Made by a program: the position numbers and the translations under genes | In this document: positions 1 to 64,000 of the stretch, one piece after another | Numbering within the stretch: the first letter of the stretch is position 1 | Layout: every line of letters begins with the position of its first letter | Virus record (IMG/VR): IMGVR_UViG_3300034358_000008 | Location: 1-64,000 of that record | Reading direction: 5' to 3' (one strand) | Length of the DNA: 64,000 nt | The notes under the pieces: generated by a model | Told to the model about the DNA's origin: nothing | The model's input: the letters and a program-made list of their open reading frames with translations, nothing else | Database searches by the model: none

Positions 1-666
1 GATCAACTACAAGATGTAATGGATCAACTAGCTAATGGTCCAGACTCCCGCCGTATCATCGTTTGTGCATGGGACCCACGTCTGGTAGAAGATCAAGCAT
101 TACCGCCGTGCCACTGCTTCTTCCAGTTCTGGACACGTGAACTGAGCTTGGAAGATCGGATCAACGCACTGCAAGATCGCCATGATGCAGAAGACCTACT
201 GATCCCAAGTCGTGGCCAACCACCTGTTCGTACAGTCGAAGCCTTTAAGAGTCGGCTCTGTGTCTGGAATAATCCAGCTATCGTTACCGAAGAGTTCATG
301 CATAACCGTTTAGATCAGGCACAAGCTCCACGCCGCGGTCTGAGCTGCCATCTGTATCAGCGCTCGGTAGATACCTTCCTTGGTAAGCCGTTCAACATCA
401 CGTTCTATTCCCTGATGACTCATCAACTCGCTAACCAGTTCAACATGGCTGCGGAAGAGTTCATTTGGACTGGTGGCGATTGTCACATTTACAATAACCA
501 CCAAGAACAAACTGATCTTCAGTTGACTCGTGAACCGTATGATACTCCACGTATCCTGTTCCAGCCGACGTCGTATGGTAAAGATCAACGTGAGATCACA
601 CCTGATGACTTCGTTATCCTTGGGTATGAGTCCCATCCACACATTGCAGGTAAGGTAGCTGTATGA
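1..666 (+). CDS. thyA: Thymidylate synthase, C-terminal part (gene begins before the window)
   Basis: Catalytic PPCH, YQRSVD, LGKPFN and GGDCHIYNNH motifs; C-terminus ...HPHIAGKVAV; frame open from base 1. Confidence 0.95.
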   Translation, partial: DQLQDVMDQLANGPDSRRIIVCAWDPRLVEDQALPPCHCFFQFWTRELSLEDRINALQDRHDAEDLLIPSRGQPPVRTVEAFKSRLCVWNNPAIVTEEFMHNRLDQAQAPRRGLSCHLYQRSVDTFLGKPFNITFYSLMTHQLANQFNMAAEEFIWTGGDCHIYNNHQEQTDLQLTREPYDTPRILFQPTSYGKDQREITPDDFVILGYESHPHIAGKVAV

Positions 667-1148
667 CCCAACTCTATATCTTCGGTGAAGCGCATAACTC
701 ACCAGAGAACGTAGAGTACATTGCTAACCGTATCCGTGAGATCAAACCTAAGATCATCTTACACGAACTACTCTACAGTGACATTGCTATTACTGATAAG
801 GTGGTCCGTGAGCGTTTGGCACGTTGTGATGGGTCGGGTCCGTGTGATCCAACCCTCAACAAAGATATCTATGAATTGGGTCTAGAGATTAAAGCCCAGT
901 TGATTGGTATAGATACGGGAACACAAGCTAGTGATTTACGTACTCAGTTCTTGCACCGTGAACGTCATATGACCTCAATGATCGACCGGTATCGTAGCAA
1001 GTCTGGTCCAGTCGTTGTAGTTGTAGGCGATGCACATTTAAGAGAGAAGTTTAATCCTGTAATGGGTTACCCCTCTGAGATACAGCAACGTTTTGCAGGT
1101 ATAGCTGTAATTGAACGTGCTCCGGCACATTTACGAGAAGCTGAATAA
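663..1148 (+). CDS. Putative TraB/Tiki/ChaN-fold metal-dependent hydrolase
   Basis: GEAH near the N-terminus, LHELL, RERHM and VVVVVGDAHL match the superfamily pattern; ATGA overlap with thyA. Confidence 0.5.
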   Translation: MTQLYIFGEAHNSPENVEYIANRIREIKPKIILHELLYSDIAITDKVVRERLARCDGSGPCDPTLNKDIYELGLEIKAQLIGIDTGTQASDLRTQFLHRERHMTSMIDRYRSKSGPVVVVVGDAHLREKFNPVMGYPSEIQQRFAGIAVIERAPAHLREAE

Positions 1149-1381
1149 TGACACTTACCCGTCGTGAAATCATAGCTCAGAAAATTCATTACAAGGTTCC
1201 ACTGACTTTGGATGATCGGGTGTATTACCACGAGGTTAAAATTATGCCTCCGTTTGCATTGAACACTGAACCGTTCCTACAAACGGCTCAAGACGTCAAA
1301 GACTTCTTTCAGAAACGTGGTCGTACATACACTGATGAGAGTATCGCTGAATGGCTTGATGGTCAGAACGTACCTAAGTAA
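1148..1381 (+). CDS. Hypothetical protein
   Basis: 77-aa ORF coupled to the previous stop codon and followed by a terminator. Confidence 0.7.
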   Translation: MTLTRREIIAQKIHYKVPLTLDDRVYYHEVKIMPPFALNTEPFLQTAQDVKDFFQKRGRTYTDESIAEWLDGQNVPK

Positions 1382-1384
1382 CTT

Positions 1385-1408
1385 AAGGGTTCCTTCGGGG
1401 ACCCTTTT
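1385..1408 (+). terminator. Intrinsic terminator
   Basis: aagggtTCCTTCGGGGacccTTTT: hairpin with a cUUCGg loop and a U-tract. Confidence 0.85.
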
Positions 1409-1431
1409 CTATTTCGCTATTGGAGTTTACA

Positions 1432-2871
1432 ATGTCTGCTGTTAAATACCGTGCTGTTAAAGAAGACACCCGTGCATTGGTTCGAGTTGTTAAAGTTGAC
1501 TCGATCAAACCTATTAAGAAAGCTGACTTCGTTGAGTTGGCTATCATCGGTGGTTGGCAATGTGTAGTTAAGAAAGGTGAGTTCCAAGCAGGTAGTCTAG
1601 CTCTGTACGCAGAGATCGATGCCTTGTTGCCAGTGTCCAATCCGGTTTGGGCTTTCTTGGGTGAACGTAAAGAAGGTCAGAAGACTTTTGACGGTGTGCT
1701 CTACTCGCGTATCCGTACTGTGAAACTACGCGGTGAAGTATCGCAAGGCCTACTTACCCCACTCCCAGCAGAATGGGTAGGTAAGAAAGATATGGAAGGC
1801 GCCAACATGACTAACATCATGGGTGTCCGTAAGTTGGAAGAAGAGATCTTGAATACAGATGGTTTTGACGGTCGTCTGAATCGTGAAGGTCCGGTAAGCT
1901 GGTGGGAACGTCTGGTACGTATTGTAGCGGGTAAACCTGCTCCTTCGTTGTTCCGTCCATTCCCTTCGCAGATCTCCAAGTCTGAACAACAACGCGTGCA
2001 GAACATCGGTCACCATTACGCAGCAGCTGCTGAAGCTGATGAACTGTTTGAAGAAACCGTTAAGGCTGATGGTCAATCGATGACGGTCTATAGCTTCCAA
2101 GATATGGATGAAGCTGGACCAGTTAATCGTTATGGTGTTTGCTCGCGTAACTATGACATGGGTCTTGAAGATATCACCTTCACTTGGGAACAAGCCTTCC
2201 GTCGTTTCATTGCACAGAACATGCTTACCCTGAGTGGCGGGTCTTACGGTTTCTATCGCACAGCTCTGTACCTTAAGAGCCAAGTCGATCTAGGTGTAGT
2301 TAAACCACTCGATGCACTGAAAGAACTGTTCGGTAAACGTTACTACTGGTTCGTCCCGTTCATCAAGACATTGCGCGCTATGGATGACAACTGTGTTAAC
2401 TTTGCTCTGACTCGCGGTGTGTTGTCGGCTGTGGCCAAGTACAACGTTGCTAACAATGATGTCATCACGGTCCAAGGTGAGTTGTTCGGTCCAGGCATTC
2501 AAAAGAACTACGAACGCCCTGCTGACAAACGATTCGCAGTATATCAGGTTTACCGTAATGGTAAGCTGTGGGTTGCTCCAGCTGAAGCCCGTGAAATCGT
2601 CGCCGCTATGGGTCTGGAATACATCCATGTACTGTGTGCAGCAACCGTACTACCAAAGAGCCTTAAAGACGTGTTAGCTAGCGCCAAAGGTAAAGGTGTC
2701 TACGCTGAACGCGACCCAGAAACGAATGAGATTCCTGAAGTAAGACGCGAAGGTATCGTATTCAAATCCACTACTCGTGATTTCTCTTTCAAGGTAATCT
2801 CGAATGAATACCTGTTGTTGAAAGAGAAGGAAGCTGATGCTGAAGAGGCTACTGAAGTTGAGCCAAGTTGA
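1432..2871 (+). CDS. RNA ligase, DRB0094/Rnl5 family
   Basis: N-terminal GGWQCVVKKGEF...KLRGEVSQGLL domain; nucleotidyltransferase motifs KADGQS, VQGELFG, REGIVFK and FKVISNEYL; SD GGAG before ATG 1432. Confidence 0.88.
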   Translation: MSAVKYRAVKEDTRALVRVVKVDSIKPIKKADFVELAIIGGWQCVVKKGEFQAGSLALYAEIDALLPVSNPVWAFLGERKEGQKTFDGVLYSRIRTVKLRGEVSQGLLTPLPAEWVGKKDMEGANMTNIMGVRKLEEEILNTDGFDGRLNREGPVSWWERLVRIVAGKPAPSLFRPFPSQISKSEQQRVQNIGHHYAAAAEADELFEETVKADGQSMTVYSFQDMDEAGPVNRYGVCSRNYDMGLEDITFTWEQAFRRFIAQNMLTLSGGSYGFYRTALYLKSQVDLGVVKPLDALKELFGKRYYWFVPFIKTLRAMDDNCVNFALTRGVLSAVAKYNVANNDVITVQGELFGPGIQKNYERPADKRFAVYQVYRNGKLWVAPAEAREIVAAMGLEYIHVLCAATVLPKSLKDVLASAKGKGVYAERDPETNEIPEVRREGIVFKSTTRDFSFKVISNEYLLLKEKEADAEEATEVEPS

Positions 2872-3123
2872 TCCCGATAGTCACCCTAAGTTCTTCCGTA
2901 CTTCATGGGATGCGATCAATAAGGAATTACAATCGTTACTGAAGAAGCAGTTCGAATACGCTGATCCTAATACGGTCTTGATAAACCTGAAATTCGATCA
3001 GTACACTTCGAACATGCTTCACGCATTGAGCGATAAACCATTCGGCATTGGAGAGCAAATTGAGTCCATCAATGTGGATAAAGATTTCTCGTCAATCAAG
3101 GTTAAATTCAAAGGACCTGCTCC

Positions 3124-3435
3124 ATGGATAACCCGATAATCTGCATTACTGGACATGAGTCAATGCCCATTTTCATTAAAGAAGAAATATACACCCCACG
3201 AGTTATACTTGTGGGTGGTGATAGTGGCGTGTCACCCAGTCTAATGGAAACGCTCATGAAGGCAGAGATTACTGCACGGGATATCGATTACGACTGGATG
3301 GGTCCTGATCCAATACAGGATGACTTTATACCCGAATCAGATTGTAAGCTAGATCATGGCGAACGGACTAACTACAAACTCAAAGACCAACCATTCTACA
3401 TGCGCGGTCGTAATGGTAAGATGCGAGGTTACTGA
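3124..3435 (+). CDS. Hypothetical protein with C-terminal KLKDQPFY..GKMR.Y module (paralog 1)
   Basis: Last 27 aa are 21/27 identical to those of the 3919-4110 product. Confidence 0.75.
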   Translation: MDNPIICITGHESMPIFIKEEIYTPRVILVGGDSGVSPSLMETLMKAEITARDIDYDWMGPDPIQDDFIPESDCKLDHGERTNYKLKDQPFYMRGRNGKMRGY

Positions 3436-3932
3436 TGGCGCTGTTCCAGAAGGTTGAACATATTGAATACCCTGTTGTGGATGAGAATCTCACTACGTAC
3501 CTGACTGATGACGAAGCTGAGTATACTCTCAGAAGTGCTGCTTCCCTCATGGTGCAGAATAAGGTGTACGAGGCTATCCAACAAGCGGTAGACCAATACC
3601 GGAACGTAGAAGAAATCACGTATAAACAAATCGATGATCTCAAGTTCGGAAATGATTTCGTTTTCTGTGGTACGACGGAATCTATATTTCTGATGGGTGC
3701 TGGCTTAGAAGCTAATCAGATCTTCGCAAGCCGGCATTGTGGGATGGATGGTAAGATTATCGTCCTGTCACTGAAAGATCGTAGTAAGATATTGGAATAC
3801 AACATGGTTATTACTGACGCCATAGTTCCCGGTCAGATCGACCTCAATCTTAAGATGAAGTTCTTCCTTGAGTCCACTGCGGGTAAGGTTTACAAAATCG
3901 ATTATAAGGGGTTTGAAGATGAACATGTTTAA
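3435..3932 (+). CDS. Hypothetical protein
   Basis: 165-aa ORF, translationally coupled to its neighbours. Confidence 0.75.
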   Translation: MALFQKVEHIEYPVVDENLTTYLTDDEAEYTLRSAASLMVQNKVYEAIQQAVDQYRNVEEITYKQIDDLKFGNDFVFCGTTESIFLMGAGLEANQIFASRHCGMDGKIIVLSLKDRSKILEYNMVITDAIVPGQIDLNLKMKFFLESTAGKVYKIDYKGFEDEHV

Positions 3933-4110
3933 TTTCGGTATCCGGCATAAAAAATCAGGGGAAGAGAAACTCCGTGATCTTTGCGGTATTCACTGGGGTA
4001 GCGCTTATAAAGGTGAGATGAAGAATGATCACAACGAGCGTACGAACCGTAAGCTGAAAGATCAACCTTTCTACCACCGTGGTAGCAAGGGCAAAATGCG
4101 TAATTATTAA
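3919..4110 (+). CDS. Hypothetical protein with C-terminal KLKDQPFY..GKMR.Y module (paralog 2)
   Basis: Shares its C-terminus with 3124-3435; start at 3919 or 3925. Confidence 0.75.
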   Translation: MNMFNFGIRHKKSGEEKLRDLCGIHWGSAYKGEMKNDHNERTNRKLKDQPFYHRGSKGKMRNY

Positions 4111-4590
4111 GGGGGTTACAATGGGTGAGCCCCAAATAAACTTTGATCTAGAGCGAATGAAAACTTCGATTGAATCAGGAACTATTTCCTTACCTCGAGG
4201 CATGACACATCAGCAGCGCCGACAGTTCGTTCGTGACCACTTAAAGGACAACCTACCCAAAGGCCCGTCCCCTGAAGAAATCGTAAGAGGGTTAGTACAT
4301 GGCTAAGGCAGTACGACATAAAAGTGGTGTGTGGATGCAGGAGGGTACGACTGGTTGGGAAAAGCATCATCACCCACCAGTCCAGATGAAAGTACCGAAT
4401 GCTCCACAATCTCTCGACCAGTATATGGACGAACTTGATAAGAAGTGGCGTAAAGCTGAAGGGCGACTTCCCGTTAAGGATCTTGACGAACGTGGGTTAA
4501 TGCTTGAAGGTAGAATCCCATGGGACCCAGTGCGACTAAAAGAACTCACCACTCAATTGTATGAAACTCCCAACTAAAAAGGTATTGACT

Positions 4591-4692
4591 ATGAAAGATG
4601 AACATGGTGTAGGCGAAGGTATCGGTGCTGAAGAAGTCGGCTTCGGTGAAAGCATTGGTACTGGTGCAGGTGAAGAGTATGAAGGTCTCTAA
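4591..4692 (+). CDS. 33-aa Gly/Glu-rich micropeptide (not in the ORF track)
   Basis: AAGG SD, then MKDEHGVGEGIGAEEVGFGESIGTGAGEEYEGL*; codons match highly expressed phage genes (ggt, gaa). Confidence 0.65.
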   Translation: MKDEHGVGEGIGAEEVGFGESIGTGAGEEYEGL

Positions 4693-4784
4693 GTATGAAG
4701 AATACGAAGGCTTCTAGTCATGGAGATTATTTAATCATACGCTAGCCTCTCATTTCGAGGGGCGCGTCATGATAGGTAATCTGT

Positions 4785-5069
4785 ATGTCGTTCGACAAAG
4801 TAACTCGTCGTGTTAATCGTGTCCAAGCTAATCGCGTAATCCGTAATCAGACTGCTATCTGGTCTTTGTATAACGAACAACGTTGGTTGGAATCACAGAA
4901 GCCTCGTAGCTTCAGCAAAGGTAAGGCTATGAACTGTAGCTGCCGTATTTGCCGTGGTTGGGACAAAGATGGACGGCGCCACCGTTACAATTATCAGTTG
5001 GAGAAAGCCGGTATGCACAAATACGATGAGCGTCCTGATATCATCACTCAAGAAGAAGATTGGATCTAA
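4785..5069 (+). CDS. Small basic protein with a CSCRIC motif
   Basis: 94-aa ORF followed by terminator 5072-5093. Confidence 0.7.
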   Translation: MSFDKVTRRVNRVQANRVIRNQTAIWSLYNEQRWLESQKPRSFSKGKAMNCSCRICRGWDKDGRRHRYNYQLEKAGMHKYDERPDIITQEEDWI

Positions 5070-5115
5070 ATGAGTCCCTTCGGGGACTCTTTTATTTTGT
5101 CTAGAGGAAACTACA

Positions 5116-5538
5116 ATGCCACAACAGAAATATTCATGGAATACCCGCTGGTATCGTTTCAAGAATAAGTGGACTCACTTTTGGAATAACATTGGCTTCT
5201 GTGCGCTACTGATGTTCTTCTGGTTACTGCACGTCTTAATCTTAGGTTGGTTTCAGTATCTCTTCTATCCGAAGGCTTATGTTATCAAGGCTCGCTATAT
5301 CCTAGAAGACGTTGATAACGACCCACGTGAGCGTCCTAACCACGAATTCTGGTGGAACCGTCACAACTGTAATGCTGCAAAGAAAGCTGCTGCAATGAAT
5401 GAACCAGAGTCATATGTTCAATTCACCGAACGGGTTCACCCATTCTTTCTGGATAGTGAAATCTTCTACGTGCGTTCCAAAGGGTATAAGGCTCGTTGGA
5501 TTGATGACGATGAAAAAGTCTACCCACAATCCAAATGA
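5116..5538 (+). CDS. Hypothetical membrane protein
   Basis: Hydrophobic segment IGFCALLMFFWLLHVLILGWFQYLF; GAGG SD. Confidence 0.7.
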   Translation: MPQQKYSWNTRWYRFKNKWTHFWNNIGFCALLMFFWLLHVLILGWFQYLFYPKAYVIKARYILEDVDNDPRERPNHEFWWNRHNCNAAKKAAAMNEPESYVQFTERVHPFFLDSEIFYVRSKGYKARWIDDDEKVYPQSK

Positions 5539-5574
5539 TCTGCAATACCCATTCAATCGTAATAAGGTAATTCC

Positions 5575-6210
5575 ATGACTACCGATACTCCCGTTCAACG
5601 TATCAAGATTGGCCCAAACCAAGTGTTCCGTTTGGTACAGCTGTTGCCTAAAGATCTACAGGCTAAGTTTACCAAAGAAGCGTATACTGATGTAGTGCAT
5701 GACACTGCTGAGTTCGTACCTGAACCTGAACGTAAGTATGACCATCCACTGGGGCTGGAGTGGTTGACCAAACACAAGATTCCTAATACCGTAGAAGAGT
5801 TGGAAGAACAACGTCAATACGTTTTCCAAACCATGGTAAGTGGTTCTGACACCTACAACGTCGGTCAGTTCTTTGTGGTGTTCCCACGTATCGTTTACGC
5901 CAGTAACGATCTGAAGGATAACCTGTTGGTCGTAGAGGTAATGGATGAACTTGAGTTCCCTCCAATGCCTGATATGAAAGTGGCATACACTGACGAAATG
6001 CGTAAAGCTAACTGGCAAGACGAAGCTACTATCGCTCTGCGAGCTGCACTGCAATCGTACGTCGTCCAAGGCAAGATCAAGATTCATGATGCTGGCTTCC
6101 GTATGTACTCGAGTACGGACATGTATCAGTTCCAAGAACGTTACATTGATCCTGAAGCTGAAGTACTGAGTTTCAAGGATGCTGTTCGTCGTCATCGTCA
6201 GAGCAACTAA
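5575..6210 (+). CDS. Hypothetical protein
   Basis: 211-aa ORF, AAGG SD, followed by a hairpin. Confidence 0.75.
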   Translation: MTTDTPVQRIKIGPNQVFRLVQLLPKDLQAKFTKEAYTDVVHDTAEFVPEPERKYDHPLGLEWLTKHKIPNTVEELEEQRQYVFQTMVSGSDTYNVGQFFVVFPRIVYASNDLKDNLLVVEVMDELEFPPMPDMKVAYTDEMRKANWQDEATIALRAALQSYVVQGKIKIHDAGFRMYSSTDMYQFQERYIDPEAEVLSFKDAVRRHRQSN

Positions 6211-6356
6211 TAAAGGAGGGGCTTAGACCCCTCTGATTAATCGTGAGCTGAATATGAGAATCTTCACTAGCCTGATCATTGCAACTTTAATTACAGTCGG
6301 TTTCGGTATCGCTCTAAACCAAACCGTTATTACAAATCATCAATTGGAGCGAGCTA

Positions 6357-7960
6357 ATGAGTAGCCAACCAAAAATTCATACTGAACTCTTGCAACGCCA
6401 GTTGGGAGAGTTGTTTAAAGCCGTGAATGATCGCGGTATTCACCGTAGCAAGTTCAATGACTTCAAACCACTAGTCGTTAATGACGTAGAGGGTATTACT
6501 TATACCCATGACTTCGTAGACGCTAGCAAACAACGGTCACGAGCCACTATCCAAGTACTGGTAGGGCCTCGCCGTTTCCTGTTTAACCAGAACTACAACT
6601 TCGGTGTGATGCTCTCCCAAGAGACACTAATGATGTTGAAGGAAGACTCATTGGATCGCAATCCACATGTGTTGTTGGAATACCTCACTGACGAGACGGT
6701 TGACGAAGAACTACGTAAGACTACAATGATTGAATTCGAATACGCGATCAGCCTCGCAACTGAAAGCATTGCAACTAATCTCGCTAACTTGGGGTAACCA
6801 ATGGATCGCACTATCGAAAGATTGATGACTCAGGCTATCACTGGTGCACGTAATGCTACGTCGCTAGCTGATGACCTAGAAACAATGTTCGAAATGTGGA
6901 CAGGTTACATGATAGATCGATTGGGGGAGCAAGTCTTCCTCAGTCGTCTTCAGACCTTCGACGATCGAACCTTTAACTTGGATGGGTACCAACCCACCAT
7001 TATGCCGGTTGCCATGAACATGATTGATGGAATGACTTCAATTGGTCTAGACGTCATAAAGCCAAACCCTAACAGCTATGATCCAGAATCGGACGTAATG
7101 CTGTTGGAAGAAGCTAAGAATACGTTGTGGCTGCTGTTTACTGTGACTGAACAAGGGCATCCTTTTAAGGGGCTCCGTTATGTCTGCGGTTACCGTAACC
7201 AAGAGATCACCCTGACTATGGATGATCCAATGTTCTCGGCTACCTATAGCGAAGAAGAATGTCAGTTTGGATGCCGTGGTATCTACATTGATAAGAAAGA
7301 ACGTTTCCTCCGTAGCGTACGTAAGGATATCTTCGAATGAACGACCAAGAACTGATTGACCGTATCCGTAAGATCGCTTTGACTAAAGGTCATACGGCGA
7401 ACTGTCTCCCTAAACTGGGTACCATCCAAGCAGTGGCTAATATTGTTATTGGCGCTAGGGCTATCGATGCAATGGCTAACTTCGGTTATGCAGCTAACCC
7501 ATGGGATGCATCATTTGCAGTCGGTCAGATCATGGCCTTGTTCGATGATGCTCCTGCTTTGATCAGTGCGTCCATGCTGATCAAATGTGTTGAGAGTATG
7601 ACGACCACACCGCTCCAGTTCAACAACTGGATTACGATGTGCATGAAACTCGATAGCGCTATGTTACCGAAGATCATGCATAACTACTCTGAGGTGGTTA
7701 AGAAAGTCCATGGTAATGTTGGACCAGAGCTAGCCAATATCAACACGGTAATTAACATCTACGAACTCGTCCATGTATTGAACGCTTTCGAAGGCATTGG
7801 TCCAAACGAACAACCTGACCCTATCTACAATGGGGTTATCCGACGCCATAGCCAAGACCGTATGGGGTTACGTCCTAGTCATCCAGTTATGGAAAACATT
7901 CATCTTGAACTCTTGAACGAATTGCGTGATCGCAATGGAGGTGTAAAGCATGCTGCGTAG
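6357..7960 (+). other. Three consecutive hypothetical CDS (6357-6797, 6801-7340, 7337-7960)
   Basis: Tightly packed or overlapping ORFs of 146, 179 and 207 aa; no recognisable motif. Confidence 0.7.
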
Positions 7961-8291
7961 AATCTTTGCTGTCCTCGTAATCCTCGCCTTCGTAGGCTGT
8001 ACGCCTTCTTATGCAGAACCCGTAACACTTAACACATCCGCGTGTAAAGTTGTCTACAAAGCCTCACAGGCCGCCATAAAGGACTTCCGTGCAGGGAAGA
8101 CCCAGTTTGATGTGATGGGTAAGCTAAATAACCAACCGACTAGTTATTGGGACGGTAGTACGGGTGCAAAAGTCTACACTCAAGTCATCGTTATTGACTT
8201 GATGAAGAACGTACACAAAGGTTTTAAGGATGAACAGATCCTTAAGACGGTTAATGAGGCTTGTCTAGACAATATCAGTAAAGCACTTTAA
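7950..8291 (+). CDS. Putative exported protein with signal peptide and two mature-region Cys
   Basis: MLRRIFAVLVILAFVGCTPSYA signal-like N-terminus. Confidence 0.6.
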   Translation: MLRRIFAVLVILAFVGCTPSYAEPVTLNTSACKVVYKASQAAIKDFRAGKTQFDVMGKLNNQPTSYWDGSTGAKVYTQVIVIDLMKNVHKGFKDEQILKTVNEACLDNISKAL

Positions 8292-8309
8292 CACATTTTA
8301 TTTCACATT

Positions 8310-8317
8310 TATATTAC
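8310..8317 (+). promoter_or_regulatory. phiKZ-type early promoter motif TATATTAC
   Basis: Exact motif in an AT-rich intergenic gap upstream of 8333. Confidence 0.7.
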
Positions 8318-8332
8318 TCAGGTAGAATCCAA

Positions 8333-9257
8333 ATGAAAGAGAAAGCAGTTCTTCACGGTAACTGGATTTACGATCGTAATGATGGCTGGCATCTAGCAGT
8401 CTATCCAATCGTAACCATCATGCCTCGACCAGGTGAACCACCACTATACAGTTCTTTTGTATTGGTGCAGTCCGAAGTACTGAATACAATCGGTACTCCA
8501 ACTGATGCTATCGAACGGATGTTTAGTTCGACCGCTCCACCCGTATCCAACATGACACTGTATAACCTCGGGGTAGTGGAAGACGAGCATAGCTGTGAGG
8601 AACTGGATCTGTTCCTAGTTTGTCCTACAGCCGACATGTCCCATAGTCCAACGCATTCGTGTATTGTTCAGGAAGGTTACATGTACGTCGAAGATCTTGG
8701 CATCGATGATACGGATGAACAACTGGACTGGCAAATCTATCAGGCACTCCAACGTTTGGAAGCACCCCACATTCTAACCTGTAGCCCAAAGGTGTGACAT
8801 GCAAACTAACTATAAGTCGGTAATGTTCAAACGAATCGTTAACGTCAAGTGGTTAATAGAAGCGTTTAAGACTTTCCCTGCTGTACTCAAACGGAAACAA
8901 CGTAAGTACTTGCTGGACAAACCGTATTTCAAAATACCATTCGATCAACAGGGTCCAGCATTGTTGGCCAATGAAACTGGCTTATGGCAGGTACAAGTAA
9001 AGCATGGCGATACTGAGGAAATCACAGGTATGTGGTTTGTTGACGTTACCCATGACTACAGCATGCGCCCTGAGAACTGGTACGATGGTAAAATACGAAT
9101 CGTCCGAGTCAGTAAGGATAAGTTCATGTTACTGAACTTCCCACCGATCTACTATTCCAGTGAAGCACCCGCACAACTTTACCTCGTGATCAAATCGCAT
9201 ATCGAACACGAAGGCCGTAGTATTAACCTTAGACCAGAAGTGAATGGTGACTTATGA
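8333..9257 (+). other. Two hypothetical CDS (8333-8797, 8799-9257)
   Basis: Coupled ORFs downstream of the early promoter. Confidence 0.7.
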
Positions 9258-9607
9258 GTATTTATTTTGAAGGCAATGGTAATCCAAAAGCCGTTGGTAT
9301 TAGCGAAGCACGTGACCAATTCATCTATGCTCTCAAAGAGATGCGTGATGAAGCATTGAACGATCCATACCTCGATGCGTATGAGGACTCTGCTGCACGT
9401 GATACCGCTGTAGCCAATAAGATCATTGGTGGCGTGTTGGGCGTACTGGATGGTAACTCCACCCACTTCCCTGCAATGAACTTGCTCCCATACGTTTCCG
9501 AAGAGGACGTTACTGCTGCTAAAGAAGCCGGCGCTGATTACTTCGACAGCGGTAGTGGCGACATCGGTCAAGGTCTGCAAGAGTACTGGAATCTGGTGAA
9601 CTCTTAA
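9254..9607 (+). CDS. Small acidic protein, family member 1 of 8
   Basis: IIGGVLGVLD core and C-terminal LQEYWNLVNS. Confidence 0.75.
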   Translation: MSIYFEGNGNPKAVGISEARDQFIYALKEMRDEALNDPYLDAYEDSAARDTAVANKIIGGVLGVLDGNSTHFPAMNLLPYVSEEDVTAAKEAGADYFDSGSGDIGQGLQEYWNLVNS

Positions 9608-9861
9608 TGGCCAGTCTAGAACAAGACGTCTTGTTTACGATCTTCGGTGAACTAGATGACCTCCGCGATACATTGATAAAGGATAGCCCTAGACTTACGC
9701 CTACGCAACTAATCGAAGCTGCTATCATGCGTACAGCAGATGTCATTGAAGGATGCTTCGAGTTGAAGGCCATCGGGGTATGTGAATCCAATGGTGATCC
9801 ACATTGGTGTAAAGGTATCGCTGTGGAATGCAACCGTTATTGGTCTGAGGTAAGTACATGA
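9607..9861 (+). CDS. Small acidic protein, family member 2 of 8
   Basis: AAIMRTADVIE core and C-terminal RYWSEVST. Confidence 0.75.
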   Translation: MASLEQDVLFTIFGELDDLRDTLIKDSPRLTPTQLIEAAIMRTADVIEGCFELKAIGVCESNGDPHWCKGIAVECNRYWSEVST

Positions 9862-10422
9862 ATGTTCAATGGTCCATTGAAGGTACCAAGTTGCGGTTTG
9901 ATATATATTACCGCAAACAAAATGAAACCAGTGAAGGTACGAGTGGCTGTAGTACCAGCTGGTTCCAAGAGATAACAACCACGATTAAAGATGCGGCTGA
10001 AATTATCATCGCTAACGTTAAGGTCGATTGGAACTGGCGAGCAATGGAAGGTCTTAACGATTGGACCAAACTGGTAGAGGATGTATAAATGTTCAAACCG
10101 CATGAACGTTACACTGCTGTATTCCCAGTACTCGAGGCGAGTAATCTACCTGATGCTGGTACTATCGTAGAACTCACTTTTAAAGGTTGGTACGATAACC
10201 GATTGCTCTTCGTTGTTTGGCCTGCGGGTAAACCAATCCCAAAAGAGTTTGAAGGTCGTCAATTCCTCTATGTCAATCAAGAAGCCGGTACAGGTGTATT
10301 GACTTTGCGTACAGCTATTAATGGTACTGGCGAACCACCCTTCCAATCGTACGGTGTGTTGTCTATCGCCGGGACAAGTGAAGAGCTTGGTACATTGTTG
10401 ATTGAATTCCACAAGGTGTAAC

Positions 10423-10716
10423 ATGACAGATAACATAGTAGACAGTGTAAAAGGTAATGTAGCTTTCCTACTTGGTGGTATCCGCACTGGATTGCTATCG
10501 AATAGTAGTAGCATGACCCCTGAACAACTGGTGGACCAAGCTATCGCATCCACTCTGGATGTAGTAGAACAGCAGTTCGAACTACGTGATCCTACCCAAG
10601 AGCACTTGCCGGTAGTAACTGAACTCGCTAAGTGTTATTGGGATATGGTTAATGACGATGGGGAAGACCCTGTCGATCTTCGGAAGGCATTCAATGAAAA
10701 CAGCACGGGTACCTAG
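10423..10716 (+). CDS. Small acidic protein, family member 3 of 8
   Basis: QAIASTLDVVE core and LAKCYWDMVN. Confidence 0.75.
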   Translation: MTDNIVDSVKGNVAFLLGGIRTGLLSNSSSMTPEQLVDQAIASTLDVVEQQFELRDPTQEHLPVVTELAKCYWDMVNDDGEDPVDLRKAFNENSTGT

Positions 10717-11067
10717 TGGTCCAGAAATCGACGCATTGATTCATGTGTCTACTGAAGTTACTCTGGCTATGGAGTTATTGGAAGCACAAACCCGTGACTC
10801 TGTACTCCAGAGTATGAAAGATGGTGTCGAACATGGGATGGATAAGCTGATCCAAGCTTACACCGATCTAACACCACAACAAATGAAAGTTGTCAGAGCC
10901 TGTATTGGCGAAGGCGTGGACTATGCCTGTGGTTATATGGCAGCGCACATCCAATTACACGAAAGCATGTTGGGTCTATGTTCAGAGACAGCTCCGGGTC
11001 TAGTTGCCCATGCAGCTGTCCACACTTTCGGTAGCCATGTAAACACTCTTTGGGAAGAAGTAAATTC

Positions 11068-11595
11068 ATGACTTACAAGCTAGAATTGATTGAGCACACT
11101 AACACCGCTAAGCTGTCAAATTACATGCGTCTGTTCCACTACCTGAGCGTATACGAGGAGAACGGTAGCCTTCAACAAACGATTGAAGCTGAGTTGTTGA
11201 ACTTTGATCGTAAAGGTAAGTTTCAACATCAATTCAATCTGGTGTTAGCGCGTAATGACGCAGGTAGTATTGTAGGGTACGTCTTCTATTACCCGCGTGC
11301 GAAACGTGTTGAGTTCTATGTGTTACCCACTTGGCGTAATAAGGGTGTAGGTAATGAGTTGGTACTCGGTGTACGGACTTGGTCTAAATACTCTACCCTT
11401 TGTGGTTATCCGGGCTTCGGTTGCTGGAAAGAGTTCTTCGAAAAGAACTTCATCCTTAACATCGACAAGTACATGTCTATCAGTCGTGTCGACGTTGCTA
11501 AGTACGGTGGGGCAGTAGAAGCGTACAAAGCTGTAATGAAGGCTGAGAAACTTCGTCTATCCCGTGAACTACGTAAGGTACTGGATTTCATCTAA
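11068..11595 (+). CDS. GNAT-family N-acetyltransferase
   Basis: EFYVLPTWRNKGVGNEL acetyl-CoA-binding motif A; later EFFEKNF. Confidence 0.75.
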   Translation: MTYKLELIEHTNTAKLSNYMRLFHYLSVYEENGSLQQTIEAELLNFDRKGKFQHQFNLVLARNDAGSIVGYVFYYPRAKRVEFYVLPTWRNKGVGNELVLGVRTWSKYSTLCGYPGFGCWKEFFEKNFILNIDKYMSISRVDVAKYGGAVEAYKAVMKAEKLRLSRELRKVLDFI

Positions 11596-11840
11596 TGGAT
11601 ATTTTTACATTCTTCCTGTTGTTGTGCTGGACTGTAGCTGGCGTATGGTTGCTGATCGGTGAACTCCCACGATTCCAGAAACATCGGATCGAACAAATCT
11701 TCGGTGTAAAGAACCGCTGGGGTAAGATGTTCATTGGAGTCGCTCTGCTGGCCTTCTGTAGCTTTCAAGTGTACCTGTGGACCATTGACCCAATTTCGAC
11801 TTGGGAACTTACGTGGGCACCTCTGAAGCTTTCCTATTGA
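11595..11840 (+). CDS. Small membrane protein (2 TM)
   Basis: Two hydrophobic stretches. Confidence 0.65.
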   Translation: MDIFTFFLLLCWTVAGVWLLIGELPRFQKHRIEQIFGVKNRWGKMFIGVALLAFCSFQVYLWTIDPISTWELTWAPLKLSY

Positions 11841-11847
11841 GGTATTC

Positions 11848-13330
11848 ATGCAAACATTCCTTGAACAGGTTGCACTTGGCGCGTTGCTGCTGATTGAACA
11901 TGAAGCGTACGGCATTTACCTTAATCGTAGAGACTTAACTCCCGAACTAGACCCTGATGATGCTGCTCGTGCGGCAGTTCAAAGAGCTATTTTTAGAACC
12001 GTTGAAATGCTGGAACCAAACGAAAAATCTTCAGATGAAGATTGGTTATCACAACTTTACTGGCAAGAGGTAAGTACATGAATACCGATATGCAAATCCC
12101 TGAACAAGATGAAAAGCAAATTCTTGATCACGCTGTTGCAGCTACCACGATTTGTCAAATAGAAGACATATTCATTCACACGGTTCCTGCTAACATGGGC
12201 GATGCCCGTGAGATCGTGGAAAGTGTTCTGGTAATCGTACAAAATAACTTCTATCTGATCCCTAAGGTCATGGTTGAAGACGATAAGCCGGTCGAGCGTC
12301 CAGCTCCTAAAGAAGCAATTACTGAACCACTCTATGAGTTGTGGAATTCCGTTTCCAACTAACCAAACCCTTTTAATAGACAGGTGACATATGAGCGAAG
12401 TTGACAATTTTGTATCGGCAGTAAAAGAGAAACGTAACGAAGCAGTGGAGTATTTCCTATCCGAAGACTTCCATCAGGCTATGGCAAATGGTGTTGAAAG
12501 CCCAGACGTCGTGGTTAAGAAAGGTGTCGACCTATTGGTTGGTGCAGTTCTCGATGTAGTCGAAGAACGTTACGCCGATCTGGTTACCGGTAGTGCAAGT
12601 GATTCCGAAGGTGAAGAAGTCTCGGTTGAACTGAGTATCACCACTGGTCTGTCCACTCTGTACTTCGAAGAGGTAGCTTCTTAATGAGTACTCCTAAAGT
12701 TGATCTCCATCACGGTGAATGGGGTGAGATTAAAATGGGTAATGTAGATGGCTTCATCGAACGTGCGAAAGGTATGCGCGCGTGTGCCCTAGAACTGTTT
12801 GACCAGCGTGCCCTGAAGGCTGCTGCAACTGGTCAAACGATCCCATGGAGTACCTACGTAGCGGAAGCTGTAGATGCAGCTATCGCTGGTACTCTAGACA
12901 TCGTAAGCAATTGCGGTCTGGAAGCTATCACCGAGGTGGAATGCATTATTGGTGATGATGAACAACCAAAAGTAAATATCGCTTTCAGTGATCAACTGGG
13001 TAAAATGTATTTCGAAGCGGTGGGTTCCTAATGGAAGACACCTACGTACCAGAACCGACTATGGTTCAAGTCGTATTGGCTGAACTGAAGAAGATCCCTG
13101 ATAAGGTACTTGAGTTATCAGCTGGTAACTACACCCCAGAAGAACTCATGGTCCAAGCGATCGGTGAGGCTCTGGTGATCGTTGAACGTTTCATGGATAT
13201 CACTTATCAGGAATCCGATCTGCTTCCACCAGAAGGACACACGGGTCCTGAAGTCGCTTTGGTTAAGGTTGCCTATACCGAGAAAGCAGATAACCTTGCA
13301 CAACAATACTGGGATCATGTGAGTAACTAA
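11848..13330 (+). other. Five tandem small acidic paralogs, members 4-8 (11848-12081, 12078-12362, 12391-12684, 12684-13031, 13031-13330)
   Basis: Each ends in L-x(3)-[YL][WF]-x-x-V-x-[STN] and has a central amphipathic AI..TLD.VE-like helix. Confidence 0.75.
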
Positions 13331-13793
13331 AATGTCTACGGTTATCGGAACCAAAGAAATCTACAGTGGTGAGCAACGACCTACTGACAAACAACGTGTA
13401 CTGTATTACTTCGAACCATTTGAACAATGGTACGTTGGTGTATACCACGCGGAAGATGACGCTATCGTTGGGAAGGCTGGGTTCAGTACATGGCAACCCG
13501 AAGTAACTAAATGGATGGATGGAGAACAGTAAGATGCCTATTTACTTTCAGCTGTGGCCACGGTTTAATACTGTAAATCTGTGGAGATTATACCCGTGGC
13601 TAAATCCCGTCGTACTTGCTATTTCAAGAACCAAAAAGAATTCTTCGATAAAGACCGTCCTTTGAGTTGGGAAAACTCCAATAAAAAGAATAAGGTACTG
13701 TGCCATCGCATCGAAAGAGCGTGGGCTAGTCGTCGTCTGTATCAGGAACTCAATCAGCTTTAAATAAAGTGCCCTCCTTCACCGGAGGGCATT

Positions 13794-14485
13794 ATGAGGA
13801 ATTCAATGCTAACAGTAATATTCTTTGCAATCATGCAACTGAGCCTTATCGGGTTTTGTTTCATGAGCGCCATGCTAATGCTGGGTATTCTAGCATATGC
13901 GTTTGGTGCTGATCTGCCTGACTGGAAGGCTATGGTCAAATACTGGAAGTGGTGTGGTATCACTCTAGCGATATCGTGTATCGGTTTCTTTGTATGTAAG
14001 GGGTTAGTCCTATGAACTGGGGCGTTGTTGCAGGTGTAGCATTAATTCTTTACATCCTTTACGCTATCTTTGTCCCACCTAAGTGGTATCGGGATAAGCT
14101 TTACGAAGACGATGCACTTAAGGCTAAGCGTGAGGCCCGTAAGTACGTCAGGAACGTCGTTAAGGGCATGGTTATACATGCGGTCCAATTCGATCGTGGA
14201 CATACCTCTGGCATCCTTACAAAGCGTACCCCACAAGTATTCATCTTCCATGGAATCATCCGCGGTGACTTTTCAGAGACTCTTTATCTGAGAGTGGATC
14301 AAGACGGTAACGTATTCGAATACGAAACTGACATAGCAGCTAATGCAGCAATCCAACAGACAGACTTCGGTATTGTAGCTGTAACTGCATCCGATGGACA
14401 GATTCGTTTCCGTGACGTAGTTCCTACTGGTTCATCAGATCGGGACCTGTATAAGTTACGATTTAATTTCCTGACGAGTTCCTGA
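13794..14485 (+). other. Two membrane-associated hypothetical CDS (13794-14015, 14012-14485)
   Basis: Hydrophobic N-terminal segments; ATGA overlap. Confidence 0.6.
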
Positions 14486-14535
14486 TAGTATAGGTCTTGC
14501 AATACCGCTGACCATGTTAGAAGGAAATTTACGCC

Positions 14536-14874
14536 ATGGCTATTCCAAGTCTTGCCGATCTGAAAGTTGCTGTAAGCGCTTCCGAGATCGCACCTTTCGA
14601 AGCTGAAATTACCGCTTATCTCGAAACAGCTGCTACTCTGGCTTATCTCGAGAATACTGCTGGTACCGCCAAGATCGTTATCCGTACCTTCCCAGGTAAG
14701 GAACTGACTGCTCCAGGTATCGTTGCTCTCAAGGCGGCGATTACTGCTGGCGGTTGGACTAACGTTGTTGTCGAGAACCAGTACGGCCCTGCTGCTGAAG
14801 GTATTGGTATCTCTACCGGTCCTGCTGAGAAGATCGTATTCGTATCGTTCAAACCAGCTCCAGTTACACCGTAA
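14536..14874 (+). CDS. Ala-rich 112-aa protein, probably abundant or structural
   Basis: Strong codon bias (gct, ggt, gaa), AAGGA SD, own terminator at about 14884-14906. Confidence 0.6.
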   Translation: MAIPSLADLKVAVSASEIAPFEAEITAYLETAATLAYLENTAGTAKIVIRTFPGKELTAPGIVALKAAITAGGWTNVVVENQYGPAAEGIGISTGPAEKIVFVSFKPAPVTP

Positions 14875-14928
14875 TAAAAATAGGTCCTACCTTCGGGTAG
14901 GGCTTTATAACGTCTCAAGGAAAATTCA

Positions 14929-15899
14929 ATGCATAACCCTAAATTTGATATCTTTGTATGCTCCCGCAAAAATCCTAATCCATGTCTCAATCTCCCTAGC
15001 GAAGCGATTATGCTGAAGCTCTATCAACAGCTTCGTCGCCGGTTAGATAGCCAAGGCTTTGGCAATGTAGTTGTAAATACAATGCGTCATATTTCAGACA
15101 TCGAGTTGGAAGCGGGTGAACTAGAATTGCTTAGGGGTAATCGATTCTACCTATCTGAGCATTACCTGGCAAGGCACCTGGACTTTGGTCCACCAGACAA
15201 AGTGATTGGGCGTTACAGAGCACCATGGAACACCCGCCCTTCCATGGATGCCTACACGTACGCTGAACGTGGTAAGCGGCCAATGTTCCACGCGCAGGTA
15301 ATTGGTGGTACTCTTACTGGCAAGACTTATGTACTCAATGAGTTCAAGTTATTGTTGAACGAACTGGTTCCAGGTATTGAGATCATCGAGTGTGATAACG
15401 ATATCAAAATGTCTGACCACTGGGACGTGGCTTCTGACCCTGAGTACTACAAGGAATACGGTGACCGCATTAAAGCTAATGCTATTTGCTTTGGTATGGG
15501 CCCAACGTTTAATGTTGGTATCGATAACGAACTGTACCACAACACTAAAATCTAAGGATCATTATGACTTACGTAAGTCCCCGTGGCATTCCATTGTTGA
15601 CGCAACAGGTGTCTTCCTTTCCTATCGTAACTCTGGAAGACTACGTCAAGTGGTATGGCGCAGATATCCTCTGGCCGGATGGTCGAGTTGAGAATGTTAA
15701 TGTAGACTGGTACTGTGAGATCGTTCGTGAATATCCCAAGTATCCATTGATGGGTGACCATAACTACCATCCATTCTTGTTGGAGAAGATCGCTGAGCGT
15801 ATCGGTGGGCAAGTGTGCTGGAAGGCACGTGAAATGGCCACAGGCCGTTGGATTAATGAAATACGTGATGGCGAAGTAGAAAACGAATATCCTTTCTGA
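14929..15899 (+). other. Two hypothetical CDS (14929-15555, 15564-15899)
   Basis: ORFs with SD motifs, ending at a palindromic terminator. Confidence 0.65.
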
Positions 15900-15933
15900 C
15901 GACATATTGCCCCTCCGTTACGGAGGGGCTTTA

Positions 15934-16161
15934 TTATGCTTCTTTTTTGTATTTGGTTGTGATACTAGCCTTAGCATGATGTTTGGCGTCATGCTTCTTC
16001 TTGTCTTCTTCGGCTTTCTTCTTCTCTTTTTCTTTGGCTTGCTTGTCGGCTTCGACGAACTCTTTAGCTACGTCTTGTGGAATACCGACTTTCTTAGCAA
16101 ACTCTTGATCGTGAGCGGCTGCTCTCATTGTTCTTGCTTGCTTAGGTGACTTTGTAGGCAT
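15934..16161 (-). CDS. Small basic phage protein (MPTKSPKQARTMRAAAHD..FAKKVGIPQ.VAKEF)
   Basis: Lone minus-strand ORF with GAGG SD; Lys-rich tail; N-terminus resembles a widespread small phage protein family (from memory). Confidence 0.7.
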   Translation of the reverse strand: MPTKSPKQARTMRAAAHDQEFAKKVGIPQDVAKEFVEADKQAKEKEKKKAEEDKKKHDAKHHAKASITTKYKKEA

Positions 16162-16603
16162 GGCGATTACCTCGATTATTAGAAGGGGTTTTAACGCTAT
16201 ATCATACCCTTGTAATTAAATCTTAACTGGAGTAATGTATGAACACACTCGATATCTTTTTGGAGATGCCCTGGAAGTTCTATGCGTTGATGGGGACCGT
16301 GATAGTACTGGTAATCTGGGCTATCTGGTTTTCCAGCAAACGACCCACCGATTTCAACCATCTGTTCTACGATCACTGGATGAAACGGATCAACGATGAC
16401 TTTCGGGGTGTCCGTCGTCGTTATAAGCGTGCAGACCGAGCCGAAGCATATAAGGCTACGTACTATCGAATCTACCATGACCTCGCTGAAGTAACGGGTG
16501 GACCAGAGTACTTTGCTCTCCTCCCCACTGCGCAGCGAAGCGTATGGATTCATCTATTCACTCGTACCCGTGATGTACTCTATTTCAGTTGAGGTAAAGA
16601 AAG

Positions 16604-16750
16604 ATGGAAGATCATGGTGAAAGTGGTATACAGATGCGAGATGTGGTGGTAGGATTCGTCCTAACCACAGTCGCTTTCATGGGATTGACGGTCTGGCTTT
16701 TCAGCGGCAACAAAGAAAAGCCTAAATCTGAAGAACCTCCAGAAGGATAA
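16604..16750 (+). CDS. 48-aa single-TM protein (not in the ORF track)
   Basis: GAGG SD; MEDHGESGIQMRDVVVGFVLTTVAFMGLTVWLFSGNK... Confidence 0.6.
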   Translation: MEDHGESGIQMRDVVVGFVLTTVAFMGLTVWLFSGNKEKPKSEEPPEG

Positions 16751-16768
16751 TAGAAACGCTTTAAACGC

Positions 16769-16776
16769 TATATTAC
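16769..16776 (+). promoter_or_regulatory. Early promoter motif TATATTAC
   Basis: tagaaacgctttaaacgcTATATTAC upstream of 16810. Confidence 0.75.
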
Positions 16777-16809
16777 TCTTATGGATTAACTAACTTAAAG
16801 GAATTTACG

Positions 16810-18070
16810 ATGAGCTTTATTCGCGATATGATGAACATCTTCGGCTACGGTGAAGGTAATCAAACTGCAACATCCGTCGAGATGGAAATTACCGCGACGA
16901 TCGGAGAACTGCTGGACACAATGAAAGCAGAAGACGTTCCTTATCTGGATCGTATCTCCATGCTGAACAAGCATCTGGAAAACGAGATCATTCGCTTCAA
17001 CGCGATTGAAGACATCTCTGAAACAGAACGCTGGAAAGCGATCGCTGGTCTACGTGAATACGTCGGCAAACTCAACCGCCACTTCCGTGAATTACAGCTG
17101 TTGTCTAGCCGTAAATAATAGAAGTCATTTAAACGCTATATTACAAAGGTGATACTCTAACCGGTGTCACCTACTCAAATTTATCTAAAGGAAAGAATCA
17201 TGCAAACTCTGCCTACCGCTGCAACTTGGATCGCTCAAGCTAAACTGGCTACCGCCACCAAGATCGAAGAACTGATCGCTGCTCAAACCCCTTCCTACGA
17301 AGCGGATGAAGAGATGCGTGGTTTCTTCGACCAACTGTACATCGACCTGTACAAAATGGAAGGCTGCGATCGCATTCGCGCTGAAGTCATCCCGGCTATC
17401 CAGAAACTGGATACTGAAATCTGCAAGATCACCCTGCACTAATCAAACCTAATCTCAATACCGAAGGAATCGAAATCATGGCTAAGTGGACTTTTGAAGA
17501 TTATGCAAATGGCGCCATGGCAATCGTTGGTATTGCTATGATGGCTCATTCGATACTCGAAGCAAAGAAAGTGGCTGATCGTGAAGACGATAGTCGTAAA
17601 GCAAAACGTTGGGTCGCTGAAGCTACTGCTCGTCTGGAGAACATGGTTCACCACATGCAGAAACAACGTGCTTCGAAAGAATGCTACGTTGAAGCTCTGG
17701 GTGCTGCAAAGAACATACTGGCTTTTGAAGTACGTGAAACCCTGACACCGAAGAACTTCCACATGTTGGATGCACAAAAAGAGATTTTCCAAACTGTGGA
17801 CCAACTGATCGCAAAAGCTAACTAAGGAGTAGTAACGTGGTAAATGCACAGCACGTAGTAAACGTAATGATCCTGACCCCCGATGTTGTTCGTATGAACG
17901 CTCGTCGCGAGCAAATCATGCAAGACGCCATCACCTCCCCACTCGGTAAAACCTGTAATGCGTTCGGTAACCCGAATGCAGACGGGTTTACCAGTGTGGA
18001 GTTGTGGGGTGGCGATGAGATTCAGCGACAGACCTTTAAACAGGTTCTGATCAATGATCTTTATCGCTAA
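16810..18070 (+). other. Early small-gene cluster (16810-17118, 17200-17442, 17478-17825, 17837-18070)
   Basis: Helical small ORFs, each with an AAGGA SD, behind two early promoters; terminator at 18086-18107. Confidence 0.75.
17137..17144 (+). promoter_or_regulatory. Early promoter motif TATATTAC
   Basis: tttaaacgcTATATTACaaaggtgata, nearly identical to the copy at 54601. Confidence 0.75.
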
Positions 18071-18144
18071 AGGATCGGAAACCATGTGGGAGTCTTCGGA
18101 CTCCCGCTACTCAAATTTCTTTTTTGCTTAAATGGAGTATTTGC

Positions 18145-20872
18145 ATGGAAATTCAATTTGTTAAGAAGGGCGCTAATCACCTCATCCAGATGTCTGGTGG
18201 TTGGGTAACTGACAAAGTGTGTGACTATGTCCGCACTGCGTTGCAGGCTACCTGTTGGAACATTACCCCGGTGTATTCGATTGGTCCTCAGGAAGATAAT
18301 GGTAACCTGGTATCCATCGTTATTCCGATGGGTCGTGATAATGATGTACAGGAGTTCTGCGACTACCTGAACATTATCCTCCGTGACATTATCCCGACAG
18401 CGTTCACTGAGATTAACGCGAGTCCTTACCGGGTACCCGAATATGATGACCGTGGTGGCTTAGATCTGTTGTACATGATCGCCAAAGAAACGGGTTGTCC
18501 AGTAGACTTCACTGAGTGGATGAAACCGGTTATATTCAAGCCCATCTCGAACGTTCAATACGAAGGCGTAATAGCGCTACTTCGTGAGTTCAAGATGTCC
18601 TTCCACAACTACGTAACTAAGGAAGTCTTTAAATGTAGTTGTTAGATTCTCTACGGTTCAGACGTAGCCTATTGGGTTATGTAGACGACCCTGTCTGCTT
18701 TGACAGGGCTCTGAAATTCAACGGTGACTTTACTGTCACCACTTTAACTAAAATAAACTGGAGTAAAACAATGGAACAGGCTACTAACACCGACAACCTT
18801 TACGGTACCCCTAATGATTACCTGCGCTGGCTCGCTTTTTTGCAACATGGTCCGCTGGTAACCTCTTTCCCAGCCGATAACTACACCAAGGTTCCAATGG
18901 CGTGGCACGATGCAGTGTATGGCATCGAATCGAACATTGAATGTATCCCTCACCTGTTACAGTGGGGTGAAGACAAGGTCGAACATAAGGGTAAAGTGTT
19001 GGACTGGATTGTCAAGAAGACTTTGGTCCCTTACCTGTCGAACATGAATGACGATGAGTTGGCGATGGTTGATCCAATGCTGACCTTCATCTACGCTTTC
19101 GGCAAAGTTCTCCGTATTCAAAGTTATGCAGCTAGCGTAGAGCTGTGTATTGAGATCAATGGTGTGCAGCGTACTCTACTCATCAACGTAATGAATATGA
19201 TGGAGTACTCGGGCGGGACTAACAGTGATCTTGATGATTACTATGTCCGCACCACTTTGAACTAACGGGGACTCTGGTCCCCAAAGAGGGACTATGAGTG
19301 AGCTACATCTAAAGCGTACTGAGTGCGGTCAATGGATTACTAATTGGATGGGTCGTGATCATCATGTAACCCTAGGTACGGTTGATCAACTCAACTACGT
19401 GTCTCTGGGATTCATTGGTAGTGGCCCAGTCAATATCGAGATTACCCCTAAGGGCGAGATCTTGAAGATAGCCGATAACCGCACCGGCGAACATTTAACT
19501 GAATTGCGTATCCCTAACAATCATTTCCTTAAACGGGATGTTAATGTGGGGAAACCATTCTCGGAGTAAATATGGAATACTTTAGTGCGATCAAACTAAT
19601 CCTGTATTGGATCGGTAGTTGGAAGCTGGGCTCGTGGATAGCTTCCTTGCAGATCGATCGCCGCCCATGGATTACATTGAAGAAATTCGATTCGACTGGT
19701 GTTCGAGAATTCGATGATGATCTCGAACTACGGTTCCGGCGTGGCAAGCATGTTCGGTACCTCATCGTTGATACCTTAACTGGTAACGGTAAGCTGTCCG
19801 CTGATAAAAAGAAAGCAGCTACCGCACGAGCACTGGGTAAATCGGTTTACGTATTCAACTTCGATCGCTATAAAAACTTCATACAGTTCAAAAGCTGTAA
19901 TGCGAGTATGCCGGATCGTAACTATAACTTTCTGACTGATACCTTTGAAGGACCAGTTAACCAAGCGAAGGACGTCTATGTTCAATACTTCCAAACCAAA
20001 TAGCTTACCCAAGCCTGGGCCTTGCTATAACCTCAACATTCTGCATCCTTGGTTCCAACGGAACGAAGTGAATGTCATGCTCGCTAACCAAGAGTTCGAG
20101 AAGTCCGTCCATATCGTAACTGATGGGCGAACGTTCGACTTCCGTGAAGCGTATGGTACTAAAGACGAATGGCAGTACATCTACATTCGCGAACTCAGCT
20201 ACGTGGCTGAAGACGGTAGCATTCAGATCGTCAAGGTTAAACCTCGTAATCCACACCCGATCGAGAAAGGTTACGGTAACACGTACACAGGTTACGTCAC
20301 TAAGATCAATGGTAAACGTTGGGGGATCAACATCCATCTTAACTGGCAGACTGGTCGTACGCATTTGTTGGCCGATGACGGGTCACCGATTGTTGGGGCA
20401 TTGTTTCAGTTCATCGAATAATAAACGGCCTCCCCGAAGGGAGGCTTTATGTCGACTAATAATTACTACAACGGAATTCAGATTTACATCATGTCTGTGC
20501 AAGCAAAAGAAACTATAATGGCCATTAACAGTATCCTAGACCAATCTTGGAGAAAGAAGCCAACAATTACTGGACAGGGGAAATAACATGTGCTTCTTCA
20601 AGAGCTTTGGACAATTGGTAGACGGTATCTCGAAGAGTGATGTAGCGCGTGGTATGCTGTTACAAGCAACTAACGATATTTTCGTACACCGCACAGATCG
20701 TGAGAAAGGCTACACCGAAGTAAAGTTTGCAAACGAAGGCGATGACCTGACTGTACTCTGTGAAGACCTAGAGAACCCAGGTGGGGGCTTCCGAGTAATG
20801 AACCTTGACAACCATGATCAGATCGAAACTGTACAACTCACTGACATGGATACTGTATTCGGAGTGGATTGA
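18145..20872 (+). other. Run of hypothetical CDS (18145-18645, 18771-19265, 19294-19569, 19572-20003, one ending at 20421, 20588-20872)
   Basis: Co-oriented ORFs with SD motifs; 19572-20003 has a weak VRR-Nuc-like G.LS..KK....LG..V.VF segment. Confidence 0.6.
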
Positions 20873-21052
20873 TGAAAAAGGGTAAGGCTTTACAAACCAT
20901 CACTAATACCGTGTTGGATATAACGATTACACTGGCTACTGTTGGGGAGGAGTTGTATATCCTAGAAGACCTTGGTAATGCATACGAAGTTGCAACGGTT
21001 AACGAACCTATGAATACTTTCTATGCATCGAAGAATCAGGTGGAGGTAAGCA

Positions 21053-21658
21053 GTGACAGCGTACACTAAAAGCGACATTGTAAAACCAAGCCATGTATTA
21101 AAAGAAGAGATCATCGAAACCCTGTTGGATATCAATGACAAACTCGATCGACAAGAGTTTATCGTTAAGCCTTTATACGGGCAGGCTAGTGACGGAATTC
21201 CTTATGGTTTCTACACCATCGGGTTTTCTCGTTTCAACCTACCTGAGATCTACGTATCGGGTATCGCTGTAAACGACTTCAACTTCAATTTGCTCTATCC
21301 GCACATCAAAGGAATGCAACAGTTTCTTACCATGAACGGTTATGGCAATAAGTCGTCCTCTGAGGTTGCTATGGCAATGAATCGAGCGTACGCCACCACA
21401 GAGATAGGTCCGTTCTTCCAAGTCCGCCCTATCGACTCTGAGCGGTTGCTGTATGGACAGGCTCAAGTGTTGCGTTACTGGCTTGATGAACAGAATCATC
21501 GTGAGCATGCAAAAGCAGTTCAAATCGTTTGGCGTAATCCGAGCGATATGGAGTTCCCGATCGAGTCCTCTAAAAATCAATTACTACTGGACTATGTTCC
21601 TTTCGGTGTACCGGTTCCTAAATCTATTACTACGGGGGTAGTAAATGCAGCAGCGTAA
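21053..21658 (+). CDS. DUF4262-like protein
   Basis: FYTIGFSRFNLPEIYVSGI and VQIVW...FP resemble the DUF4262 motifs (from memory). Confidence 0.5.
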   Translation: MTAYTKSDIVKPSHVLKEEIIETLLDINDKLDRQEFIVKPLYGQASDGIPYGFYTIGFSRFNLPEIYVSGIAVNDFNFNLLYPHIKGMQQFLTMNGYGNKSSSEVAMAMNRAYATTEIGPFFQVRPIDSERLLYGQAQVLRYWLDEQNHREHAKAVQIVWRNPSDMEFPIESSKNQLLLDYVPFGVPVPKSITTGVVNAAA

Positions 21659-24600
21659 CTTCTTCACTGGGGAAAAGTGTTTTGCCAACGTTGACATCGC
21701 CGGTTCCAAAGGCGATGTGTTTGCTTCAGAAGGCGGTCACCTTCAGATCATGGCTTATGATCCGGGTAAAGCTGATACACCGCACAGCATTCGTGCTATC
21801 GGTGATGGCATTACTCCAGTCAGTAACATCGCCCGTGTATGGGTGAGTGAAGCCCAGCTCCGTAAAGATCCAAGTCAGATCGGTGTTCGTCTACCGGACG
21901 TTAACCCTTAATGGCAGTAAAGGATATCGACCCACTACGCCCAGCGTGGATGAGTTGGACCTTGTTTCGGGATCACCATTACGCAGTGTATGACAAAGAA
22001 GGCAATCGTTGCTTAACGCTAGTGACCCTAGTGGATTCCAAGCGATCTTTCTGGATTAAGGATACTTTTATCGACCATGGCCATCGCATTGTCTATGTGG
22101 ACGATGTTGAACAGGCAAGGTTGAATCTGGGGTTGTATGCCCTAGACAGTAAAGACCTTAGTGACACACTGCGATATGAAGGATACCGGGATAGCCAGTA
22201 TGGCGTGTCTGTTGTAGATGCATCCGGTAATAGACTGTACACATTCGACCTATTTATCTTCTGAGGTGACCTATGTCTAAAGTTCTGCTCGTAAATCAAC
22301 TCACTGGTGCTGCCCACGCTATCGATACCGAGGGTAAGCCTGCAACAGTAGCTGATGGTGTGCTTTCGTATTTCGAAGCCACCACTGCGATGAACCGTTT
22401 GGCTGAAGGTTATGTACAGATCCCTTGGGGTCATTACGCAATGCGTTTGGATGTGGTTACTCATATCGAATGCAGCGAATCGTTGGAGATCAATGGAATC
22501 ATTGTGTTGGATTCTGAGGGTAATCCAAAGACGTTGAATATCTACTCGGAAGAAGACACCCGTCACCAAGAAGAATTCGGTGATCGCTTTGGTGTACTGC
22601 TTGCTAAGATCAACGTTGAGAATGACATCGTTTCGTGGGCAAGCAATCCATTGTTGGCAGATGCTTATACGTTCAGTCTTAAGGCTGCACCTAAAGTAGA
22701 AACTCGAACCGCGATGGAGAAAATGTTGTATCTGTTCAAGCGTCAAGAAAGCTCTACCTTGGAGCCAAGTGAAGCCTTGATCATCGTACACGTTAAAGAC
22801 TGAGCCCTTCGGGGCTCCATTATTCGCTAGGAGCAAATATGTATTCAGCTTGGGCTATGGCTTTTGTATGGTTGACTATGTTCACGTGCGTTACGGGTGG
22901 TCAGGTAATACTGTGGGGGTTCCGCAGTATGTTGCCTTGCAGTGAGCGCGAACGTGAAATCCGCCTAAACCTGCTCCGTGGGACTACATTAGGGCTGGTC
23001 ATTTTTCTTTTGGGTGAAGCCGCTATGATCTTAGCGCACATCCAAGGAGTAATCTCTCTGGAAGGTGTACTATGAAAGACTTTACGCTACATGACGTATA
23101 CAAAGCACTGTACCCTGATACGCCGGATACCTGGTCTGTCGGTATTCGCATGGCATGGGCTGATCGACCTGACTATTACAGCGAACTTTCTTTCGATGGT
23201 TACACGTCATCAGATAATGCCATTGCCGCGGCAGATGTATTCAGTTCGCTAGGTGAGGACATTACATACGTGTTCCACGAGAAGGGTCAACAGATCGAAT
23301 ACAATGGTCAGAAGGTCGATGTAAGTATCAAACGTGTTCCGGGGGTACAAAATGGCGGCGTACGTTATTGAGTTATGTTTAGGTACTCTCAACGAGAAGT
23401 TCTTGTTGACGGAATCTGAGAAAGGTTTCGGTACAACTACTAAACTGCGTAGTGCACAACAATACCGCACTCGTGATATGGCTACCTCTGTCCAAGAACA
23501 GTTGATGGCTGCTTTCCCTAAGACAATGCTTGGGTTGATTCGTAAAGATACAACTCACACGGCACCAGTTAATATCTCAGTTAAGTCGGTTAAAGACCAA
23601 ACGAGTAGCCGCAGCAAACTTTACACATTTATCAATCAGGAGTAATACATGTACGTTGAATTCTACAACCTGTCTCAGGATAAGGCCTACTACGCCACAG
23701 GTAGTCTCGATGATCTCGTCGCTATGGTTGGCTCAACTGCCACCATTGAACACATGGTTGATTGTGGTGTCGATGAAGATTTGGTTATCTGGCGTATCGG
23801 CGGGTTGATGAACCAGGTGGCTGATCTTGATCCAGGTGATTCATTTCAAGTTCGTCTATTCACCATGGAACCAGATAGCCCCATTCTGACAAAGCGTATC
23901 CAAACCCGTGCTGTTTATTGGCCTAAGTGGATGGCGGCACATAAAGCCTTCGTTTTCGATAAGGTGGTAATCTAATATGACTTTAGACCGGCTGTGTATT
24001 GTCGTTAACTACGAGCGGATGCAACTGGAACTCAAAGTTTTAGTGAAAGAGTTCATCCTGAATTTCTTTTTAGATAACGATATCCGACACTTTAAGTTGG
24101 ATAAAAGTATCACCGGTAAGAACGAAATTATCGTCATCCCGAGTTTCAGCGATGGTAATCGGTTCTTGCAGTACGTGCATGATCGTAAGTTGGGTTTCCC
24201 TCGTGAAACGACCGCGTTGAATGAGACGGGTTGGATGGGACCCCCTACTTGCCACAGTGTCACCAGTTACAATGACGTCGATGGCTTGCACACTTACGTA
24301 TGCAAAGGCGATGATCTGAGTGGACTGTGTGGTCACATGGTTAAAGGGGTAACCTACCATGGGGCTTGGCTACATGATGAACCGAAGGCACGTTATCTCG
24401 GTAATCCAGCGAGACTGTGGTTCGTAGGTGACAGCACTAACGTTTATGACTGTGTTCGTCAATTGCGTTACGACCTGCGACGAGACCGTAAGGTTTCCGA
24501 TACTCCTTTGACCCTGGAGACCTGTCTGGTACCGACTATCGCTCGTTTAGGTAAACGTACTAAGTTGTGCATCATGACTCATCGTGGTGACTTCTTCACT

Positions 24601-27600
24601 ATTACCTCGAAGGGCATTATTACCGTTGGGGAATATAGTGATGAAGAGGCCACTTTGAAGGCCGCTGTGTTTGAATGGCGTAAGTTTAAACATGGTTTCA
24701 CTGAAGCTGATATTGTCGGTATTCGGCATGAACTCGATCCGCTCGAAACGGCATTCCGTCATGCAGCCCACGAGGCTATTATCGATCGTAATAAACGAGG
24801 ATGGATCTAATGTCGAGATGTGCGGTTTACTTTGTTAAGAACGATTGCCCTGCGCCTTATCTGGTTGCGATTCATGGGGCTATCGCGGAAGTCAATAAAA
24901 GTCATCACGGTAAGAAGAAAGTTGATGTGTTGCGTTACGTAGAGCTTAACACTCGTGACTCACATGGGCTTTACGAAGCGGTGATTATTGCTTCCAGTTA
25001 TGTAACGCTCAACGAGTTCGATAAAGCTGCGAAAGCACGTAACTGTGCCGAAGCTCTGGAATACAAACATCCTGATTACCCAGGTGAACGTTTCCATTTC
25101 GAAATCAAGGGTGATGGCCGTGCAGATATCTGGGTAGCTCCAGAAGATGCATGCGTCCACCTAACTGGTGAAGATGTCTGTCAGCGTCGTTGGAATATCC
25201 GGGGTTATTCTCCAGCTGGCATGTTCATCAAAGAAGTCGTGTTCGTCGGCCCTAACGTTGCTGTACGCAATGCACTGCGTCGTTATAAACATGCCGCTCG
25301 AGAAGTTCGTGAATCGTGGCGTTATAAGCTTGACGGTAAAAACACCGGTGGTATGACAGAACAACAGTGGGGTAAGATTTCAGATGCACTGGGCTGTTGG
25401 GGTGCAATGTACCTGTTTACATCTGAAGGTACTGTGATCAAGGTCACCCGTAAAGAGATGAACTGGGTTCGTCCAACCACTCCAGAAGGGCGTCAGTTCT
25501 ACACCCGCATGGTGCATAACGGTTATATCCAAATACCGTTACCTACAGTGCTCCGTGAGTACGATCGGAGTTCCTGCGCCCGGCGCACTCTGTTTGAAGA
25601 CTCAGTGGTAACCATGGCATTGACCCATGATGCTGAAGCTACCCGTCATTAACATAAATGCCTCTCCTTAGGGAGGGGCGATATGTCGTTAGGAGTACAA
25701 GGTGAACTGGGAAAAACTAAGAGAAGAGATAGAACAGTTCGGTATTAAGAATACCCGTGTAGTAGCTGTGATGCCTCTTCATCCACCAGCACGTTTGATG
25801 ACTGTGGTAACCGATGGTATCGAACCATGTCGGGATATGTATCTGGAAAGATCCGATCATCCTAAATCGAAATATTACGGAAGGAGCAAGAAATGAGTCG
25901 TGAGATGAATGGTCAAAAAGTTGAGAACGGTATCTACCAGTCCCGTAGTACCTTCGGTCCTAACCACTTCGCTGAAGCGCGTAATGTTTACATCGAAAAT
26001 GGTTCAGTGCAATTGGTAGCTGATGAGAAGCATACGTTGTTTGCTTACGATTGGTTCTTTGCAGTTAACACGTTGGGTGAACGGATCAGTGATATGCCCG
26101 AGGGTGTAAGCATTCGTAGTATCCCAATCCCTGAACCGATGAGCGCCGCTCAACTGGTATTCAATCATCATCAAAAACTCAATGCACGCTTCAACGAGGT
26201 AACCCAATGAGCTTCTATCTTGAGGTAAGTGATCGTAAACTGAAGTTCGGTGGTCTGAAATCGATTAGTGCTGATTGGGGTTATATTTCTCAATCCGCTG
26301 GTCGTACCTTTAAAGAACCTGATGGTAACATCTGCTCCCCTATCGGGATGTGGGTAATTGGTTCAGCCATGAAGACCAATTACGTACTGACCAAGCTTCG
26401 TCTGTGCAACAACTGGACTGAAGACGAGTTGTTGATGTTGGCAGGTGAGAATGACGTTATGATCGGTGTAGCCACAGATAAACGTTTCTACCTCTATCGT
26501 AACTCAGCTCGTATGTTTTACGACTACGACGAGGGTAGCTACCGCTGGCTCAAAGGTTGTTCTGAAAGCCAATTCGAAGGTGCAGTCTCCGGTCGCAATG
26601 TCCCACAGTACTGGACTACCGACGAAACCAATTACTTCTAGGAGTTGATATGCAACCTACACTAGTTGGATTGTTCTGGGTGATCACTATCGTCACCTGG
26701 ATAGGTTGGTTAGCATTGTGCTTTAAAAGCCACGCACCGGCACGTCGTGAAGTATTGACTGTAGCGCTCATCTTGCTACTTATCTCCACTTGGTCTACAT
26801 TGATCACGCACCACACTTAAGGATTTCAGATGTCTTTCATTCTTCATGTCAAACCGAATGGTGTCAGCTACGGTTATCGCGCGAACGACAACATCACGTT
26901 CGTACAAGAAATCGCTAGACCTGATCTGGCCACGTTCCGTCACCACAACTATCTTTACGAATCTGGCCGTCGGGATAAAGTACAAGCTTACTTCGCTATC
27001 GGTAACTTTGACGCCGTTCATGCCGTCGAAGATAAGCTGATGCAAAATACATGCTTGACGCTCGACAAAATTCGTACCTTCATCGGTAAGTCTAACATTA
27101 CCGTGGTTGTGATCGCCGATGGCCGTGTGTGCATGATTAATAAGAATGCGACCATGAGTCAAATCATTCCTAACACTACTCTCACCTTTACGTTCGGTGA
27201 TGTCGACACGAGTTGTAGAGAGTTCGCTGATGCAGAGTTCACGAAATTGGATTATATCCAACACACCGTCGATTTCTGGCCTGAAGCTCCATTTAACTAA
27301 TACTGGCCGAACTGATATAATGGGGACCAACTGTCCCCTAGTCCAATTAATTTATCTGAGGAAAAGTAATGTCCAATAAGTCTAACAATGTTGCCGTACG
27401 TATTGCTTACATGCAAACTGGTAACAACCGTAAAGCATTCGACCAAGAGCTTGCTCTCCTGGCCGACATCAACGGTGTATTGGAGCATCACAAAGAACTG
27501 ACTGATCACAAAGATCACGTTAAGCCAAACATCACTCACACTGATGAAGGTGCATATGGATGCACAATTACCCTGAACTTCCCTATCCGTCATAATGGGG

Positions 27601-28358
27601 TTAAGCAGTATCAGTATTCGCGCCTCCACTTCGTTCTGCAAGAACTGGGTCGAGTACTGAAAGAACACGAAGGTAACTTCACACGACTGGAATCCTATCT
27701 GGATAACAACGGCATGGTTGAACCATGGGCGTTGGTAGTTGGACCTGCTCAAGTGTTGTTGCGTGAAGGTGCTGCACAGTGGAACGCCACCGGTATCGAC
27801 ATTCCAGGTTACGACTCTAAATTCAATGCCCCTCTGAATGGCTTGACCGTAATGGGTGAGCCGACTGCGGTAGACCGCTTCCGTCGTATGTGGCAGTACT
27901 ACTCCCGTTCCCACGCTGCACGTATCGCTAAAGAGCGCGAAGGTATGATTGCAGCGGGTGCACAAACCGGTGCTAAGATGAACATCGCGCACATGATGCG
28001 TGAACATCCAAGCATCCAATGGCAACACCTGTTGATCTGGGTTCATACTCAAACCGAAGCTGGTGGTCAGTGGTTCGTTACCAATCTGGACGAACAAGAC
28101 CAATGGGTTCTGGCAGGTGTTCGCTATGTGAACATCAACATGAAGAACATGATGGAAGAGCAACTGCCTTTCACCAAGTCCATGTGGAGTATGGAATCCA
28201 ATGACATGCGTTTCTTCAAACGTATGGAGTACGCTACTTTCGAAACCAGTGAAGAAACCGTCTATGATGGTACTGCTCCAATCACGATCACTGATCCAGT
28301 AGACGTGGTCGCTGAAGCAACTACGCTGGAGTTCCGTAAAGCAGAAGTTGTAGAGTAA
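21645..28358 (+). other. Long run of about 15 co-oriented hypothetical CDS, including 23977-24810, 24801-25652 and 27369-28358, plus an unlisted 56-aa 2-TM ORF at 26650-26820
   Basis: Dense + strand ORFs with SD motifs and overlaps; no recognisable family. Confidence 0.65.
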
Positions 28359-28446
28359 ATAAACCTAAATGGGATGGCCTTCGGGTCATCTCAATTTATT
28401 TCACATCTACATTACAGTAGTGTATCTCAAGCATTAGGAGTAGGAC

Positions 28447-30268
28447 ATGAGTCGTACGAAAGACGAAGTTACATTGTGGATTCGCCGTGGTACACCTAAA
28501 TCGCCGGAGATGGCTATTGCCGGGTTGTGGTTGCAGTATCGCATTAAAGAAATCGTTGCACATTATCGTATTCTGCTGGAAGATAATCTTGGCCTCGAAC
28601 TTACCCAAGATTACCCGGCTAAGATTATCCAGAAAATCGTTTATGCCGAATGCGGTGTGGTCGATGAAGCTGGTCCTATGAAGTATTGCATCTCGGGTAA
28701 GTGTAAGGACCTCGGCTCTGAGAAGATGTGGAAAGCCATGATGTCCGATATCGGTGAGATGTTATCGATTGCGGAATCCTTTATGGAGGGTGCTTCGATG
28801 TCTACCAAGTACTCCACCAAGATTCGTCCTGAGTGGTTTACTTACGATAATGAACGTGGTCTACTGGCTAACTGTTCTAAGCCGTTGACGATCCATCCGG
28901 TGGGTAAGTCTTGCCGACTGAGTAACTCCGATGCACCTAAAATGACAATGCCTGTTTTCGGGGCTGAGTCAGTGTACTTCGATGTACGTGTGAAAAATGT
29001 TTGGGCGGTTGGTGAAGCCTGTTCGGCTGGTAAGTTGGCATCCGCTGCGCGCAAAGAGTTCAAAGAAACTCACACCTATCAGAATAACGACAACATCTTC
29101 AGTTCACTTGCATCTAAGATGGATCGGAATTCTGTTCTGGTTGTACAGTGCGAACCAGTGGTGGAGGGTGATTTGGAATGGATTACTATTCATCCTAAAC
29201 CATGGCAGTTTACGGAATCTGATATCGGTCCACAAATACGTCATTACGCTGAACGTATGGAGAAGTGGTTGGATTCAGAAGATCCATTCGAACATCTGCT
29301 GTCTGAGCGTAACCACCTCGATCCAATCGAACTGGTAAAACTCGTACGTGATGCTTATCCATCGGTCGGTTATTATACCAACCATTACGTAACCGAGGTA
29401 CTGCATCGTGGCTAAACGTGATCGTGGACATGATCGTATTAAAGTAACGATCAACTGGGAAGAACCCAGTGACTCGATAGTGGGGAAGCTTGCTCAAGAA
29501 GCAATCCTGACTCGTATCTCGGAGGCATTGCCAAACAAGAACGTAGCTGGACTTCAGAGCGATATCCGTAAGGATGTTACACTTACGACACTTGAATCGG
29601 GTGCTAAGCGCCATAAACACGTTTACCGCTTCAAGTACAAGCGTCCGTATCTAAATACGCGTCAGTGTGACATGTGGCATATCTGGTCATTCTGCATCCA
29701 ACTCAAGAAGCTTGAAGGCTACCTTGACGGGGAACTTGGTCTTAAGGTAGAAATCGATGCACAGGCAAGTCGTCTACCGTGGGTATTCGATAATGGTGAC
29801 CGTGTTCGTAAACCTGACGAACTTCGTCTGGCCGTTCGTCCTGGGAGTATGGTGTATAAGGTAGAAGACGTAGCGCCTATACGTGTTGCACGGTCATGCG
29901 CGAGTTTCGCTAAGTTGTTAGGATTACTACCTGATGCCGATCGCTTCGGTACAGACTTCATGATCGTTGGTGAACCCCGCGCGGCGTGGAAGGTCTATCG
30001 CTACTACCAACAACTGTTGCGTGGTGGTAAACTTGATCCCCAACATCAAGAAAGTAGGGTGTTACGCACAGCTCTTCCCGATCTGGTCTGTGTTCTGTAT
30101 CGGAACCGCCAACATGATAATAAGTGGCGATTGGTAGAACCGGATGGCCCTAAGATGCATGGTCAATACCAAGCACACATCCTGACAGGTGATCTACCGG
30201 ACAACTGGGTTCACGGCATACCTGACTTCGGTCTACGCTATGAACTCTTGAACGTTAACCAAGAATAA
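28447..30268 (+). other. Two hypothetical CDS (28447-29415, 29408-30268)
   Basis: 322 and 286 aa, downstream of a TACATTAC early-promoter variant at 28408. Confidence 0.7.
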
Positions 30269-30300
30269 TAATCGACTCAACTTTATCTAGAGGCCTAGGA

Positions 30301-30978
30301 ATGTACGCTATTCGCCCAGTCACAAAAACACGTTATACCGAAGCACGTCGTATCTGCCGTAAGTACATGGCAGAAGTAACACAACAGAAATCTGTACCGG
30401 GGAAGAACAAGGGTGGCTTCTTTGCCATCCTGATGTGTGACACTGGGGAAGTATGGTTGGGTGAAACACGGGATTATAGAAATATCCTCGCTACCTACCG
30501 CTATGTTACCAACAGTGCAGAATGTGTTAGAGCAGCCATCGCGCGTGGATCTAAGCTGGAACTCTATTTCCTGACCCGTCCTGATGTATTCAGTGCACAG
30601 CTGTTAGAAGACGAATTGTTCGCTGCTGATCTACTGGCTTTCCGTAAGGCGCATAATCTTACTGGGCCGGGCAATCTGTATGTGATCCGTCATGACCTCA
30701 CGATGGATTACTTCATTGTCTCTGATCGTCAAGGGTTGGCAACATCCACACTGTTGTCTAACTTCTATGGTCGGCTGTTGAATCAGTCCAGCTCAACCCG
30801 TAATATCGCATTGAATGAGTTCATCACTAATCAGGCGAATGACATCATCAAACAAGTTGGCTTCAGCATCAATCATCTTGACAAGTTCGACAGTCGAGAA
30901 GATGAATGGTTGAAGCGTCAAGTCTATATTGACGATTCTAAGTTCGGGCAAAACCTGAACTGGAAATCAGTCGAATAA
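30301..30978 (+). CDS. Protein with two degenerate GIY-YIG-like segments
   Basis: GFFAILMCDTGEVWLGET and GNLYVIRHDLTMDYFIVS. Confidence 0.35.
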   Translation: MYAIRPVTKTRYTEARRICRKYMAEVTQQKSVPGKNKGGFFAILMCDTGEVWLGETRDYRNILATYRYVTNSAECVRAAIARGSKLELYFLTRPDVFSAQLLEDELFAADLLAFRKAHNLTGPGNLYVIRHDLTMDYFIVSDRQGLATSTLLSNFYGRLLNQSSSTRNIALNEFITNQANDIIKQVGFSINHLDKFDSREDEWLKRQVYIDDSKFGQNLNWKSVE

Positions 30979-31004
30979 CTCAATCTATTTAAAGGCCTAC
31001 CACA

Positions 31005-32309
31005 ATGTCCACGCAAATCGTAACCTGTCCTAACATGACTCTCGTAATCAAGCGACTGACTGATTACACTGTCATGCACCTCTCTGGTCTCTCCAACATC
31101 CCACACCTCTGCGTTAAGGTTCGTCACAACAACGGCTTTGTGTGGTTTGGCATCAACGTAATCGGTGTTACCGACACAAGTGCATGGTCGAAGAAGACAG
31201 AAGAAACTGTCTACAGCCAGTTCATGGAAGCAATGCGACAGATCATCGACATCGTTACTCTGGAATCGGATGTACCATTGTTGATGCGTTCTTTGCAGGA
31301 TATCACTACTGGTCGTAAGCGTCCTGTGATGTTCGGTGGTAACACCAACGAGTTCGTTCAGATCTGTTCCACTAACAATGTGCAGATCGAAGTGTATCGT
31401 CATGAAGTTCGTCACGAGGCCACCACTTACGGTGGCTTCTTCGCTACGGCCCGTGCTGGCGGTAAGACATATCCAGTAATGGTCTACCATCGTGGGATCA
31501 TCCTGTACAACTACATCACTAAAGAAGCAGTTTGCGAAATGCTTCGTAATGAACTGACTGCTTTGTTCCCAGATACCTTTGGGACTGATCTCGTTATCAA
31601 GTTCAGTGATATCGAGTCTGTTCCACGCAACCGTAGCAAACGGAGCTAACCATGAACTCTCAGATCCTTATTGTAGATCTTGTCCGTAACTGGCATACGG
31701 TCGGAAACAACTCAAGGTTCGCTAGTAAGGATCTTGAGCATTTCACGTTGTCTTTGGTAAGTCAACCGGTTGAATACGATGGCACAGAAGACTTCTCTGT
31801 TATCGTGTTGTGGGGTGATGTTGAAACGAAGCCTAAAGCCGAAGGTGAGCGGAATCCAGTTCATGACCTAATCCATGAAGTGGTGAAGAAGTTCGCTATC
31901 GGTGTAGGGTGTCGTACCAGTCAAGTCAATCATGATAACCGGACTACCAAGGTCAAGCTTAAAGCTGAAGAAGCAAAGAACGTTGTTGAATTTGAATGGC
32001 TGGAGATCAACCTTGCAGATCACAAAAGACTCGAGTGAATTAAGTAGGACCAAGAAGTTAGCGCGCCGTTACGCAAACATGTTGGTGATCTGGGTAACGC
32101 TCACGTATATGCTCGTGATCGCGGTCGGCGTACCGATTAGCATTATCCCAGACATAAAGACATTACTCATTGTCCCTCGTGTGGAAGATCACACTTTGTT
32201 GAAATGGTTAATGTCGGCTTACCTTGCGACAGCATTCTGTCTGGAATGGTTCCTGTATGGAGTCATTCAACGTGCTCGTGCGCGGATCAAGTTGTACGAA
32301 GTAGATTAA
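31005..32309 (+). other. Hypothetical CDS (31005-31649, 31652-32038, and a 2-TM protein ending at 32309)
   Basis: Coupled ORFs. Confidence 0.65.
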
Positions 32310-32334
32310 AGGAATACTGTTGTGGTAATAATAT

Positions 32335-32795
32335 AGGAGTGAATGCTCCTCCCGTGATCATCATGCCTTTCATTGGCAACACCCCCTGATCGCGGGCTTC
32401 CTATTCAGAACCATTGCTACGGCAGTGGATCTAAAAGTTTAGGAGTTCTCAAGGGTCATCTCCCTATCCATGGTCCCCGTCGCCTTAGCTACAGGATAGG
32501 GCCTTGATCGAACTCCGCCTAAGCATAGCTGAACTTTCGGTATACGCGAAGCATTTCCCTCTCCGGGTTTTGTCTTGTGAAGAACATAGTGGCCATTAAC
32601 CAGTGGTCGAACCGAAGCATTGTCCCTTGACTGGTTCTCATCCTGACAATGAAGTTATCAACAACATAACACTAACTGGTTAGGTTATTAGAAGATAGCG
32701 ACTGACGATTGCGATACCTCTGAATAAGCTGGGGGTTACGCTGGCCAGCACGCAAGAGTTAGATTACAGCCCAAGCCCCCTGCCATCTGGCGGGG
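32335..32795 (+). ncRNA. Candidate large structured ncRNA (about 460 nt) of unknown family
   Basis: About 510-nt gap with no credible ORF; many helices, a pseudoknot and a terminal terminator (see findings). Confidence 0.7.
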
Positions 32796-32821
32796 GCTTT
32801 ATTTCGTCTTAAGGAGATACT

Positions 32822-33265
32822 GTGAAAAAGATCGATAACACAACATTCCTGATTGAAAGACAGGGCGAACTGGAACAGGTCGTCATTGACTATTTCAAGG
32901 GTGAAGCCGACGCCGGACTTATTCGTGGTCACGTCGCCGGAATCCCAAGTTGGTATTCTGTTTATTACTTAGAGGTGCCGACCGAGTATCCATTCGTTGC
33001 ATTACTAAATGATGACGATGAGCGTTGTAACATCGAATTCCAATATGTCAAACCTAGTGACTTCATCTGTATTGATGATGGTTCGCAACGTCTGTTCGAA
33101 TTCCAACTACGTCGGTCAATGACCTCAAGTCCTTATCGCGTGGTCGAGTCAACTTATCAAATACCCGCAAAAGATATCTTCGAGGCTCATCTCAAACTTG
33201 GTCAGACCATGCACCGAAGCGAAGAGTATGAACTGGAGGTCGTTTCCTATCAACAAGTTCGCTAA
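32822..33265 (+). CDS. Hypothetical protein (paralog of 33479-33976)
   Basis: FLIE..GEL...P..YP......D.E.......V..SDF shared between the two. Confidence 0.7.
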   Translation: MKKIDNTTFLIERQGELEQVVIDYFKGEADAGLIRGHVAGIPSWYSVYYLEVPTEYPFVALLNDDDERCNIEFQYVKPSDFICIDDGSQRLFEFQLRRSMTSSPYRVVESTYQIPAKDIFEAHLKLGQTMHRSEEYELEVVSYQQVR

Positions 33266-33478
33266 GGAGTAAGTATGACATTGCAAGATGAACTAGAAAA
33301 GCTTTACCGTACCGTGAGGAATCCACTCTTCCAAAATTACCGGCGGCATCCGGTACAGTTACGTTTGGTGGGTGTTGCCAGATTCAACATGTCCCAAAGT
33401 GAAGGTCAGGTAGGCAATGGTTTTATCACCACTGTAGACCGCTTGACTTACCGCCACTATATCGACTAAGGAGGTACT

Positions 33479-33976
33479 GTGAAAGAATTAGCGCGTAATG
33501 ATGACATAGGTTCATCTGATGCTTATCGCTTTCTTATTGAATCGGAAGGCGAGTTACAAGAAGCGATCGGTAGTGTTATCGTAAAAGATAACCTTAGTCT
33601 TCGGGCAAGTGTCCGGGGCGCAGTAGACGTACCGGGGACGTATCCGTACATTGTTTGCATCTACGGTGATGAAGAATACGATTTCGTTTCACTGGCATTC
33701 GTAACAGTCTCTGATTTCTTTGATGGTCCGAATTACTGCCAACAAATCCGTGATCAGTTGATCAATGCTGAAACCATGAAATGTCAAATGGAACGCATCA
33801 ATGATGCAATCCAAGCCAAAGAGTCTGAAGTTGAGTTCCGTGATCTCGATGATGAGCCTAATCCAGATAATCAGTACTGTCTTAATAACGCACAAGCTGA
33901 ATGGTTTCGTCTGAGTGGCTTTAAAGTTAACTGGGAAAAATATCCACGCACGTGGAAGGTCTCTGGTTGGTTCTAA
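33479..33976 (+). CDS. Hypothetical protein (paralog of 32822-33265)
   Basis: Same motif set. Confidence 0.7.
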   Translation: MKELARNDDIGSSDAYRFLIESEGELQEAIGSVIVKDNLSLRASVRGAVDVPGTYPYIVCIYGDEEYDFVSLAFVTVSDFFDGPNYCQQIRDQLINAETMKCQMERINDAIQAKESEVEFRDLDDEPNPDNQYCLNNAQAEWFRLSGFKVNWEKYPRTWKVSGWF

Positions 33977-34143
33977 GCTTTAATAAGGAGTAAAACGATG
34001 TTGGGGTTCGATGATCCAATGACCCGTGCAAAACGGGCACGCAGTAAGCGTCAACAGCAAGCTTTCTTTAATCTGACCATCGGGCTAGTACTCGGTGGGT
34101 CTATGTCGTTTCTAGTGATGGAACTAATCAAAGGAGTTTCTGT

Positions 34144-34629
34144 ATGAGCGGGTTCTGGGGATACGGCAGTGAAGGACATGAAGCGTTTCACGAAAACGCA
34201 TTCAATGAATTATTAGAGACTGTGCATGGGGATGCCAGTCACATCGATCCATTAGTGATGCCTGTTATTACACATGCCTTCGCTTACTACGGTGCAGTGA
34301 GTGTGTGGAGTTGTGAGGGTCATCCAGAGCGTGGTGACAACAAAGGTTACATCACCTGGATCTTTAAGGACGCTGTGAAGCACATGGCCTTTCTGGCGAT
34401 GATGAACCAAGCTCAAACTTGGATGCACAACATCGATCAGAAGGCACACCTGATGTTCGAGTTGGAAGCTAATCCACTGCATCACTCTACAACTGAATAC
34501 GATACCATGGCAATGCCTTCGTTAACACTGCGTACCATGTCGTTCCGTAATAACCGCATTAAAGCACGCTGGTGGGATGAGCTGTTGGAATGCATTACCA
34601 AAATTACTCAAATGACAAAAGGACTTTGA
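34144..34629 (+). CDS. TYW3/Taw3-like fold protein
   Basis: IDPLVMPVI....GAVSVWSCEGH resembles the Taw3 pattern IDE.I.P.L..IN....Y.TTSSCSGR. Confidence 0.45.
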   Translation: MSGFWGYGSEGHEAFHENAFNELLETVHGDASHIDPLVMPVITHAFAYYGAVSVWSCEGHPERGDNKGYITWIFKDAVKHMAFLAMMNQAQTWMHNIDQKAHLMFELEANPLHHSTTEYDTMAMPSLTLRTMSFRNNRIKARWWDELLECITKITQMTKGL

Positions 34630-34630
34630 A

Positions 34631-35140
34631 ATGTCACTACCTACCCTGCCGACCGTAACACTAAACTGCAAGAAAATCGACCACGAAAAACTCTACGATC
34701 ACTTCGAAAAGAAACAAGACGAAGGCCGGTGGGATAAATACAATACGGATATGTTGACATTCGTTAACTATCTGTGGAATCGTCAACTGGGTTCCGTTGT
34801 GGCTATGTCGCACAGCGGTATTGGAGAAGACGTTTCCAATGGCTTCATTCAGTTCATCTGCGACCATCCGGTAATGATGAATGATCTGATCTCAGAGTTG
34901 TCTACTGTACGTGATATTACATCACGCGCATCTCAGCCAACCATCGAGATCCGTTCCAAGTCATTGCCACGGGACATTGATATTCCGGGTATCCACTCGC
35001 ACATCACTGTGATGTTCCGTACACCTCGGTTCCGTTCTCGTAACGAAGCCAGTGCATGGTGGTCAACGCTCGCTGGTAAAGTGACCCAATCCTATGAAAC
35101 TAATATAGGAGACGGTCATGTTGAGAGCCGTGTTGCTTAA
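34631..35140 (+). CDS. Degenerate paralog of 34144-34629
   Basis: GSVVAMSHSG..G(F/Y)I and RT..FR.....A.WW..L shared. Confidence 0.5.
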   Translation: MSLPTLPTVTLNCKKIDHEKLYDHFEKKQDEGRWDKYNTDMLTFVNYLWNRQLGSVVAMSHSGIGEDVSNGFIQFICDHPVMMNDLISELSTVRDITSRASQPTIEIRSKSLPRDIDIPGIHSHITVMFRTPRFRSRNEASAWWSTLAGKVTQSYETNIGDGHVESRVA

Positions 35141-35537
35141 AGGTAATCCAAGGTTCGTCAAGACTGACCTAGCCTTAGAATACTACAACGATATCACCCA
35201 GTTCGTTGAAGAACTCGGTGTAAGCGTTACAGACGATCCAGAAGCTTTGGATAGTGCAGACATCATCATTGCCCATGGCAAAGCTGTAACTCGTCTAGGT
35301 GACACTGGCGTGGTTCCAGTTGTTCGTCTGGGACATCCTGATGGCGTATGTCATCCTAAAGATTACGACTGGCAATGTAATGGACAAAAGGGTATACCGC
35401 CTGATGAACATTTGATCCTGACTGCTGACCAGAAATTGGCGATGCAAGAAAAGATCGAGTTTCTCAAACGGGCAACAACCCCAGCGGTAGCTGTAGAGTC
35501 ACGTCAGGCCTCCTCACGGCGCCCTGGAGTGCGTTAA
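35118..35537 (+). CDS. Possible virion protein
   Basis: C-terminal AVES fits a phiKZ head-protease S/A/G-x-E site. Confidence 0.4.
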   Translation: MLRAVLLKGNPRFVKTDLALEYYNDITQFVEELGVSVTDDPEALDSADIIIAHGKAVTRLGDTGVVPVVRLGHPDGVCHPKDYDWQCNGQKGIPPDEHLILTADQKLAMQEKIEFLKRATTPAVAVESRQASSRRPGVR

Positions 35538-35539
35538 GG

Positions 35540-35881
35540 ATGTCACTGGTAAACGTCATGCAGTTCTGCAAAACGATCTCTCAGGAGTCTCATGGGAGCT
35601 ATACGGTAGATGAGCTAATAGAGTACGCTAAAGGTAAACCTGTAACTTCGGTTGATCTTGAAGAACTCCGTTGGCAGTATCCACATGATCGTATCAGCAA
35701 GAAGCGTCTTGACCGAATAGTCATAGACGGTTTCCCTATCATCGTTATGCGAGATGCTGATGGTACACTTAAGACACTCGATGGGTTCCATCGCGCTTAC
35801 AAGGCTATAAAGGAAGGTCGTAAGACTATCCAAGCTGTACTGATTACAGAAGCTGATCTAAGAAAGCTACGATCACGCTAA
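35540..35881 (+). CDS. ParB/Srx-like N-terminal domain protein
   Basis: PIIV......TLDGFHRAYKA signature. Confidence 0.75.
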   Translation: MSLVNVMQFCKTISQESHGSYTVDELIEYAKGKPVTSVDLEELRWQYPHDRISKKRLDRIVIDGFPIIVMRDADGTLKTLDGFHRAYKAIKEGRKTIQAVLITEADLRKLRSR

Positions 35882-35931
35882 CACGTCATAAAGCCCCTAC
35901 CTTCGGGTAGGGGTATTATGCTGTTTCTTTT

Positions 35932-36309
35932 TTATTTCATTGTACGCTGAGTACGGAGCAGTTCGCGTGCACGAACCCACATCTTCTGGAACAGGTCTTT
36001 ACGTTGACGGATGACCTGATTGCCGCCACGGACAATATCAGTTGTTTCAATTTCAGGGTTATTCCGTGCTTCGTCCATCAAGTCATGCATGTGCTTTAGT
36101 GTAATGACTTGGTTCTCTTCGGTTAGCTGCGGATACAATCGATCGTATTCATCTGCGTAATCGAAGTCACGCGTAATACGGTAACCTACTGTACCGATGT
36201 CGATACGAAAGAAGCCACGGTAAGCATGGAAGCCTCCACCGATACGCCACATTTCATCACCGGGTTTGTTTACAAGCTTCTCTATTTTGAACTGAGGTAG
36301 TTTCATGTT
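35932..36309 (-). CDS. Hypothetical protein
   Basis: Probable start MKLPQFK behind an AGGTG SD. Confidence 0.6.
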   Translation of the reverse strand, partial: NMKLPQFKIEKLVNKPGDEMWRIGGGFHAYRGFFRIDIGTVGYRITRDFDYADEYDRLYPQLTEENQVITLKHMHDLMDEARNNPEIETTDIVRGGNQVIRQRKDLFQKMWVRARELLRTQRTMK

Positions 36310-36313
36310 ACAC

Positions 36314-37198
36314 CTATTTGAGGAAAGTCCCACAGGAAGCCTGTACATCTGTACCGACACGCGGGATTAGTTTGACACGGCCTTCAGGCAAGCGTCGTTT
36401 GATATAGCGGTAAAGGTAATCGATCTGACCGAATACAGGTTCACGTGACAGGTGTCCCTCTGGTGGATTGTAGCGAACGATATTCCAGTTAACGTCTAGT
36501 TGATAACCATCGATCTCATCTAGAATACACTTGACGTCATGGAGTGTGTCATTCTCGTGTTCAATGAAAGCGTAATGGATCTTTGGAACTTTACCGGTGT
36601 GGAGCTGCCATTCTTTAAGTGCACTAAACGCATTACGTGGGTATTGGGCTTTAGGTAACCAACGCCGACGGAATCGTTCGTTAAGCGAATATACAGAGTA
36701 GTACAACTCAGGGTAAACCGTTGGATCTTGGAATACGTTTACTAGACCCCTGTTACCGAACTCCTCAGGGAAGATAGTCGAGATCAGGAATTTAGCTTCC
36801 AATCCGTATGCAGCTGCACGTTCTTTCAACCCACGCAGAATCAAGTCAGCATTAGCTAAGAAGATCCTGTTGGCCAATGGTTCGCCACGCGCCATGAAAT
36901 TAAAGTGAACACGTTCAGCCGGATGTTTGGTAGCATAGTATGCCAATACTTCGTCCGCCTGCTGGAAATATTCCTCCACAGTGACGTCACGCAGATCAGT
37001 CTGTCCAGTGGCCGTCAACCAGCACATCCTACAAGCTTGCTTACAGCCCGTCTGAGAGCTTAAGTAAACAATGAAGTACTCGTCTGTCCTTCTTACATAA
37101 CGTGCCTCCAATCGTCCCCTGTGATCTTCAAAGACATGTTCGAAGTTAACGGATTGGTCTAATTGCGAATGGTGTTCTTTAAAGATCAGCTGGGTCAT
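36314..37198 (-). CDS. RlmN/Cfr-like radical SAM protein lacking the N-terminal domain
   Basis: SSQTGCKQACRMC (CxxxCxxC), FMARGEPLAN (cf. MGMGEP), ENDT, RYNP and C-terminal ASCG (cf. AACG). Confidence 0.85.
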   Translation of the reverse strand: MTQLIFKEHHSQLDQSVNFEHVFEDHRGRLEARYVRRTDEYFIVYLSSQTGCKQACRMCWLTATGQTDLRDVTVEEYFQQADEVLAYYATKHPAERVHFNFMARGEPLANRIFLANADLILRGLKERAAAYGLEAKFLISTIFPEEFGNRGLVNVFQDPTVYPELYYSVYSLNERFRRRWLPKAQYPRNAFSALKEWQLHTGKVPKIHYAFIEHENDTLHDVKCILDEIDGYQLDVNWNIVRYNPPEGHLSREPVFGQIDYLYRYIKRRLPEGRVKLIPRVGTDVQASCGTFLK

Positions 37199-37208
37199 GG
37201 TAGGTCCT

Positions 37209-37853
37209 TTAGTATTTATAAGGTGCTTGGGTTGAAAGCTCTTCTAGAGTTTGGTAAGTAGCCAACCAATCGGTAGGCCAGCCTTGAGCGAGTTCGTATA
37301 ACCGATCTAACAGAGCTTCCCAATCGTAACTTCGACCAGGGAGATATTCTACGAATAGCTGTGCCATACCGCCTGTCCGTAAAGTTACTTCCTTACTGAT
37401 CTCATCCATTCGTTCCCAATGAGCGTTAAGGTCTTTACTCTTCCAAGCAACGAATACATCGAAGTCATTGTAACTACATTCGTAGAAGTCTTGCGACAGG
37501 TCACCAATCAAACAACCGATGTCATAACGGGCTTTCTCTTTAATAGCCTCGTCAGTACGGAGAGATGGTACTTCTATCTTAATCTTGAATTTACCAATGT
37601 TGTACAACGTGATGATAACATTGACGTGACGTTCGCCTTTGGTGTTAACCCACAGGGAATAAACGACGTCGTGTGCATTGAGCATCTTATCCAGTTCACG
37701 TCGGACTATGTTTCGGAACGGTACTTGGTTAAGGTACTGGTGACGCTTAGCTATTAAAGATAGTTCTTTAGAGAAAGTTGTAACCCATTCATCAACGCTT
37801 GGATTGAAGCGACTCTTAACATGAACATGCGCGATAAAATCATGTAGGTACAT
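37209..37853 (-). CDS. Hypothetical protein
   Basis: 214-aa ORF with GAGG SD, upstream of the radical SAM gene. Confidence 0.7.
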   Translation of the reverse strand: MYLHDFIAHVHVKSRFNPSVDEWVTTFSKELSLIAKRHQYLNQVPFRNIVRRELDKMLNAHDVVYSLWVNTKGERHVNVIITLYNIGKFKIKIEVPSLRTDEAIKEKARYDIGCLIGDLSQDFYECSYNDFDVFVAWKSKDLNAHWERMDEISKEVTLRTGGMAQLFVEYLPGRSYDWEALLDRLYELAQGWPTDWLATYQTLEELSTQAPYKY

Positions 37854-37921
37854 AGGAACCTCGGATAGTAGTGGTCTACACTATCTACCATACAAGTATT
37901 TATTGGAACCTATTATAGCCC

Positions 37922-37929
37922 TATATTAC
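37922..37929 (+). promoter_or_regulatory. Early promoter motif TATATTAC
   Basis: Exact motif in a divergent gap. Confidence 0.7.
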
Positions 37930-37961
37930 TCTTGTGAATATCAACCCAAAAGGACTTTGAC

Positions 37962-38486
37962 ATGTCTAAAAGTAATTCGAAAGTAAACTGTGTGTTCTAT
38001 GGTTTCATCGGTGTGTTGTTAGCATTTGCTGCTGTCTGTCTCGTTATGGCTATTGCTGGCGTTCTAACTCGCCCAGTGTATGCCTCTGAAATGAAAACTG
38101 AACAGTATGAGGTGCTCTATAAGCTTCCCAAAGAGGAAGTCAAGATCACCAAAGAAGTATGTGACACTGTGACTCAATCGGCTGCCTGGATTAAAGGCAT
38201 GATCAATAAAGGTTACGATGATGATGCGATTAGTGAGAAACTGTCTGAAGCAGCTCTGGCTAATCTGGGTGATCGTAACGGTTGGATTGCCTACTACATG
38301 CTGGTTGATCCAAAGGCTTTGGCTAACATGCGTGAATGGCCTACAGAAGCCTCTTACCAGTGGATGCAACAGAAGTACCCTACCATGAATGGTGGTGAGT
38401 ACTATCAGGTATACGCCGGTGGTAAATGCGATCAATTGATCGGTAAGATTGTGAAGGTGCATCAGGTAAAGAAGCTTGATGATTAA
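37962..38486 (+). CDS. Putative exported or membrane-anchored protein
   Basis: N-terminal hydrophobic segment; two Cys in the mature region. Confidence 0.65.
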   Translation: MSKSNSKVNCVFYGFIGVLLAFAAVCLVMAIAGVLTRPVYASEMKTEQYEVLYKLPKEEVKITKEVCDTVTQSAAWIKGMINKGYDDDAISEKLSEAALANLGDRNGWIAYYMLVDPKALANMREWPTEASYQWMQQKYPTMNGGEYYQVYAGGKCDQLIGKIVKVHQVKKLDD

Positions 38487-38538
38487 CGTCATATTGCCCT
38501 CACCTTCGGGTGGGGGCAATATGTTCTATTTTTTTTGC

Positions 38539-38934
38539 TTAGCTCAGCGAGCCAATCAATTTATCCCCTAGGAATAACTGTAACATGTAACCGTTCCAAG
38601 TCCTGACAGATGGTTTCCAGTATGATCGGTGATTAGAACCACCCATTGCGTCACTTGCACTATGTACTCGCCATTTACCCATCAATGTGTCTTCAAGCAT
38701 TACCCGCATTTGTTCACGGGTACGCGTGCAATCTCCCAGAAGGTTTTCACGAGTATATACTTCGGCTTCCATTAGGTACAGGTTAATGAGATCTTGCGGT
38801 GGTTGCATAACCTGGTCAGCTATGGATAGACTCCGAGCCGTTACCTTTTGCACATTCTTCAGTGCGCTCTCAGCAGCTTTACGTTCACCGTGCATACGAG
38901 CAATGTTGTTCTTAAGTGTTTCTAGTTTACGCAT
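38539..38934 (-). CDS. Hypothetical coiled-coil protein (true start probably 38934)
   Basis: GAGGA SD before MRKLETLK; the longer listed ORF runs through a terminator. Confidence 0.65.
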   Translation of the reverse strand: MRKLETLKNNIARMHGERKAAESALKNVQKVTARSLSIADQVMQPPQDLINLYLMEAEVYTRENLLGDCTRTREQMRVMLEDTLMGKWRVHSASDAMGGSNHRSYWKPSVRTWNGYMLQLFLGDKLIGSLS

Positions 38935-38960
38935 TGTATTTTCCTCTAAGACGGAATAGA

Positions 38961-39246
38961 ACCCTACCCGAAGGTAGGGTCTAAGGACGAGTTTACTGTT
39001 TCGCTTCAGCCCATGATACCTTGGGGAAGGGTGCTCTAATATCATCGAGTAGATGGACCTAGTGCCTGAGTCGTCAGGTGTTCAGTCTATTCGGGGTACG
39101 GGCCTTCGACTTTCCTGATACTCTCTTATTCCGACTTGTCAGAGAGCGTCACGGGACATTATTTAATCTCAACTACCTACAGTCTGTGGCCCTAGTCTGA
39201 GGGGATTGGGGGCAAGTAGTTGGAAGAGCAGGACTGTTAGTCTTAC
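38961..39246 (-). ncRNA. Candidate structured ncRNA (about 270-285 nt including the terminator)
   Basis: Starts at the ATAGTATGTA motif, has several stems, and ends at a cUUCGg terminator (38961-38980). Confidence 0.65.
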
Positions 39247-39249
39247 ATA

Positions 39250-41160
39250 CTATCGTGACCAGAGTATTTCTTTCCACTCGTCCGGTAGTTTGTTCATCAG
39301 GTCCTCTACAGTTTGACTCTGGATAAACTGTTTCTGGAGTTGATGATACCTCCAACCCTGAACGGTTTCATATCGAATATCATCGGCGTTATTAGAAGCG
39401 ATATAACCCTTGATCACGTGTAAATCATCACGTGTTTCTTTGTCCCATATCGGTACTATAATTACCGTACCCTTGTACTCTTGATAGAAAGCTAGATCTT
39501 TCAGCAAGTAAACTTTCACCTTACAGTCCGTGTGATAATCTACTACCGAATTGTAGTGCTTAATGAGTTCCAATGCCGCGGGGAACAGCATAGCTAATTC
39601 CTTGGACTGCCTTTGTTCAAGTTCCCATTGCATTACAGTTGTAACAGTTTCGTCAGACAACTCAAGTTTGACTGGGTACGATTGACCACATGAGCAATAA
39701 GTGTAAATAAGCTTATTACCTGTTACCCAGATATCGCCCGATTGTTGGGCATGTAACTGGAGACTACCGTCCGCATCTTCAACGAAGTATTCCTTTTCGG
39801 GATTAAATGCAATTACAGGTGACGCTGGATTAGCGTGGATATAACGTGAAAGAATGCTTTGATCTAATACCATGATGTTTGCCTATGTGAAGTTGTCGTA
39901 GTGTGTCTCACCCGACTTCATTAGATTATCAATGTGAGTACTATTTATCCAAAGACCGCTCTAGCAGCCGCTTCGCTTGATTGCAGTTCACCGCAGTAGT
40001 TACTATACCTGCCAGTAGCAGGATCAAAGCGGAGTTGATCTGTTTTCTTAGGACCGATTGTGATTACCAGTTTCTCGCAGGCTTCGCGGAAACTGAGTGC
40101 TGTTTCTCGACCTATTAGACTAGGTGGTTCATGGTTACCATTATCACGCCAACCAACGGACCAGATCTCAAACTCCCGTGGACGAAGGATATGGTCACGG
40201 CACTCTTTAAGGACGGACATGATCTGATCAAAGTCTTCATAGCCTAAAGCTGTAGCATCACGAACAAATGCACGTTGTGAATGGCCATCAGTCACTAGTT
40301 CGTCCAGAGCTTCTGACTTCTCAATCAAGACGCCTTTGTTATAAAGGATAGCGAGGTCGTTCCACTTCATCCATTCACCCTGTGGGTCCTCTGTGAGCTT
40401 CCCAGTGGGTGGTGGAGCATGTCGGTCAACGATGATACCGATTGGTTTAGATGTATAACGTTTAATAAGAGTTAGGGCTGACATTAGTCTACCTGTATGC
40501 TGATGTAGATCTTGGTTGATCCGGCGTAGATGATATCGTCATTGGTGTACTGTCCAGCCGATACTGGTTTAGATCCAATCACTACGTGATAGTTATCATT
40601 CTTGAAGTTCTTTATAAATCGACAAACCTTGTGTCGTATGTATACGCGACATTTAGTCGATAGCCTAGGGAATTCCTTAGCTATGATCCGATCCATTGTA
40701 CGGTGGTAATCTTGCATGGTCACCTCACAACGTGCACCGCTTGGCTAAAATTTCAGGGGTCATCTTTTGAGCTTCATGTTCGCGAGCGGCACGTTCATTG
40801 AATAGTCGACTACGTTCAGCATGTTGGGCTAAACGTTCTTCTCGGGTAGGGGCAATACGTTGAAGGATCTTTTCCAATAGGTTTTCTGAAAGCATGGTAA
40901 CCTCAATGGCACATGTTAGAACCGACTGTATGGCATTCGCACATACAGATCTTTCTTTTGGCTGTACCGACTTCAACATGATGGTAGATAGGGTATCGTT
41001 GTTCCCGACTATAGATCCACTTACCTAGTTCAGAAGTAGTATCTTCTACAGCAACCAACTTAGCGGACTCGCCATAGTTCTGCTGAAGAAATGTTTCCTT
41101 TACCGTACCATCAGTATTGATGTATTTCTGGTAAGTGTTATCACAGCATGGCTGGCACAT
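39250..41160 (-). other. Minus-strand hypothetical CDS (39250-39873, 39945-40484, 40484-40723, 40725-40895, 40903-41160)
   Basis: Coupled ORFs with GAGG SD motifs. Confidence 0.65.
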
Positions 41161-41223
41161 GGATTAATCCTCAATTAGTTAACTATAGGTCTAGACTAGT
41201 GGGTAATCTTTGAGACGGCATAA

Positions 41224-41554
41224 AGCCAGCCCGAAGGCTAGCTCGTACCAATCGACTACTTTTTGTAAGGCGCGGTCTTATTAGCGCTCCCTTGTACATG
41301 AGACCATCATCGCTTCAGTAGATGGAGGGATCTCAAGTAAACAGTTCGGTTGCGCGACGCAACCTATTTCTAACAGCAGCCGGTCCTCCCGGTCATGGGG
41401 TTTGAACCCTTCCGTGTTAGCTGTATTGTACAATGTTCTCTCCGGTGGCTACGGGTCTTTTCCCTCATTCCTGAGGTCTAGGGTCTTCTCACGCTTACGA
41501 GGCGCTGTCACTATCGCAATCCACATGAACATTGTATTCCCGTGCACGGGAATT
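41224..41554 (-). ncRNA. Candidate structured ncRNA (about 310 nt) downstream of tRNA-Trp
   Basis: Several perfect stems, a T-loop-like arm, and a terminator at 41224-41243. Confidence 0.6.
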
Positions 41555-41630
41555 TGGCACGCACCCCAAGAGTCGAACTCGGAACCAACTGCTTTGGAGG
41601 CAGCTGCTCTGCCAGTTGAGCTAGGCACGT
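41555..41630 (-). tRNA. trnW: tRNA-Trp (CCA)
   Basis: 76-nt cloverleaf; anticodon loop CTCCAAA; T-loop TTCGACT; encoded CCA. Confidence 0.93.
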
Positions 41631-41641
41631 ATTAATTCTTT

Positions 41642-41651
41642 TACATACTAT
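41642..41651 (-). promoter_or_regulatory. ATAGTATGTA late-type (TATG) promoter motif
   Basis: Lies 11 nt upstream of tRNA-Trp; same 10-mer at 39244, 42878 and 51187. Confidence 0.65.
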
Positions 41652-41959
41652 TACTTAGCGAGTAAACTTTTCACGTAAGCTTCCCATTCAAACACTGTAA
41701 AGATAGTCCTGAGTAGGTCACACGTTGATACACCATTTACATAGTTGATATGTAAAGTCTTTAACGAGTGAGCTGGTGTGATGTATGTTAAATTGGAATC
41801 GTATATATCATGCTTCACCAACAACCCATTGCATACATTACCTCCTTCGCTACAGAGGTATGTGATATGATGCCGTCTCTCAACGCCGGTCTCTTCGCAA
41901 TCTGCAACTGCATGATTTGATATTGTAATCATGTCTCTTTTACAACATGGACACTTCAT
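41651..41959 (-). CDS. Small Cys-rich putative zinc-binding protein
   Basis: MKCPCCK...C...C....C pattern. Confidence 0.6.
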   Translation of the reverse strand: MKCPCCKRDMITISNHAVADCEETGVERRHHITYLCSEGGNVCNGLLVKHDIYDSNLTYITPAHSLKTLHINYVNGVSTCDLLRTIFTVFEWEAYVKSLLAK

Positions 41960-41971
41960 AGTAGGTAACCT

Positions 41972-42142
41972 TTAGATAGTACATCTGCGGTTAAGCATTT
42001 CTTCCGTAGGACGTTGCTGCTTAGCCATCAGTGACAGTTGACGAGTCATCAATACCGTACGCATACGGGAACGCCTTAGCCGTGTGGCTTCATCAGGACC
42101 CATAGCCAACCTAGCTTTTTCATACAGTGCTTCTACTGACAT
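41972..42142 (-). CDS. 56-aa basic protein, paralog of 40725-40895
   Basis: Same length; shared L.EK, P, RL and T.E.L..RCT motif. Confidence 0.65.
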   Translation of the reverse strand: MSVEALYEKARLAMGPDEATRLRRSRMRTVLMTRQLSLMAKQQRPTEEMLNRRCTI

Positions 42143-42199
42143 TTGAATAACCTTTAGGGAAAGACGGAATAAGAGAACCCCGAAGGGCTCTCTTAGAAT

Positions 42200-42275
42200 T
42201 GGCTCCATGACCTGGACTCGAACCAGGGACCACACCGTTAACAGCGGTGGGCTCTACCAACTGAGCTATCATGGA
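42200..42275 (-). tRNA. trnN: tRNA-Asn (GTT)
   Basis: 76-nt cloverleaf TCCATGA...TCATGGA-G-CCA; anticodon loop CTGTTAA. Confidence 0.95.
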
Positions 42276-42359
42276 ATGTAACTGGGTGATTCTCCTAACG
42301 CCGTAACGTTAAGTTAAGACAGCATTTACTCAGGCGCAGCCGCTGCAAGAATCATGTAA

Positions 42360-42524
42360 CTATGCTTGCTGTTCACGTTTGTCAAGTATGTACTCGGCAT
42401 CGTTCACAGCTTCTTTTAGAACTTGTTTATCTAGCTTCAGATTTTTCCAGCTAAGTCGAGAGCAACACTGACAGTCAGCTGGTCCGAAGTTATCCAATGG
42501 ACGTGGTTTGATTTTTACTTTCAT
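42360..42524 (-). CDS. 54-aa protein with a CxCC motif, inside the tRNA operon
   Basis: GAGGTG SD before MKVKIK. Confidence 0.6.
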   Translation of the reverse strand: MKVKIKPRPLDNFGPADCQCCSRLSWKNLKLDKQVLKEAVNDAEYILDKREQQA

Positions 42525-42717
42525 CAGACACCTCTTTGAATAGGTAGAATGTAATGTCACTTTAACCAGCGTAAGCTAATAGCCCTGTTAGATAGGCGGG
42601 CCGTCCGAATCAAGGGAGTTGAACCCAAGTTCTACATTACATTCATACAACTGGCGACGGGCACTGTTTAGACTCAGTGCACGGTCAAGCACGCTTGGGA
42701 GGCGACCGTCATTAAAA

Positions 42718-42802
42718 TGGTGGAGAGACAAGGATTCGAACCTTGGAAGAATTAACGCCGGATTTACAGTCCGGTCCCTTTGAGCCGCTCGGGAATCTCT
42801 CC
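42718..42802 (-). tRNA. trnY: tRNA-Tyr (GTA)
   Basis: 85-nt class II cloverleaf; anticodon loop CTGTAAA; GGTTCGAATCC; encoded CCA. Confidence 0.95.
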
Positions 42803-42877
42803 AGTAATAAGCGGGCACTTTCGATCACACTTAAGCAACCTAGTTATGCCCTAAATCTGGCGGACTTTGTATAGTCC

Positions 42878-42887
42878 TACATACTAT
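42878..42887 (-). promoter_or_regulatory. ATAGTATGTA late-type promoter motif of the tRNA-Tyr operon
   Basis: Same 10-mer; about 78-nt leader to tRNA-Tyr. Confidence 0.65.
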
Positions 42888-42920
42888 TGCAACAATTGTA
42901 TTCTTTTACAACGACTTACA

Positions 42921-44030
42921 TCACTTGTCCCAAAGATCACCAAGTTTCACTTGACTGGTTCGTTTAGTGGCACCAGTGTAGTAATTGCTACCATAAGGAT
43001 CGGCAGCTACACACGGTACGTAAGGAATACCCTTCTCTTCACAGATACGTTTGTATTCTTCAGTTGAACGGATCGCCGCTTTGAGTAGTTCGCTAGCCTG
43101 TTGTTGATTCCGTCTCCGTACTTCGGGTGACTGGCTATCAATAGCTGCACGAATTTTCTTTAGATCAAATACTGGGATCATGGATTAACCTACGAAGAAG
43201 AGACGGGTGTTGGTACGGCCAAGTTTAGCCATCAAGCGGTAAAGCTTGTTCAGATTGATCTCACCTGAAAGGATATAACGCATTGCTCCGAAGATAACCA
43301 GCTTATTAAAGTTCTGCTGGAAGCCTGGAATCTTGATCAGTTCTTCTGCAAGGAACTTACCTTCAATCATCCATTTAGTTTCAGCCAAGTCGCCCTCAGC
43401 ATAAACTTCATCGGACTCGTATATCGAATCGGTTTGATAGGCATTGATGAAATTCAACACGGCTTTGCCGTTAGTTGGCCAGCGCTTACAAATGCCCTCG
43501 TCGATAACTTCTTTGGTTCGACCAGCCAAGTTCAACAACTGTTCAAACGCTGATTGCTCTTTACCGACAGCGTATTCTTCCGAGTAGCCTGTCGCATCGA
43601 GATAGACTGTGTCACGAAAATGCTTGTAGCACCAACGACGAATCTGTGGGGTGTGTCCACGGGTTAGGTCACCACCAATAAAGGACGCACCGTCTCTGAA
43701 TTGAGTAAAGCCCACTTCGGTCTTATAGGTGCATGAATCCACGATGCGAGCAGAGTCTTCAATGAAATGATCAGCCATTAGTTTAGCGATCGCTTCCGGG
43801 TGAACAAGTCTAGGATCTTCACCTTCGCTGTCTTCATGGTCAGTTTTACAATCGCTATTTGGTTCTGGAACAAAGAAGTGGTACAGTGCGTCAAGAGCGT
43901 GGTAGGTGAATTGACGTTCACGTTTTGAATCCGATGGGGTTTCGAATTCAGCTGCATCCCCTTCAATCAGGTGTCTTGGGCGATAATGTATATTTTGGTC
44001 TTCTGGACCAATCGTTTTCATGTTAGTCAT
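42921..44030 (-). other. Two hypothetical CDS (42921-43181, 43185-44030)
   Basis: 86 and 281 aa; gctatattaac early-like motif upstream at about 44068-44078. Confidence 0.7.
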
Positions 44031-44151
44031 TTTCTGTATCCTATTCCCCGAGGGGATCTGGTATCAGTTAATATAGCGGGATTGCTACGTACGATACTTC
44101 CACCCAGTAGACTTTAACGACATAAAGCCTCCCCGAAGGGAGGCACTATGA

Positions 44152-46392
44152 TTAGGAGTCTTTAACAGACTTCTCGATCAGCTGGAATACAGCCATGATG
44201 TACGGCTGTAGTTGATGAAACTCAACCCCTACACGATGCATGTTGTACACATGTTCCATAGCCTTCTGATACAACTCTGTAAACTTAGGATCTTTAACTT
44301 GATCATACAACTCCCCATAGTTGGACTTACCTACATATTTCCAGTCCATCCAAGCGTGGGTGTTAATGAAGGTAGAGTTCCACCGCTTAACGAAAGTTAG
44401 GTCTGCCCCTAGTACATTGAACAACTCATAGAGCTTCTTAGCTTCCTCCACAATCTGTTCGGGAGTTAGCGTGTTCACTTCACCAGATTCAACTTTAACC
44501 TTAGGTACTTCTACCTTAGGTTCCTTTAACTGACGAGTAGCCTTCATGATCGTGATGGCTTTCTCAACGTTAGCTGAGTTGTCCAACGATTTACGTTGGA
44601 TCATGTTCATGACTGCTTCCATGTTGTTAAACGCTTGTTCTGCAACTTTGTGATGCTCAACCCGATTAGCTTGACAAGCCTTAATAAACTCAGGCACTAC
44701 TTTATCGTACTCTGCGATTAGGTTAGCGCCTTGTATGGATACTTTCTTGACATCAGACTGGCCATGCGTTTTAACCCAGTTGATGTCAGTGTACTTTTTT
44801 ACTTCATGTACCAGGTTGTGTAAGAAACCTTTGCCTACCGTGTCATAGATTTCGGTATCCTTACCTTTCGTAAAAAACTTCTTGATCGCACCCAACAGAT
44901 CTTCAGTGGATGGGACCAGTTCTGATTCTCCGAAGGTTTCAATAGCTACGCTCTCTATTGGAGTAATAGCTTCGAGACCAACGGTCATAAACTGACGAGC
45001 AACTGGATCGAGGCCATCTATGCCAGCCTGCTCAATCTGAGATCTGTACGTGGTAAGGGTTTTATCATTCATATTGGTTCTTCCAGAGAAATAGTTTTCT
45101 TTAGCTATCAGCATATCGCCTTTGATGGATCTATCCATCCAGACAGCCGCAGCTATGATCATGTCAAAGTATTCTTCACGGGCTTTGTTATACTCTGCAT
45201 TATTTAAGAGTATTTTCCATGGGATAACGTTAGACGATTGAAAAAGCTTCATCCATTTTTCGTTATTATGGAACGCACTTGGTACGTTATAACCCTTAAA
45301 AGATTTCCATTTGATGTTAACACCGTCCCTTAGATAAAACTCCTTGAGCACCTTCAATTGGTGAAAGAGTTCTTTCCCACCTGCTTTAACTTCAGCTTCA
45401 CTAAGAGCGTTGATCTCTTTTACCGTACCACCACCGTACTTAGCTGTATTTAGAAATACAGGTTTTGTCAGCTTAGCCAGATTTTCAGAGAAAGTAGCTA
45501 ATGCCTCATCCGTTGGACCAGCTTTGAATACAGTTTGCATTATAGGCGTTACTTCCGCCAGATATGCATCTACTGTGTTAACCCAGTTAGCGAAGTCTTT
45601 AAGATACGCGCCACCTTGCCCCAGCAATCTCAATATGTCCGGGTTACCCGGTGGTAGCATCTCGATAATGTCAGTCCCATTAATAGGGCCTTTGAGATAT
45701 GTCTGCTTGGCCAACCAACTAGGTGATGCAAGGCTATCTCTTACCTGAGCAAACGCGTATGCGTTGTTATTAAGATTACTTTTACGGAACCCGTGGTCGT
45801 TACCTTTGTTGGAGAAACCGAATGCTTTACGCATCGTATCCATTAATGATTCATTACTAATTTGAGCGACCATGGTATTCCGGTATGCCTCTAATAGTTC
45901 AATTCGTTTAACGGCATGGCGAGAGTAATGTTCCATCCCCGGTTTGATAAAGATCTCACCTTTGACATTCCGGCCAGCGTAATTAGTTTTCTGTACGCGC
46001 ATGATGTAAGAGTTCAATCCTTTACCATCATTGGCATAGCGTTTCATTTCATCAAGCTGTTCACGTGTAGTAGACTTGATCGTGTAGAGGTAACGGGAAC
46101 CTGTAGTGAACTTCACTAGAATCCAGTCGTCTCCAAGATCGTAACTATCCACACCTGAGTTACCGCCAGTGTTAGCATAACTGTGGGCCTGTCTGTGGTC
46201 GTCTAAGAGCTGTGTAATAGAAGCCGGGGGAACGCCCGTTTCTTCTACGATCGCTTCGTCAACGTCACCCCAGTAGCCCTTAACTGTATCTACGGCTTCA
46301 TCCCAGTACTGCTTTACTACATCGACTGCATCCTCATTGGAAACAGTCATCCGATCTTTAATACGACGGATTAAAAGGTCTAGAGAGTTCAT
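44152..46392 (-). CDS. phiKZ-type internal head (virion) protein, modular, with a KTSC-like domain
   Basis: Multiple S/A/G-x-E sites (SNE x2, GLE, AIE, STE), each followed by a related domain; NSGVDSYDLG..ILVKF..GSRYLY segment. Confidence 0.65.
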   Translation of the reverse strand: MNSLDLLIRRIKDRMTVSNEDAVDVVKQYWDEAVDTVKGYWGDVDEAIVEETGVPPASITQLLDDHRQAHSYANTGGNSGVDSYDLGDDWILVKFTTGSRYLYTIKSTTREQLDEMKRYANDGKGLNSYIMRVQKTNYAGRNVKGEIFIKPGMEHYSRHAVKRIELLEAYRNTMVAQISNESLMDTMRKAFGFSNKGNDHGFRKSNLNNNAYAFAQVRDSLASPSWLAKQTYLKGPINGTDIIEMLPPGNPDILRLLGQGGAYLKDFANWVNTVDAYLAEVTPIMQTVFKAGPTDEALATFSENLAKLTKPVFLNTAKYGGGTVKEINALSEAEVKAGGKELFHQLKVLKEFYLRDGVNIKWKSFKGYNVPSAFHNNEKWMKLFQSSNVIPWKILLNNAEYNKAREEYFDMIIAAAVWMDRSIKGDMLIAKENYFSGRTNMNDKTLTTYRSQIEQAGIDGLDPVARQFMTVGLEAITPIESVAIETFGESELVPSTEDLLGAIKKFFTKGKDTEIYDTVGKGFLHNLVHEVKKYTDINWVKTHGQSDVKKVSIQGANLIAEYDKVVPEFIKACQANRVEHHKVAEQAFNNMEAVMNMIQRKSLDNSANVEKAITIMKATRQLKEPKVEVPKVKVESGEVNTLTPEQIVEEAKKLYELFNVLGADLTFVKRWNSTFINTHAWMDWKYVGKSNYGELYDQVKDPKFTELYQKAMEHVYNMHRVGVEFHQLQPYIMAVFQLIEKSVKDS

Positions 46393-46477
46393 ACTAACCT
46401 CGAATGATTAATCATAAGATAGTCTTGTAGGTAAAGCACCAATTCTATGACATTGCGTGCTACTATGAGAACAAACT

Positions 46478-47719
46478 ATGATCGAACAATTACTGATTAT
46501 TTCAGGTTTTGAGTCTGATGTCAATGACGACCATGATTTACCCTTCCCGACAGGGACACCTTTTAAAGGGGTAGTGCGAGCTAAAAACTTCATTACAGGT
46601 GATGCACTAGCTGATGAAATAGGATTGGTTCAAGGCATCTCTATTAACAGCAACGCGGGGTGGTTACACTTCGTGGAAGAAAATGGTTACAACATCTACC
46701 TGGCTAAGAAACCACTACGTTTTAATCTAGGTTGGCCGAGTATAAATAACGCCCAGTTAGATAAAGAAATCGTTTTGGATGGTAAGACATTCAACGTTGA
46801 ATTTATAACGGGTATGAGACGAGACGGTCTACCAGCTTTGAAGGGTAACGCTGGCGGCGCTTGGAACAGATACATCTATAACGTGTATGGTGGTGAGCGT
46901 GCAGATGAGCTACCTAATACCCGATTGAACTGGGGCTCGTACACTGAGGCTATGTTGGGTATTCCTCTTGACTCAGCTGGTGCTACACCGTTAGCCTCAT
47001 TCTGTTGGGTTAAGGAACTTGATAGTACTGGTGGTCATGCGACACGCGGTGTAAGTTATAGTGACGCTAATGTTCCTAACGTAATGGGTGTATGGTACGG
47101 TGGGCAAGATGATATAGCCATCCACTATGCGTGGAGACCCATGCTTGTAGAGAAAGGTACATTCCCTCCTGTTCCAGTAACCCCATTTAAGGGCGAAGTT
47201 GCACAAGCTGATTTCATTACTTTTAGTGATCTGGCTACAGCGGTTGGTGTTACCGAGGGTACACCACTCAACACTGACGCCCCATGGCTGAAGATTGAAC
47301 TGGGTGAGACTACCTATTACTGGCCTAAGGCCTCTATCCGGGGTAGCGTTCTACGTGAAACACTTAATACCCTGAATCTCGTAACAGGTGACACCACGGT
47401 TATTATTGGTGGACTTACGTATAAAGTACGTTTGATCAAAGGTCGGGATGCAGCACAATCTGACGTCATCGGTGAGGAATGGTTAGAATGGCTAACCCAT
47501 TTAACCAACGGTGATTGGGCGGAATACTCAACCGCACAACTGGTAACTGGTACTGGTGGTACAGGTAATGGTGAGCTAGTGCTGACTCAAGAACTTGCAG
47601 CTAACGGTTTCTGGGCAGCTAACGGTTACCCTACGTTACTGGGTTCTGGCTGGTATCAATCGACTGGCGCAACTCATGATGGCTATGGTTGGAGACCTGT
47701 TCTCGAGCTAGTGCCGTAA
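46478..47719 (+). CDS. Virion structural protein, two-domain paralog 1 of 3
   Basis: PFKGVV..NFITG, GWLHF.E.NG...Y.AKKPLR; both halves end in WRP. Confidence 0.75.
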   Translation: MIEQLLIISGFESDVNDDHDLPFPTGTPFKGVVRAKNFITGDALADEIGLVQGISINSNAGWLHFVEENGYNIYLAKKPLRFNLGWPSINNAQLDKEIVLDGKTFNVEFITGMRRDGLPALKGNAGGAWNRYIYNVYGGERADELPNTRLNWGSYTEAMLGIPLDSAGATPLASFCWVKELDSTGGHATRGVSYSDANVPNVMGVWYGGQDDIAIHYAWRPMLVEKGTFPPVPVTPFKGEVAQADFITFSDLATAVGVTEGTPLNTDAPWLKIELGETTYYWPKASIRGSVLRETLNTLNLVTGDTTVIIGGLTYKVRLIKGRDAAQSDVIGEEWLEWLTHLTNGDWAEYSTAQLVTGTGGTGNGELVLTQELAANGFWAANGYPTLLGSGWYQSTGATHDGYGWRPVLELVP

Positions 47720-47815
47720 CATTATAAAGCCCCTCCCGTTAAAGGAGGGGTCTTATGCCGGTCAAGCATTATCTTAATTGTATGATTACTACTATTACGC
47801 TTGGGGAATCCTATT

Positions 47816-49054
47816 ATGTTTGAACAACTCCTGGTGGCTGCTCCTAAAGCCCCCATAACGGACGACAGCGATTTGCCCTTTCCGGCTGGGACGCCATTTA
47901 AAGGAGTAGTGCACGCTAGTAATTTTATTAACGGCGCTCAGCTGGCTACTCAGATTGGATTGGTGAATGGAGTTCCCATCAATAGCGATGCAGGCTGGTT
48001 GCACTTTATAGAAGACAATGGATACAACGTCTACATCGCTAAGAAACCTTTACGTGCTGGAGTCACTTGGCAACAAATTGACACGGCGCAAACCGGTAAA
48101 GAAATCATCATTGGCGGTAAGACATTCTTGGTTACCTTTATCACCGGGTTGAAAACTGCTGGTATGCCTGCGGTTATCGGAAACTCTGGTGGGCAATGGA
48201 ACCGATATATTTACAACGTTTACGGTGGGGAATTTGCTTCAGCTCTACCAGCGGACCGCTTGAACTGGGGTTCTTATACCGAGAAGATGTTGGGGATACC
48301 ATTGCTCACTGAGGGTATTAGTGTCATGGCTTCTTTTAACTATGTTAAAGAAACTAGTTCTAGTGCTTCAGGGGCGCACATCACCCGTGGTATGACCTAC
48401 CCAACAGCGGCAGGTAAACCAAACGTACTCGGTGTGTGGTACGGTGCTCCAAGTAACGGTGAGATGAACTATGGTTGGCGCCCTCTGCTATATGAGAAAG
48501 GCACTACTCCACCAGTACCAATAACACCGTTTAAAGGTGAAGTTGCGCAAGCTGATTTAATTACGTTGGCTGCACTGAGAACTGCAACTGGTTATGCTGG
48601 TGGTACATCTCTGAATCCGACTGCTCCATGGATGATGATTGTAGAGAATGGTAAAACATTCTATTTCCCTAAAGCACCATTGTTGATGACGATGAGTCGT
48701 GAACAACTTAACGCAGCTGGTCTGGTAGATGGTAGTAAAGTAATTACCATTGCCGGTAAGCAGTATAAAGTTCGTTTGATGACTGGTCGAGATACTGCGG
48801 TGAACAGTACATCAGGTGGCGAATGGTTACGATGGATGACCAATCTGACTGATGGTACATGGGCAACATACCCAACAGCTGATCTTGGTGGACCATACCC
48901 AATGAACGGTGGCATGACACACGTCTGGGATAGACATGGTGATAACAACTGGGCACTAAGTGGTTATCCAGGTTTCCTTGGCGCTTGGTATCAAATCCTA
49001 GGATCAGCAGCCGATCCAGCTTATGGGTGGCGCCCAGTATTAGAATTGATTTAG
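47816..49054 (+). CDS. Virion structural protein, two-domain paralog 2 of 3
   Basis: Same motifs. Confidence 0.75.
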   Translation: MFEQLLVAAPKAPITDDSDLPFPAGTPFKGVVHASNFINGAQLATQIGLVNGVPINSDAGWLHFIEDNGYNVYIAKKPLRAGVTWQQIDTAQTGKEIIIGGKTFLVTFITGLKTAGMPAVIGNSGGQWNRYIYNVYGGEFASALPADRLNWGSYTEKMLGIPLLTEGISVMASFNYVKETSSSASGAHITRGMTYPTAAGKPNVLGVWYGAPSNGEMNYGWRPLLYEKGTTPPVPITPFKGEVAQADLITLAALRTATGYAGGTSLNPTAPWMMIVENGKTFYFPKAPLLMTMSREQLNAAGLVDGSKVITIAGKQYKVRLMTGRDTAVNSTSGGEWLRWMTNLTDGTWATYPTADLGGPYPMNGGMTHVWDRHGDNNWALSGYPGFLGAWYQILGSAADPAYGWRPVLELI

Positions 49055-49063
49055 GGGAATATC

Positions 49064-50275
49064 ATGTTTGAAATGATGCTAACTACGGCATTTAAGCTAG
49101 GGTTACCAGATAACTCAGATTTACCGTTCCCATCGGGTACTCCTTTCCAAGGTGTAGTGAGTGCAAGTAACTTTATTACAGGTACCGCTTTAGCGTCAGC
49201 AATAAGTTTAACCCAAGGTACTGGGATGAATAGCGACGCGGGCTGGTTGCACTTTATAGAAGACAATGGATTAGAACTGTACATTGCGAAGAAACCACTA
49301 CGTTACAATGTCACGTGGGAAGAAATTAACGTTCGTCAGAAAGCCACTGAAGTTACTATCGGTGGTGAGGTTTACGTGGTTAAATTCTTAACCGGTATGA
49401 CTGCTCCTAATCTGATGGCTGCCCCTGCTAACCGGGGTGGCCAATGGAATAGATACATCTATAACGTGTATGGTGGACCATATAAATCGTCACTACCTGC
49501 TGGTACATTGAACTGGGGACCTTATTCCGAAAGTATGCTCGGTATTTACACGGCTGGGCAATCTCAAGAAAATGGTGGGTTATGTCTAATGGCAGAGCCC
49601 GTAACTCAAGGTGGTCATGCGACACGAGGGGTCTCATGGACTGATTCCAGCGATCCTAACATCATGGGGTTATGGTACATCACCCCTAATACCCCACGTA
49701 CGTGGTATGGTTGGCGCCCGGTATTGTTCAAGAAATCGACCTTACCACCAACACCTTATAAAGGTCTGGTAGCTGGTGCTAGTCTGATTACTCCGTCGGC
49801 TTTATCTACCTTGGCGGGTTACACTAGTGGTACGCTTATGGATGATGCTACCCCATGGATGCACTTCATTGAAGACAACGGTAAGGAAGTTTACGTTGCG
49901 CAGAGGTCATTTCGTGATAAGTGTACTAGAGCTAGTTTGAACACTGCCGGGATTGGTAATACGGCTAATGGTAAAACTCTCACGATTGGAGGCAAACAGT
50001 ATAAGTGTCGTTTGTTGACAGAGGCTGAGTGGAACCGTTACATGTACGGTGTGTATGGTGATACGTACACAACGGTAAACACGTTGGAATGGGCATCCTT
50101 TAATGATGCTCAGTTGGGTGTTTGTGCAGGCGGTGTAATCGCTGGTGGTCTTAGTCATACCTTCGATGGTACTACCCGTGGATTCACATCCATTGCTGGG
50201 GCTTGGCAAACCAACGACGGTTCACCCGGTACGTCAGGTTATGCATGGCGTCCAATTCTGGAACTCATTCCGTAA
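49064..50275 (+). CDS. Virion structural protein, two-domain paralog 3 of 3
   Basis: Same motifs. Confidence 0.75.
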   Translation: MFEMMLTTAFKLGLPDNSDLPFPSGTPFQGVVSASNFITGTALASAISLTQGTGMNSDAGWLHFIEDNGLELYIAKKPLRYNVTWEEINVRQKATEVTIGGEVYVVKFLTGMTAPNLMAAPANRGGQWNRYIYNVYGGPYKSSLPAGTLNWGPYSESMLGIYTAGQSQENGGLCLMAEPVTQGGHATRGVSWTDSSDPNIMGLWYITPNTPRTWYGWRPVLFKKSTLPPTPYKGLVAGASLITPSALSTLAGYTSGTLMDDATPWMHFIEDNGKEVYVAQRSFRDKCTRASLNTAGIGNTANGKTLTIGGKQYKCRLLTEAEWNRYMYGVYGDTYTTVNTLEWASFNDAQLGVCAGGVIAGGLSHTFDGTTRGFTSIAGAWQTNDGSPGTSGYAWRPILELIP

Positions 50276-50316
50276 CGTCATAAAGCCCCTCCTTTACGGA
50301 GGGGTCTTATTTCGTC

Positions 50317-51058
50317 TTACATCGAGATAGGGATAGACCAGCTCGATGGAGGTTCAATCGTTTCACGGGTGAAGTTACATGTAATCAGAGTACGGTCGTT
50401 ACACTTGACTGAGATTGACGTGATACCCATACCTTGGTCTTTGATACCGTACACATGCTTAACGTCTGGGTGGCTGTTGTGGAGGTTTACCAGTAGTTGT
50501 TGCCATGTAATACCAGCGTCACCCAATAACAAACGGATGCTATCTACGATCTTTTCATTGCGAGTCATTTTTGTAATCCTTCTATTGTAAATGTGTGACG
50601 TACTTGAATTTCATTGTTAGTACCTTTGAATATCCATGTAAACTCAGTCTCACTCGGTGTAAGCTTTCGCTTAACCACTATGATCCGAGCAACACCGGTG
50701 CACTTAGCTTTCACTACCGGTAAGATATCTGCCAAGCAGTCGTCGTAGATGCCTTGTTGTAAGGCTAATCGATCTTCTTCTATAACTAGCATACGGTACG
50801 GTCCGAATGCCACTGACAGTATGCTTGCAGTACCGCGCGTTCACCGTTATGTCCTTTGAACAACCATGTGAGTAGTTCACCAAACTGCGGTAGTCCAGCT
50901 GCGTCTTCACCGATAAAGGTTTTATTACGATGTACCATGGTCAAGGTCTTAACACCTGAACATTCTTGTAGGATGTCCCGATTAACATCTGGATATGAAT
51001 TTGTTGCATGTTCGTATCCCCAGATTTGTAGCAGTCTGTCTTCTGTTATGATTTTCAT
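50317..51058 (-). other. Three small hypothetical CDS (50317-50568, 50565-50813, 50786-51058)
   Basis: Overlapping minus-strand ORFs. Confidence 0.6.
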
Positions 51059-51085
51059 TTTGTACGCCTTTTTAGTTAAAAGCAA

Positions 51086-51189
51086 AATAAAGTCCTCCCC
51101 GAAGGGAGGAGCTTTACCAACCCACAAACCAACACTAAAGGAGAACCATCATGCAATCCACAATGGAGTAACGTTATCGCTTCCGTTAC
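51086..51189 (-). ncRNA. Candidate ~105-nt sRNA with an anti-SD segment
   Basis: ATAGTATGTA motif at 51187-51196, 5' hairpin, UUCUCCUUUA, and a cUUCGg terminator with U-tract. Confidence 0.6.
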
Positions 51190-51210
51190 ATACTATTACA
51201 ACAAAGTATG

Positions 51211-52374
51211 TTAATCTAGGAAGTCGACTTCGAATTCTGCTTGTTCATTGGAGGTGTCCAAAGCGTTAACCATGTACTGGTTGTTATCCACTTCTTGAGG
51301 ACTGGTTTGGTTTGCAGCAAGATCGAGATATTCGGTCATGTAAGGGAGTGGGTTCTTCTCAGGCCATTCCAGTTCAAAACCAGTAACTTCCAAGAACTCA
51401 GCGTAGTGAGCTTCAGTCAGTTGACCTTTATGGCCAGTGAAGATACCAGCAGCATTACCATTGAACAGGACCCATTGGATCATCTTCTTCAGTGTCACAC
51501 CCGGCAGTTCACGACCTTCAGAGAACAGGTACATCAACCAACGAACTTCCGACATCAGAACTTCCCAATACAACTTGGTGCATTCTTCTTTGGTTTGTTC
51601 GTATGCAAGACGTCCACGTTCCGTTTTAAGCAGGGCTTTGATTACTTCCTGACCGAACTGTGCATGGATCTCGAACTCGTCGATAGCGATCTTCTGGACA
51701 CCCATAACGATAGGTTGGAAGCGACCCATCTTACCGAAGGCGAAGGTCACAGCAAACGAAGCCATGAACTGAACACGTTCTAGGTAGTACAGAGCCATGA
51801 AGAACTTGAAGATCTTGTTGTACAAGTCTTGATCGTTCGGGATAGTACCACAAGCGTAAGCATGGGAAGCATCATGTGCCTCACCCATTACTTTAGCTAC
51901 TGTCACCAGACGCTCTTGGGCTTCTTGTACTTTCAGAATCTCATCCAGAATAACCTGTGGATTCTTAAACGAGTTACGCACGATCTCTGAGTAGGTCAGA
52001 GCGTGCAGGTTCTCGTTGGAGTTGATCAGTACGTAGCCTGCCCACACACGGGAGTCAGTCATTACTGGACCAAGGATGTTTACGATAGCACGGGATGCAG
52101 TAGCGTCAGCTTCCCATTGCCATGCCAGAGTCTTGATCATCATCTCGTAAGAAGTACGGTCACACGTTTCAAACTCGTGGAGACAGTCAGCATACGGGAA
52201 TTCATTCTCATCCCAATCCATCATCTTCAAACGTTTGTACAGGTTGAAGAGGATCGGGTGATGGTTGTTGATAGAATCGAACAGGCCCGGCTCCTGACCC
52301 AGAATGATCTCGTTGGAATCGTAGTCGGACTTGTTAGCGTTAAAGATTTTAATCGGGAGATCTACGTTGGACAT
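51211..52374 (-). CDS. nrdB: Ribonucleotide reductase class Ia beta subunit
   Basis: Diiron and radical residues: EAD, ENLHALTY, LERVQF and DEFEIH. Confidence 0.93.
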   Translation of the reverse strand: MSNVDLPIKIFNANKSDYDSNEIILGQEPGLFDSINNHHPILFNLYKRLKMMDWDENEFPYADCLHEFETCDRTSYEMMIKTLAWQWEADATASRAIVNILGPVMTDSRVWAGYVLINSNENLHALTYSEIVRNSFKNPQVILDEILKVQEAQERLVTVAKVMGEAHDASHAYACGTIPNDQDLYNKIFKFFMALYYLERVQFMASFAVTFAFGKMGRFQPIVMGVQKIAIDEFEIHAQFGQEVIKALLKTERGRLAYEQTKEECTKLYWEVLMSEVRWLMYLFSEGRELPGVTLKKMIQWVLFNGNAAGIFTGHKGQLTEAHYAEFLEVTGFELEWPEKNPLPYMTEYLDLAANQTSPQEVDNNQYMVNALDTSNEQAEFEVDFLD

Positions 52375-52454
52375 GATGGACCTTTAAGTGAGTTGTGTTG
52401 TCTACAATAAATACGTCAACGAAGTAATCTTTGTATTAGAACCTATTTAAAGAG

Positions 52455-52462
52455 TATATTAC
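52455..52462 (+). promoter_or_regulatory. Early promoter motif TATATTAC
   Basis: Exact motif, divergent from nrdB. Confidence 0.7.
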
Positions 52463-52497
52463 TGTTGGGAGATACTTACCTTAAAGGAGTTTTGAAA

Positions 52498-54054
52498 ATG
52501 AGTTTTCGTAAGGGTAGTGGTGCGATCATATTCTTAAGTATGGATCGCATGCTGGACAACTGCTTCTTCAGTCGTCCGGTACGTTCGTTCTATTACACCC
52601 ATGTGATGTTGTCGAACATCAAAAATGATTCTAAGGTACAAGACGCAGAGAAGCGTCTGCGCCGTAACTCGACTATCCAACAAATGACTGTACGTGGTCA
52701 CATGGTTGATCGCGATGGTTACTTCAAGTGGGTGAAGAAGACTTCCCCAATGGACTACGCCTTTAAACCAACCCAAGAACAACGTCAGTCATTTGAAGCA
52801 ATCGGCCTACCATTAGTGAGTTTTACATGAAGAAAATACACCCTGCGAAAGTAACCCGCAAGTCGTTCCATAATCAACGTAGCCATGAAGCTGCTCTTTA
52901 TGCCGTTGAGATCATTAACCACATGATCCATCGGGCGAGTCAAGGTGACATCATTTTCGAATACGAGAATCTGGTTAAACCTAACTTCGAAGCGGAGTTC
53001 TTCGGCAACGGGACGTTCGCTGGTCTGTTTCTGCGTGACGGTGAGAACTGTCGTGTCCAGATCATCGGCGATGAAACCGATCCTGACAGTGGTTTGATCT
53101 ACTGTACCAAACGCAATATCCGCGAATACTTCAAACTGTGGCGTGTGGCTAAAATCGTCAACGTCAACAAAGTAACTGATCTTACCAAATAAAGGAGTAA
53201 CCCCATGAACAATACTTGCCAAGTGTCTAAGATGATGGATATTCATCGTGACGTAGTTCCAGTTCATCCATCGACCCTTTCTATGGCTGGACACATTGAA
53301 AACATCCAGCAGACGCTTAAAGGCGTTACCTGCGAAGTGATCAATGATGAAGACATCATCCCTGATGATACCCCAGTTAAAGCAGAGATCGTCATCGATC
53401 CTCTTGATCTGGGTGCACATCGCCAACACATCCTCGATCTGTTGCAACGTCGTTCTGCGATGTTGAGAAGCACTCAACAGTTCGTGTGGTTCACCTTCCG
53501 TAAAGAAGCCGATGGTGGTGTGTACTTAAGCTGGCCTGTTGCTGGTTATCAGCATCTGCCTTCACGCATCATTGCTCGGGATTCTCGCGTTGTCCAGGCT
53601 AGTCGTCGACTTAGCAACCGGGTGCACATCAAAGCCGTTACTGTGATCGGGGCTATCCGTACCTTCGATAGCTACTTCCCATGGATCAAAGCCAAGTACG
53701 AGGTTTAAGATGTCGATGTGTCCTAAAGCTGATCAGATGGAAAACGGTCTTAAGGCTATTATCAATGAACTCATGGGTTTAGTCTGGGTAGATGCTGGTG
53801 TTAATATACCGGCAATGAAGATCTGGGAAGAGGATAAAGAAATCGAAGTTATCCCAATCGATCGTGCAGCGGGGAACTACCAGATTGACATGCGCGTCGG
53901 TCAGAAACACCTCAGTTTCGGATGGGATACTATCCGTGATATATCTGGTACCTGTGGGGTATATAAGTACGACTGGGGTGACTGTAATGTCAGCGAGTTG
54001 GCTATTGCAGCCGGCTTGGTCCTGACGTACTATGGTCACGCAATGGCTGAGTAA
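52498..54054 (+). other. Four hypothetical CDS (52498-52830, 52827-53192, 53205-53708, 53710-54054)
   Basis: Coupled ORFs inserted between nrdB and nrdA. Confidence 0.7.
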
Positions 54055-54116
54055 CATTAGAAACTGTTTTATCGCTACATCACTATTTTGAATTAACTCC
54101 AGTAAAGGAAAGCTTC

Positions 54117-55613
54117 ATGTCCGTACAACGTATTAATGAAATCAACATGGCTGCTGGTACTCTCGTCGGTAAGACCATGCAAGCATTGATGGGTACCGAT
54201 AAAGAACGTGTGTTCTTGCGTGCAGCTATGGCCCGTGGTGTCGATGTCACTGAACGATTGTTGAAGCTGGTAACCGATGGTATCACTTTTGATACCTGGG
54301 CTGAATACTTCATGAGTGTTAACAGTGGTATCGGTAGTGATGGTGAGTGGGATGCAGCTGATCTCGAAGAGCTGAAAAAGCTCAATGATGAACTAGCTAC
54401 CATTGACCTGCACGAGTACTACGAAACTATCGTCACGCCTTACCTCAATGTCGAACGGTTGAGCTTCGATCTCTCGGAGATGAAAGAGTACCGTGACGTG
54501 ATGGAATCCATCTGGAAAGAAGAAGATGTAGAAGAAGGTGTTGCACCTTCGGAAGAAGTGGCGTAGACTACGCTTGCAACATTAGAAACGCTTTAAAGGC
54601 TATATTACAAAGGTGATAATCAATCATGAATATCACCATCAATGTTACCTACAGGAGTTACAACATGTTTGAATTCTTCGCTCAGCCAGTTAAGACCCTT
54701 GCTGAAGTTCGTAACTACAACGATCTCAATTCGTTCGTTCTTATGCGCGGTTTGCAGTTGGGTCTGAACGCCATTGAAAGCAATGATCTGGTTTACATGG
54801 AAGCGGCTCGGGCTGACATCGTGGCCATTCGTGATGCTTTTATCGAGATCATGAATGCACGTTACGATTACCTGACTTGGTACAGCTTCATTCTGTACCT
54901 GAACCGCAAGTCCAAAATCATGGCATTGGATGCATCCGGCGATCTGCTGGCTGCACTTGACATGTTCACCACGTTCGACGCTCAACAGTACTACGCTGAG
55001 TATGTCAAACCTCTGTTCGGTACCATGACTGAAGGTCAGATCATGGCTCACTACGCTACTCAATTGGCTAACGTCGATAAAACTATCGAAGACATGCGAG
55101 TAGCACTCGGTCGTTGATTTAACCGTAATAAGGTGGTATTCTCTCTGAGTACCACCCCTCAACTATATCTACAGGAGTTCCACCATGTCCCATGCATTCA
55201 CCGAAGTGAACATTAAAGCTGCTGCCATTGGCGAAGCTCTGTTGCAAAAGGCTATCATCGATGGTGACATCGAAACCCTCAAAGCCTTCCGTCAATGTGC
55301 AGCTGACCTGTACGAAAACCTCATTCAGGTGGTTGATACCAAACCTGATTTCGCCACTTGGCATGCTCTGTTCCTCAAACTGAACAAAGAAACAACGATG
55401 AACCAACTCGATACCACTGGCGAGTTCACTCGTCTGGTTAACCTGTTGGATGACATCGATGCTGGCGCGCACTATCGGACTGAAGTAGTTCCGCTGTTCG
55501 CCATGGGTAAAGCCCCGTTCGAAGCTGAACGTGATATGTGCCTCGGTAACCTGGATGAGCTGATCGCCATCGTTATTCGTCGCAGTGCTGAAGATAAAGC
55601 TTCTGACGTATAA
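54117..55613 (+). other. Three paralogous helical proteins (54117-54566, 54626-55117, 55185-55613)
   Basis: Shared TW-x(7)-N and D-x(3-4)-Y-x(3)-V-x-P motifs. Confidence 0.7.
54601..54608 (+). promoter_or_regulatory. Early promoter motif TATATTAC
   Basis: tagaaacgctttaaaggcTATATTACaaaggtgata. Confidence 0.75.
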
Positions 55614-55622
55614 CTGAAACGG

Positions 55623-55656
55623 CATAAAGCCCCTACCTTCGGGTAGGGGTCTTATG
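55623..55656. repeat. Palindromic bidirectional terminator element, near-identical to 35887-35920
   Basis: cataaagcccctaccttcgggtaggggt(c/a)ttatg; 1 mismatch in 34 nt between the copies. Confidence 0.85.
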
Positions 55657-55671
55657 TTATTTCTTTTTTGT

Positions 55672-57978
55672 TTACATCTTGCAAGCACCACTACCGCAGT
55701 CAGCATTATCTTCCGCAGAGATATTACCGTGCGCAGATTCCATAGCTTCCAACGAGAGGTTAGCTGTGGTTTCAGTATTGTAGTAGTAACGGGATTTCAT
55801 ACCCATCTTAACCATGTAGAAATACTCTTTGAGCAGTTCGTTGATATCGATCTGTTCACGGCCTACGATACGACGGAACAAGTCAGCCGAGATTGCTTGG
55901 TCAGTAAACTTCTGGAAGATCGCGTAGCAGTCGATCATGTCCTTGGTAGGGATATCCCAAGCGAACTGATACTTGATAGTCGGATCATCACCAAACGGAG
56001 CAGCCCAGTACAGGTGATTGTTCTGATCATTCTTCGATAGAGTCAGACGACGGATCGGATAGATGCCGTTAGCACCGCCCAGAGCTTTCGAACTGGATTC
56101 ACCCGGCATGTATGCAGCCAACACAGAGTGACCAATACCGCCATTCGCGATGATCTGAGCACGCAGCTCTTCCCACTTGAACAGGTTAGAGAACTCAGTA
56201 CCGTCAGACTTGATGGTATCCACCGATTTACGGTAGGTGTCGATTGGCAACCAACCTTCAGGCCACTTGGTCTTATGCATCCATGGAGCCAGACCACGTT
56301 CTTTCGAGATCTGCAAGGAAGCTTCGATCAAGCAGTACATGTGACGTTCGGCAATGAAGTGCATCTCATCTTTACCGGCGTCAGAGGTGTACGTCAGACC
56401 GTTCTGTGCCATATGGGTAGCAAGACCCATGATACCAACACCAGCGCTCATACGCTGCTTAGCGGTGAACTCCAAGTGCGGGAACACATAGGACGAGTTC
56501 AGGATGCAGTAGTCGATCATCTTCAGAGCGTAGTAGCAAACCTTCTTATAGGTTGCCAGATCTGGGATGTTCTCAACCGACACAGCAGCAAGCGAACAAG
56601 TAGCGATTTCACCACGGCCATGATCTTCACTGGAGAACAGGTCAGGCATTTCATAGTACGGAGCGGTAGGCTCAGCAATTTCCATGCACAGGTTAGAACT
56701 ATGGATCGGATCAAGGAACGGGGTATGACGATTGATCTCGTCAATCTGTGCCACGTAAGCTACACCGGTCTCCTGAGCTTCTTTCAACAGAGTCTTCAGT
56801 ACGTCACGAGCCGATGCATAATGCTTGACAAACGTAGGATCTGCTTCATACTTAGCGTACAGGGTTTCAAAGAGTTCGATGTCTTTACCGTAGAAAGCTT
56901 CATGTAGATCTGGAGCAGTGTACGGGTTGAATGCAAAGATCTGATCTTGCCCAGTTTTAGCAGCTGCTTTCTTAGCGAAGAAGCGGTTAGCCAGCATGGC
57001 GAAGTGCATGTCACGGTTACGACGGTCTTCGGTCGAACGTGGGTTACGCAGAGCTTGGATCATGTCAGCTTCTTGGTCGAATGCTTCAAAGAAGCAAGTA
57101 ACCGCACCACCACGACCAGCTTGGATGTTTGCTACAATGGATTTACCCATCGCATCGTAATACTTCTTCTTGCCATGGTGCAGGAACAGACCGTTACGTA
57201 CAGCATCACCCACAGAGCGGGTCATGATGTTAACGCCAATGCCCGCAGACATTTGGGTCATCTTGTCGCCGATGAAGTTACCAATAGCCAGCGAAGTACC
57301 GTTATCGCCAGAAGCGAACAAGCAGCAGCTAGCAAAGCCCCGATGTACAGTACCAAGGTTAATGTAGTTAGGGGTAGGTGCTGAAAGCATCTTGTGTGCA
57401 AAGAGTTCGTAGTAGTCACGAACCACTTGGATACGCGTCGCCTTAGGTTCATTCTCGGCAAGCGCCATAGCCATGCGCATATAAGTAAATTGAGGTGACT
57501 CATATTCTTTACCTGTAACTCGGTTACCCAGTGCGTACTTCTTACGGATCTGGTGCAGAGCGAAGTGAGGTTGATCAAAGTCCAGGTCATGGTTGATGAA
57601 CTTCTGGATCTTCATGTAATCTTGGGTAGTGTACTTCAACTTGATCATCAGTTGATCTTGTTGCAGTCGGGTATGTAGTGCTTTAACGGTCGGGATGCCG
57701 TCAGAACCGTACAGGTGTTTATGAATCCATGCAGCGTACAGTTTACCAGCCAGCATGTAGTGAGACCATGTACGACCAGCGAGTGTACGTTCGATCAAAG
57801 ACATCTGGAATTCTTGCGAAGATGTTTTCTTAGGTGAGGCCCCCGCTACCTCCATTACGATGGAAGTCCAATCCACCTTATCCTTAAGTTTCTCAGCGCC
57901 CCACTCCATCCAGCGGTTAGGCTTAGAGGCATTGAAGGCTTCTTCGGTTCCATCCAGTTTAATAATGGTTTCGATCAT
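55672..57978 (-). CDS. nrdA: Ribonucleotide reductase class Ia alpha subunit
   Basis: ATP cone, ASCCL, SNLCMEI, ATCSL, RYYY and C-terminal CGSGAC. Confidence 0.95.
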   Translation of the reverse strand: MIETIIKLDGTEEAFNASKPNRWMEWGAEKLKDKVDWTSIVMEVAGASPKKTSSQEFQMSLIERTLAGRTWSHYMLAGKLYAAWIHKHLYGSDGIPTVKALHTRLQQDQLMIKLKYTTQDYMKIQKFINHDLDFDQPHFALHQIRKKYALGNRVTGKEYESPQFTYMRMAMALAENEPKATRIQVVRDYYELFAHKMLSAPTPNYINLGTVHRGFASCCLFASGDNGTSLAIGNFIGDKMTQMSAGIGVNIMTRSVGDAVRNGLFLHHGKKKYYDAMGKSIVANIQAGRGGAVTCFFEAFDQEADMIQALRNPRSTEDRRNRDMHFAMLANRFFAKKAAAKTGQDQIFAFNPYTAPDLHEAFYGKDIELFETLYAKYEADPTFVKHYASARDVLKTLLKEAQETGVAYVAQIDEINRHTPFLDPIHSSNLCMEIAEPTAPYYEMPDLFSSEDHGRGEIATCSLAAVSVENIPDLATYKKVCYYALKMIDYCILNSSYVFPHLEFTAKQRMSAGVGIMGLATHMAQNGLTYTSDAGKDEMHFIAERHMYCLIEASLQISKERGLAPWMHKTKWPEGWLPIDTYRKSVDTIKSDGTEFSNLFKWEELRAQIIANGGIGHSVLAAYMPGESSSKALGGANGIYPIRRLTLSKNDQNNHLYWAAPFGDDPTIKYQFAWDIPTKDMIDCYAIFQKFTDQAISADLFRRIVGREQIDINELLKEYFYMVKMGMKSRYYYNTETTANLSLEAMESAHGNISAEDNADCGSGACKM

Positions 57979-58080
57979 TTCTTACTTCCAGTTCGAGTGT
58001 GTTGGTTTTGATTGAAATAGATTCTAACATAGTCTTTGAACGACGAGTATATTTTAGAATCCTTTCCTCTTGCATAAGGT

Positions 58081-58110
58081 TTGACAGAATTTATTTGAGG
58101 TTTATATTAC
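58081..58110 (+). promoter_or_regulatory. TTGACA-16 nt-TATATT(AC): sigma70-like -35 joined to the phage early motif
   Basis: ttgacagaatttatttgaggttTATATTAC. Confidence 0.55.
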
Positions 58111-58147
58111 AGTGGTGTACTTCCCTAACTATGGCTTTGGAGTTATT

Positions 58148-58714
58148 ATGCATAACAAACGTCCTGTACTGAATGCCGGTGCTTTGTTTGATATCCCTAC
58201 CGGTAAGTTTATCGATGGTCTTCGTAGTGAGATCGACGTGGATATGTTGACCGGAGGTAAGGTTACTCAATTGCCAGTGTGGACAGGTAATTACAACCGT
58301 AATACTGGTTTATCCATGATGGCTTTTAACATCATCAACGAACGTCTGCGTAATACCCCACCTAGTACACCAGAGCGTTATGAACTCGCAATCAAGCTCT
58401 TCAATCTGATGGGTTATGGCGTTAAGCAGAAAGACCCTACTAAAGAACCTGAAGTATTCTGGACTGACTTCGATGGTGATGGTAAGGATACAGCTGAGAT
58501 GATTCGTAATGTCCTGCATAAGGACTATGCGGTAGAGATAGCTGAACGAGCTAGGAGTGCAGAGGCAATCACTGAATCCATGAAACGATTGGTTACTGAT
58601 ACGATCCAGTCTAAGTTGGTAGAGCGTGTCACTGAACAAGTCTTTGGTGAAGGTACTTTCATCGTAGCTGATAGCTACTCTCCACTGCGTGAACAGAATA
58701 CCCAGCTGTCCTAA
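58148..58714 (+). CDS. Hypothetical protein with an N-terminal RPVLNAGALFDIPTG motif
   Basis: Motif recalls the N-terminus of phiKZ-like UvsX/RecA; no Walker A follows. Confidence 0.55.
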   Translation: MHNKRPVLNAGALFDIPTGKFIDGLRSEIDVDMLTGGKVTQLPVWTGNYNRNTGLSMMAFNIINERLRNTPPSTPERYELAIKLFNLMGYGVKQKDPTKEPEVFWTDFDGDGKDTAEMIRNVLHKDYAVEIAERARSAEAITESMKRLVTDTIQSKLVERVTEQVFGEGTFIVADSYSPLREQNTQLS

Positions 58715-58746
58715 GATTATGTATTACTATTTTGGAGTATCGCTAG

Positions 58747-59109
58747 GTGGCTCTTTATTCCGCTTTACTTCCAGTAATGGAAGCTAACCAATGGTTCCGT
58801 AATGGAGACCATCCAGAAGACCGTACAATCAACCGTATCAACACTGGACGTATAATCCAGAGACATGACCTCTACAGACCTCATGTAGATCAAAACTCAC
58901 TATGTCCAACCTGTAGTAAGCCTATGGGTGAGCATGGTAAACTGAATCCACAAATACATCTCTGGATCGAGAACGAAGATACAGAGGTATGTCCAGGTGA
59001 TTACATTATCACCTATCGTGACAAGAATGGACGCGTACGCGGGTATACTGTGTATAAGCGTCAACTCTTCGAATTCTTTTATGGACCGTACAAGGAACCC
59101 ACTGAATGA
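58747..59109 (+). CDS. Conserved phage protein (EANQWF.NGDHP, CxxC, PGDYII)
   Basis: GTG start after a weak GGAG-like SD; motif pattern. Confidence 0.6.
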   Translation: MALYSALLPVMEANQWFRNGDHPEDRTINRINTGRIIQRHDLYRPHVDQNSLCPTCSKPMGEHGKLNPQIHLWIENEDTEVCPGDYIITYRDKNGRVRGYTVYKRQLFEFFYGPYKEPTE

Positions 59110-59663
59110 CTTACATCGCTAAACCCGTAGTAGCTGATTCCGCTATCCTGAACCACGTTGCTCGTGACCTCTTGGTCCCTACTGATGACCCGATGGTGAT
59201 CAACCTACGTCGTTCGTTAAAAGTGGTCACTGAAGATGGTGTTATCCATGACCTCACCTTTGAACAGGTCGATGGTCTGGTTAATATTCTGGACCTGAGT
59301 CGTGAAACTCCTCTCATCACTCCACTGCAATATCTCGTTACTGCTTATAACCTCGAAGACCTCGTACAAATGGGTCGTGATGGTTGGGCTGTTACCGAGT
59401 ACAGCATTCAAGTGCTCCACCTAGCCCGTACAGTACGTCTAGACGGCGTTCTACACAAAGAGGGTAGCGTGGATAAGGAGTTCACCTTTGCGCTTGGTGA
59501 GTTCGATTTCGTTCAACAGTTCAGTCTGAGTCGAGTTATCTCTGCACAGCGTGAAGAACTCAAAGTCGTAGCAGGTACTTTCGATATGTCGTATACCTTT
59601 GCTTACGATCCGCAGGGTTTCACTCTGCAACCACATGAAGAGGCAACACCTAATGAAGCTTAG
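59106..59663 (+). CDS. Hypothetical (possibly virion) protein
   Basis: 185-aa ORF coupled to its neighbours. Confidence 0.65.
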   Translation: MTYIAKPVVADSAILNHVARDLLVPTDDPMVINLRRSLKVVTEDGVIHDLTFEQVDGLVNILDLSRETPLITPLQYLVTAYNLEDLVQMGRDGWAVTEYSIQVLHLARTVRLDGVLHKEGSVDKEFTFALGEFDFVQQFSLSRVISAQREELKVVAGTFDMSYTFAYDPQGFTLQPHEEATPNEA

Positions 59664-60207
59664 TATGATTGTAGCTCGGTCTATGGATAACGTCATTGGC
59701 ATTAACAATGACATTCCATGGAAGTGCCCAGCTGATATGCGAAACTTCAAAGATCTCACGACCGGTAAAGCGGTTGTAATGGGACGCAAGACATGGGACT
59801 CACTTCCTAAGAAGCCTCTCCCTAATCGAATGAACATCGTCGTCACCAGTGACCCTAAAAATGTAACTGAATACCATGACAATGTTTTTGTTGTTACGGA
59901 TATATCTACTGCGGTAGCACTTGCGCGGATGAGTGGTTTAGTCGAAGAGTTGGTCTTCATTGGTGGTAAGGCTATCTACGAGGAAGCAGTTAAGATCGTA
60001 GATGAGGTTTACCTCACCGAGATGGAATGGAACACTCTGAGTGATAACACTACTGGGCCAGACGATACGAAGGTTTACTTCGATCATCACTTTGATTACT
60101 CGCCTTCAAATCCTGATCAGGCGTGGACTCTGGTTGAGAGTTACCCAGTACTTGAAAGTCATACTGGGAACACATTGTTTGAATTCTACCACCTTAAGCG
60201 GAAATGA
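59653..60207 (+). CDS. folA: Dihydrofolate reductase
   Basis: MIVARSMDNVIGINNDIPW, DMRNFK, VVMGRKTWDS, KPLPNRMNIVVT and IGGKAIY. Confidence 0.95.
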   Translation: MKLSMIVARSMDNVIGINNDIPWKCPADMRNFKDLTTGKAVVMGRKTWDSLPKKPLPNRMNIVVTSDPKNVTEYHDNVFVVTDISTAVALARMSGLVEELVFIGGKAIYEEAVKIVDEVYLTEMEWNTLSDNTTGPDDTKVYFDHHFDYSPSNPDQAWTLVESYPVLESHTGNTLFEFYHLKRK

Positions 60208-60257
60208 TATGTAGGGAGCTTAGACTCCCTCGTATCTAACCAAATAAGGAAAGCAGC

Positions 60258-60716
60258 ATGTCTTCATTCACGCGGTTCTCAGGCGAACTTCATACCCACT
60301 ATGCAGAAGAAGCCTCTAAGATTCTAGGTGGTAAGTATAAGTGGATTGACCCAGGTTTTGAATATTATCTCAGTGACGATAATCAAGACGAACGGGTTGT
60401 CATTGAACGTGGTTATCTTTCGGACGGAGCTAGTGTACCTAAGCTACTGCAATGGTTAATTCCAGTCTGGGGTAAGTATGGTCAGTGTGCCGTAGTCCAT
60501 GATAAACTCTGTGAGACTTGGACCACTAACAAACGCAAGTTGAATCGTCAACAAGTTGATGAGATCTTCTTTGCCTCTATGAAAGTGGCCAAGGTTAATA
60601 TCTTCCGTCGTAAGGCTATTGAGTTCGGTGTTACTGTGTACCGTATTGTTAAAAGGCCTTCTGGTCCATCACCAGCTGCGATCAAAGATCTGTTGACCCG
60701 AGACTACGTCCTTTAA
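60258..60716 (+). CDS. DUF1353-family protein
   Basis: GYLSDGASVPK and AVVHDKL motifs. Confidence 0.75.
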   Translation: MSSFTRFSGELHTHYAEEASKILGGKYKWIDPGFEYYLSDDNQDERVVIERGYLSDGASVPKLLQWLIPVWGKYGQCAVVHDKLCETWTTNKRKLNRQQVDEIFFASMKVAKVNIFRRKAIEFGVTVYRIVKRPSGPSPAAIKDLLTRDYVL

Positions 60717-60764
60717 CGTCATATCGCCCCTACCACACGGTAGGGGCTTTATGCTGTTTCTTTT

Positions 60765-62960
60765 TTACATCATCACACGGTTACCACGGAAGCGTTCACC
60801 TTGTGCTTTCACAACATCACCGAAACGATGCGAACGTACTTTACGAATACGGTCATCATGTACCTGCTTAATCATGGCATCAATACCAACACCACCTGCA
60901 TCAGATACATCGATCCATCTCGAGATTGCACGGATACGCATTTCGAGTTTAGTGATAACCATTTTATTGGCTTCACCTTTAAGCTTCTCGACCAACATAT
61001 CAAACTCTTCTTTATACTTCTTAGACTGAGAGTCACGGTAGACTTCAACATTAGTCAATTCAACATCACGAGTCTTAGCTCGAGAGAAGATCGTCTTAGA
61101 GTTGATACCATAGAAGTCCAAGTTCTCACCACGGATACATGTCCAGTGAGCCAGCAACATCGATACACACAAGTCATCGTGCGCGTCGTTGGAGTGGTCA
61201 ATACGACCGTTCTTAATAGTGAGACCGAGCATCTCTGTGATAAGCTGTTTGTCATTCATGGTACGACCACCCAGATCCACGGAACTACCCAAGGAATCTT
61301 TGTAGAGAGCATTACGAGAGTAACGACCACTACCAGCAGTGTTGAACCCGAAGTGACGTTTGAATCGATCGTAGAACTGAGGAGTACGTTGAGTAACCGG
61401 AGTAGACCGGATGACTTCATATTCCGTTTCCATGATGATGTGCTCATCGACTACACGGTTGAAGATACGACGGAATGGATCGATACCTTTAGAGTGCAAT
61501 ACCAGAATCACGATGTCGATCAAACTGATACCGGTAGACTTACGTTCAGGTACCCATGTAACACCCGGATACTTGATCAGGATGTCAGCGATGTAGTTAG
61601 CAAGCGTTGCCACGTTGGTTTCATTGTAACGACCAGCGAACAACACATCGTGCGTTTCTGTATCGATACCCACAATACCGGTGGCATCGTTATCTTCACC
61701 CAAGAGTTCACTAGGGTCACAACCCATTACCACACGACAGTTAGCCATACGGGAGGCGATTTCATGCTCTGGGATGTACCATCGCATCATGTAACCGTCA
61801 GAGTTCTGTTCCATGTACAGAGGTTCACGTTGTGCTTCTTTAAGGATCTTCTTGTGTTCGAGTGTCAGAGGAGAACCTTCACCACCCACAGTCCAGATGT
61901 TAAAGAAGTCTCGGTCAGCAATCTCACCGAAGGAACTAGATTCCCGCAACGTACGATACAGCCATAGATCGTCACGACCTAATTGACGGTGGTTGAATGC
62001 ACCATAGATCAAAGGTGTCTTACCTGTAGTACCTTTCTCTACGATCAGTTCTACCGATGCTTGGTTAGGTAGGTCAAAGTAAGCCTCGGACCAGATAGCC
62101 CCACCTGTCATGAACGTGTGTGCATACTTACCATCACGGGTAGTAATGTCACCAGCAGTTGTAGTGAAGATGTTACCGAAGAACTGTTTAGCTTTACGGG
62201 CGTTATCACGTGCAGCAGATCCAGCAGCTAGTGCTACCGGAAGCGATGTTTCAATACGACTGATGTATGCAAATTCGTCGAACTGCATAATAGGTACGGT
62301 CAGACCACGACCGAGTTTATCCGCAGCGATCTTATCGTTACGTGCAACAGACGTCTTGTAACGGTTACCCAAACGTACACAGGTCATCATCTCGGAGTTG
62401 TCCGCATCGTTACGGTCAACCATGTCAATGTAATCAGGTAAGAGGTCTCTCATCTCCTTGAGTCGCTCAATGTTGGCGTCCCGGAGTTTGGAGTCTTTAG
62501 TGATCAAGTTGATGGTAGTCTTAAAGCCCCAGATAAACATCAGGCCAACCATCAGTACGTCCGTTGATACAGACTTACCTGTCTGACGTGGTTGCAGTAG
62601 TCCGAAGTTAATGTGGTTAAAGAAACTCCAGTACAGTGCGATGTTACCACGGTTAGCCAAGAAGATAGAAGGGACCGAACCTACTTGGGGAATACGGGAA
62701 ACCTCACGGAAGTAATACCATGGGTTCCATTTACATTCGAAAGCAATCTTAGCTTTCGTAGTGATGTCTAAGCGTTCATCATAAGGATCGACACCTGACA
62801 ACTCAGGTTGCATCAAAGCCAAATGAAACTTCCAATTCTTAACTTTGAGTTCGTCACGATACAAGTGTGCAAGTTTTAGGAAGGTTGTATTTTTGGTATT
62901 AAAGTCTGCCCGAGCGGTATGGAACCGATCCCAGTCAGAAGCAAAAAGCAGCATATCCAT
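60765..62960 (-). CDS. terL: Terminase large subunit (phiKZ gp25-like)
   Basis: Walker A PRQTGKS, Walker B MQFDEFAY, motif III TTTAG, nuclease GCDPS and HDD. Confidence 0.92.
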   Translation of the reverse strand: MDMLLFASDWDRFHTARADFNTKNTTFLKLAHLYRDELKVKNWKFHLALMQPELSGVDPYDERLDITTKAKIAFECKWNPWYYFREVSRIPQVGSVPSIFLANRGNIALYWSFFNHINFGLLQPRQTGKSVSTDVLMVGLMFIWGFKTTINLITKDSKLRDANIERLKEMRDLLPDYIDMVDRNDADNSEMMTCVRLGNRYKTSVARNDKIAADKLGRGLTVPIMQFDEFAYISRIETSLPVALAAGSAARDNARKAKQFFGNIFTTTAGDITTRDGKYAHTFMTGGAIWSEAYFDLPNQASVELIVEKGTTGKTPLIYGAFNHRQLGRDDLWLYRTLRESSSFGEIADRDFFNIWTVGGEGSPLTLEHKKILKEAQREPLYMEQNSDGYMMRWYIPEHEIASRMANCRVVMGCDPSELLGEDNDATGIVGIDTETHDVLFAGRYNETNVATLANYIADILIKYPGVTWVPERKSTGISLIDIVILVLHSKGIDPFRRIFNRVVDEHIIMETEYEVIRSTPVTQRTPQFYDRFKRHFGFNTAGSGRYSRNALYKDSLGSSVDLGGRTMNDKQLITEMLGLTIKNGRIDHSNDAHDDLCVSMLLAHWTCIRGENLDFYGINSKTIFSRAKTRDVELTNVEVYRDSQSKKYKEEFDMLVEKLKGEANKMVITKLEMRIRAISRWIDVSDAGGVGIDAMIKQVHDDRIRKVRSHRFGDVVKAQGERFRGNRVMM

Positions 62961-63025
62961 TGAAAATTACCTATGGTTATTGAAGTATAGTCTCATAGTG
63001 TTAGCAATAGAAGCCATTATAAGCC

Positions 63026-63033
63026 TATATTAC
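63026..63033 (+). promoter_or_regulatory. Early promoter motif TATATTAC
   Basis: Exact motif, divergent from terL. Confidence 0.7.
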
Positions 63034-63070
63034 TTACGTGAATCAATACCTAAAATCGATAGGAAATCGC

Positions 63071-63478
63071 ATGAAAGTTTATCGTTTTGTTAATCCGCAA
63101 GGTAATGGGATTTATCAAGATGACTTCTTTACCCAAATAGGTTTGACCTATATCGGTGAAGACATCCCGTTCTATCAACCTCCTTTATACGAGGACGTTC
63201 GTGGCTTCAAATGGCACGACCTCAACAAATACTGTTGTGCCTTTGAATCACCGTATCAGATTGTGTCCTGGTTCCGGGATATCAATCCACTTGATATTTT
63301 TATCGAGGGTGGTCAGCTATATGAATTTGATGTAGATATCGATACCGTTTTGCGTGGTCGGTGTCAATGCATTTTCATGAAGGCTAACTTCAATGAAAAA
63401 CGATTAGTTTCGGTAGATGAGTTTATTGACTTAATCGACCAAGTCAGTCAGAAAATGGATTCACTCATTAGTTGGTAA
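63071..63478 (+). CDS. Hypothetical protein, possible ADP-ribosyltransferase fold
   Basis: YRF...G.G.Y, CAFES..Q...WF and LYEFDV spacing. Confidence 0.35.
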   Translation: MKVYRFVNPQGNGIYQDDFFTQIGLTYIGEDIPFYQPPLYEDVRGFKWHDLNKYCCAFESPYQIVSWFRDINPLDIFIEGGQLYEFDVDIDTVLRGRCQCIFMKANFNEKRLVSVDEFIDLIDQVSQKMDSLISW

Positions 63479-63502
63479 CTCAAATTTAGTAGGAGGCCTG
63501 TT

Positions 63503-64000
63503 GTGGCTTTGAGTAATATTGCACCAGCGTTGGAAACAAAAGCTAAATGGGACGAACGTCTTAGCTGTTTGCATTTGGTTGGGCCTGGAGGTCAGCGTCG
63601 GAAACACATCGACGATCATGCGTGGTGTATCTTGACGGAAGAAACCGCTAAACGAATTGGTCGCTACCTGCAACAGTTCAATAGCGTTATTGAAGTATTC
63701 GCAGGAACAGGTTATATTGCTTCTCATCTCCGTGAGCATTCCGGGTTGGGGCGTAAGTATCGGGCGTATGATCCATGTCGCTCTCATTGGAGGCGTACCG
63801 AACGACCTAACTACGGGTTTACACGTAAAGGTTGCTTTAACGTCAACCTGAAGAAAGCTGATTGCATCGTAATGACTTGGCCTAACTACAACGATAATCT
63901 CGGTTACCGAGTAGCTCGTAAAATGGTGTCAGGCCAACGGATGATTTATCAGGGTGAGGGTACTGGCGGGTGCACTGGATGTGACAAGTTCCATGAATAC
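63503..64000 (+). CDS. SAM-dependent methyltransferase-like protein, 3' partial (not in the ORF track)
   Basis: AGGAGG SD + GTG; frame open to the window end; VIEVFAGTGY (motif I), MTWPNY and IYQGEGTGGCTG. Confidence 0.75.
   Translation, partial: MALSNIAPALETKAKWDERLSCLHLVGPGGQRRKHIDDHAWCILTEETAKRIGRYLQQFNSVIEVFAGTGYIASHLREHSGLGRKYRAYDPCRSHWRRTERPNYGFTRKGCFNVNLKKADCIVMTWPNYNDNLGYRVARKMVSGQRMIYQGEGTGGCTGCDKFHEY

What the first reader, a model, noticed from the sequence alone, without database searches (positions are those of the whole stretch)
9254..13330. Eight-member tandem family of small acidic proteins with a YW/YF-x-x-V C-terminal motif
C-termini are QEYWNLVNS, NRYWSEVST, KCYWDMVN, QLYWQEVST, ELWNSVSN, TLYFEEVAS, KMYFEAVGS and QQYWDHVSN. 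Each is preceded by an AI..TLDVVE-like helix. The eight highly diverged paralogs within 4 kb, downstream of an early promoter, look like a gene accordion of the kind seen for anti-defence or host-range factors, with one scaffold diversified against different targets (inference).
Basis: partly seen in the sequence, partly recalled or inferred. Interest (0 to 1): 0.65.

Follow-up and report, generated by a model that had tools for sequence, protein, structure and literature searches.

The report
Jumbo-phage family of small acidic early proteins
A phiKZ-like jumbo phage carries nine old, very diverged copies of a small acidic early protein of unknown function; the copies share a conserved tail and probably pair up, and single copies come and go between near-identical phages, as expected of accessory host-takeover or counter-defence genes.

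Summary
The window is the first 64 kb of a 324,912-bp phiKZ-like (Chimalliviridae) Pseudomonas jumbo phage. Between 9254 and 13330 lie nine, not eight, paralogs (77-125 aa, pI 4.1-5.0). In m3 the motif is followed by a 20-aa acidic extension. Four unrelated genes interrupt the array, among them a GNAT acetyltransferase. Homology is weak but real. A family profile finds independent members in 201phi2-1, Viktualia, Phabio, PhiPA3 and phiKZ (gp258). Only 17 cluster representatives match among 1.84 billion proteins, and none has a name, a Pfam domain or a solved fold. AlphaFold gives m9 a confident α-α-α-β-β-α model. A co-fold test supports a homodimer whose interface is the two conserved motifs. 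The phiKZ ortholog is transcribed by 2 min after infection. Contigs 95-99% identical to each other carry 6, 7 or 8 copies through clean deletions. Most paralogs, however, have their own orthologs in other genera, so this is an old multigene family with turnover, not a recent accordion. The anti-defence role is untested. The same C-terminal motif also ends three unrelated proteins of this genome.

The parts
8310..8317 (+). phiKZ-type early-promoter-like element TATATTAC after a T-rich stretch, in the gap before the 8333 ORF that heads the operon
   Evidence: Nine exact matches in the window, all on the + strand, against 2.27 expected. Sequence context. Reading it as an early promoter rests on my knowledge of the phiKZ consensus, not on a test here.
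9254..9607 (+). m1, 117 aa, pI 4.06, ends QEYWNLVNS; ortholog of phiKZ gp258, 201phi2-1 gp369 and PhiPA3 gp306
   Evidence: phrog_11061 match, E 2e-43. tblastn gives 59-64% identity to jumbo phages. AF2 model has pLDDT 70.8.
9607..9861 (+). m2, 84 aa, ends NRYWSEVST; start overlaps the m1 stop (TAATG)
   Evidence: 38% identical to m3. Ortholog of 201phi2-1 gp370 at 52%.
9858..10088 (+). x1, 76 aa, not a family member
   Evidence: No profile hit. Ortholog of 201phi2-1 gp371.
10089..10421 (+). x2, 110 aa, not a family member
   Evidence: No profile, Pfam or PHROG hit.
10423..10716 (+). m3, 97 aa; motif KCYWDMVN followed by a 20-aa acidic extension
   Evidence: The ATG at 10423 is confirmed by database protein P0003. 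Leave-one-out E 5.9e-8. hhalign of m2/m3 against m9 orthologs: 97% probability, E 4.9e-11.
   Evidence: Start confirmed by homologs P0006 and P0026. First in the leave-one-out search but at E 1.1. hhalign finds only the tail and the 'TPQQM..ACIGEGV' stretch. Ortholog 201phi2-1 gp372 ends KYWDDV.
11068..11595 (+). GNAT acetyltransferase, kept in the middle of the array in related phages
   Evidence: PF13508 and PF00583. 201phi2-1 gp374 and Viktualia CDS0088 sit in the same place.
11595..11840 (+). small hydrophobic (membrane-like) protein, 81 aa, syntenic with 201phi2-1 gp375
11848..12081 (+). m5, 77 aa, ends QLYWQEVST; found only in close relatives
12078..12362 (+). m6, 94 aa, ends ELWNSVSN; start overlaps the m5 stop (ATGA)
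   Evidence: Orthologs are 201phi2-1 gp378 and PhiPA3 gp311.
12391..12684 (+). m7, 97 aa, pI 4.05, ends TLYFEEVAS; ortholog of 201phi2-1 gp376
   Evidence: phrog_11061 match, E 2.2e-13. 67% identical to gp376 and 91% to close relatives.
12684..13031 (+). m8, 115 aa, ends KMYFEAVGS; hypervariable slot
   Evidence: 28% identical to m7. No tblastn ortholog at 1e-3 in close relatives, although their slot holds a motif-bearing 109-aa gene.
13031..13330 (+). m9, 99 aa, ends QQYWDHVSN; ortholog of 201phi2-1 gp377
   Evidence: AF2 pLDDT 86.7. Homodimer co-fold ipSAE 0.76 against a best control of 0.00.

Best explanation
Shown: the region encodes nine anciently diverged paralogs of one small (77-125 aa), strongly acidic protein. 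The family is restricted to Pseudomonas-infecting phiKZ-like (Chimalliviridae) jumbo phages. The genes lie in one tightly packed + strand operon with overlapping stops and starts, behind a phiKZ-type early-promoter-like element. Predicted: the scaffold is alpha1-alpha2-long alpha3-beta hairpin-C-terminal helix. The two conserved motifs, AIxxxLDVVE in alpha3 and LxxxYWxxV[SN][SN] at the C-terminal end, form the core and the interface of a symmetric homodimer. Variation sits in the N-terminal helices and in the acidic hairpin region. Inferred: the proteins are made within minutes of infection. They act as soluble stoichiometric binders or decoys of host factors, in host takeover or counter-defence, possibly as nucleic-acid mimics. 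Each paralog would present a different acidic surface on the same dimer scaffold. Individual members are dispensable and are gained and lost quickly.
For: Family: pairwise hits; leave-one-out ranks; independent profile hits in five other phages down to E 3e-12, converging on 29 members; hhalign m2/m3 vs m9 at 97%, m7/m8 vs m2/m3 at 81%, m7/m8 vs m1 at 61%. Restricted range: 37 unnamed hits; 17 representatives among 1.84 billion; tblastn hits in Pseudomonas phages only. Acidity: all nine are in the lowest 8% of net charge. Fold: m9 pLDDT 86.7; m1, folded from its own orthologs only, shares the helix-long helix-C-terminal helix order. Dimer: ipSAE 0.76 in three runs against a best control of 0.00, at least 96% contact agreement, partner pLDDT at least 82. 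That mark was reached by 20 of 30 proteins solved as pairs and 1 of 23 solved as single chains. The interface includes L19, P23, L48, L89, Y93 and V97, six of the seven invariant or near-invariant positions of the m9 ortholog alignment. Early and soluble: phiKZ gp258 mRNA rises from 0.5 to 25.8 at 2 min and to 250 at 10 min, and the protein peaks in gradient fraction 3, away from ribosome and RNA polymerase fractions (PMC10914614 supplements). Dispensability: contigs 95-99% identical carry 8, 7 or 6 copies through clean deletions of m2, or of m5 plus most of m6.
Against: There is no functional evidence. No Pfam, NCBI-named or solved-structure relative was found. No fold match stands above noise: Foldseek on the PDB finds nothing at E <= 0.001, VIA gives a best Z of 5.4, the Atlas gives TM <= 0.41, and BFVD returns only family members. 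Neighbouring ORFans diverge just as fast (40-80% between the same genomes), so the family is not visibly under special diversifying pressure. The dimer is a prediction made with my own alignment. The C-terminal helix of m1 is modelled with low confidence. gp258 is only moderately expressed in phiKZ. The early-promoter reading rests on recalled consensus. No RNA data for this phage could be fetched.
Confidence: 0.4

Rival explanations
1. The C-terminal helix ([YFL][WF]xx[VI][SN][SNT] at the C-terminal end) is a portable docking or sorting tag. A common phage or host partner would recognise it, and the array is only the largest group of its clients.
For: The same tail ends three proteins with no other detectable similarity to the family in this genome: 3 observed against about 0.03 expected. 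It is kept in the phiKZ gp186 family even in phiKZ, where a 121-nt gap follows the gene. In the 201phi2-1 gp308 family the tail is a ~25-aa add-on to a domain that lacks it in Felixounavirus and other phages. In m1 it follows a Gly/Ser-rich, low-confidence linker.
Against: In m9 the helix is modelled confidently (pLDDT about 89) and sits in the predicted homodimer interface. Conservation can therefore be explained without an outside partner. No candidate receptor is known, and no paper held mentions such a signal.
Confidence: 0.25
2. The paralogs are subunits of one hetero-oligomeric assembly, or have a conserved phage-internal (housekeeping) role such as early compartment or nucleus biogenesis, rather than being independent effectors.
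For: The genes are co-transcribed and translationally coupled, which favours balanced co-expression. The shared interface motifs could allow mixed dimers. m1 is conserved in all Pseudomonas chimalliviruses sampled, phiKZ included.
Against: Near-identical phages lack m2, or m5 and m6. phiKZ has one detectable member. The family is absent from non-Pseudomonas chimalliviruses in every search. phiKZ gp258 sediments near the top of the gradient.
Confidence: 0.15
3. The shared tail is a by-product of translational coupling: Shine-Dalgarno sequence and spacing for the next gene lie inside the last codons. On this view the proteins are unrelated ORFans.
For: GAG GTN (E-V) gives GAGGT 7-9 nt before the next ATG in m2, m5 and m7. 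Stops overlap starts as TAATG or ATGA.
Against: V at position -3 occurs in only 13% of 112 other coupled genes. The aromatic pair uses synonymous codons (TAC/TAT, TTC/TGG) and lies outside the Shine-Dalgarno sequence. m6 and phiKZ gp186 keep the motif with no adjoining gene. Homology extends over the whole length.
Confidence: 0.03

Closest known systems
phrog_11061 / VOG9824 (phiKZ gp258, 201phi2-1 gp369, PhiPA3 gp306), function unknown
   Same: m1 (E 2e-43), m7 (2.2e-13) and m8 (0.004) match this profile. phiKZ gp258 is the ortholog of m1.
   Different: The PHROG covers only part of the family. m2, m3, m4, m5, m6 and m9 fall outside it, and m2 falls into phrog_3008, misleadingly named 'DNA methyltransferase'. 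No function has been assigned.
Poxvirus K3L-type gene accordion (recalled from the literature, not tested here)
   Same: It is a tandem array of one gene in a virus, copy number differs between close relatives, and a host-interaction role is suspected.
   Different: Accordion copies are recent and near-identical and expand under selection. Here the copies are 15-38% identical, most have their own orthologs in other genera, and the recent events seen are deletions.
Small acidic DNA-mimic anti-restriction proteins (T7 Ocr, ArdA; from general knowledge)
   Same: They are small, very acidic (pI about 4), expressed early and dimeric (dimer predicted here).
   Different: There is no sequence or fold similarity. 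No binding to any nuclease is shown. Chimalliviruses already shield their DNA in a vesicle and a nucleus.
Acyl carrier protein
   Same: It is a small acidic helical protein. Profile positions 32-80 match it weakly (E 0.065-0.34), and the 'LDVVE' helix recalls ACP helix II 'DSLDTVE'.
   Different: The match is below threshold. No conserved serine aligns with the phosphopantetheine site. The model has a beta hairpin that ACP lacks, and Foldseek does not find ACP.

Membership tests
phrog_11061 (gp258-like, unknown function) | Significant match to the family profile | tested here: met
   m1 2e-43, m7 2.2e-13, m8 0.004. The other six give no hit at E <= 0.1, so membership holds for three of the nine. 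The rest are linked through my own profile.
Gene accordion (recent tandem amplification) | Copies lie in tandem | tested here: met
   Nine copies lie within 4.1 kb on one strand, interrupted by four other genes.
Gene accordion (recent tandem amplification) | Copies are recent and near-identical | tested here: not met
   Copies are 15-38% identical. Separate orthologs for m1, m2/m3, m4, m6, m7 and m9 exist in other genera.
Gene accordion (recent tandem amplification) | Copy number varies between close relatives | tested here: met
   Contigs 95-99% identical carry 8, 7 or 6 copies, all by deletion.
DNA-mimic anti-restriction proteins (Ocr/ArdA-like) | Strongly acidic surface | tested here: met
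   pI 4.05-5.02; all nine are in the lowest 8% of net charge among the genome's small proteins.
DNA-mimic anti-restriction proteins (Ocr/ArdA-like) | Sequence or fold similarity to a known mimic | tested here: not met
   No Pfam hit. No PDB match by sequence or fold.
DNA-mimic anti-restriction proteins (Ocr/ArdA-like) | Binds and inhibits a DNA-binding host enzyme | not testable with these tools
   Needs biochemistry or genetics.
Phage anti-defence / host-takeover early proteins (functional class) | Expressed immediately after infection | tested here: inconclusive
   This is shown only for the phiKZ ortholog gp258, present at 2 min.
Phage anti-defence / host-takeover early proteins (functional class) | Neutralises a defined host factor | not testable with these tools
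   No partner is known.
Acyl carrier protein | Conserved Ser of the DSL motif and a four-helix fold | tested here: not met
   There is no conserved Ser in the aligned helix. The model has a beta hairpin. The PDB profile match has E >= 0.065.

The most novel reading that the evidence does not exclude
The tail [YFL][WF]xx[VI][SN][SNT] at the C-terminal end is a portable helix module specific to Pseudomonas chimalliviruses. It would let otherwise unrelated early proteins (the nine-member array, the gp186 family, the gp308 family and orphans) plug into a common partner or into each other. That would make it a viral short-motif sorting or oligomerisation code, for example for an early-infection compartment. 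The array would be the diversified client set of that code.
Probability: 0.2. Interest if true: 0.75.

Novelty: new member of a known kind. Interest (0 to 1): 0.5.

Why it matters
Most early genes of nucleus-forming jumbo phages have no known function, yet they decide host takeover and escape from immunity in the first minutes of infection. This work turns a run of 'hypothetical proteins' into one defined family with four testable properties. These are a predicted dimer scaffold with two interface motifs, variable acidic surfaces, natural knock-out variants in near-identical phages, and a phiKZ ortholog (gp258) in the best-studied model. If members prove to be inhibitors of host factors, the family would be a new inhibitor scaffold. 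If the tail proves to be a portable tag, it would be a new kind of targeting signal in phages.

Tried and rejected
- Megablast of the region against GenBank phages gave no match.
- Pfam gave only sub-threshold noise: Gp6_2nd, Collectrin and others.
- Fold searches with the m9 model found nothing. Foldseek on the PDB had no hit at E <= 0.001, and HU/Alba/Hbb rows had TM about 0.2. VIA wide gave a best Z of 5.4, below the noise level stated by the tool. BFVD returned only 201phi2-1 and Phabio family members. The ESM Atlas gave TM <= 0.41 by shape and nothing by features.
- The ACP lead was rejected: E 0.065-0.34 in the PDB profile search, no conserved serine and a different topology.
- Two 3,000-aa proteins in the big search (P0043, P0044) match a short stretch repeatedly. 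The segment has no Pfam domain and was treated as spurious.
- x1 was tested as a tenth member and rejected: no profile hit, and its orthologs lack the tail. Phabio gene 368, in the same slot, does end FFNKVNT.
- Translational coupling as the cause of the motif was rejected (and the cases without coupling).
- Literature searches for gp258, gp369, gp306, gp186 or a C-terminal signal in chimalliviruses found nothing relevant. JADA, the Avs5 activator (phiKZ_124), is an unrelated 721-aa protein.
- The DNA-pattern scan of four related genomes for the tail gave mostly chance hits in AT-rich phiKZ. Only in-frame cases were used.
Full report
**What the window is.** The window is the first 64 kb of a single 324,912-bp contig. 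Member m1 is 59-64% identical, by tblastn, to hypothetical proteins of Pseudomonas jumbo phages Phabio, PhiPA3, 201phi2-1 and Viktualia. It is 44% identical to those of phiKZ-like phages, and all 63 matching records are Pseudomonas phages. Gene order around the region follows 201phi2-1 gp366-gp380. The genome is therefore a nucleus-forming phiKZ-like (Chimalliviridae) jumbo phage. It is not closely represented in the GenBank phage collection, since megablast finds nothing.

**Checking the observation.** All eight quoted C-termini are present in + strand ORFs between 9254 and 13330.
- A ninth member was missed: m4 (10694-11071) ends NTLWEEVNS.
- In m3 the motif KCYWDMVN is followed by 20 further acidic residues. 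This is not an accident of this genome: 201phi2-1 gp370, a Viktualia gene and metagenome contig L009 also end ...VND plus a short extension.
- The starts of m3 (ATG 10423) and m4 (ATG 10694) agree with independently called database proteins.
- The array is split by four unrelated genes: x1, x2, a GNAT acetyltransferase (PF13508/PF00583) and a small hydrophobic protein. The GNAT and membrane-protein pair sits at the same place in 201phi2-1 and Viktualia.

**Is it more than chance?** Pairwise similarity is low (15-38% identity) but forms a consistent network: m2-m3, m7-m8, m3-m9, m1-m7, m2-m5.
- In a leave-one-out test, a profile of eight members ranked the ninth first among 690 window ORFs in 8 of 9 cases, with E from 5.9e-8 to 1.1.
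- The nine-member profile finds non-training members in 201phi2-1, Viktualia, Phabio and PhiPA3 at E down to 3e-12, and finds none elsewhere in the 325-kb genome. Iteration converges on 29 members in six phages.
- Profile-profile comparison of ortholog groups gives 97% probability (E 4.9e-11, full length) for m2/m3 against m9. It gives 81% for m7/m8 against m2/m3, 61% for m7/m8 against m1 and 33% for m1 against m9. For m4 it finds only the tail and a short 'TPQQM..ACIGEGV' stretch. m4 is therefore a probable member and the other eight are secure.
- The strict tail pattern ends 10 of 475 crude gene calls, against 0.03 expected from its internal frequency.
- All nine proteins fall in the most acidic 8% of the genome's 171 small proteins, and seven fall in the most acidic 3.5%.

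**A trivial explanation, tested.** The genes are packed with overlapping stops and starts (TAATG, ATGA). The codons for E-V (GAG GTN) form a Shine-Dalgarno sequence for the next gene. This adds a constraint at the nucleotide level but does not explain the motif.
- V at position -3 occurs in only 13% of 112 other coupled genes.
- The aromatic pair uses synonymous codons and lies outside the Shine-Dalgarno sequence.
- m6 and phiKZ gp186 keep the tail without an adjoining gene.

**Distribution.** The word-index search with the family alignment returned 37 proteins. None has a name or a Pfam domain, and many come from metagenome contigs of 300 kb or more. Because these scans left the protein open, I ran the exhaustive profile search. 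Only 17 representatives among 1.84 billion reach E <= 0.001. All the short ones carry the tail. Two 3,000-aa proteins match a short stretch repeatedly and look spurious. PHROGs places m1, m7 and m8 in phrog_11061 (unknown function) and m2 in phrog_3008, named 'DNA methyltransferase'. That name was probably carried over to Viktualia CDS0085 and is not credible for an 84-aa protein without methyltransferase motifs.

**Structure.** With the family alignment, AlphaFold2 models m9 at mean pLDDT 86.7 as H11-19, H22-29, H36-54, E57-65, E78-86, H89-98. No solved or predicted structure outside the family resembles it convincingly.

m1 was folded from its own orthologs only, so its model is independent of the family alignment. 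It is less confident (pLDDT 70.8). It shares the order helix, long helix, short beta region, C-terminal helix. It adds an N-terminal hairpin and one more helix, and it places the tail after a low-confidence Gly/Ser-rich linker.

**Homodimer test.** A co-fold test of two m9 copies passed.
- ipSAE was 0.76, 0.76 and 0.75 against a best control of 0.00. At least 96% of contacts agreed between runs, and partner pLDDT was at least 82.
- In the tool's calibration the mark was reached by 20 of 30 proteins solved as pairs and by 1 of 23 solved as single chains. Those counts hold only roughly, because my own alignment was used.
- The symmetric interface comprises alpha3 (39-51), the N-terminal helices (10-27), strand 54-61, and L89, Q92/Y93 and H96/V97 of the tail.
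- It contains six of the seven invariant or near-invariant positions of the m9 ortholog alignment: L19, P23, L48, L89, Y93 and V97.

It is a prediction, not a measurement.

**Expression.** The octamer TATATTAC, which I recall as the core of the phiKZ early promoter (Ceyssens et al. 2014; not verified in the library), occurs nine times in the window. All nine are on the + strand, against 2.27 expected. One lies at 8310-8317 in the gap upstream of the 8333 ORF that heads the operon. Seven other sites share a longer upstream consensus, which the 8310 site matches only partly.

Direct data exist for phiKZ (supplements of PMC10914614). gp258 mRNA rises from 0.5 before infection to 25.8 at 2 min and 250 at 10 min. 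That is about ten times below the strongest early genes and ten times above genes not yet expressed, such as gp1-gp4. The protein is detected 10 min after infection, as I recall the paper's sampling time, and peaks in gradient fraction 3, far from ribosomes.

**Evolution.** Orthology mapping shows:
- m1 corresponds to gp369, m2/m3 to gp370, m4 to gp372, m6 to gp378, m7 to gp376 and m9 to gp377 of 201phi2-1, at 33-67% identity;
- m5 occurs only in close relatives;
- the m8 slot is hypervariable: its neighbours are 91% and 62% identical between the same genomes, yet the occupants of the slot are not alignable by tblastn.

The duplications are therefore older than these genera. This is an old multigene family, not a recent accordion.

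Turnover is nonetheless fast. Three metagenome contigs that are 95-99% identical to one another carry 8, 7 and 6 members. One lacks exactly m2. Another lacks m5 and most of m6, leaving a 31-aa ORF that still ends ELWNSVSI. Counts by profile are 9 here, 5 in L009, 5-6 in 201phi2-1 and Viktualia, 5 in PhiPA3, 4 in Phabio and 1 in phiKZ. Counting by tail adds larger proteins in Phabio (369, 370) and PhiPA3 (308). Divergence of family orthologs (52-91%, or not alignable) resembles that of neighbouring ORFans (40-80%), so I see no special signal of diversifying selection.

**An unexpected extension.** The same tail ends three proteins of this genome that show no other similarity to the family.
- The phiKZ gp186 / 201phi2-1 gp283 homolog (G000 279650-280072). 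Its tail is kept in Phabio, 201phi2-1, PA1C and phiKZ itself (FFEDVNS). gp186 is a very abundant immediate-early protein in phiKZ.
- The orphan next to it (280072-280377).
- The 201phi2-1 gp308 homolog (294854-295234). Its first ~100 residues are shared with proteins of Felixounavirus and other phages that end before the tail. Only the chimallivirus versions carry the ~25-aa extension ending [YF]F.E[VI][SN][STN].

A fourth protein (307644-308084) and its 201phi2-1 counterpart (ending YWDLVNG) are borderline family members located elsewhere in the genome. The tail may therefore be a portable module. Whether it is a docking or sorting tag, or a helix that can be recruited for oligomerisation, is open.

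**Conclusion.** The family is real, larger than reported, restricted to one lineage, early-expressed by orthology, acidic, probably dimeric, individually dispensable and uncharacterised. The most likely role (about 0.4) is that of soluble binders or decoys of host factors during takeover or counter-defence, with paralogs differing in their variable acidic surfaces. The main rival (about 0.25) is that the tail is a shared tag for a common partner. A hetero-oligomer or housekeeping role is less likely (about 0.15), because near-identical phages lack different members. The accordion label fits only loosely, and the anti-defence claim remains an inference.

Noticed in passing
outside the window: G000:C1 279650-280072, 280072-280377, 294854-295234, 307644-308084 (loci L012, L013): Three proteins unrelated to the family (homologs of phiKZ gp186 and 201phi2-1 gp308, plus an orphan) end with the same tail. 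In the gp308 family the tail is an add-on that homologs in non-jumbo phages lack. A fourth protein carries YWDMVAED plus 9 residues.
   Followed up: partly
window 16769, 17137, 37922, 52455, 54601, 58103, 63026 (weaker at 8310), + strand: Seven sites share an extended promoter-like consensus, TAGAA-N4-5-TTTAAA-like-N3-4-TATATTAC, all on the + strand. The eighth site, at 8310, matches it only partly. The ninth TATATTAC, at 9904 inside x1, lacks the upstream part and is probably chance.
   Followed up: partly
window 11068-11840: A GNAT acetyltransferase and a small membrane-like protein sit in the middle of the array. They do so in 201phi2-1 (gp374, gp375) and Viktualia too. Any functional link with the family is unknown.
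   Followed up: no
window 9600-13335: Stops and starts overlap along the array (TAATG, ATGA). The Shine-Dalgarno sequence of the next gene (GAGGT) is encoded by the E-V codons of the conserved tail, so the last codons carry a double constraint.
   Followed up: yes
window 10652-10716: m3 and m4 overlap by 23 nt. An upstream in-frame ATG at 10652, exactly at the end of the m3 motif, would give a 139-aa m4. Database homologs support the 10694 start.
   Followed up: partly
L008:11836-12480; also L006 and L007: A GIY-YIG homing-endonuclease gene lies just downstream of m9 in one of three near-identical contigs only. The same contigs differ by clean deletions of m2, or of m5 and m6.
   Followed up: partly
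L004:12357-12620 (Viktualia CDS0085): This gene is annotated 'DNA methyltransferase' but is an 87-aa m2/m3-type family member. The name probably comes from phrog_3008 and looks wrong.
   Followed up: partly
window 13770-13791 (- strand) and 15909-15929 (+ strand): Strong terminator-like hairpins lie downstream of the array. The + strand one, at 15909-15929, may mark the end of the operon.
   Followed up: no

What the first reader, a model, noticed from the sequence alone, without database searches (positions are those of the whole stretch)
32335..42880. Possible RNA-modification and decoy island
Within about 10 kb are a large ncRNA, TYW3-like genes, an RlmN-like gene, two more structured RNAs, three tRNAs and tRNA-like elements; an RNA ligase lies elsewhere in the window. 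RlmN and TYW3 both act at tRNA position 37, next to where anticodon nucleases cut. The hypothesis is a phage module that modifies, repairs or decoys tRNA against host tRNA-targeting defences.
Basis: inference. Interest (0 to 1): 0.7.

Follow-up and report, generated by a model that had tools for sequence, protein, structure and literature searches.

The report
Jumbo-phage stable-RNA and SAM-enzyme block
This 10-kb stretch of a nucleus-forming Pseudomonas jumbo phage holds three tRNAs, at least five conserved structured non-coding RNAs that share one promoter motif, an unusual RlmN/Cfr-like radical-SAM enzyme and two TYW3-fold proteins, but nothing shows that they form one anti-defence machine.

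Summary
The window is the first 64 kb of a 325-kb chimallivirus related to 201phi2-1.

What is there:
- The genome's only three tRNAs (Tyr, Asn, Trp).
- A ~470-nt non-coding RNA with strong covariation and no Rfam match.
- Four further covarying small RNAs, none of which folds as a tRNA.
- A 294-aa RlmN/Cfr homolog. It keeps the Fe-S cluster motif and the methyl-carrier Cys. It lacks the N-terminal domain and has an invariant Tyr where RlmN has the resolving Cys118.
- Two remote paralogs with a TYW3/Taw3 fold. One keeps a Cys motif, S-x-x-S-C-x-G-H.
- An RNA ligase 30 kb away.

New findings:
- The four RNA transcription units share a promoter-like motif that occurs almost nowhere else in the genome.
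- The core of the large RNA has a syntenic ~120-nt counterpart in other chimalliviruses, including a weak match in phiKZ between gp288 and gp289. It is followed there by a TYW3-like gene, gp290.

The parts are separable, so the clustering is best read as lineage synteny. phiKZ lacks the radical-SAM gene. Psa21 and Phabio lack TYW3-like genes. Distant homologs of the radical-SAM gene sit beside DNA-repair genes. The anti-defence or decoy reading is untested and gets no specific support.

The parts
32308..32335 (+). Promoter-like motif (AAAGGAATAC-N8-TAATAATATAG) upstream of the large ncRNA
   Evidence: The motif AA-N3-5-TAC-N8-11-ATA-N-TAT-R occurs 5 times in the 325-kb genome against 1.5 expected. 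Four of the five lie upstream of RNA units. It is conserved in all six aligned relatives and precedes tRNA clusters in relatives.
32337..32806 (+). Large structured ncRNA, about 470 nt, ending in an intrinsic terminator (hairpin 32777-32796)
   Evidence: 32 compensatory pairs; energy z-score -11.4 against column shuffles; no coding signal; no Rfam match. A 178-nt metatranscriptome contig covers 32592-32766.
32397..32546 (+). Conserved core domain of the large ncRNA (covariance model R1)
   Evidence: 97% of cells pair, 15 of 31 pairs are compensatory, 0 of 500 shuffles reach that. Syntenic matches in Phabio, Psa21, L011, L012, L015, L082 and, weakly, phiKZ.
32822..33265 (+). ORF of 147 aa, function unknown, paralog of 33479-33976
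   Evidence: BLASTP E 4e-6 between the two. No family match. It occupies the position that gp289-like genes hold in phiKZ and L082.
33479..33976 (+). ORF of 165 aa, function unknown, paralog of 32822-33265
34144..34629 (+). TYW3-fold protein 1, Cys type (motif S53-V-W-S56-C57-E-G59-H60; acidic D36)
   Evidence: Model pLDDT 75. Top structural matches are 2qg3 (Z 9.3), 1tlj (7.8) and 2drv (7.3). ESM features point to TYW3/DUF6919/MTHFR_C clusters. Family alignment A10. phiKZ gp290 is a member.
34631..35140 (+). TYW3-fold protein 2, degenerate type (His where the motif has Cys); homolog of 201phi2-1 gp428
   Evidence: Model pLDDT 73. Matches 2qg3 (Z 7.9), 2drv (7.1) and 1tlj (7.0). hhalign against the family of protein 1 gives probability 84%, E 8e-6.
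35118..35881 (+). Two ORFs of unknown function (35118-35537, phrog_30942; 35540-35881, phrog_17560)
35932..36306 (-). Small ORF directly downstream of the radical-SAM gene (phrog_38838), function unknown
   Evidence: An ATG lies 7 nt after the stop codon of the radical-SAM gene.
36314..37198 (-). Short RlmN/Cfr-family radical-SAM enzyme, 294 aa (C52/C56/C59 cluster motif, C289 methyl carrier, Y45 at the RlmN Cys118 position)
37209..37853 (-). ORF of 214 aa upstream of the radical-SAM gene on the same strand, function unknown
   Evidence: No family or atlas match. Present only in L003/L008 and L006.
38949..39244 (-). Structured RNA of about 295 nt. In relatives it is the leader of tRNA-Leu; here it ends in a terminator (38949-38982) and the tRNA is gone
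   Evidence: 27 predicted pairs, 15 compensatory. Promoter motif at 39246. PMC11512511 reports a 5'UTR-derived sRNA immediately upstream of a tRNA in 201phi2-1, whose record holds a single tRNA, Leu.
41368..41425 (-). Small structured RNA C (10-bp closing stem plus two hairpins)
   Evidence: 6 compensatory pairs against 0.8 in shuffles; z -5.5. It lies inside the tRNA arrays of L005, L009 and L015.
41428..41535 (-). Small structured RNA B, about 108 nt, just 3' of tRNA-Trp
   Evidence: 86.6% identical to an unannotated gap in 201phi2-1. 8 compensatory pairs against 0.8 in shuffles; z -4.3. Single-sequence fold z -2.9.
41555..41630 (-). tRNA-Trp (CCA); promoter-like motif begins at 41644
42200..42275 (-). 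tRNA-Asn (GTT), followed by a terminator at 42162-42193
42360..42524 (-). Conserved 54-aa ORF inside the tRNA unit
   Evidence: Differences fall mainly on third codon positions, for example 27 against 6 and 7. 79-85% amino-acid identity in L006, L007, L009, L012 and L013.
42549..42650 (-). Small structured RNA A (9-bp closing stem, T-loop-like hairpin GGGUUCAACUCCC)
   Evidence: 7 compensatory pairs against 1.4 in shuffles; z -6.0. It lies next to tRNAs in L005, L006, L007 and L015-L017.
42718..42802 (-). tRNA-Tyr (GTA)
42880..42906 (-). Promoter-like motif of the tRNA-Tyr unit
1420..2871 (+). RNA ligase (PHA02142 OB-fold domain plus RNA_ligase domain), 30 kb from the block

Best explanation
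The stretch is a collinear segment of Pseudomonas chimallivirus genomes that houses the phage's stable-RNA genes together with accessory SAM-dependent enzymes. It is not one dedicated operon.

Shown:
- Four RNA transcription units start at a shared promoter-like motif and end at the phage's standard terminators.
- They encode three tRNAs, three small structured RNAs embedded in the tRNA units, a ~295-nt former tRNA-Leu leader, and a ~470-nt structured RNA. That RNA is an expanded form of a ~120-nt sRNA found at the same position in other chimalliviruses.

Inferred:
- The phage RNA polymerase makes these RNAs together, probably in the middle phase, and host RNases release the tRNAs and small RNAs.
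- The tRNAs top up decoding for a 45% GC phage in what is presumably a GC-rich Pseudomonas host.
- The radical-SAM enzyme uses methyl-Cys289 and a 5'-deoxyadenosyl radical, as RlmN and Cfr do, to modify an adenine in RNA (rRNA A2503 or a tRNA). Tyr45 replaces the resolving cysteine.
- The Cys-type TYW3-fold protein binds SAM and methylates an unknown substrate, possibly RNA. Its Cys-less paralog is non-catalytic.
For: - All RNA elements are real and covary.
- The motif is almost exclusive to the RNA units: 4 of 5 genome-wide hits against 1.5 expected. It precedes tRNA clusters in relatives. PMC11512511 states that tRNA-Leu of 201phi2-1 is transcribed from a middle promoter.
- Synteny gp287, gp288, sRNA, gp289-like, TYW3-like holds in phiKZ, L082 and the window.
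- The tRNA region next to the gp303-like head gene is shared with phiKZ.
- Homology to RlmN/Cfr covers the whole catalytic domain, including the cluster motif and the C355 equivalent.
- The TYW3 fold came out of two independent models, and the family keeps a Cys motif.
- Phages that carry the radical-SAM gene tend to be tRNA-rich: 15 of 16 near-complete genomes have tRNAs, often 30-65.
Against: - No transcription data exist for this phage beyond one 178-nt metatranscriptome contig.
- No substrate is known for either enzyme family.
- The radical-SAM protein scores far below the RlmN and Cfr cut-offs (54 bits against 290) and lacks two defining features.
- Its neighbours in distant phages are DNA-metabolism genes.
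- 201phi2-1 carries the gene with only one tRNA.
- Codon usage was not computed, so the codon-supply role of Tyr, Asn and Trp tRNAs is assumed, not shown.
Confidence: 0.55

Rival explanations
1. One reading: a counter-defence module. Phage tRNAs replace tRNAs cut by host anticodon nucleases, the radical-SAM and TYW3-like enzymes modify them near the anticodon so that they resist cleavage, the small RNAs act as decoys, and the RNA ligase repairs cuts.
For: - RNA genes and RNA-type enzymes are co-located, and the block is syntenic across the clade.
- Relatives carry the full GUN-anticodon set (His, Asp, Tyr, Asn). From my own knowledge, colicin-E5-type nucleases target this set, and phage tRNAs are known to rescue infection from tRNA-cutting defences.
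- A few distant phages have the radical-SAM gene inside tRNA arrays (L027, L047, L048, L054).
- An RNA ligase is present.
Against: - The parts are individually dispensable in relatives.
- 39 of 47 distant radical-SAM loci have no tRNA within 10 kb, and their neighbours are DNA-repair genes.
- There is no match to the kinase family PF13671 or to a CCA-adding enzyme, and the ligase is 30 kb away.
- No small RNA is recognised as a tRNA or shows a 7-nt anticodon-like loop.
- TYW3 chemistry has no substrate in bacteria.
- Tyr, Trp and Asn tRNAs are not known m2A37 carriers.
Confidence: 0.12
2. The large RNA, and its ~120-nt counterparts, is a cis-acting leader (attenuator or riboswitch-like) that controls read-through into the downstream operon of gp289-like and TYW3-like genes. 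It is not a free-standing RNA.
For: - In phiKZ, L082 and the window the RNA lies directly upstream of these genes on the same strand.
- Its terminator ends a few bases before the ribosome-binding site of the next ORF.
- The downstream genes bind or use SAM, so a ligand-sensing leader is conceivable.
Against: - Terminators with the same tail stand after most units in this region, so the arrangement is not special.
- Psa21 and Phabio keep the RNA core without any TYW3-like gene.
- No alternative antiterminator pairing was looked for or found.
- No known riboswitch family matches.
Confidence: 0.2
3. The radical-SAM enzyme does not act on tRNA or rRNA. It modifies DNA or a nucleotide as part of the phage's replication and repair functions, and its place near the tRNAs in this clade is accidental.
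For: In three separate distant subclades the gene lies directly after an NAD-dependent DNA ligase (10 loci), SbcCD-like genes (9 loci) or a RecA-like gene (9 loci). It lacks the N-terminal domain, which in RlmN is an RNA-binding accessory domain (own knowledge), and it lacks the resolving Cys.
Against: All characterised relatives (RlmN, Cfr) are RNA methylases. The neighbours differ between subclades, as expected for accessory genes in early or replication regions. Cellular homologs in Planctomycetota carry no phage context.
Confidence: 0.1

Closest known systems
RlmN / Cfr radical-SAM RNA methylases (TIGR00048, TIGR04432; PDB 3RFA, 5HR6, 9P0P)
   Same: The radical-SAM core aligns over its whole length. 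It has the CX3CX2C cluster motif (C52/C56/C59) and the C-terminal '(A)SCG' cysteine that corresponds to the methyl carrier Cys355.
   Different: It is about 80 residues shorter at the N-terminus. An invariant Tyr stands in 'YLSSQTGC' where RlmN and Cfr have the resolving Cys (Cys118 in RlmN), and no other invariant Cys exists. Scores are far below the family cut-offs. The family lives in jumbo phages and Planctomycetota.
TYW3 / Taw3 SAM-dependent tRNA-yW N4-methyltransferases (PF02676; PDB 2QG3, 1TLJ, 2DRV)
   Same: The overall fold is shared (Z 7-9.3 over about 120 residues). In protein 1 and in phiKZ gp290 a motif S-x-x-(S/C)-C-x-G-H sits at the place of (S/T)xSSCxGR, with an upstream acidic residue (PMC5311493).
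   Different: No Pfam match reaches threshold. The motif has His for Arg and Trp/Tyr for Ser. Protein 2 has no Cys. The proteins are 30-40 residues shorter. The hosts make no wyosine, so the substrate must differ.
Phage T4 tRNA cluster with its two co-transcribed stable small RNAs (species 1 and 2, rnaC/rnaD) of unknown function (own knowledge)
   Same: Small, stable-looking structured RNAs of tRNA-like size are interspersed with phage tRNA genes in shared transcription units.
   Different: There is no sequence relation. More elements are present here, and they are conserved within chimalliviruses. Processing has not been shown.
sRNAs of 201phi2-1 and phiKZ mapped by ONT-cappable-seq (PMC11512511, PMC10914365)
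   Same: They come from the same phage group. PMC11512511 reports a 5'UTR-derived sRNA immediately upstream of a tRNA, transcription units without a CDS, and one sRNA conserved across genera.
   Different: The conserved sRNA reported there (sRNA005, upstream of gp277 / phiKZ gp182) is a different locus. Their size filter of under 250 bp would exclude the 450-nt RNA. I found no mention of gp288 or gp289 in the phiKZ papers.
Large phage-associated ncRNAs found near tRNAs (GOLLD, ROOL; Rfam)
   Same: These are also large, ornate, phage-borne RNAs located near tRNA genes.
   Different: No match even at E up to 5. This RNA is smaller and has a different architecture.

Membership tests
RlmN/Cfr radical-SAM methylases | CX3CX2C motif binding the [4Fe-4S] cluster | tested here: met
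   C52-x3-C56-x2-C59, invariant in 21 family members and aligned to the motif of Cfr and RlmN.
RlmN/Cfr radical-SAM methylases | C-terminal methyl-carrier cysteine (RlmN Cys355) | tested here: met
   C289 in 'DVQASCGTF' aligns with 'DIDAACGQ' of Cfr and RlmN and is invariant.
RlmN/Cfr radical-SAM methylases | Resolving cysteine seven residues before the cluster motif (RlmN Cys118) | tested here: not met
   Tyr45, invariant in the family, aligns with Cys in Cfr 9p0p and RlmN 6fz6, and with Ala at that position in 4pl1. From memory, 4pl1 is the C118A mutant. There is no other invariant Cys.
RlmN/Cfr radical-SAM methylases | N-terminal accessory domain (about 60-80 residues) | tested here: not met
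   The alignment starts at RlmN position 79-88. The protein has 294 aa; the Cfr and RlmN PDB chains it matches have 349-404 residues.
RlmN/Cfr radical-SAM methylases | Score above the curated family cut-off | tested here: not met
   TIGR00048: 54 bits against a cut-off of 290. Cfr models: 39-44 bits against 468-550.
RlmN/Cfr radical-SAM methylases | Methylation of A2503 in 23S rRNA or A37 in tRNA | not testable with these tools
   Needs biochemistry or modification mapping.
TYW3/Taw3 | TYW3 fold (SHS2 plus RAGNYA domains with an N-terminal extension) | tested here: met
   For both models the top three of 48,161 chains are TYW3/Taw3 structures, Z 7.0-9.3 with about 120 aligned residues. Model confidence is moderate (pLDDT 73-75).
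TYW3/Taw3 | Signature motif (S/T)xSSCxGR | tested here: inconclusive
   Protein 1 has S-V-W-S-C-E-G-H, keeping four of the six specified motif positions (Ser, Ser, Cys, Gly), with Trp for Ser and His for Arg. phiKZ gp290 has T-I-Y-C-C-S-G-H. Protein 2 has M-S-H-S-G-I-G with no Cys, so the motif is not met there.
TYW3/Taw3 | Invariant N-terminal Asp and the His at the end of strand 3 (SAM binding) | tested here: inconclusive
   An acidic residue in 'I(D/E)' about 21 residues before the Cys is common in the family. His80 is conserved only among close relatives of protein 1. No structural superposition of side chains was made.
TYW3/Taw3 | Pfam PF02676 at gathering score | tested here: not met
   No match in the whole genome even at E up to 10. 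Two remote family members reach E 0.004-0.006, 16-17 bits against a cut-off of 27.
tRNA (for the small elements A, B and C) | Cloverleaf recognised by ARAGORN or the Rfam tRNA model | tested here: not met
   Only the three tRNAs are found, even with introns allowed and thresholds lowered.
T4-type tRNA repair (Rnl plus Pnkp) | RNA ligase together with a polynucleotide kinase/phosphatase | tested here: inconclusive
   A ligase is present. PF13671 finds nothing in the genome. Only this one kinase family was searched.
Any Rfam 15 family (for the large RNA) | Match to a curated covariance model | tested here: not met
   No match at gathering scores, and none at E up to 5 except terminator-like noise.

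The most novel reading that the evidence does not exclude
The block is a working RNA system in three parts:
- The Cys118-less RlmN/Cfr enzyme either uses a new Tyr-assisted way to resolve the methylene adduct, or stays covalently attached to its target RNA.
- The chimallivirus-wide sRNA (expanded here to 470 nt) and the tRNA-embedded small RNAs are its, or the TYW3-like enzyme's, substrates, guides or decoys.
- Together they protect or retune translation against tRNA-directed host defences.
Probability: 0.07. Interest if true: 0.85.

Novelty: new variant of a known kind. Interest (0 to 1): 0.55.

Why it matters
Chimalliviruses shield their DNA in a protein nucleus, so RNA-level conflicts and RNA traffic matter a great deal for them, yet their non-coding RNAs are almost unmapped. 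This stretch gives three concrete, testable objects.

- A structured sRNA family is kept at one genomic position across several Pseudomonas chimallivirus lineages, with a weaker match in phiKZ. It is enlarged four-fold in one subclade and shares its promoter type with the tRNAs.
- A jumbo-phage and planctomycete branch of RlmN/Cfr replaces the cysteine that normally releases the enzyme from its RNA adduct. This raises a clear mechanistic question.
- A phage branch of the rare TYW3 methyltransferase fold occurs in hosts that have no wyosine. It includes gp290 of the model phage phiKZ.

None of these is yet tied to defence evasion, but each can be addressed in the tractable 201phi2-1 and phiKZ systems.

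Tried and rejected
- Rfam at gathering scores and at E up to 5 gave nothing beyond the tRNAs.
- ARAGORN with introns, lowered thresholds and mitochondrial models found no extra tRNA or tmRNA.
- Pfam, PHROGs and NCBIfam left most ORFs of the block unnamed.
- Foldseek against the PDB gave no clear match for TYW3-like protein 1; its best hits were noise, with Taw3 entries only at ranks 5, 17 and 19. AlphaFold DB clusters gave only uncharacterised small proteins such as SPbeta YoqC.
- The atlas search on ORF 37209-37853 found nothing.
- The weak GIIM match (E 0.005) for ORF 37962-38486 is treated as chance. Its N-terminus is strongly hydrophobic.
- Pattern scans for the RNA core found only the known relatives in viral contigs and one more contig among metagenome contigs.
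- No RNA run was listed for the 10-kb stretch. One metatranscriptome holds only two short contigs over 12 kb, and its apparent tRNA-Tyr coverage belongs to another organism's contig.
- BLAST of the large RNA against E. coli genomes gave no match, so there is no detectable rRNA or tRNA similarity.
- The supplementary tables of the 201phi2-1 transcriptome paper are not held.
- I considered and dropped a permuted-tRNA reading of element A (the D-arm does not form) and a hammerhead reading of element C (the order of junction strands does not fit).
- TYW3-like genes were not found within 10 kb of the radical-SAM gene in any distant phage. Other TYW3-like contexts (L085-L087) show no radical-SAM gene on short contigs.

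Full report
**Origin.** The window is bases 1-64000 of a 324,912-bp viral record. Its nearest isolates are nucleus-forming Pseudomonas jumbo phages: 201phi2-1, Viktualia, Psa21, Phabio, D6 and RVTF4. GC content is about 45% throughout.

**tRNAs.** ARAGORN and Rfam agree on three tRNAs on the minus strand: Trp(CCA) at 41555-41630, Asn(GTT) at 42200-42275 and Tyr(GTA) at 42718-42802. These are the only tRNAs in the genome. Relaxed searches find no further cloverleaf.

**The large RNA.** Between the stop of the gp424-like ORF and the start of ORF 32822 lie about 510 bases with no conserved reading frame.
- The stretch aligns end to end with unannotated or doubtfully annotated DNA in 201phi2-1 and Viktualia, and with four metagenomic relatives.
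- Substitutions are spread evenly over the three codon positions, and most indels are not multiples of three.
- RNAalifold predicts 111-114 pairs, 32 of them with compensatory changes. Column-shuffled alignments give a mean of 6.4 and a maximum of 14, and the energy z-score is -11.4.
- The RNA starts after a conserved motif and ends in a strong terminator at 32777-32796. No Rfam family matches.
- A covariance model of the best-conserved 150 nt (32397-32546) gave an alignment of nine sequences. In it 97% of cells pair and 15 of 31 pairs are compensatory. No shuffle out of 500 reaches that, and the signal collapses when partners are slid by one to three columns.
- The same model finds weaker matches at the same relative place and strand in Psa21 (E 4e-7), L011, L012, L015/L017 and L082 (E 2e-5 to 7e-4). 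In phiKZ the match is at 263163-263284 (E 0.014-0.025), which is the gap between PHIKZ288 and PHIKZ289.
- In those phages the RNA is about 120 nt followed by a terminator. In the 201phi2-1 subclade it has gained about 300 nt of 3' domains. Shared core features are AUCUCCC, CCCGUC, GGUGCC and CCUAU, with covarying stems.

**Other RNAs.** An nhmmer scan of the intergenic pieces against relatives showed four more conserved elements.
- A (42549-42650, minus strand) has a 9-bp closing stem, seven of whose pairs covary, and a T-loop-like hairpin. In relatives it always lies between tRNAs.
- B (41428-41535) follows tRNA-Trp. It is 86.6% identical to an unannotated gap of 201phi2-1, a phage whose record holds a single tRNA, Leu.
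- C (41368-41425) is a small three-way structure found inside the tRNA arrays of L005, L009 and L015.
- All three beat column-shuffled controls, with z from -4.3 to -6.0 and 6-8 compensatory pairs against about 1.
- A fourth RNA (38949-39244) corresponds to the leader that precedes tRNA-Leu in Viktualia and 201phi2-1. In the window and in L006 the tRNA is missing and a terminator follows. 15 of its 27 predicted pairs are compensatory. It probably corresponds to the 5'UTR-derived sRNA that PMC11512511 reports immediately upstream of a tRNA.

**Shared promoter motif.** The motif AA-N3-5-TAC-N8-11-ATA-N-TAT-R occurs five times in the whole genome, against 1.5 expected. Four of these hits lie directly upstream of the large RNA, the leader RNA, the tRNA-Trp unit and the tRNA-Tyr unit. 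In relatives the same motif precedes the tRNA clusters. PMC11512511 assigns tRNA-Leu of 201phi2-1 to a middle promoter. Co-regulation is inferred, not shown.

**Expression data.** These are thin. No RNA run was listed for the region. One peat metatranscriptome holds a 178-nt contig inside the large RNA and a 210-nt contig in ORF 35118-35537, and nothing else over 12 kb.

**Radical-SAM protein.** ORF 36314-37198 (294 aa) matches PHROG 27142. It matches RlmN/Cfr models weakly but specifically: TIGR00048 at E 1.2e-14, Cfr structure 9p0p at E 2e-9, and E 4.8e-17 with a family profile.
- The family has more than 2,400 members, including Planctomycetota proteins at about 54% identity.
- In an alignment of 21 members the invariant cysteines are C52, C56, C59 and C289. 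C289 aligns with the methyl-carrier Cys355 of RlmN.
- The position of the resolving Cys118 is an invariant Tyr. The N-terminal ~80 residues of RlmN have no counterpart.
- The protein therefore works like RlmN/Cfr in its first steps but fails two defining features. The consequences for chemistry are inference.

**TYW3-like proteins.**
- Pfam finds no TYW3 in the genome.
- Language-model features pointed to TYW3, DUF6919 and MTHFR_C clusters for both ORFs.
- AlphaFold models (pLDDT 75 and 73) each returned three TYW3/Taw3 structures as the top matches among 48,161 chains.
- The two ORFs are remote paralogs: hhalign gives probability 84% and E 8e-6.
- An exhaustive profile search found only ten relatives. 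Two of these touch Pfam TYW3 below threshold.
- The family alignment shows S-x-x-(S/C)-C-x-G-H and an upstream acidic residue. These resemble the TYW3 signature (S/T)xSSCxGR and the invariant Asp described in PMC5311493.
- Protein 2 has His in place of the Cys.
- phiKZ gp290 is a clear Cys-type member.

**Linkage across relatives.**
- 76 viral loci encode the radical-SAM protein. In the 13 close loci, tRNAs lie upstream on the same strand wherever the contig reaches them. In 39 of 47 distant loci no tRNA lies within 10 kb, although four have the gene inside tRNA arrays.
- Near-complete genomes that carry the gene are mostly tRNA-rich.
- Conserved neighbours in distant subclades are an NAD-dependent DNA ligase, SbcCD-like genes and a RecA-like gene.
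- Homologs of TYW3-like protein 2 accompany the radical-SAM gene only in the 201phi2-1 subclade. A diverged Cys-type member does so in L082, where the radical-SAM protein is 56% identical, the arrangement is the same and five tRNAs are present.
- Five complete relatives with the radical-SAM gene have no TYW3-like gene at all; the same search finds both copies in the window's own genome, which serves as the positive control.
- phiKZ has the sRNA core, gp290 and the tRNA region next to the gp303 head gene, but no radical-SAM gene.
- The order gp287, gp288, sRNA, gp289-like, TYW3-like is collinear in phiKZ, L082 and the window.
- The clustering is therefore best read as inherited genome order with gains and losses of single parts.

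**Repair components.** The RNA ligase is real but 30 kb away. The genome has no match to the kinase family PF13671 or to the CCA-adding-enzyme family PF01743.

**Verdict.** The functional reading as a tRNA-defence module is possible but has no specific support, and several of its links are weak. The best-supported view is a stable-RNA locus with a shared promoter class, lying next to two unusual SAM-enzyme families whose substrates are unknown.

Noticed in passing
window 1420-2871 (+): In the RNA ligase ORF the OB-fold domain lies at residues 20-115, but the ligase domain matches only residues 345-460 (profile positions 60-171). About 230 residues in between match no family, which could be an insertion or a diverged nucleotidyl-transferase half.
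   Followed up: no
window 42360-42524 (-): A 54-aa ORF inside the tRNA unit is truly coding, with a strong third-position bias. At 79-85% amino-acid identity it is better conserved than its neighbours across relatives, and it always lies among tRNAs.
   Followed up: partly
window 38949-39045 (-), compared with L001 11124-11205 and L002 16264-16350: Viktualia and 201phi2-1 have a tRNA-Leu(UAA) at this position. It is missing in the window and in L006, while its structured leader RNA is retained and now ends in a terminator.
   Followed up: yes
window 32774-32809, 38949-38982, 41213-41244, 42162-42193: The terminators in this region share a GC-rich hairpin followed by the same tail, TTTATTCCGTCT or a near variant. 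This is probably the phage's general terminator signature.
   Followed up: partly
L055 7871-8026: A distant phage that carries the radical-SAM gene has two adjacent tRNAs with anticodon CTA (called tRNA-Pyl). These would be amber suppressors and may indicate stop-codon recoding.
   Followed up: no
proteins P0080, P0097, P0119: The short radical-SAM family has cellular members in Planctomycetota/Gemmataceae at about 54% identity to the phage protein. This suggests transfer between phages and these bacteria.
   Followed up: no
window 34144-34629 (+): The atlas structure search matches this TYW3-fold protein (TM 0.70 over 146 residues) to a domain of a 629-aa actinobacterial 'radical SAM protein' cluster. 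This may be a fusion of the two protein types that are neighbours here.
   Followed up: no
window 37962-38486 (+) and 38490-38523: A lone plus-strand ORF with a strongly hydrophobic N-terminus sits among minus-strand genes. It is followed by a perfect 15-bp hairpin that could terminate transcription in both directions.
   Followed up: no
201phi2-1 4801-5253 and Viktualia 96858-97286 (record coordinates): Both phages carry a second TYW3-like copy far from the block.
   Followed up: no
window 41166-41367 (-): About 200 nt lie between RNA C and the terminator at 41213-41244. They contain a further hairpin (41348-41364) and are partly conserved in L001 and L006. This may be one more small RNA.
   Followed up: no

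Follow-up and report, generated by a model that had tools for sequence, protein, structure and literature searches.

A predicted structured non-coding RNA gene, of unknown function, built around a core hairpin shared by the phiKZ-like Pseudomonas phages examined

Results and discussion

Gene content and coding potential of the locus

The 64,000-nucleotide stretch of DNA analysed here (hereafter the window; positions 1 to 64,000 of the 324,912-bp IMG/VR contig IMGVR_UViG_3300034358_000008) belongs to a phiKZ-type, nucleus-forming jumbo phage related to Pseudomonas phages 201phi2-1 (Serwervirus) and Viktualia. Within a co-directional (+) gene array, an ORF ending at 32309 and an ORF starting at 32822 flank a gap that, at an ORF cut-off of 50-60 aa, is the largest ORF-free gap in the window (32390-32758/32821). 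At a cut-off of 80 aa or more, the tRNA region and a 681-nt stretch at 13331-14011, which has no ORF of that size on either strand, are larger. Upstream lie a homolog of PHIKZ287 (31005-31649) and two overlapping + strand ORFs (31652-32038 and 31932-32309), of which the first matches phrog_16349, while the second is conserved in the closest relative, contig L006, and looks like a small hydrophobic protein whose real start is probably downstream of 32038. The two downstream ORFs (32822-33265 and 33479-33976) are weak paralogs (29% identity over 77 aa, E = 4e-6) without Pfam or PHROG hits; the first is absent from L006 and thus looks like a recent insertion next to a duplicated TAAGGAG. Pfam and PHROGs searches with 20 neighboring proteins indicated no function, apart from a weak match of PHIKZ289 to HslV-family peptidases.

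The gap is conserved at 66-71% identity in 201phi2-1 and Viktualia, and is also conserved in three IMG/VR contigs and one metagenome contig (L021), which gives seven distinct long forms of 460-483 nt. L021 was the only true homolog by nhmmer among 22 loci retrieved by a pattern scan of metagenomes. The region does not code for protein: every + frame contains 6-12 stops, no ORF is conserved among 10 homologs, and the longest ORF differs in frame and strand between them. Variable columns are spread evenly over the three codon positions (87/78/84), and only 6% of indels are multiples of three. Annotated CDSs, or their starts, nevertheless lie inside the RNA in 201phi2-1 (gp425; L001 3450-3716) and in Viktualia (CDS0139 and CDS0140; L002 3007-3288 and 3368-3457). 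The gp425 start is probably the ATG after the terminator, which has a strong Shine-Dalgarno (SD) sequence, and the two Viktualia CDSs are probably spurious.

Conserved fold of the + strand

The + strand folds at -158 kcal/mol, better than its shuffles (z = -3.04), while the - strand does not (z = -0.51). RNAalifold on the alignment of the seven long forms predicts 107 pairs, 35 of them with compensatory changes, and the single-sequence minimum free energy (MFE) fold recovers most of the same helices. In a curated set of 16 helices comprising 94 proposed pairs, 93.5% of cells are standard pairs, against 85.7 +/- 0.7% when the 3' letters are shuffled and 35-44% when partners are slid by 1-3 columns. 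Thirty pairs carry compensatory changes, against 14.2 +/- 2.3 in shuffles, and 0 of 500 shuffles reach the observed values. The sample is small, and because all sequences are related, the shuffle controls overstate significance; the slide control and the per-helix pattern are the stronger evidence. In these helices G-U cells outnumber A-C cells by 58 to 4; selection therefore acts on an RNA of the + strand rather than on DNA. Together with the lack of a conserved frame and of a cumulative GC-skew turn at 32.5 kb, this makes it very unlikely that the region is a DNA-level element (origin or packaging site) or a decayed protein gene, although annotators have placed CDSs here.

The 5' domain comprises three hairpins. 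P1 (32335-32350; AGGAGU/GCUCCU) is 90% paired, with compensatory changes at 2 pairs; Viktualia has GGACAC/GUGUUC. P2 (32351-32396), which has a variable loop, was proposed in the initial annotation as CCCGTGATCA/TGATCGCGGG; the stem, CCCGUGAUC/GAUCGCGGG, is 94% paired, with compensatory changes at 3 pairs (G-C to A-U and U-A to C-G). P3 (32411-32428; CCATTGC/GCAGTGG at the DNA level) carries a YNNG tetraloop and is 100% paired over 6 pairs, with a U-A to A-U compensatory change. P2 and P3 are joined by a single strand, J2/3 (32397-32410; CCUAUUCAG), conserved in 5 of 7 sequences. In L006 (about 10220-10209, - strand), the conserved J2/3 strand CCUAUUCAGA is replaced by AACUUUCGGA, a copy of the 5' strand of helix P5 that might allow an alternative pairing with ACCGAAG.

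P4 (32442-32516) is a long compound arm made of stem A (32442-48/32510-16), stem B (32449-54/32502-07), stem C (32463-69/32494-500) and stem D (32472-74/32482-84), with an internal loop containing AUCUC (32458-62) and the apical loop CCCCGUC (32475-81). P1-P3 and all four segments of P4, also recognized in the initial annotation, are 90-100% paired, and all except the short apical stem D, which hardly varies in this clade, show compensatory changes. The arm is followed by J4/5 (32517-32534), where NCCUA occurs in nearly every family member and continues as GCCUAAGCAUA in the 201phi2-1 clade.

The 3' domain begins with P5 (UUUCGGU 32535-41/ACCGAAG 32611-17), which encloses the variable P6 (about 32545-32579) and the hairpin P7 (32590-96/32603-09). 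P5 is nearly invariant in sequence (96% paired, no covariation), and phages PA1C and PhiPA3 keep it with a U-G pair; P7, missed in the initial annotation, is 92% paired, with compensatory changes at 6 of 7 pairs. The P8 arm (32618-32651) has the basal stem CAUUGUC/GACAAUG, 92% paired with compensatory changes at 4 of 7 pairs, and an apical loop at 32631-37. The initial annotation had combined this helix with an AACCAGT/ACTGGTT stem into an H-type pseudoknot. However, AACCAGT/ACTGGTT is real only in its core and is not a hairpin stem: ACCA (32599-32602) lies in the P7 loop and UGGU (32632-35) in the P8 loop. A per-sequence analysis, used because a MAFFT alignment of this segment was out of register for some helices, found the 4-5-bp loop-loop complement in 9 of 9 long forms (now including PA1C and PhiPA3), where it covaries as ACCA/UGGU (six sequences), UCCA/UGGA (L021), GCCAA/UUGGC (PA1C) and GCCA/UGGC (PhiPA3). 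The contact crosses P5 and is thus a pseudoknot-class kissing interaction; the earlier proposal was right in substance and wrong in geometry.

The P9 arm (32654-32699; GUUAUC/GAUAGC) has a variable inner hairpin and is preceded by the conserved GAAGUUA; it is 98% paired, with compensatory changes at 2 pairs, and PA1C and PhiPA3 have GUUAC/GUGGC and GUUAC/GUAGC, respectively. A three-way junction (32702-32762) follows, composed of P10 (CUGAC/GUUAG), P10a, P11 (32716-22/32730-36) and P12 (32740-42/32747-49). P10 is 100% paired, with a double compensatory change in homolog L036. Its sequence is unrelated in the three lineages (5, 12 and 7 bp in the 201phi2-1 clade, PA1C and PhiPA3, respectively), yet it encloses the same two hairpins in each. 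One of these, P12, presents CUGGCCAG, which is invariant in the 9 long forms and contains a palindromic GGCC loop (32743-46) whose flanking pairs covary.

Not every proposed element is conserved. The initial annotation had also suggested a long-range pairing, TATTCAGA/TCTGAATA (32402-09/32719-26), closing about 310 nt. It is a perfect 8-mer in the window, but across homologs it is only 61% paired, has no compensatory change and does no better than slid controls. Its 3' half belongs to the conserved local hairpin P11, with which it competes, and the pairing is probably due to chance. A long-range GCUG/CAGC closure in the MFE fold (32528-31/32767-70) is likewise not conserved, and only two of the three copies of AAGCAT in the window are.

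Promoter and terminator signals

Immediately upstream of the RNA (32310-32336, +) lies a phage middle-type promoter motif consisting of an A-rich stretch, TACT (32315-32318), TGGTAAT and TATAG, with a predicted start at about 32336-32339 that places P1 at the very 5' end. The motif (an A-rich run, (A)ATACT, about 7 nt, TG(T/C)AAT, N2, then TAT(A/G)) is conserved upstream of all 17 family members compared. It fits the phiKZ middle promoter, described as a TACT motif centered 22 nt upstream of the TSS and preceded by an A-rich repeat (PMC8244752). In the window the same motif directly precedes tRNA-Tyr and tRNA-Trp (42900-42880 and 41664-41644, - strand), and the 201phi2-1 transcriptome study reports a tRNA driven by a middle promoter (PMC11512511). 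It also precedes a second small RNA unit (51208-51085, - strand; motif at 51208-51189), whose predicted transcript of about 100 nt (about 51186-51088) ends at a terminator (stem GCTCCTCCC/GGGAGGAC, then TTTATTTT) just before an SD and an ATG at about 51057. This promoter class seems devoted to stable RNAs in this window.

The 3' end is a strong intrinsic terminator (32773-32804), an 8+3 bp G+C-rich hairpin followed by CUUUAUUU; it is 95% paired, with one compensatory pair. The SD AAGGAG and the GTG start of the next gene (32811-32824) follow 7 nt after the U-tract, a spacing conserved even in L006, where the downstream gene differs. Such a layout is also that of a regulatory leader, and it is possible, although less likely than a trans-acting RNA, that the structure controls in cis how much transcription passes its own terminator, by factor-dependent conditional termination or like a put/EAR-type RNA that makes the polymerase termination-resistant. 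In phiKZ, 34 promoter-proximal terminators give either a short RNA or a long read-through mRNA (PMC10914365), the 201phi2-1 study speculates about antitermination (PMC11512511), and in the short forms described below the core arm lies about 10-25 nt from the predicted start. However, inspection of the alignments of 7 long and 9 short forms revealed no conserved antiterminator pairing, and the G-run that could compete with the terminator in the window is absent in L036, 201phi2-1 and L021. Moreover, the downstream gene is not conserved, being a PHIKZ289-family gene in some phages, a gp425-like gene in others and an inserted gene in the window. A leader of 350-480 nt with a kissing-loop domain is also far more than attenuation needs, and the promoter type is the one used for tRNAs. 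The two readings are not exclusive.

A modular family with a shared core

With the PHIKZ287 homolog as a synteny anchor, nhmmer and regular-expression searches found the P4 arm at the same locus in every phiKZ-like Pseudomonas phage examined, among the 60-odd that have been sequenced, with one copy per locus, always 0.5-2.5 kb downstream of the PHIKZ287 homolog. A covariance model built from eight sequences outside the 201phi2-1 clade finds exactly one copy in the window (32438-32525, 20.5 bits, E about 0.01-0.03) and one in each relative. On 19 distinct arms, placed in a model-based alignment because a MAFFT alignment was out of register for some helices, 93.1% of cells are paired, against 69.9% in shuffles and 30-55% in slid controls, and 14 of 17 pairs have compensatory changes. 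Stems A-D vary freely, but AUCUC in the internal loop, CCCGUC in the apical loop and a G opposite the internal loop are invariant. The RNA is not one indivisible unit of 460 nt but a 75-nt core hairpin with lineage-specific 5' and 3' additions.

In phiKZ, Phabio, Psa21 and several uncultivated relatives, the gene comprises only promoter, core arm, NCCUAUU and terminator, giving an RNA of about 125 nt. PA1C-like phages and PhiPA3 add the 3' domain (P5-P12; about 375-385 nt), one contig (L049) has a different extension of about 350 nt, and the 201phi2-1 clade, including the window, also adds P1-P3, for a total of about 470 nt. This size series provides natural deletion variants. BLAST places the short form in 46 phiKZ-like records and the PA1C-type long form in 8 records plus PhiPA3, where it is unannotated or overlapped by 'hypothetical protein' calls. 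The gene that follows the RNA in phiKZ, PA1C, PhiPA3 and Psa21 is PHIKZ289 (L031 5749-6480) or its homolog; it belongs to phrog_25842, with a weak match to HslV-family peptidases (E = 1.3e-5), and in Viktualia only a distant homolog lies about 1 kb downstream. The short forms look like classic sRNAs, with an A/U-rich stretch before a terminator hairpin and a U-tail as in Hfq-type sRNAs, and their invariant single-stranded motifs could be seeds that pair with phage or host mRNAs. This seems unlikely, because the invariant stretches are only 5-7 nt long and sit inside a rigid hairpin, and the 5' leader is not conserved in sequence.

In scans of IMG/VR and JGI metagenomes, the family was found only in Pseudomonas jumbo-phage contigs. 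A scan of viral contigs with a core-arm pattern gave 72 loci, of which only already known Pseudomonas jumbo-phage contigs pass the model. A limited scan of bacterial genomes, in which 100 loci were searched with the model, gave no hit and so no host counterpart, although this is a weak test. The PHIKZ287 and PHIKZ289 proteins, both used as anchors, are confined to Pseudomonas phages, so that other chimallivirus genera could not be reached by synteny.

Relationship to known RNA families

A cmscan of the whole window at the Rfam gathering threshold gave only 3 tRNAs, and at E <= 10 the region gave only terminator-like hits of 12-23 bits, all falling in the terminator; the same was true for PA1C and 201phi2-1. 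ARAGORN finds only three tRNAs, at 41.5-42.8 kb, and no tmRNA, and the RNA ends in a terminator rather than in CCA. There is no RNase P or intron hit. The size, multi-way junctions and tertiary contact are features of ribozymes, but a catalytic or mobile RNA (a group I or II intron, a ribozyme, an RNase P-like or tmRNA-like RNA, or a retron) is very unlikely. The upstream ORF has its own stop and the downstream ORF its own SD and start, the downstream gene differs between relatives, and the family shrinks to a single hairpin in phiKZ, which argues against a catalytic core. No description of this RNA was found in the searched literature, including two recent jumbo-phage reviews and the ChmC eCLIP study.

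These observations suggest, somewhat more probably than not in the absence of expression data for this locus, that positions about 32336-32804 (+) are an independent gene for a stable, highly structured non-coding RNA acting in trans. It is inferred that the phage's non-virion RNA polymerase transcribes it in the middle phase, from the same promoter type that drives the phage tRNA genes, and that hairpins at both ends give a nuclease-protected, probably abundant RNA. In this interpretation the working part is the core hairpin, whose AUCUC and CCCGUC loops, held at fixed positions by freely covarying stems, are the docking site for a still unknown phage or host factor, most likely a protein, and the RNA acts as a scaffold, decoy or regulator. 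The 5' domain and the 3' domain, the latter locked by the P7-P8 kissing loop, would be lineage-specific accessories, and the GGCC loop could join two copies, an idea that rests only on a conserved palindrome. Some read-through of the terminator probably also feeds the downstream genes.

More tentatively, the RNA may represent a new class of housekeeping RNA specific to nucleus-forming (phiKZ-like) phages. Its core hairpin would be the RNA subunit or docking site of a phage ribonucleoprotein, acting for example in nvRNAP control, RNA export from the phage nucleus, or takeover of host translation or RNA decay, and the long forms would be self-associating ornate RNAs that dimerize through GGCC. 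phiKZ, PhiPA3 and 201phi2-1 are the model systems for the phage nucleus, and large structured RNAs are rare in phages; this RNA is a genetically tractable candidate for an RNA-based function in this lifestyle.

The core, a long irregular hairpin in which covarying stems present invariant internal-loop and apical-loop nucleotides, may be compared with protein-docking hairpin RNAs (4.5S/SRP RNA domain IV, 6S RNA, bacterial Y RNA and HK022 put), although none of their signature motifs or Rfam models match. Like the large ornate RNAs ROOL, GOLLD, OLE and raiA (PMC12286853), the long form is multi-domain, rich in covarying helices and tertiary contacts, present in phage genomes and without known function, and its self-complementary GGCC loop could mediate self-association, as the kissing contacts do in those homo-oligomers. 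However, it has no sequence or structure homology to them (no Rfam model hit), is probably smaller, is confined to one phage clade and can be reduced to a 75-nt hairpin in relatives; the resemblance to GOLLD/ROOL noted in the initial annotation is thus an analogy of size and ornateness only. RNAs of the same general layout, with a phage promoter, a structured transcript and an intrinsic terminator just before a gene, are already known in phiKZ and 201phi2-1 as promoter-proximal, 5'UTR-derived ncRNA candidates (PMC10914365, PMC11512511), and the phiKZ short form, between PHIKZ288 and PHIKZ289, may be one of the 17 phiKZ candidates. The family itself, its covariation-supported architecture, its core and the ornate 470-nt form appear to be undescribed. 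The known candidates are under 250 nt, and the 201phi2-1 screen filtered for under 250 bp and would thus have missed this RNA, which at about 470 nt has 14 or more helices and a kissing loop.

What the first reader, a model, noticed from the sequence alone, without database searches (positions are those of the whole stretch)
34144..35140. TYW3/Taw3-like gene pair: one with an intact motif and one degenerate
IDPLVMPVI...GAVSVWSCEGH parallels the tRNA wybutosine methyltransferase Taw3 motif (IDE.I.P...TTSSCSGR). The adjacent paralog has SHSG in place of SCEG. A catalytic plus pseudo-enzyme heterodimer acting on RNA is plausible. Wybutosine is not a bacterial pathway, so the substrate would be new (inference).
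Basis: inference. Interest (0 to 1): 0.6.

Follow-up and report, generated by a model that had tools for sequence, protein, structure and literature searches.

The report
Phage pair of TYW3-like proteins
Two neighbouring genes of a giant Pseudomonas-type phage encode small, previously unannotated proteins with the rare fold of the archaeal/eukaryotic tRNA methyltransferase TYW3/Taw3; one keeps most of the enzyme's active-site signature and the other has lost it, but what they act on is unknown.

Summary
ORF1 (34144-34629, 161 aa) and ORF2 (34631-35140, 169 aa) are real, tightly coupled paralogs in a nucleus-forming jumbo phage related to 201phi2-1 and phiKZ. Both fold with high confidence. In each fold search the three TYW3/Taw3 structures rank 1-3 of 48,161 PDB representatives. 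A profile comparison with genuine archaeal Taw3 gives 87-90% probability (E about 1e-6) and aligns the phage ID...S.xSC.GH with Taw3's D...T.SSC.GR in register. phiKZ's homolog has Pfam TYW3 as its only hit, below the family cut-off.

They are not canonical TYW3. ORF1 keeps the Asp and Cys, but His replaces the essential Arg. Taw3's conserved His has no counterpart. The proteins are about 35 residues shorter and acidic rather than basic. The genome has no other wyosine-pathway gene. ORF2 has lost Asp, Cys and Arg/His, yet it is under purifying selection and is better conserved than ORF1.

The heterodimer idea is untested: the complex prediction gave no verdict, and phiKZ and PhiPA3 carry a single canonical copy. 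RNA as the substrate is an inference only.

Verdict: a new, phage-specific variant of the TYW3 superfamily.

The parts
34144..34629 (+). ORF1, 161 aa: trimmed TYW3/Taw3-fold protein with the family signature I-D...S-x-x-S-C-x-G-H...G-Y-I...R-T...W-W ('canonical' type of the phage family)
   Evidence: ORF. phrog_21654 at 1.9e-12. AlphaFold model pLDDT 89, pTM 0.84. VIA-align top 3 of 48,161: 2qg3 Z 9.5, 1tlj Z 8.6, 2drv Z 8.5, each with 121-126 residues aligned. hhalign vs Taw3 87%, E 3.9e-6.
34244..34246 (+). Codon of ORF1 Asp35, aligned with the invariant N-terminal Asp of TYW3/Taw3 (SAM sulfonium contact in the docking model for SsTaw3)
   Evidence: hhalign register. D or E in almost all canonical family members. 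Role in TYW3 from Currie 2017.
34300..34323 (+). ORF1 residues 53-60, S-V-W-S-C-E-G-H, aligned with the Taw3 motif (S/T)-x-S-S-C-x-G-R. Cys57 and Gly59 are kept; His60 sits at the position of the essential Arg.
   Evidence: C57 and H60 are nearly invariant and G59 is invariant in the 17-sequence superfamily alignment.
34631..35140 (+). ORF2, 169 aa: paralog with the same fold but a degenerate signature (Asn38, His61 and Ile64 at the Asp, Cys and Arg/His positions). Ortholog of 201phi2-1 gp428.
   Evidence: ORF. 54% identity to gp428. Model pLDDT 87, pTM 0.81. VIA-align top 3: 2drv Z 7.3, 2qg3 Z 7.2, 1tlj Z 6.9; next row 5.7. Paralogy. dN/dS 0.13.
34799..34822 (+). ORF2 residues 57-64, V-A-M-S-H-S-G-I: the stretch aligned to ORF1's S-V-W-S-C-E-G-H and to the Taw3 motif
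   Evidence: Merged alignment A4 and hhalign. Within ORF2-type proteins the conserved core is S-x-[ST]-G-I-G...N-G-F-[IV]-Q. His61 is replaced by F or Y in divergent members.
34130..34136 (+). Shine-Dalgarno-like AAAGGAG, 7 nt before the ORF1 ATG. The ORF1 ATG overlaps the stop of the preceding 49-aa ORF (ATGA).
   Evidence: Sequence read directly; ORF table.
34618..34623 (+). Shine-Dalgarno-like AAAGGA inside the end of ORF1, 7 nt before the ORF2 ATG. The arrangement suggests translational coupling.
   Evidence: Sequence read directly.
35890..35913 (+). GC-rich hairpin with a TTCG loop between the convergent gene strings. It is the likely 3' boundary of the + strand gene string (32822-35881) that contains ORF1 and ORF2. 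It is repeated elsewhere in the window.
   Evidence: 3 copies, 0 expected by chance. A terminator-like hairpin at 32777-32796 lies upstream of the string.

Best explanation
ORF1 and ORF2 are ancient paralogs of a small, phage-restricted branch of the TYW3/Taw3 superfamily. [quoted passage not shown] The phage proteins are trimmed versions of about 160 aa.

Shown: homology is strongest over the N-terminal extension, which forms the SAM cleft in Taw3, and over the catalytic strand.

ORF1 belongs to the 'canonical' type. It keeps the Asp, the Ser-Cys and the Gly of the TYW3 centre but carries His where TYW3 has its essential Arg, giving an Asp/Cys/His cluster.

Inferred: ORF1 still binds SAM and carries out a Cys-dependent group transfer on a substrate that cannot be a wyosine intermediate.

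Shown: ORF2 has replaced all three essential positions, yet it is strongly conserved. Inferred: it is a non-catalytic derivative (binder, adaptor or regulator) made from the same transcript and probably translationally coupled to ORF1. Whether it acts together with ORF1 is open. The substrate (RNA, another nucleic acid, a protein or a small molecule) is not determined.
For: Fold:
- Taw3/TYW3 structures are ranks 1-3 of 48,161 for ORF1 (Z 9.5/8.6/8.5, 121-126 residues aligned, model residues 4-160) and for ORF2 (Z 7.3/7.2/6.9).
- The fourth Taw3 entry, 2dvk, is also listed in both searches.

Sequence:
- hhalign of the phage superfamily against 16 archaeal Taw3 gives 87% (E 3.9e-6). The merged profile gives 90% (E 1.5e-6). 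Asp, Ser, Cys and Gly are in register and the Asp-to-Cys spacing of 22 is identical.
- Shuffle and reversal controls all score lower.
- The DUF6919 control is negative at 0.1%.
- Pfam TYW3 is the top or only hit of the phiKZ-type member P0023 (E 0.0058) and of P0027 (E 0.0036), over exactly this region.
- A TYW3 cluster appears among the language-model neighbours of both proteins. This is a lead only.

Conservation:
- C57, H60, G59, I34, D/E35, G68-Y69, R130 and W144 are invariant or nearly so across four clades.
- dN/dS is 0.115 for ORF1 and 0.130 for ORF2.

Pairing:
- Adjacent ORF1-type then ORF2-type genes, with overlapping or abutting stop and start, recur in the close relative G086 and in two divergent contigs, L155 and L156.
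- Every complete genome with an ORF2-type gene also has a canonical-type gene (own, G086, 201phi2-1).

TYW3 residue roles: Asp, Cys and Arg are essential, and Asp and His are needed for SAM binding (PMC5311493). A Cys methyl relay was proposed in PMC2034487.
Against: - The essential Arg is His in the phage family, and Taw3's SAM-carboxylate His has no conserved counterpart. About 35 residues (Taw3 helix 3 and strand 4, by a low-confidence alignment) are missing.
- ORF1 and ORF2 do not reach any Pfam or NCBIfam threshold. PF02676 finds nothing in the genome at E up to 10.
- One ORF1-type member (P0009, L155) has a degraded motif, S-V-Y-C-F-A-G-D. Catalysis through Cys57/His60 therefore cannot be universal.
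- The proteins are acidic to neutral, unlike the basic Taw3.
- ORF1 evolves faster than its neighbours (66% vs 83-90% identity).
- Z-scores of 7-9.5 are only moderate, and Foldseek alone was not significant.
- There is no experimental or expression evidence for either gene. The only RNA-library contig lies in the next gene.
Confidence: 0.5

Rival explanations
1. Scaffold reuse without catalysis. Both proteins are non-enzymatic binders, for example host-takeover or counter-defence factors, that inherited the TYW3-like fold. The conserved Asp/Cys/His would then be structural, possibly a metal site, or would bind a ligand without turnover.
For: - Acidic to neutral pI.
- Small size and restriction to an accessory gene region of jumbo phages. 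Copy number (1 or 2) and location vary between relatives.
- ORF1 diverges fast.
- The motif is degraded in P0009, although that gene is retained in its pair.
- TYW3's Arg and His are lost.
- ORF2, which lacks all catalytic residues, is the better conserved copy.
- All structural relatives in other large phages are uncharacterised.
Against: - Cys57 and His60 are nearly invariant, Gly59 is invariant, and an acidic residue is kept at position 35 across three deeply diverged canonical clades. This is typical of an active or ligand site.
- The part best conserved with Taw3 is exactly the SAM cleft plus the catalytic strand.
Confidence: 0.27
2. One reading: an obligate heterodimer of catalytic ORF1 with pseudo-enzyme ORF2 that methylates an RNA (tRNA or rRNA). 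Known analogies, from general knowledge, are catalytic/degenerate paralog pairs such as METTL3-METTL14 and Trm61-Trm6.
For: - Adjacent, apparently translationally coupled genes.
- The pairing is conserved in at least four distinct genomes or contigs.
- An ORF2-type gene never occurs without a canonical-type gene in the three complete genomes that have it.
- The RAGNYA fold commonly binds nucleic acids (PMC2034487).
- An RlmN/Cfr-like radical-SAM RNA methyltransferase lies 1.2 kb away and co-occurs with ORF2-type genes.
- Phage tRNA genes lie 6.4 kb away.
Against: - phiKZ-type phages and PhiPA3 have a single canonical member and no ORF2-type gene. In 201phi2-1 the two are about 32 kb apart, and in a 201-type contig the ORF1-type slot is empty. 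A heterodimer therefore cannot be obligatory for the canonical type.
- The co-occurrence with the radical-SAM gene rests on only two clades.
- There is no basic surface by the pI proxy.
- There is no positive interaction evidence.
Confidence: 0.13
3. A SAM-binding protein that is not a methyltransferase. It could be a SAM sensor, a SAM sequestering protein or a SAM-cleaving protein that manipulates host SAM-dependent processes. The stand-alone DUF6919 / MTHFR regulatory domain would be an analogy.
For: - The region conserved with Taw3 is the SAM cleft.
- The residues TYW3 is thought to use for the RNA substrate (Arg, basic patch) are lost.
- MTHFR's SAM-binding regulatory domain appears in the structural list (8qa4, Z 5.7, 120 residues).
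- DUF6919/MTHFR_C clusters appear among the language-model neighbours.
- DUF6919 is described as a stand-alone SAM-binding fold of similar architecture (PMC11701544).
Against: - There is no significant sequence link to DUF6919.
- The conserved Cys is the hallmark of TYW3; DUF6919 has Q at that position.
- There is no evidence for SAM binding at all yet.
Confidence: 0.08
4. Chance or convergent resemblance: the proteins are not homologous to TYW3 and merely share a common two-layer alpha/beta arrangement plus a short motif.
For: - Foldseek against the PDB was not significant (best Taw3 row E about 0.1, TM 0.37-0.40).
- Z-scores of 7-9.5 lie in the range the tool warns can be seen without true relationship.
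- Pfam hits are below the cut-off.
Against: - The same three Taw3 chains hold ranks 1-3 of 48,161 for two models, covering about 75% of each.
- The profile-profile match has the motif and its spacing in register and beats all shuffles.
- Independent sub-threshold Pfam TYW3 hits fall on the same region in two family members.
Confidence: 0.02

Closest known systems
TYW3/Taw3 tRNA-yW N4-methyltransferase (Pfam PF02676; PDB 1TLJ, 2QG3, 2DRV/2IT2/2IT3, 2DVK)
   Same: Overall fold: best structural match for both proteins. The N-terminal helical extension and catalytic strand are homologous at profile level. In ORF1 and the other canonical phage members, the Asp, the Ser-Cys and the Gly are in the same register and spacing.
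   Different: - About 35-50 residues shorter.
- The essential Arg is His.
- There is no counterpart of the conserved His.
- Acidic rather than basic.
- Found in bacteriophages of Pseudomonas-type hosts, not in archaea or eukaryotes.
- No TYW1, TYW2 or Trm5 partner genes, so no wyosine substrate.
- Below Pfam thresholds.
- ORF2 lacks all catalytic residues.
Uncharacterised jumbo-phage proteins: phiKZ orf290 (PHIKZ290), PhiPA3 gp356, 201phi2-1 gp7 and gp428; phrog_21654, phrog_11112 and phrog_7413
   Same: True family members. gp428 is the ortholog of ORF2 (54% identity). orf290, gp356 and gp7 are canonical S-C-x-G-H types.
   Different: None has any annotation or published function. Copy number and arrangement differ: a single copy in phiKZ and PhiPA3, two separated copies in 201phi2-1, and an adjacent pair here.
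[quoted passage not shown]
   Same: Similar architecture: two side-by-side antiparallel sheets backed by helices. Stand-alone versions are about 200 aa. By eye the motifs fall in a similar register. There is a weak structural match (8qa4, Z 5.7).
   Different: No significant profile similarity (hhalign 0.1%; PF21897 finds nothing in the genome). DUF6919 has Gln-Pro where the phage family and TYW3 have Cys-x. The match is much weaker than to Taw3.
Catalytic / degenerate-paralog methyltransferase pairs (e.g. METTL3-METTL14, Trm61-Trm6; general knowledge, not tested here)
   Same: One paralog retains the active-site signature and the other loses it but stays conserved. The two genes are expressed together.
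   Different: Different fold class. No evidence here that the two proteins bind each other. Relatives function with only one copy.

Membership tests
TYW3/Taw3 (PF02676) | Distinct alpha/beta fold: N-terminal extension + RAGNYA core + SHS2-like insert | tested here: met
   ORF1: 2qg3 Z 9.5, 1tlj Z 8.6, 2drv Z 8.5, ranks 1-3 of 48,161, 121-126 residues aligned. ORF2: Z 7.3/7.2/6.9, ranks 1-3. Caveat: the phage proteins are shorter, probably lacking one helix and one strand, and coordinates could not be inspected.
TYW3/Taw3 (PF02676) | Invariant Asp on the N-terminal extension (SsTaw3 D25; essential, SAM binding) | tested here: met
   ORF1 Asp35 aligns with it. The Asp-to-Cys spacing of 22 equals that in several Taw3 sequences. 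This holds for ORF1 only; ORF2 has Asn38 there.
TYW3/Taw3 (PF02676) | Signature motif (S/T)xSSCxGR with essential Cys and essential Arg | tested here: not met
   ORF1 has S-V-W-S-C-E-G-H. Cys and Gly are present, but the essential Arg is His and the first motif Ser is Trp. ORF2 has V-A-M-S-H-S-G-I, with neither Cys nor Arg.
TYW3/Taw3 (PF02676) | Invariant His at the end of a RAGNYA strand (SsTaw3 H73; SAM carboxylate) | tested here: inconclusive
   A permissive hhalign places it just after the phage G-Y-I-x-W-I strand, where no His is conserved. That part of the alignment has low confidence, and no structural superposition at residue level was available.
TYW3/Taw3 (PF02676) | Match to the curated family model above its gathering score (27 bits) | tested here: not met
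   No hit for ORF1 or ORF2. No hit in the whole genome at E up to 10. The family members P0023 and P0027 reach only 16-17 bits.
TYW3/Taw3 (PF02676) | Pathway context: wyosine biosynthesis partners (TYW1 radical-SAM with Wyosine_form domain; Trm5/TYW2) | tested here: not met
   PF08608 and PF02475 find nothing in the 324.9-kb genome. The nearby radical-SAM gene is RlmN/Cfr-like, not TYW1-like.
TYW3/Taw3 (PF02676) | SAM binding and N-methyl transfer to a tRNA base | not testable with these tools
   Needs biochemistry.
TYW3/Taw3 (PF02676) | Basic surface patch for tRNA binding | tested here: not met
   Proxy only. Archaeal Taw3 has median pI 9.2 and net charge +5. ORF1 has pI 5.8 and net -7; ORF2 has pI 6.4 and net -2.
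DUF6919 / MTHFR_C SAM-binding regulatory domain (PF21897/PF21895) | Sequence match to the family model or profile | tested here: not met
   PF21897 finds nothing in the genome at E up to 10. hhalign of the phage profiles against 14 DUF6919 sequences gives 0.1%. The structural match to MTHFR 8qa4 is only Z 5.7.
Jumbo-phage family of phiKZ orf290 / 201phi2-1 gp7, gp428 (phrog_21654 and kin) | Significant sequence match, same length class, and syntenic position in nucleus-forming Pseudomonas-type phages | tested here: met
   phrog_21654 at 1.9e-12 for ORF1. ORF2 is 54% identical to gp428, with flanking synteny gp424-gp434. The family profile finds one or two members per genome. The tree has four supported clades.

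The most novel reading that the evidence does not exclude
Nucleus-forming jumbo phages encode a minimal TYW3-class enzyme with an Asp/Cys/His centre that installs a modification on host or phage tRNA or rRNA. It may work in the same programme as the neighbouring RlmN/Cfr-like radical-SAM methyltransferase, to retune translation or to blunt RNA-targeting defences. The conserved but catalytically dead paralog ORF2 would serve as its specificity or regulatory subunit. This would be the first activity of the TYW3 methyltransferase class outside wyosine synthesis and outside archaea and eukaryotes.
Probability: 0.1. Interest if true: 0.8.

Novelty: new variant of a known kind. Interest (0 to 1): 0.55.

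Why it matters
TYW3/Taw3 is a methyltransferase class with a single known reaction, one step of wybutosine synthesis. It is confined to archaea and eukaryotes, and its chemistry is unresolved (a Cys methyl relay has been proposed).

A diverged, miniaturised branch of this class in bacteriophages matters for four reasons:
- It gives a first annotation handle to a set of 'hypothetical' genes found in well-studied model phages: phiKZ orf290, PhiPA3 gp356, and 201phi2-1 gp7 and gp428.
- It extends the class to a setting where the known substrate cannot exist, so a new substrate or a new use of the fold is implied.
- It offers a natural experiment in which the essential Arg is replaced by His and a fully degenerate paralog is retained. 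This could inform how the TYW3 active site works.
- If the proteins modify RNA, it would add to the emerging picture of jumbo phages reshaping host translation.

If they are only binders, the finding is a modest fold annotation.

Tried and rejected
- Pfam, NCBIfam and PHROGs scans of ORF1, ORF2 and neighbours gave no named family for either ORF.
- PDB sequence searches with single-family and superfamily profiles found nothing real. The Protein A and integrin rows are repeat or short-segment artefacts.
- Foldseek against the PDB gave no significant hit. Taw3 PH1069 appeared only among the weak rows.
- Complex prediction of ORF1 with ORF2 scored 0.00, 'no answer'. It is not evidence for or against binding.
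With A1 and A2, only four loci on three distinct IMG/VR contigs were found (three with A2, one with A1).
- I tried to reach the 629-aa actinobacterial radical-SAM family, which shares the fold in the ESM Atlas (TM 0.70-0.71), by sequence. Nothing was found in 151 sampled Actinomycetota genomes.
- The DUF6919/MTHFR regulatory domain was tested as an alternative home and rejected at sequence level.
- Literature searches for gp428, PHIKZ290/gp290, TYW3 with phage, and the Chimalliviridae core-genome and Tn-seq papers gave no functional data on any homolog.
- Sequencing runs: the source is a peat metagenome. The only RNA-library contig (identical, 35220-35429) lies in the next gene, so it says nothing about transcription of ORF1 or ORF2.
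- The sigma-70 promoter scan was uninformative, with fewer sites than in shuffles. These phages are known to use their own RNA polymerases.
- Model coordinates are not exposed, so spatial clustering of Asp35, Cys57 and His60 could not be measured.
No alternative genetic code was needed.
Full report
**What is there.** The window belongs to a complete 324.9-kb virus record. Its closest annotated relative is Pseudomonas phage 201phi2-1, a nucleus-forming jumbo phage; phiKZ and PhiPA3 are more distant. The source sample is a peat metagenome.

The finding covers two + strand ORFs. ORF1 is 34144-34629 (161 aa) and ORF2 is 34631-35140 (169 aa). ORF1's ATG overlaps the stop of a 49-aa ORF. ORF2's ATG follows ORF1's TGA after one base. 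Each has an AAAGGA(G) 7 nt upstream. ORF2's end overlaps the next gene.

The pair lies in a gene string from about 32822 to 35881. A terminator-like hairpin at 32777-32796 precedes the string. A repeated GC hairpin at 35890-35913 follows it. Flanking synteny with 201phi2-1 gp424-gp434 is clear.

**Paralogy.** Pairwise BLAST is almost blind, but three results show the two proteins are related:
- Profiles of the two subfamilies align over 121 collinear columns (83%, E 8.7e-6).
- A profile containing no ORF2-type sequence finds ORF2 at E 7.6e-9.
- ORF1's model matches the independent BFVD model of 201phi2-1 gp428, the ORF2 ortholog, at E 6.9e-7 with TM 0.73/0.81.

These are the only two members in the genome.

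**The family.** An exhaustive HMMER search of 1.84 billion representatives with the ORF1 profile found only 10 clusters, all 156-171 aa. Together with the ORF2 relatives, a maximum-likelihood tree gives four supported clades: ORF1-type, 201phi2-1-gp7-type, phiKZ-orf290/PhiPA3-gp356-type and ORF2-type.

The three 'canonical' clades share this signature: I-[DE], about 17 residues of helix, [ST]-x-x-[SC]-C-x-G-H, a loop, G-Y-I, then R-[TS] and W-W near the C-terminus. The ORF2-type has Y-N, then S-[HFY]-[ST]-G-I-G, then N-G-F-[IV]-Q.

By structure, the fold reaches further. It is found in Erwinia jumbo phages, Klebsiella RaK2, Vibrio VP4B, Photobacterium PDCC-1 and Bacillus phages Kirov and G. 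All of these proteins are uncharacterised.

**Is it TYW3-like?** Sequence-to-model scans are silent for ORF1 and ORF2. Four other lines of evidence agree that it is.

1. *Fold searches.* Both AlphaFold models are confident (pLDDT 89 and 87; pTM 0.84 and 0.81). In an all-against-representatives structural search, the three Taw3/TYW3 entries hold ranks 1-3 of 48,161 in both cases. For ORF1 they are 2qg3 Z 9.5, 1tlj Z 8.6 and 2drv Z 8.5, with 121-126 residues aligned across residues 4-160. For ORF2 they are Z 7.3/7.2/6.9, with the next row at 5.7. The fourth Taw3 entry, 2dvk, is also listed in both.

2. *Profile comparison with genuine Taw3.* I fetched Taw3 genes from archaeal genomes with PF02676. 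hhalign of the phage superfamily against them gives 87% (E 3.9e-6), and the merged profile gives 90% (E 1.5e-6). The alignment pairs phage Asp35 with the invariant Taw3 Asp, and S53/S56/C57/G59/H60 with T/S/C/G/R of the (S/T)xSSCxGR motif. The Asp-to-Cys spacing of 22 is the same as in several Taw3 sequences.

3. *Controls.* The reversed profile scores 14.1. Sixty column shuffles score at most 18.9. Forty block shuffles score at most 31.7. The observed score is 43.5. The architecturally similar DUF6919 family gives 0.1%.

4. *Pfam on individual members.* Two family members, including phiKZ's own homolog, have Pfam TYW3 as their top or only hit (E 0.004-0.006, 16-17 bits) on exactly this region.

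Language-model neighbours include a TYW3 cluster for both proteins. This is a lead only. I conclude that the homology is real and is strongest over the N-terminal extension, which forms the SAM cleft in SsTaw3, and over the catalytic strand.

**What is not TYW3-like.** Currie et al. 2017 (PMC5311493) showed that Asp, Cys and Arg are essential in yeast TYW3, and that Asp and the conserved His are needed for SAM binding.
- In the phage family the Arg is His, nearly invariantly.
- No His is conserved where Taw3's K-W-H falls. About 35 residues appear to be deleted, though this part of the alignment has low confidence.
- The proteins are acidic to neutral (ORF1 pI 5.8, ORF2 pI 6.4), whereas the 16 archaeal Taw3 sequences have a median pI of 9.2.
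- The genome has no TYW1- or Trm5/TYW2-type domains.
- One ORF1-type protein (P0009) has a degraded motif.

These are therefore members of the TYW3 superfamily but not of the TYW3 family proper. Any activity must be on another substrate and with a modified centre (Asp/Cys/His).

**ORF2.** At the three essential TYW3 positions ORF2 has Asn38, His61 and Ile64. His61 itself varies within the ORF2-type. ORF2 is nevertheless not decaying. It is 83% identical to its ortholog in the nearest relative, against 66% for ORF1, and its dN/dS is 0.13. A sediment relative also keeps ORF2 at about 90% nucleotide identity while ORF1 falls below 85%. It has many invariant polar residues of its own. A non-catalytic or neo-functionalised role is the most economical reading.

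**The heterodimer question.**

For:
- The genes are adjacent and appear translationally coupled.
- The ORF1-type then ORF2-type pair recurs in G086 and in the divergent contigs L155 and L156.
- All three complete genomes with an ORF2-type gene also have a canonical gene.

Against:
- phiKZ-type phages and PhiPA3 have one canonical copy only.
- In 201phi2-1 the canonical copy (gp7, beside the large terminase) lies about 32 kb from gp428.
- In a 201-type contig the slot before the ORF2-type gene is empty.

The controlled complex prediction gave no verdict and is not used as evidence.

**Context.** A divergent, N-terminally truncated RlmN/Cfr-like radical-SAM RNA methyltransferase lies at 36314-37198 on the minus strand. 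It matches TIGR00048 at E 1e-14 and Cfr structure 9p0p at E 2e-9. It is present in the three genomes with ORF2-type genes and absent from phiKZ-type phages and PhiPA3. That is only two clades, so the link is weak.

Three phage tRNA genes lie at 41555-42802. The ESM Atlas contains a 629-aa actinobacterial radical-SAM family with a domain of the same fold (TM 0.70-0.71). I could not reach it by sequence.

**Known or new.** No paper in the searchable library mentions any homolog functionally or links TYW3 to phages. Balaji and Aravind 2007 (PMC2034487) and Currie 2017 treat TYW3 as an archaeal and eukaryotic wyosine enzyme. I rate this a new variant of a known kind: a phage-specific, trimmed TYW3-superfamily branch that has a conserved catalytic-looking type and a degenerate type.

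**Confidence.**
- About 0.9 that both proteins are TYW3-superfamily homologs and paralogs of each other.
- About 0.35 that ORF1 binds SAM and is catalytic.
- About 0.2 that the substrate is RNA.
- About 0.15-0.2 that ORF1 and ORF2 form a functional heterodimer.

Noticed in passing
window 36314-37198 (-): A 294-aa radical-SAM protein with the CxxxCxxC motif and a C-terminal Cys. It is a divergent, N-terminally truncated RlmN/Cfr-like RNA methyltransferase (RlmN model E 1e-14, far below cut-off; Cfr structure 9p0p E 2e-9). It is the ortholog of 201phi2-1 gp434 ('Fe-S-cluster redox domain'). It is present in the own genome, G086 and 201phi2-1, and absent from phiKZ-type phages and PhiPA3.
   Followed up: partly
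window 35890-35913 (+), 55626-55649 (+), 60727-60750 (-): A repeated GC-rich hairpin, CCCCTACC-TTCG-GGTAGGGG (3 copies, 0 expected by chance). It also occurs at several places in the source metagenome's contigs. It is probably a phage terminator-like element at convergent gene boundaries.
   Followed up: partly
window 32822-33265 and 33479-33976 (+): Another weak paralog pair just upstream, the orthologs of 201phi2-1 gp426 and gp427. BLAST between them gives E 1.5e-4. No family annotation.
   Followed up: partly
window 33998-34147 (+): A 49-aa hydrophobic ORF whose stop overlaps ORF1's start (ATGA). A gene of about 50 aa precedes the TYW3-like gene in all three metagenomic contexts examined (L155, L156, L157), so it is a conserved companion.
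   Followed up: partly
window 35540-35881 (+): A 113-aa protein (phrog_17560) with a D-G-F-H-R motif reminiscent of ParB/sulfiredoxin-fold proteins. The resemblance is from memory only; Pfam is silent.
   Followed up: no
window 41555-42802 (-): A cluster of three phage tRNA genes (Trp-CCA, Asn-GTT, Tyr-GTA), 6.4-7.7 kb from the pair. In PhiPA3, tRNA-Thr and tRNA-Cys lie 1.8 kb from the homolog gp356.
   Followed up: partly
ESM Atlas cluster (no locus); ORF1 residues 11-161: A 629-aa radical-SAM protein family of Actinomycetota (508 members) contains a domain with the same fold as ORF1 (TM 0.70-0.71 over about 145 residues). This may be a TYW3-like domain fused to a radical-SAM enzyme. It was not detectable by sequence in 151 sampled genomes.
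   Followed up: partly
L154:3001-3495 (201phi2-1 gp7) and window 60765-62960 (-): In 201phi2-1 the canonical family member gp7 sits two genes from the large terminase gp5. The window has a 731-aa ORF of the same length as gp5 (identity not checked), but the genome has no gp7-type gene. The canonical copy seems to have changed place between the two phage lineages.
   Followed up: no
L159:1450-2064 (Actinomycetota DUF6919 gene): By eye, DUF6919 shows the same order of elements as TYW3 and the phage family: f-D-d-E-T..L, T-x-E-S-Q-P-G, Y-V-T-G-F. Profile comparison, however, is not significant for DUF6919 against either family. A deep common origin of these unusual SAM-binding folds is possible but unshown.
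   Followed up: partly
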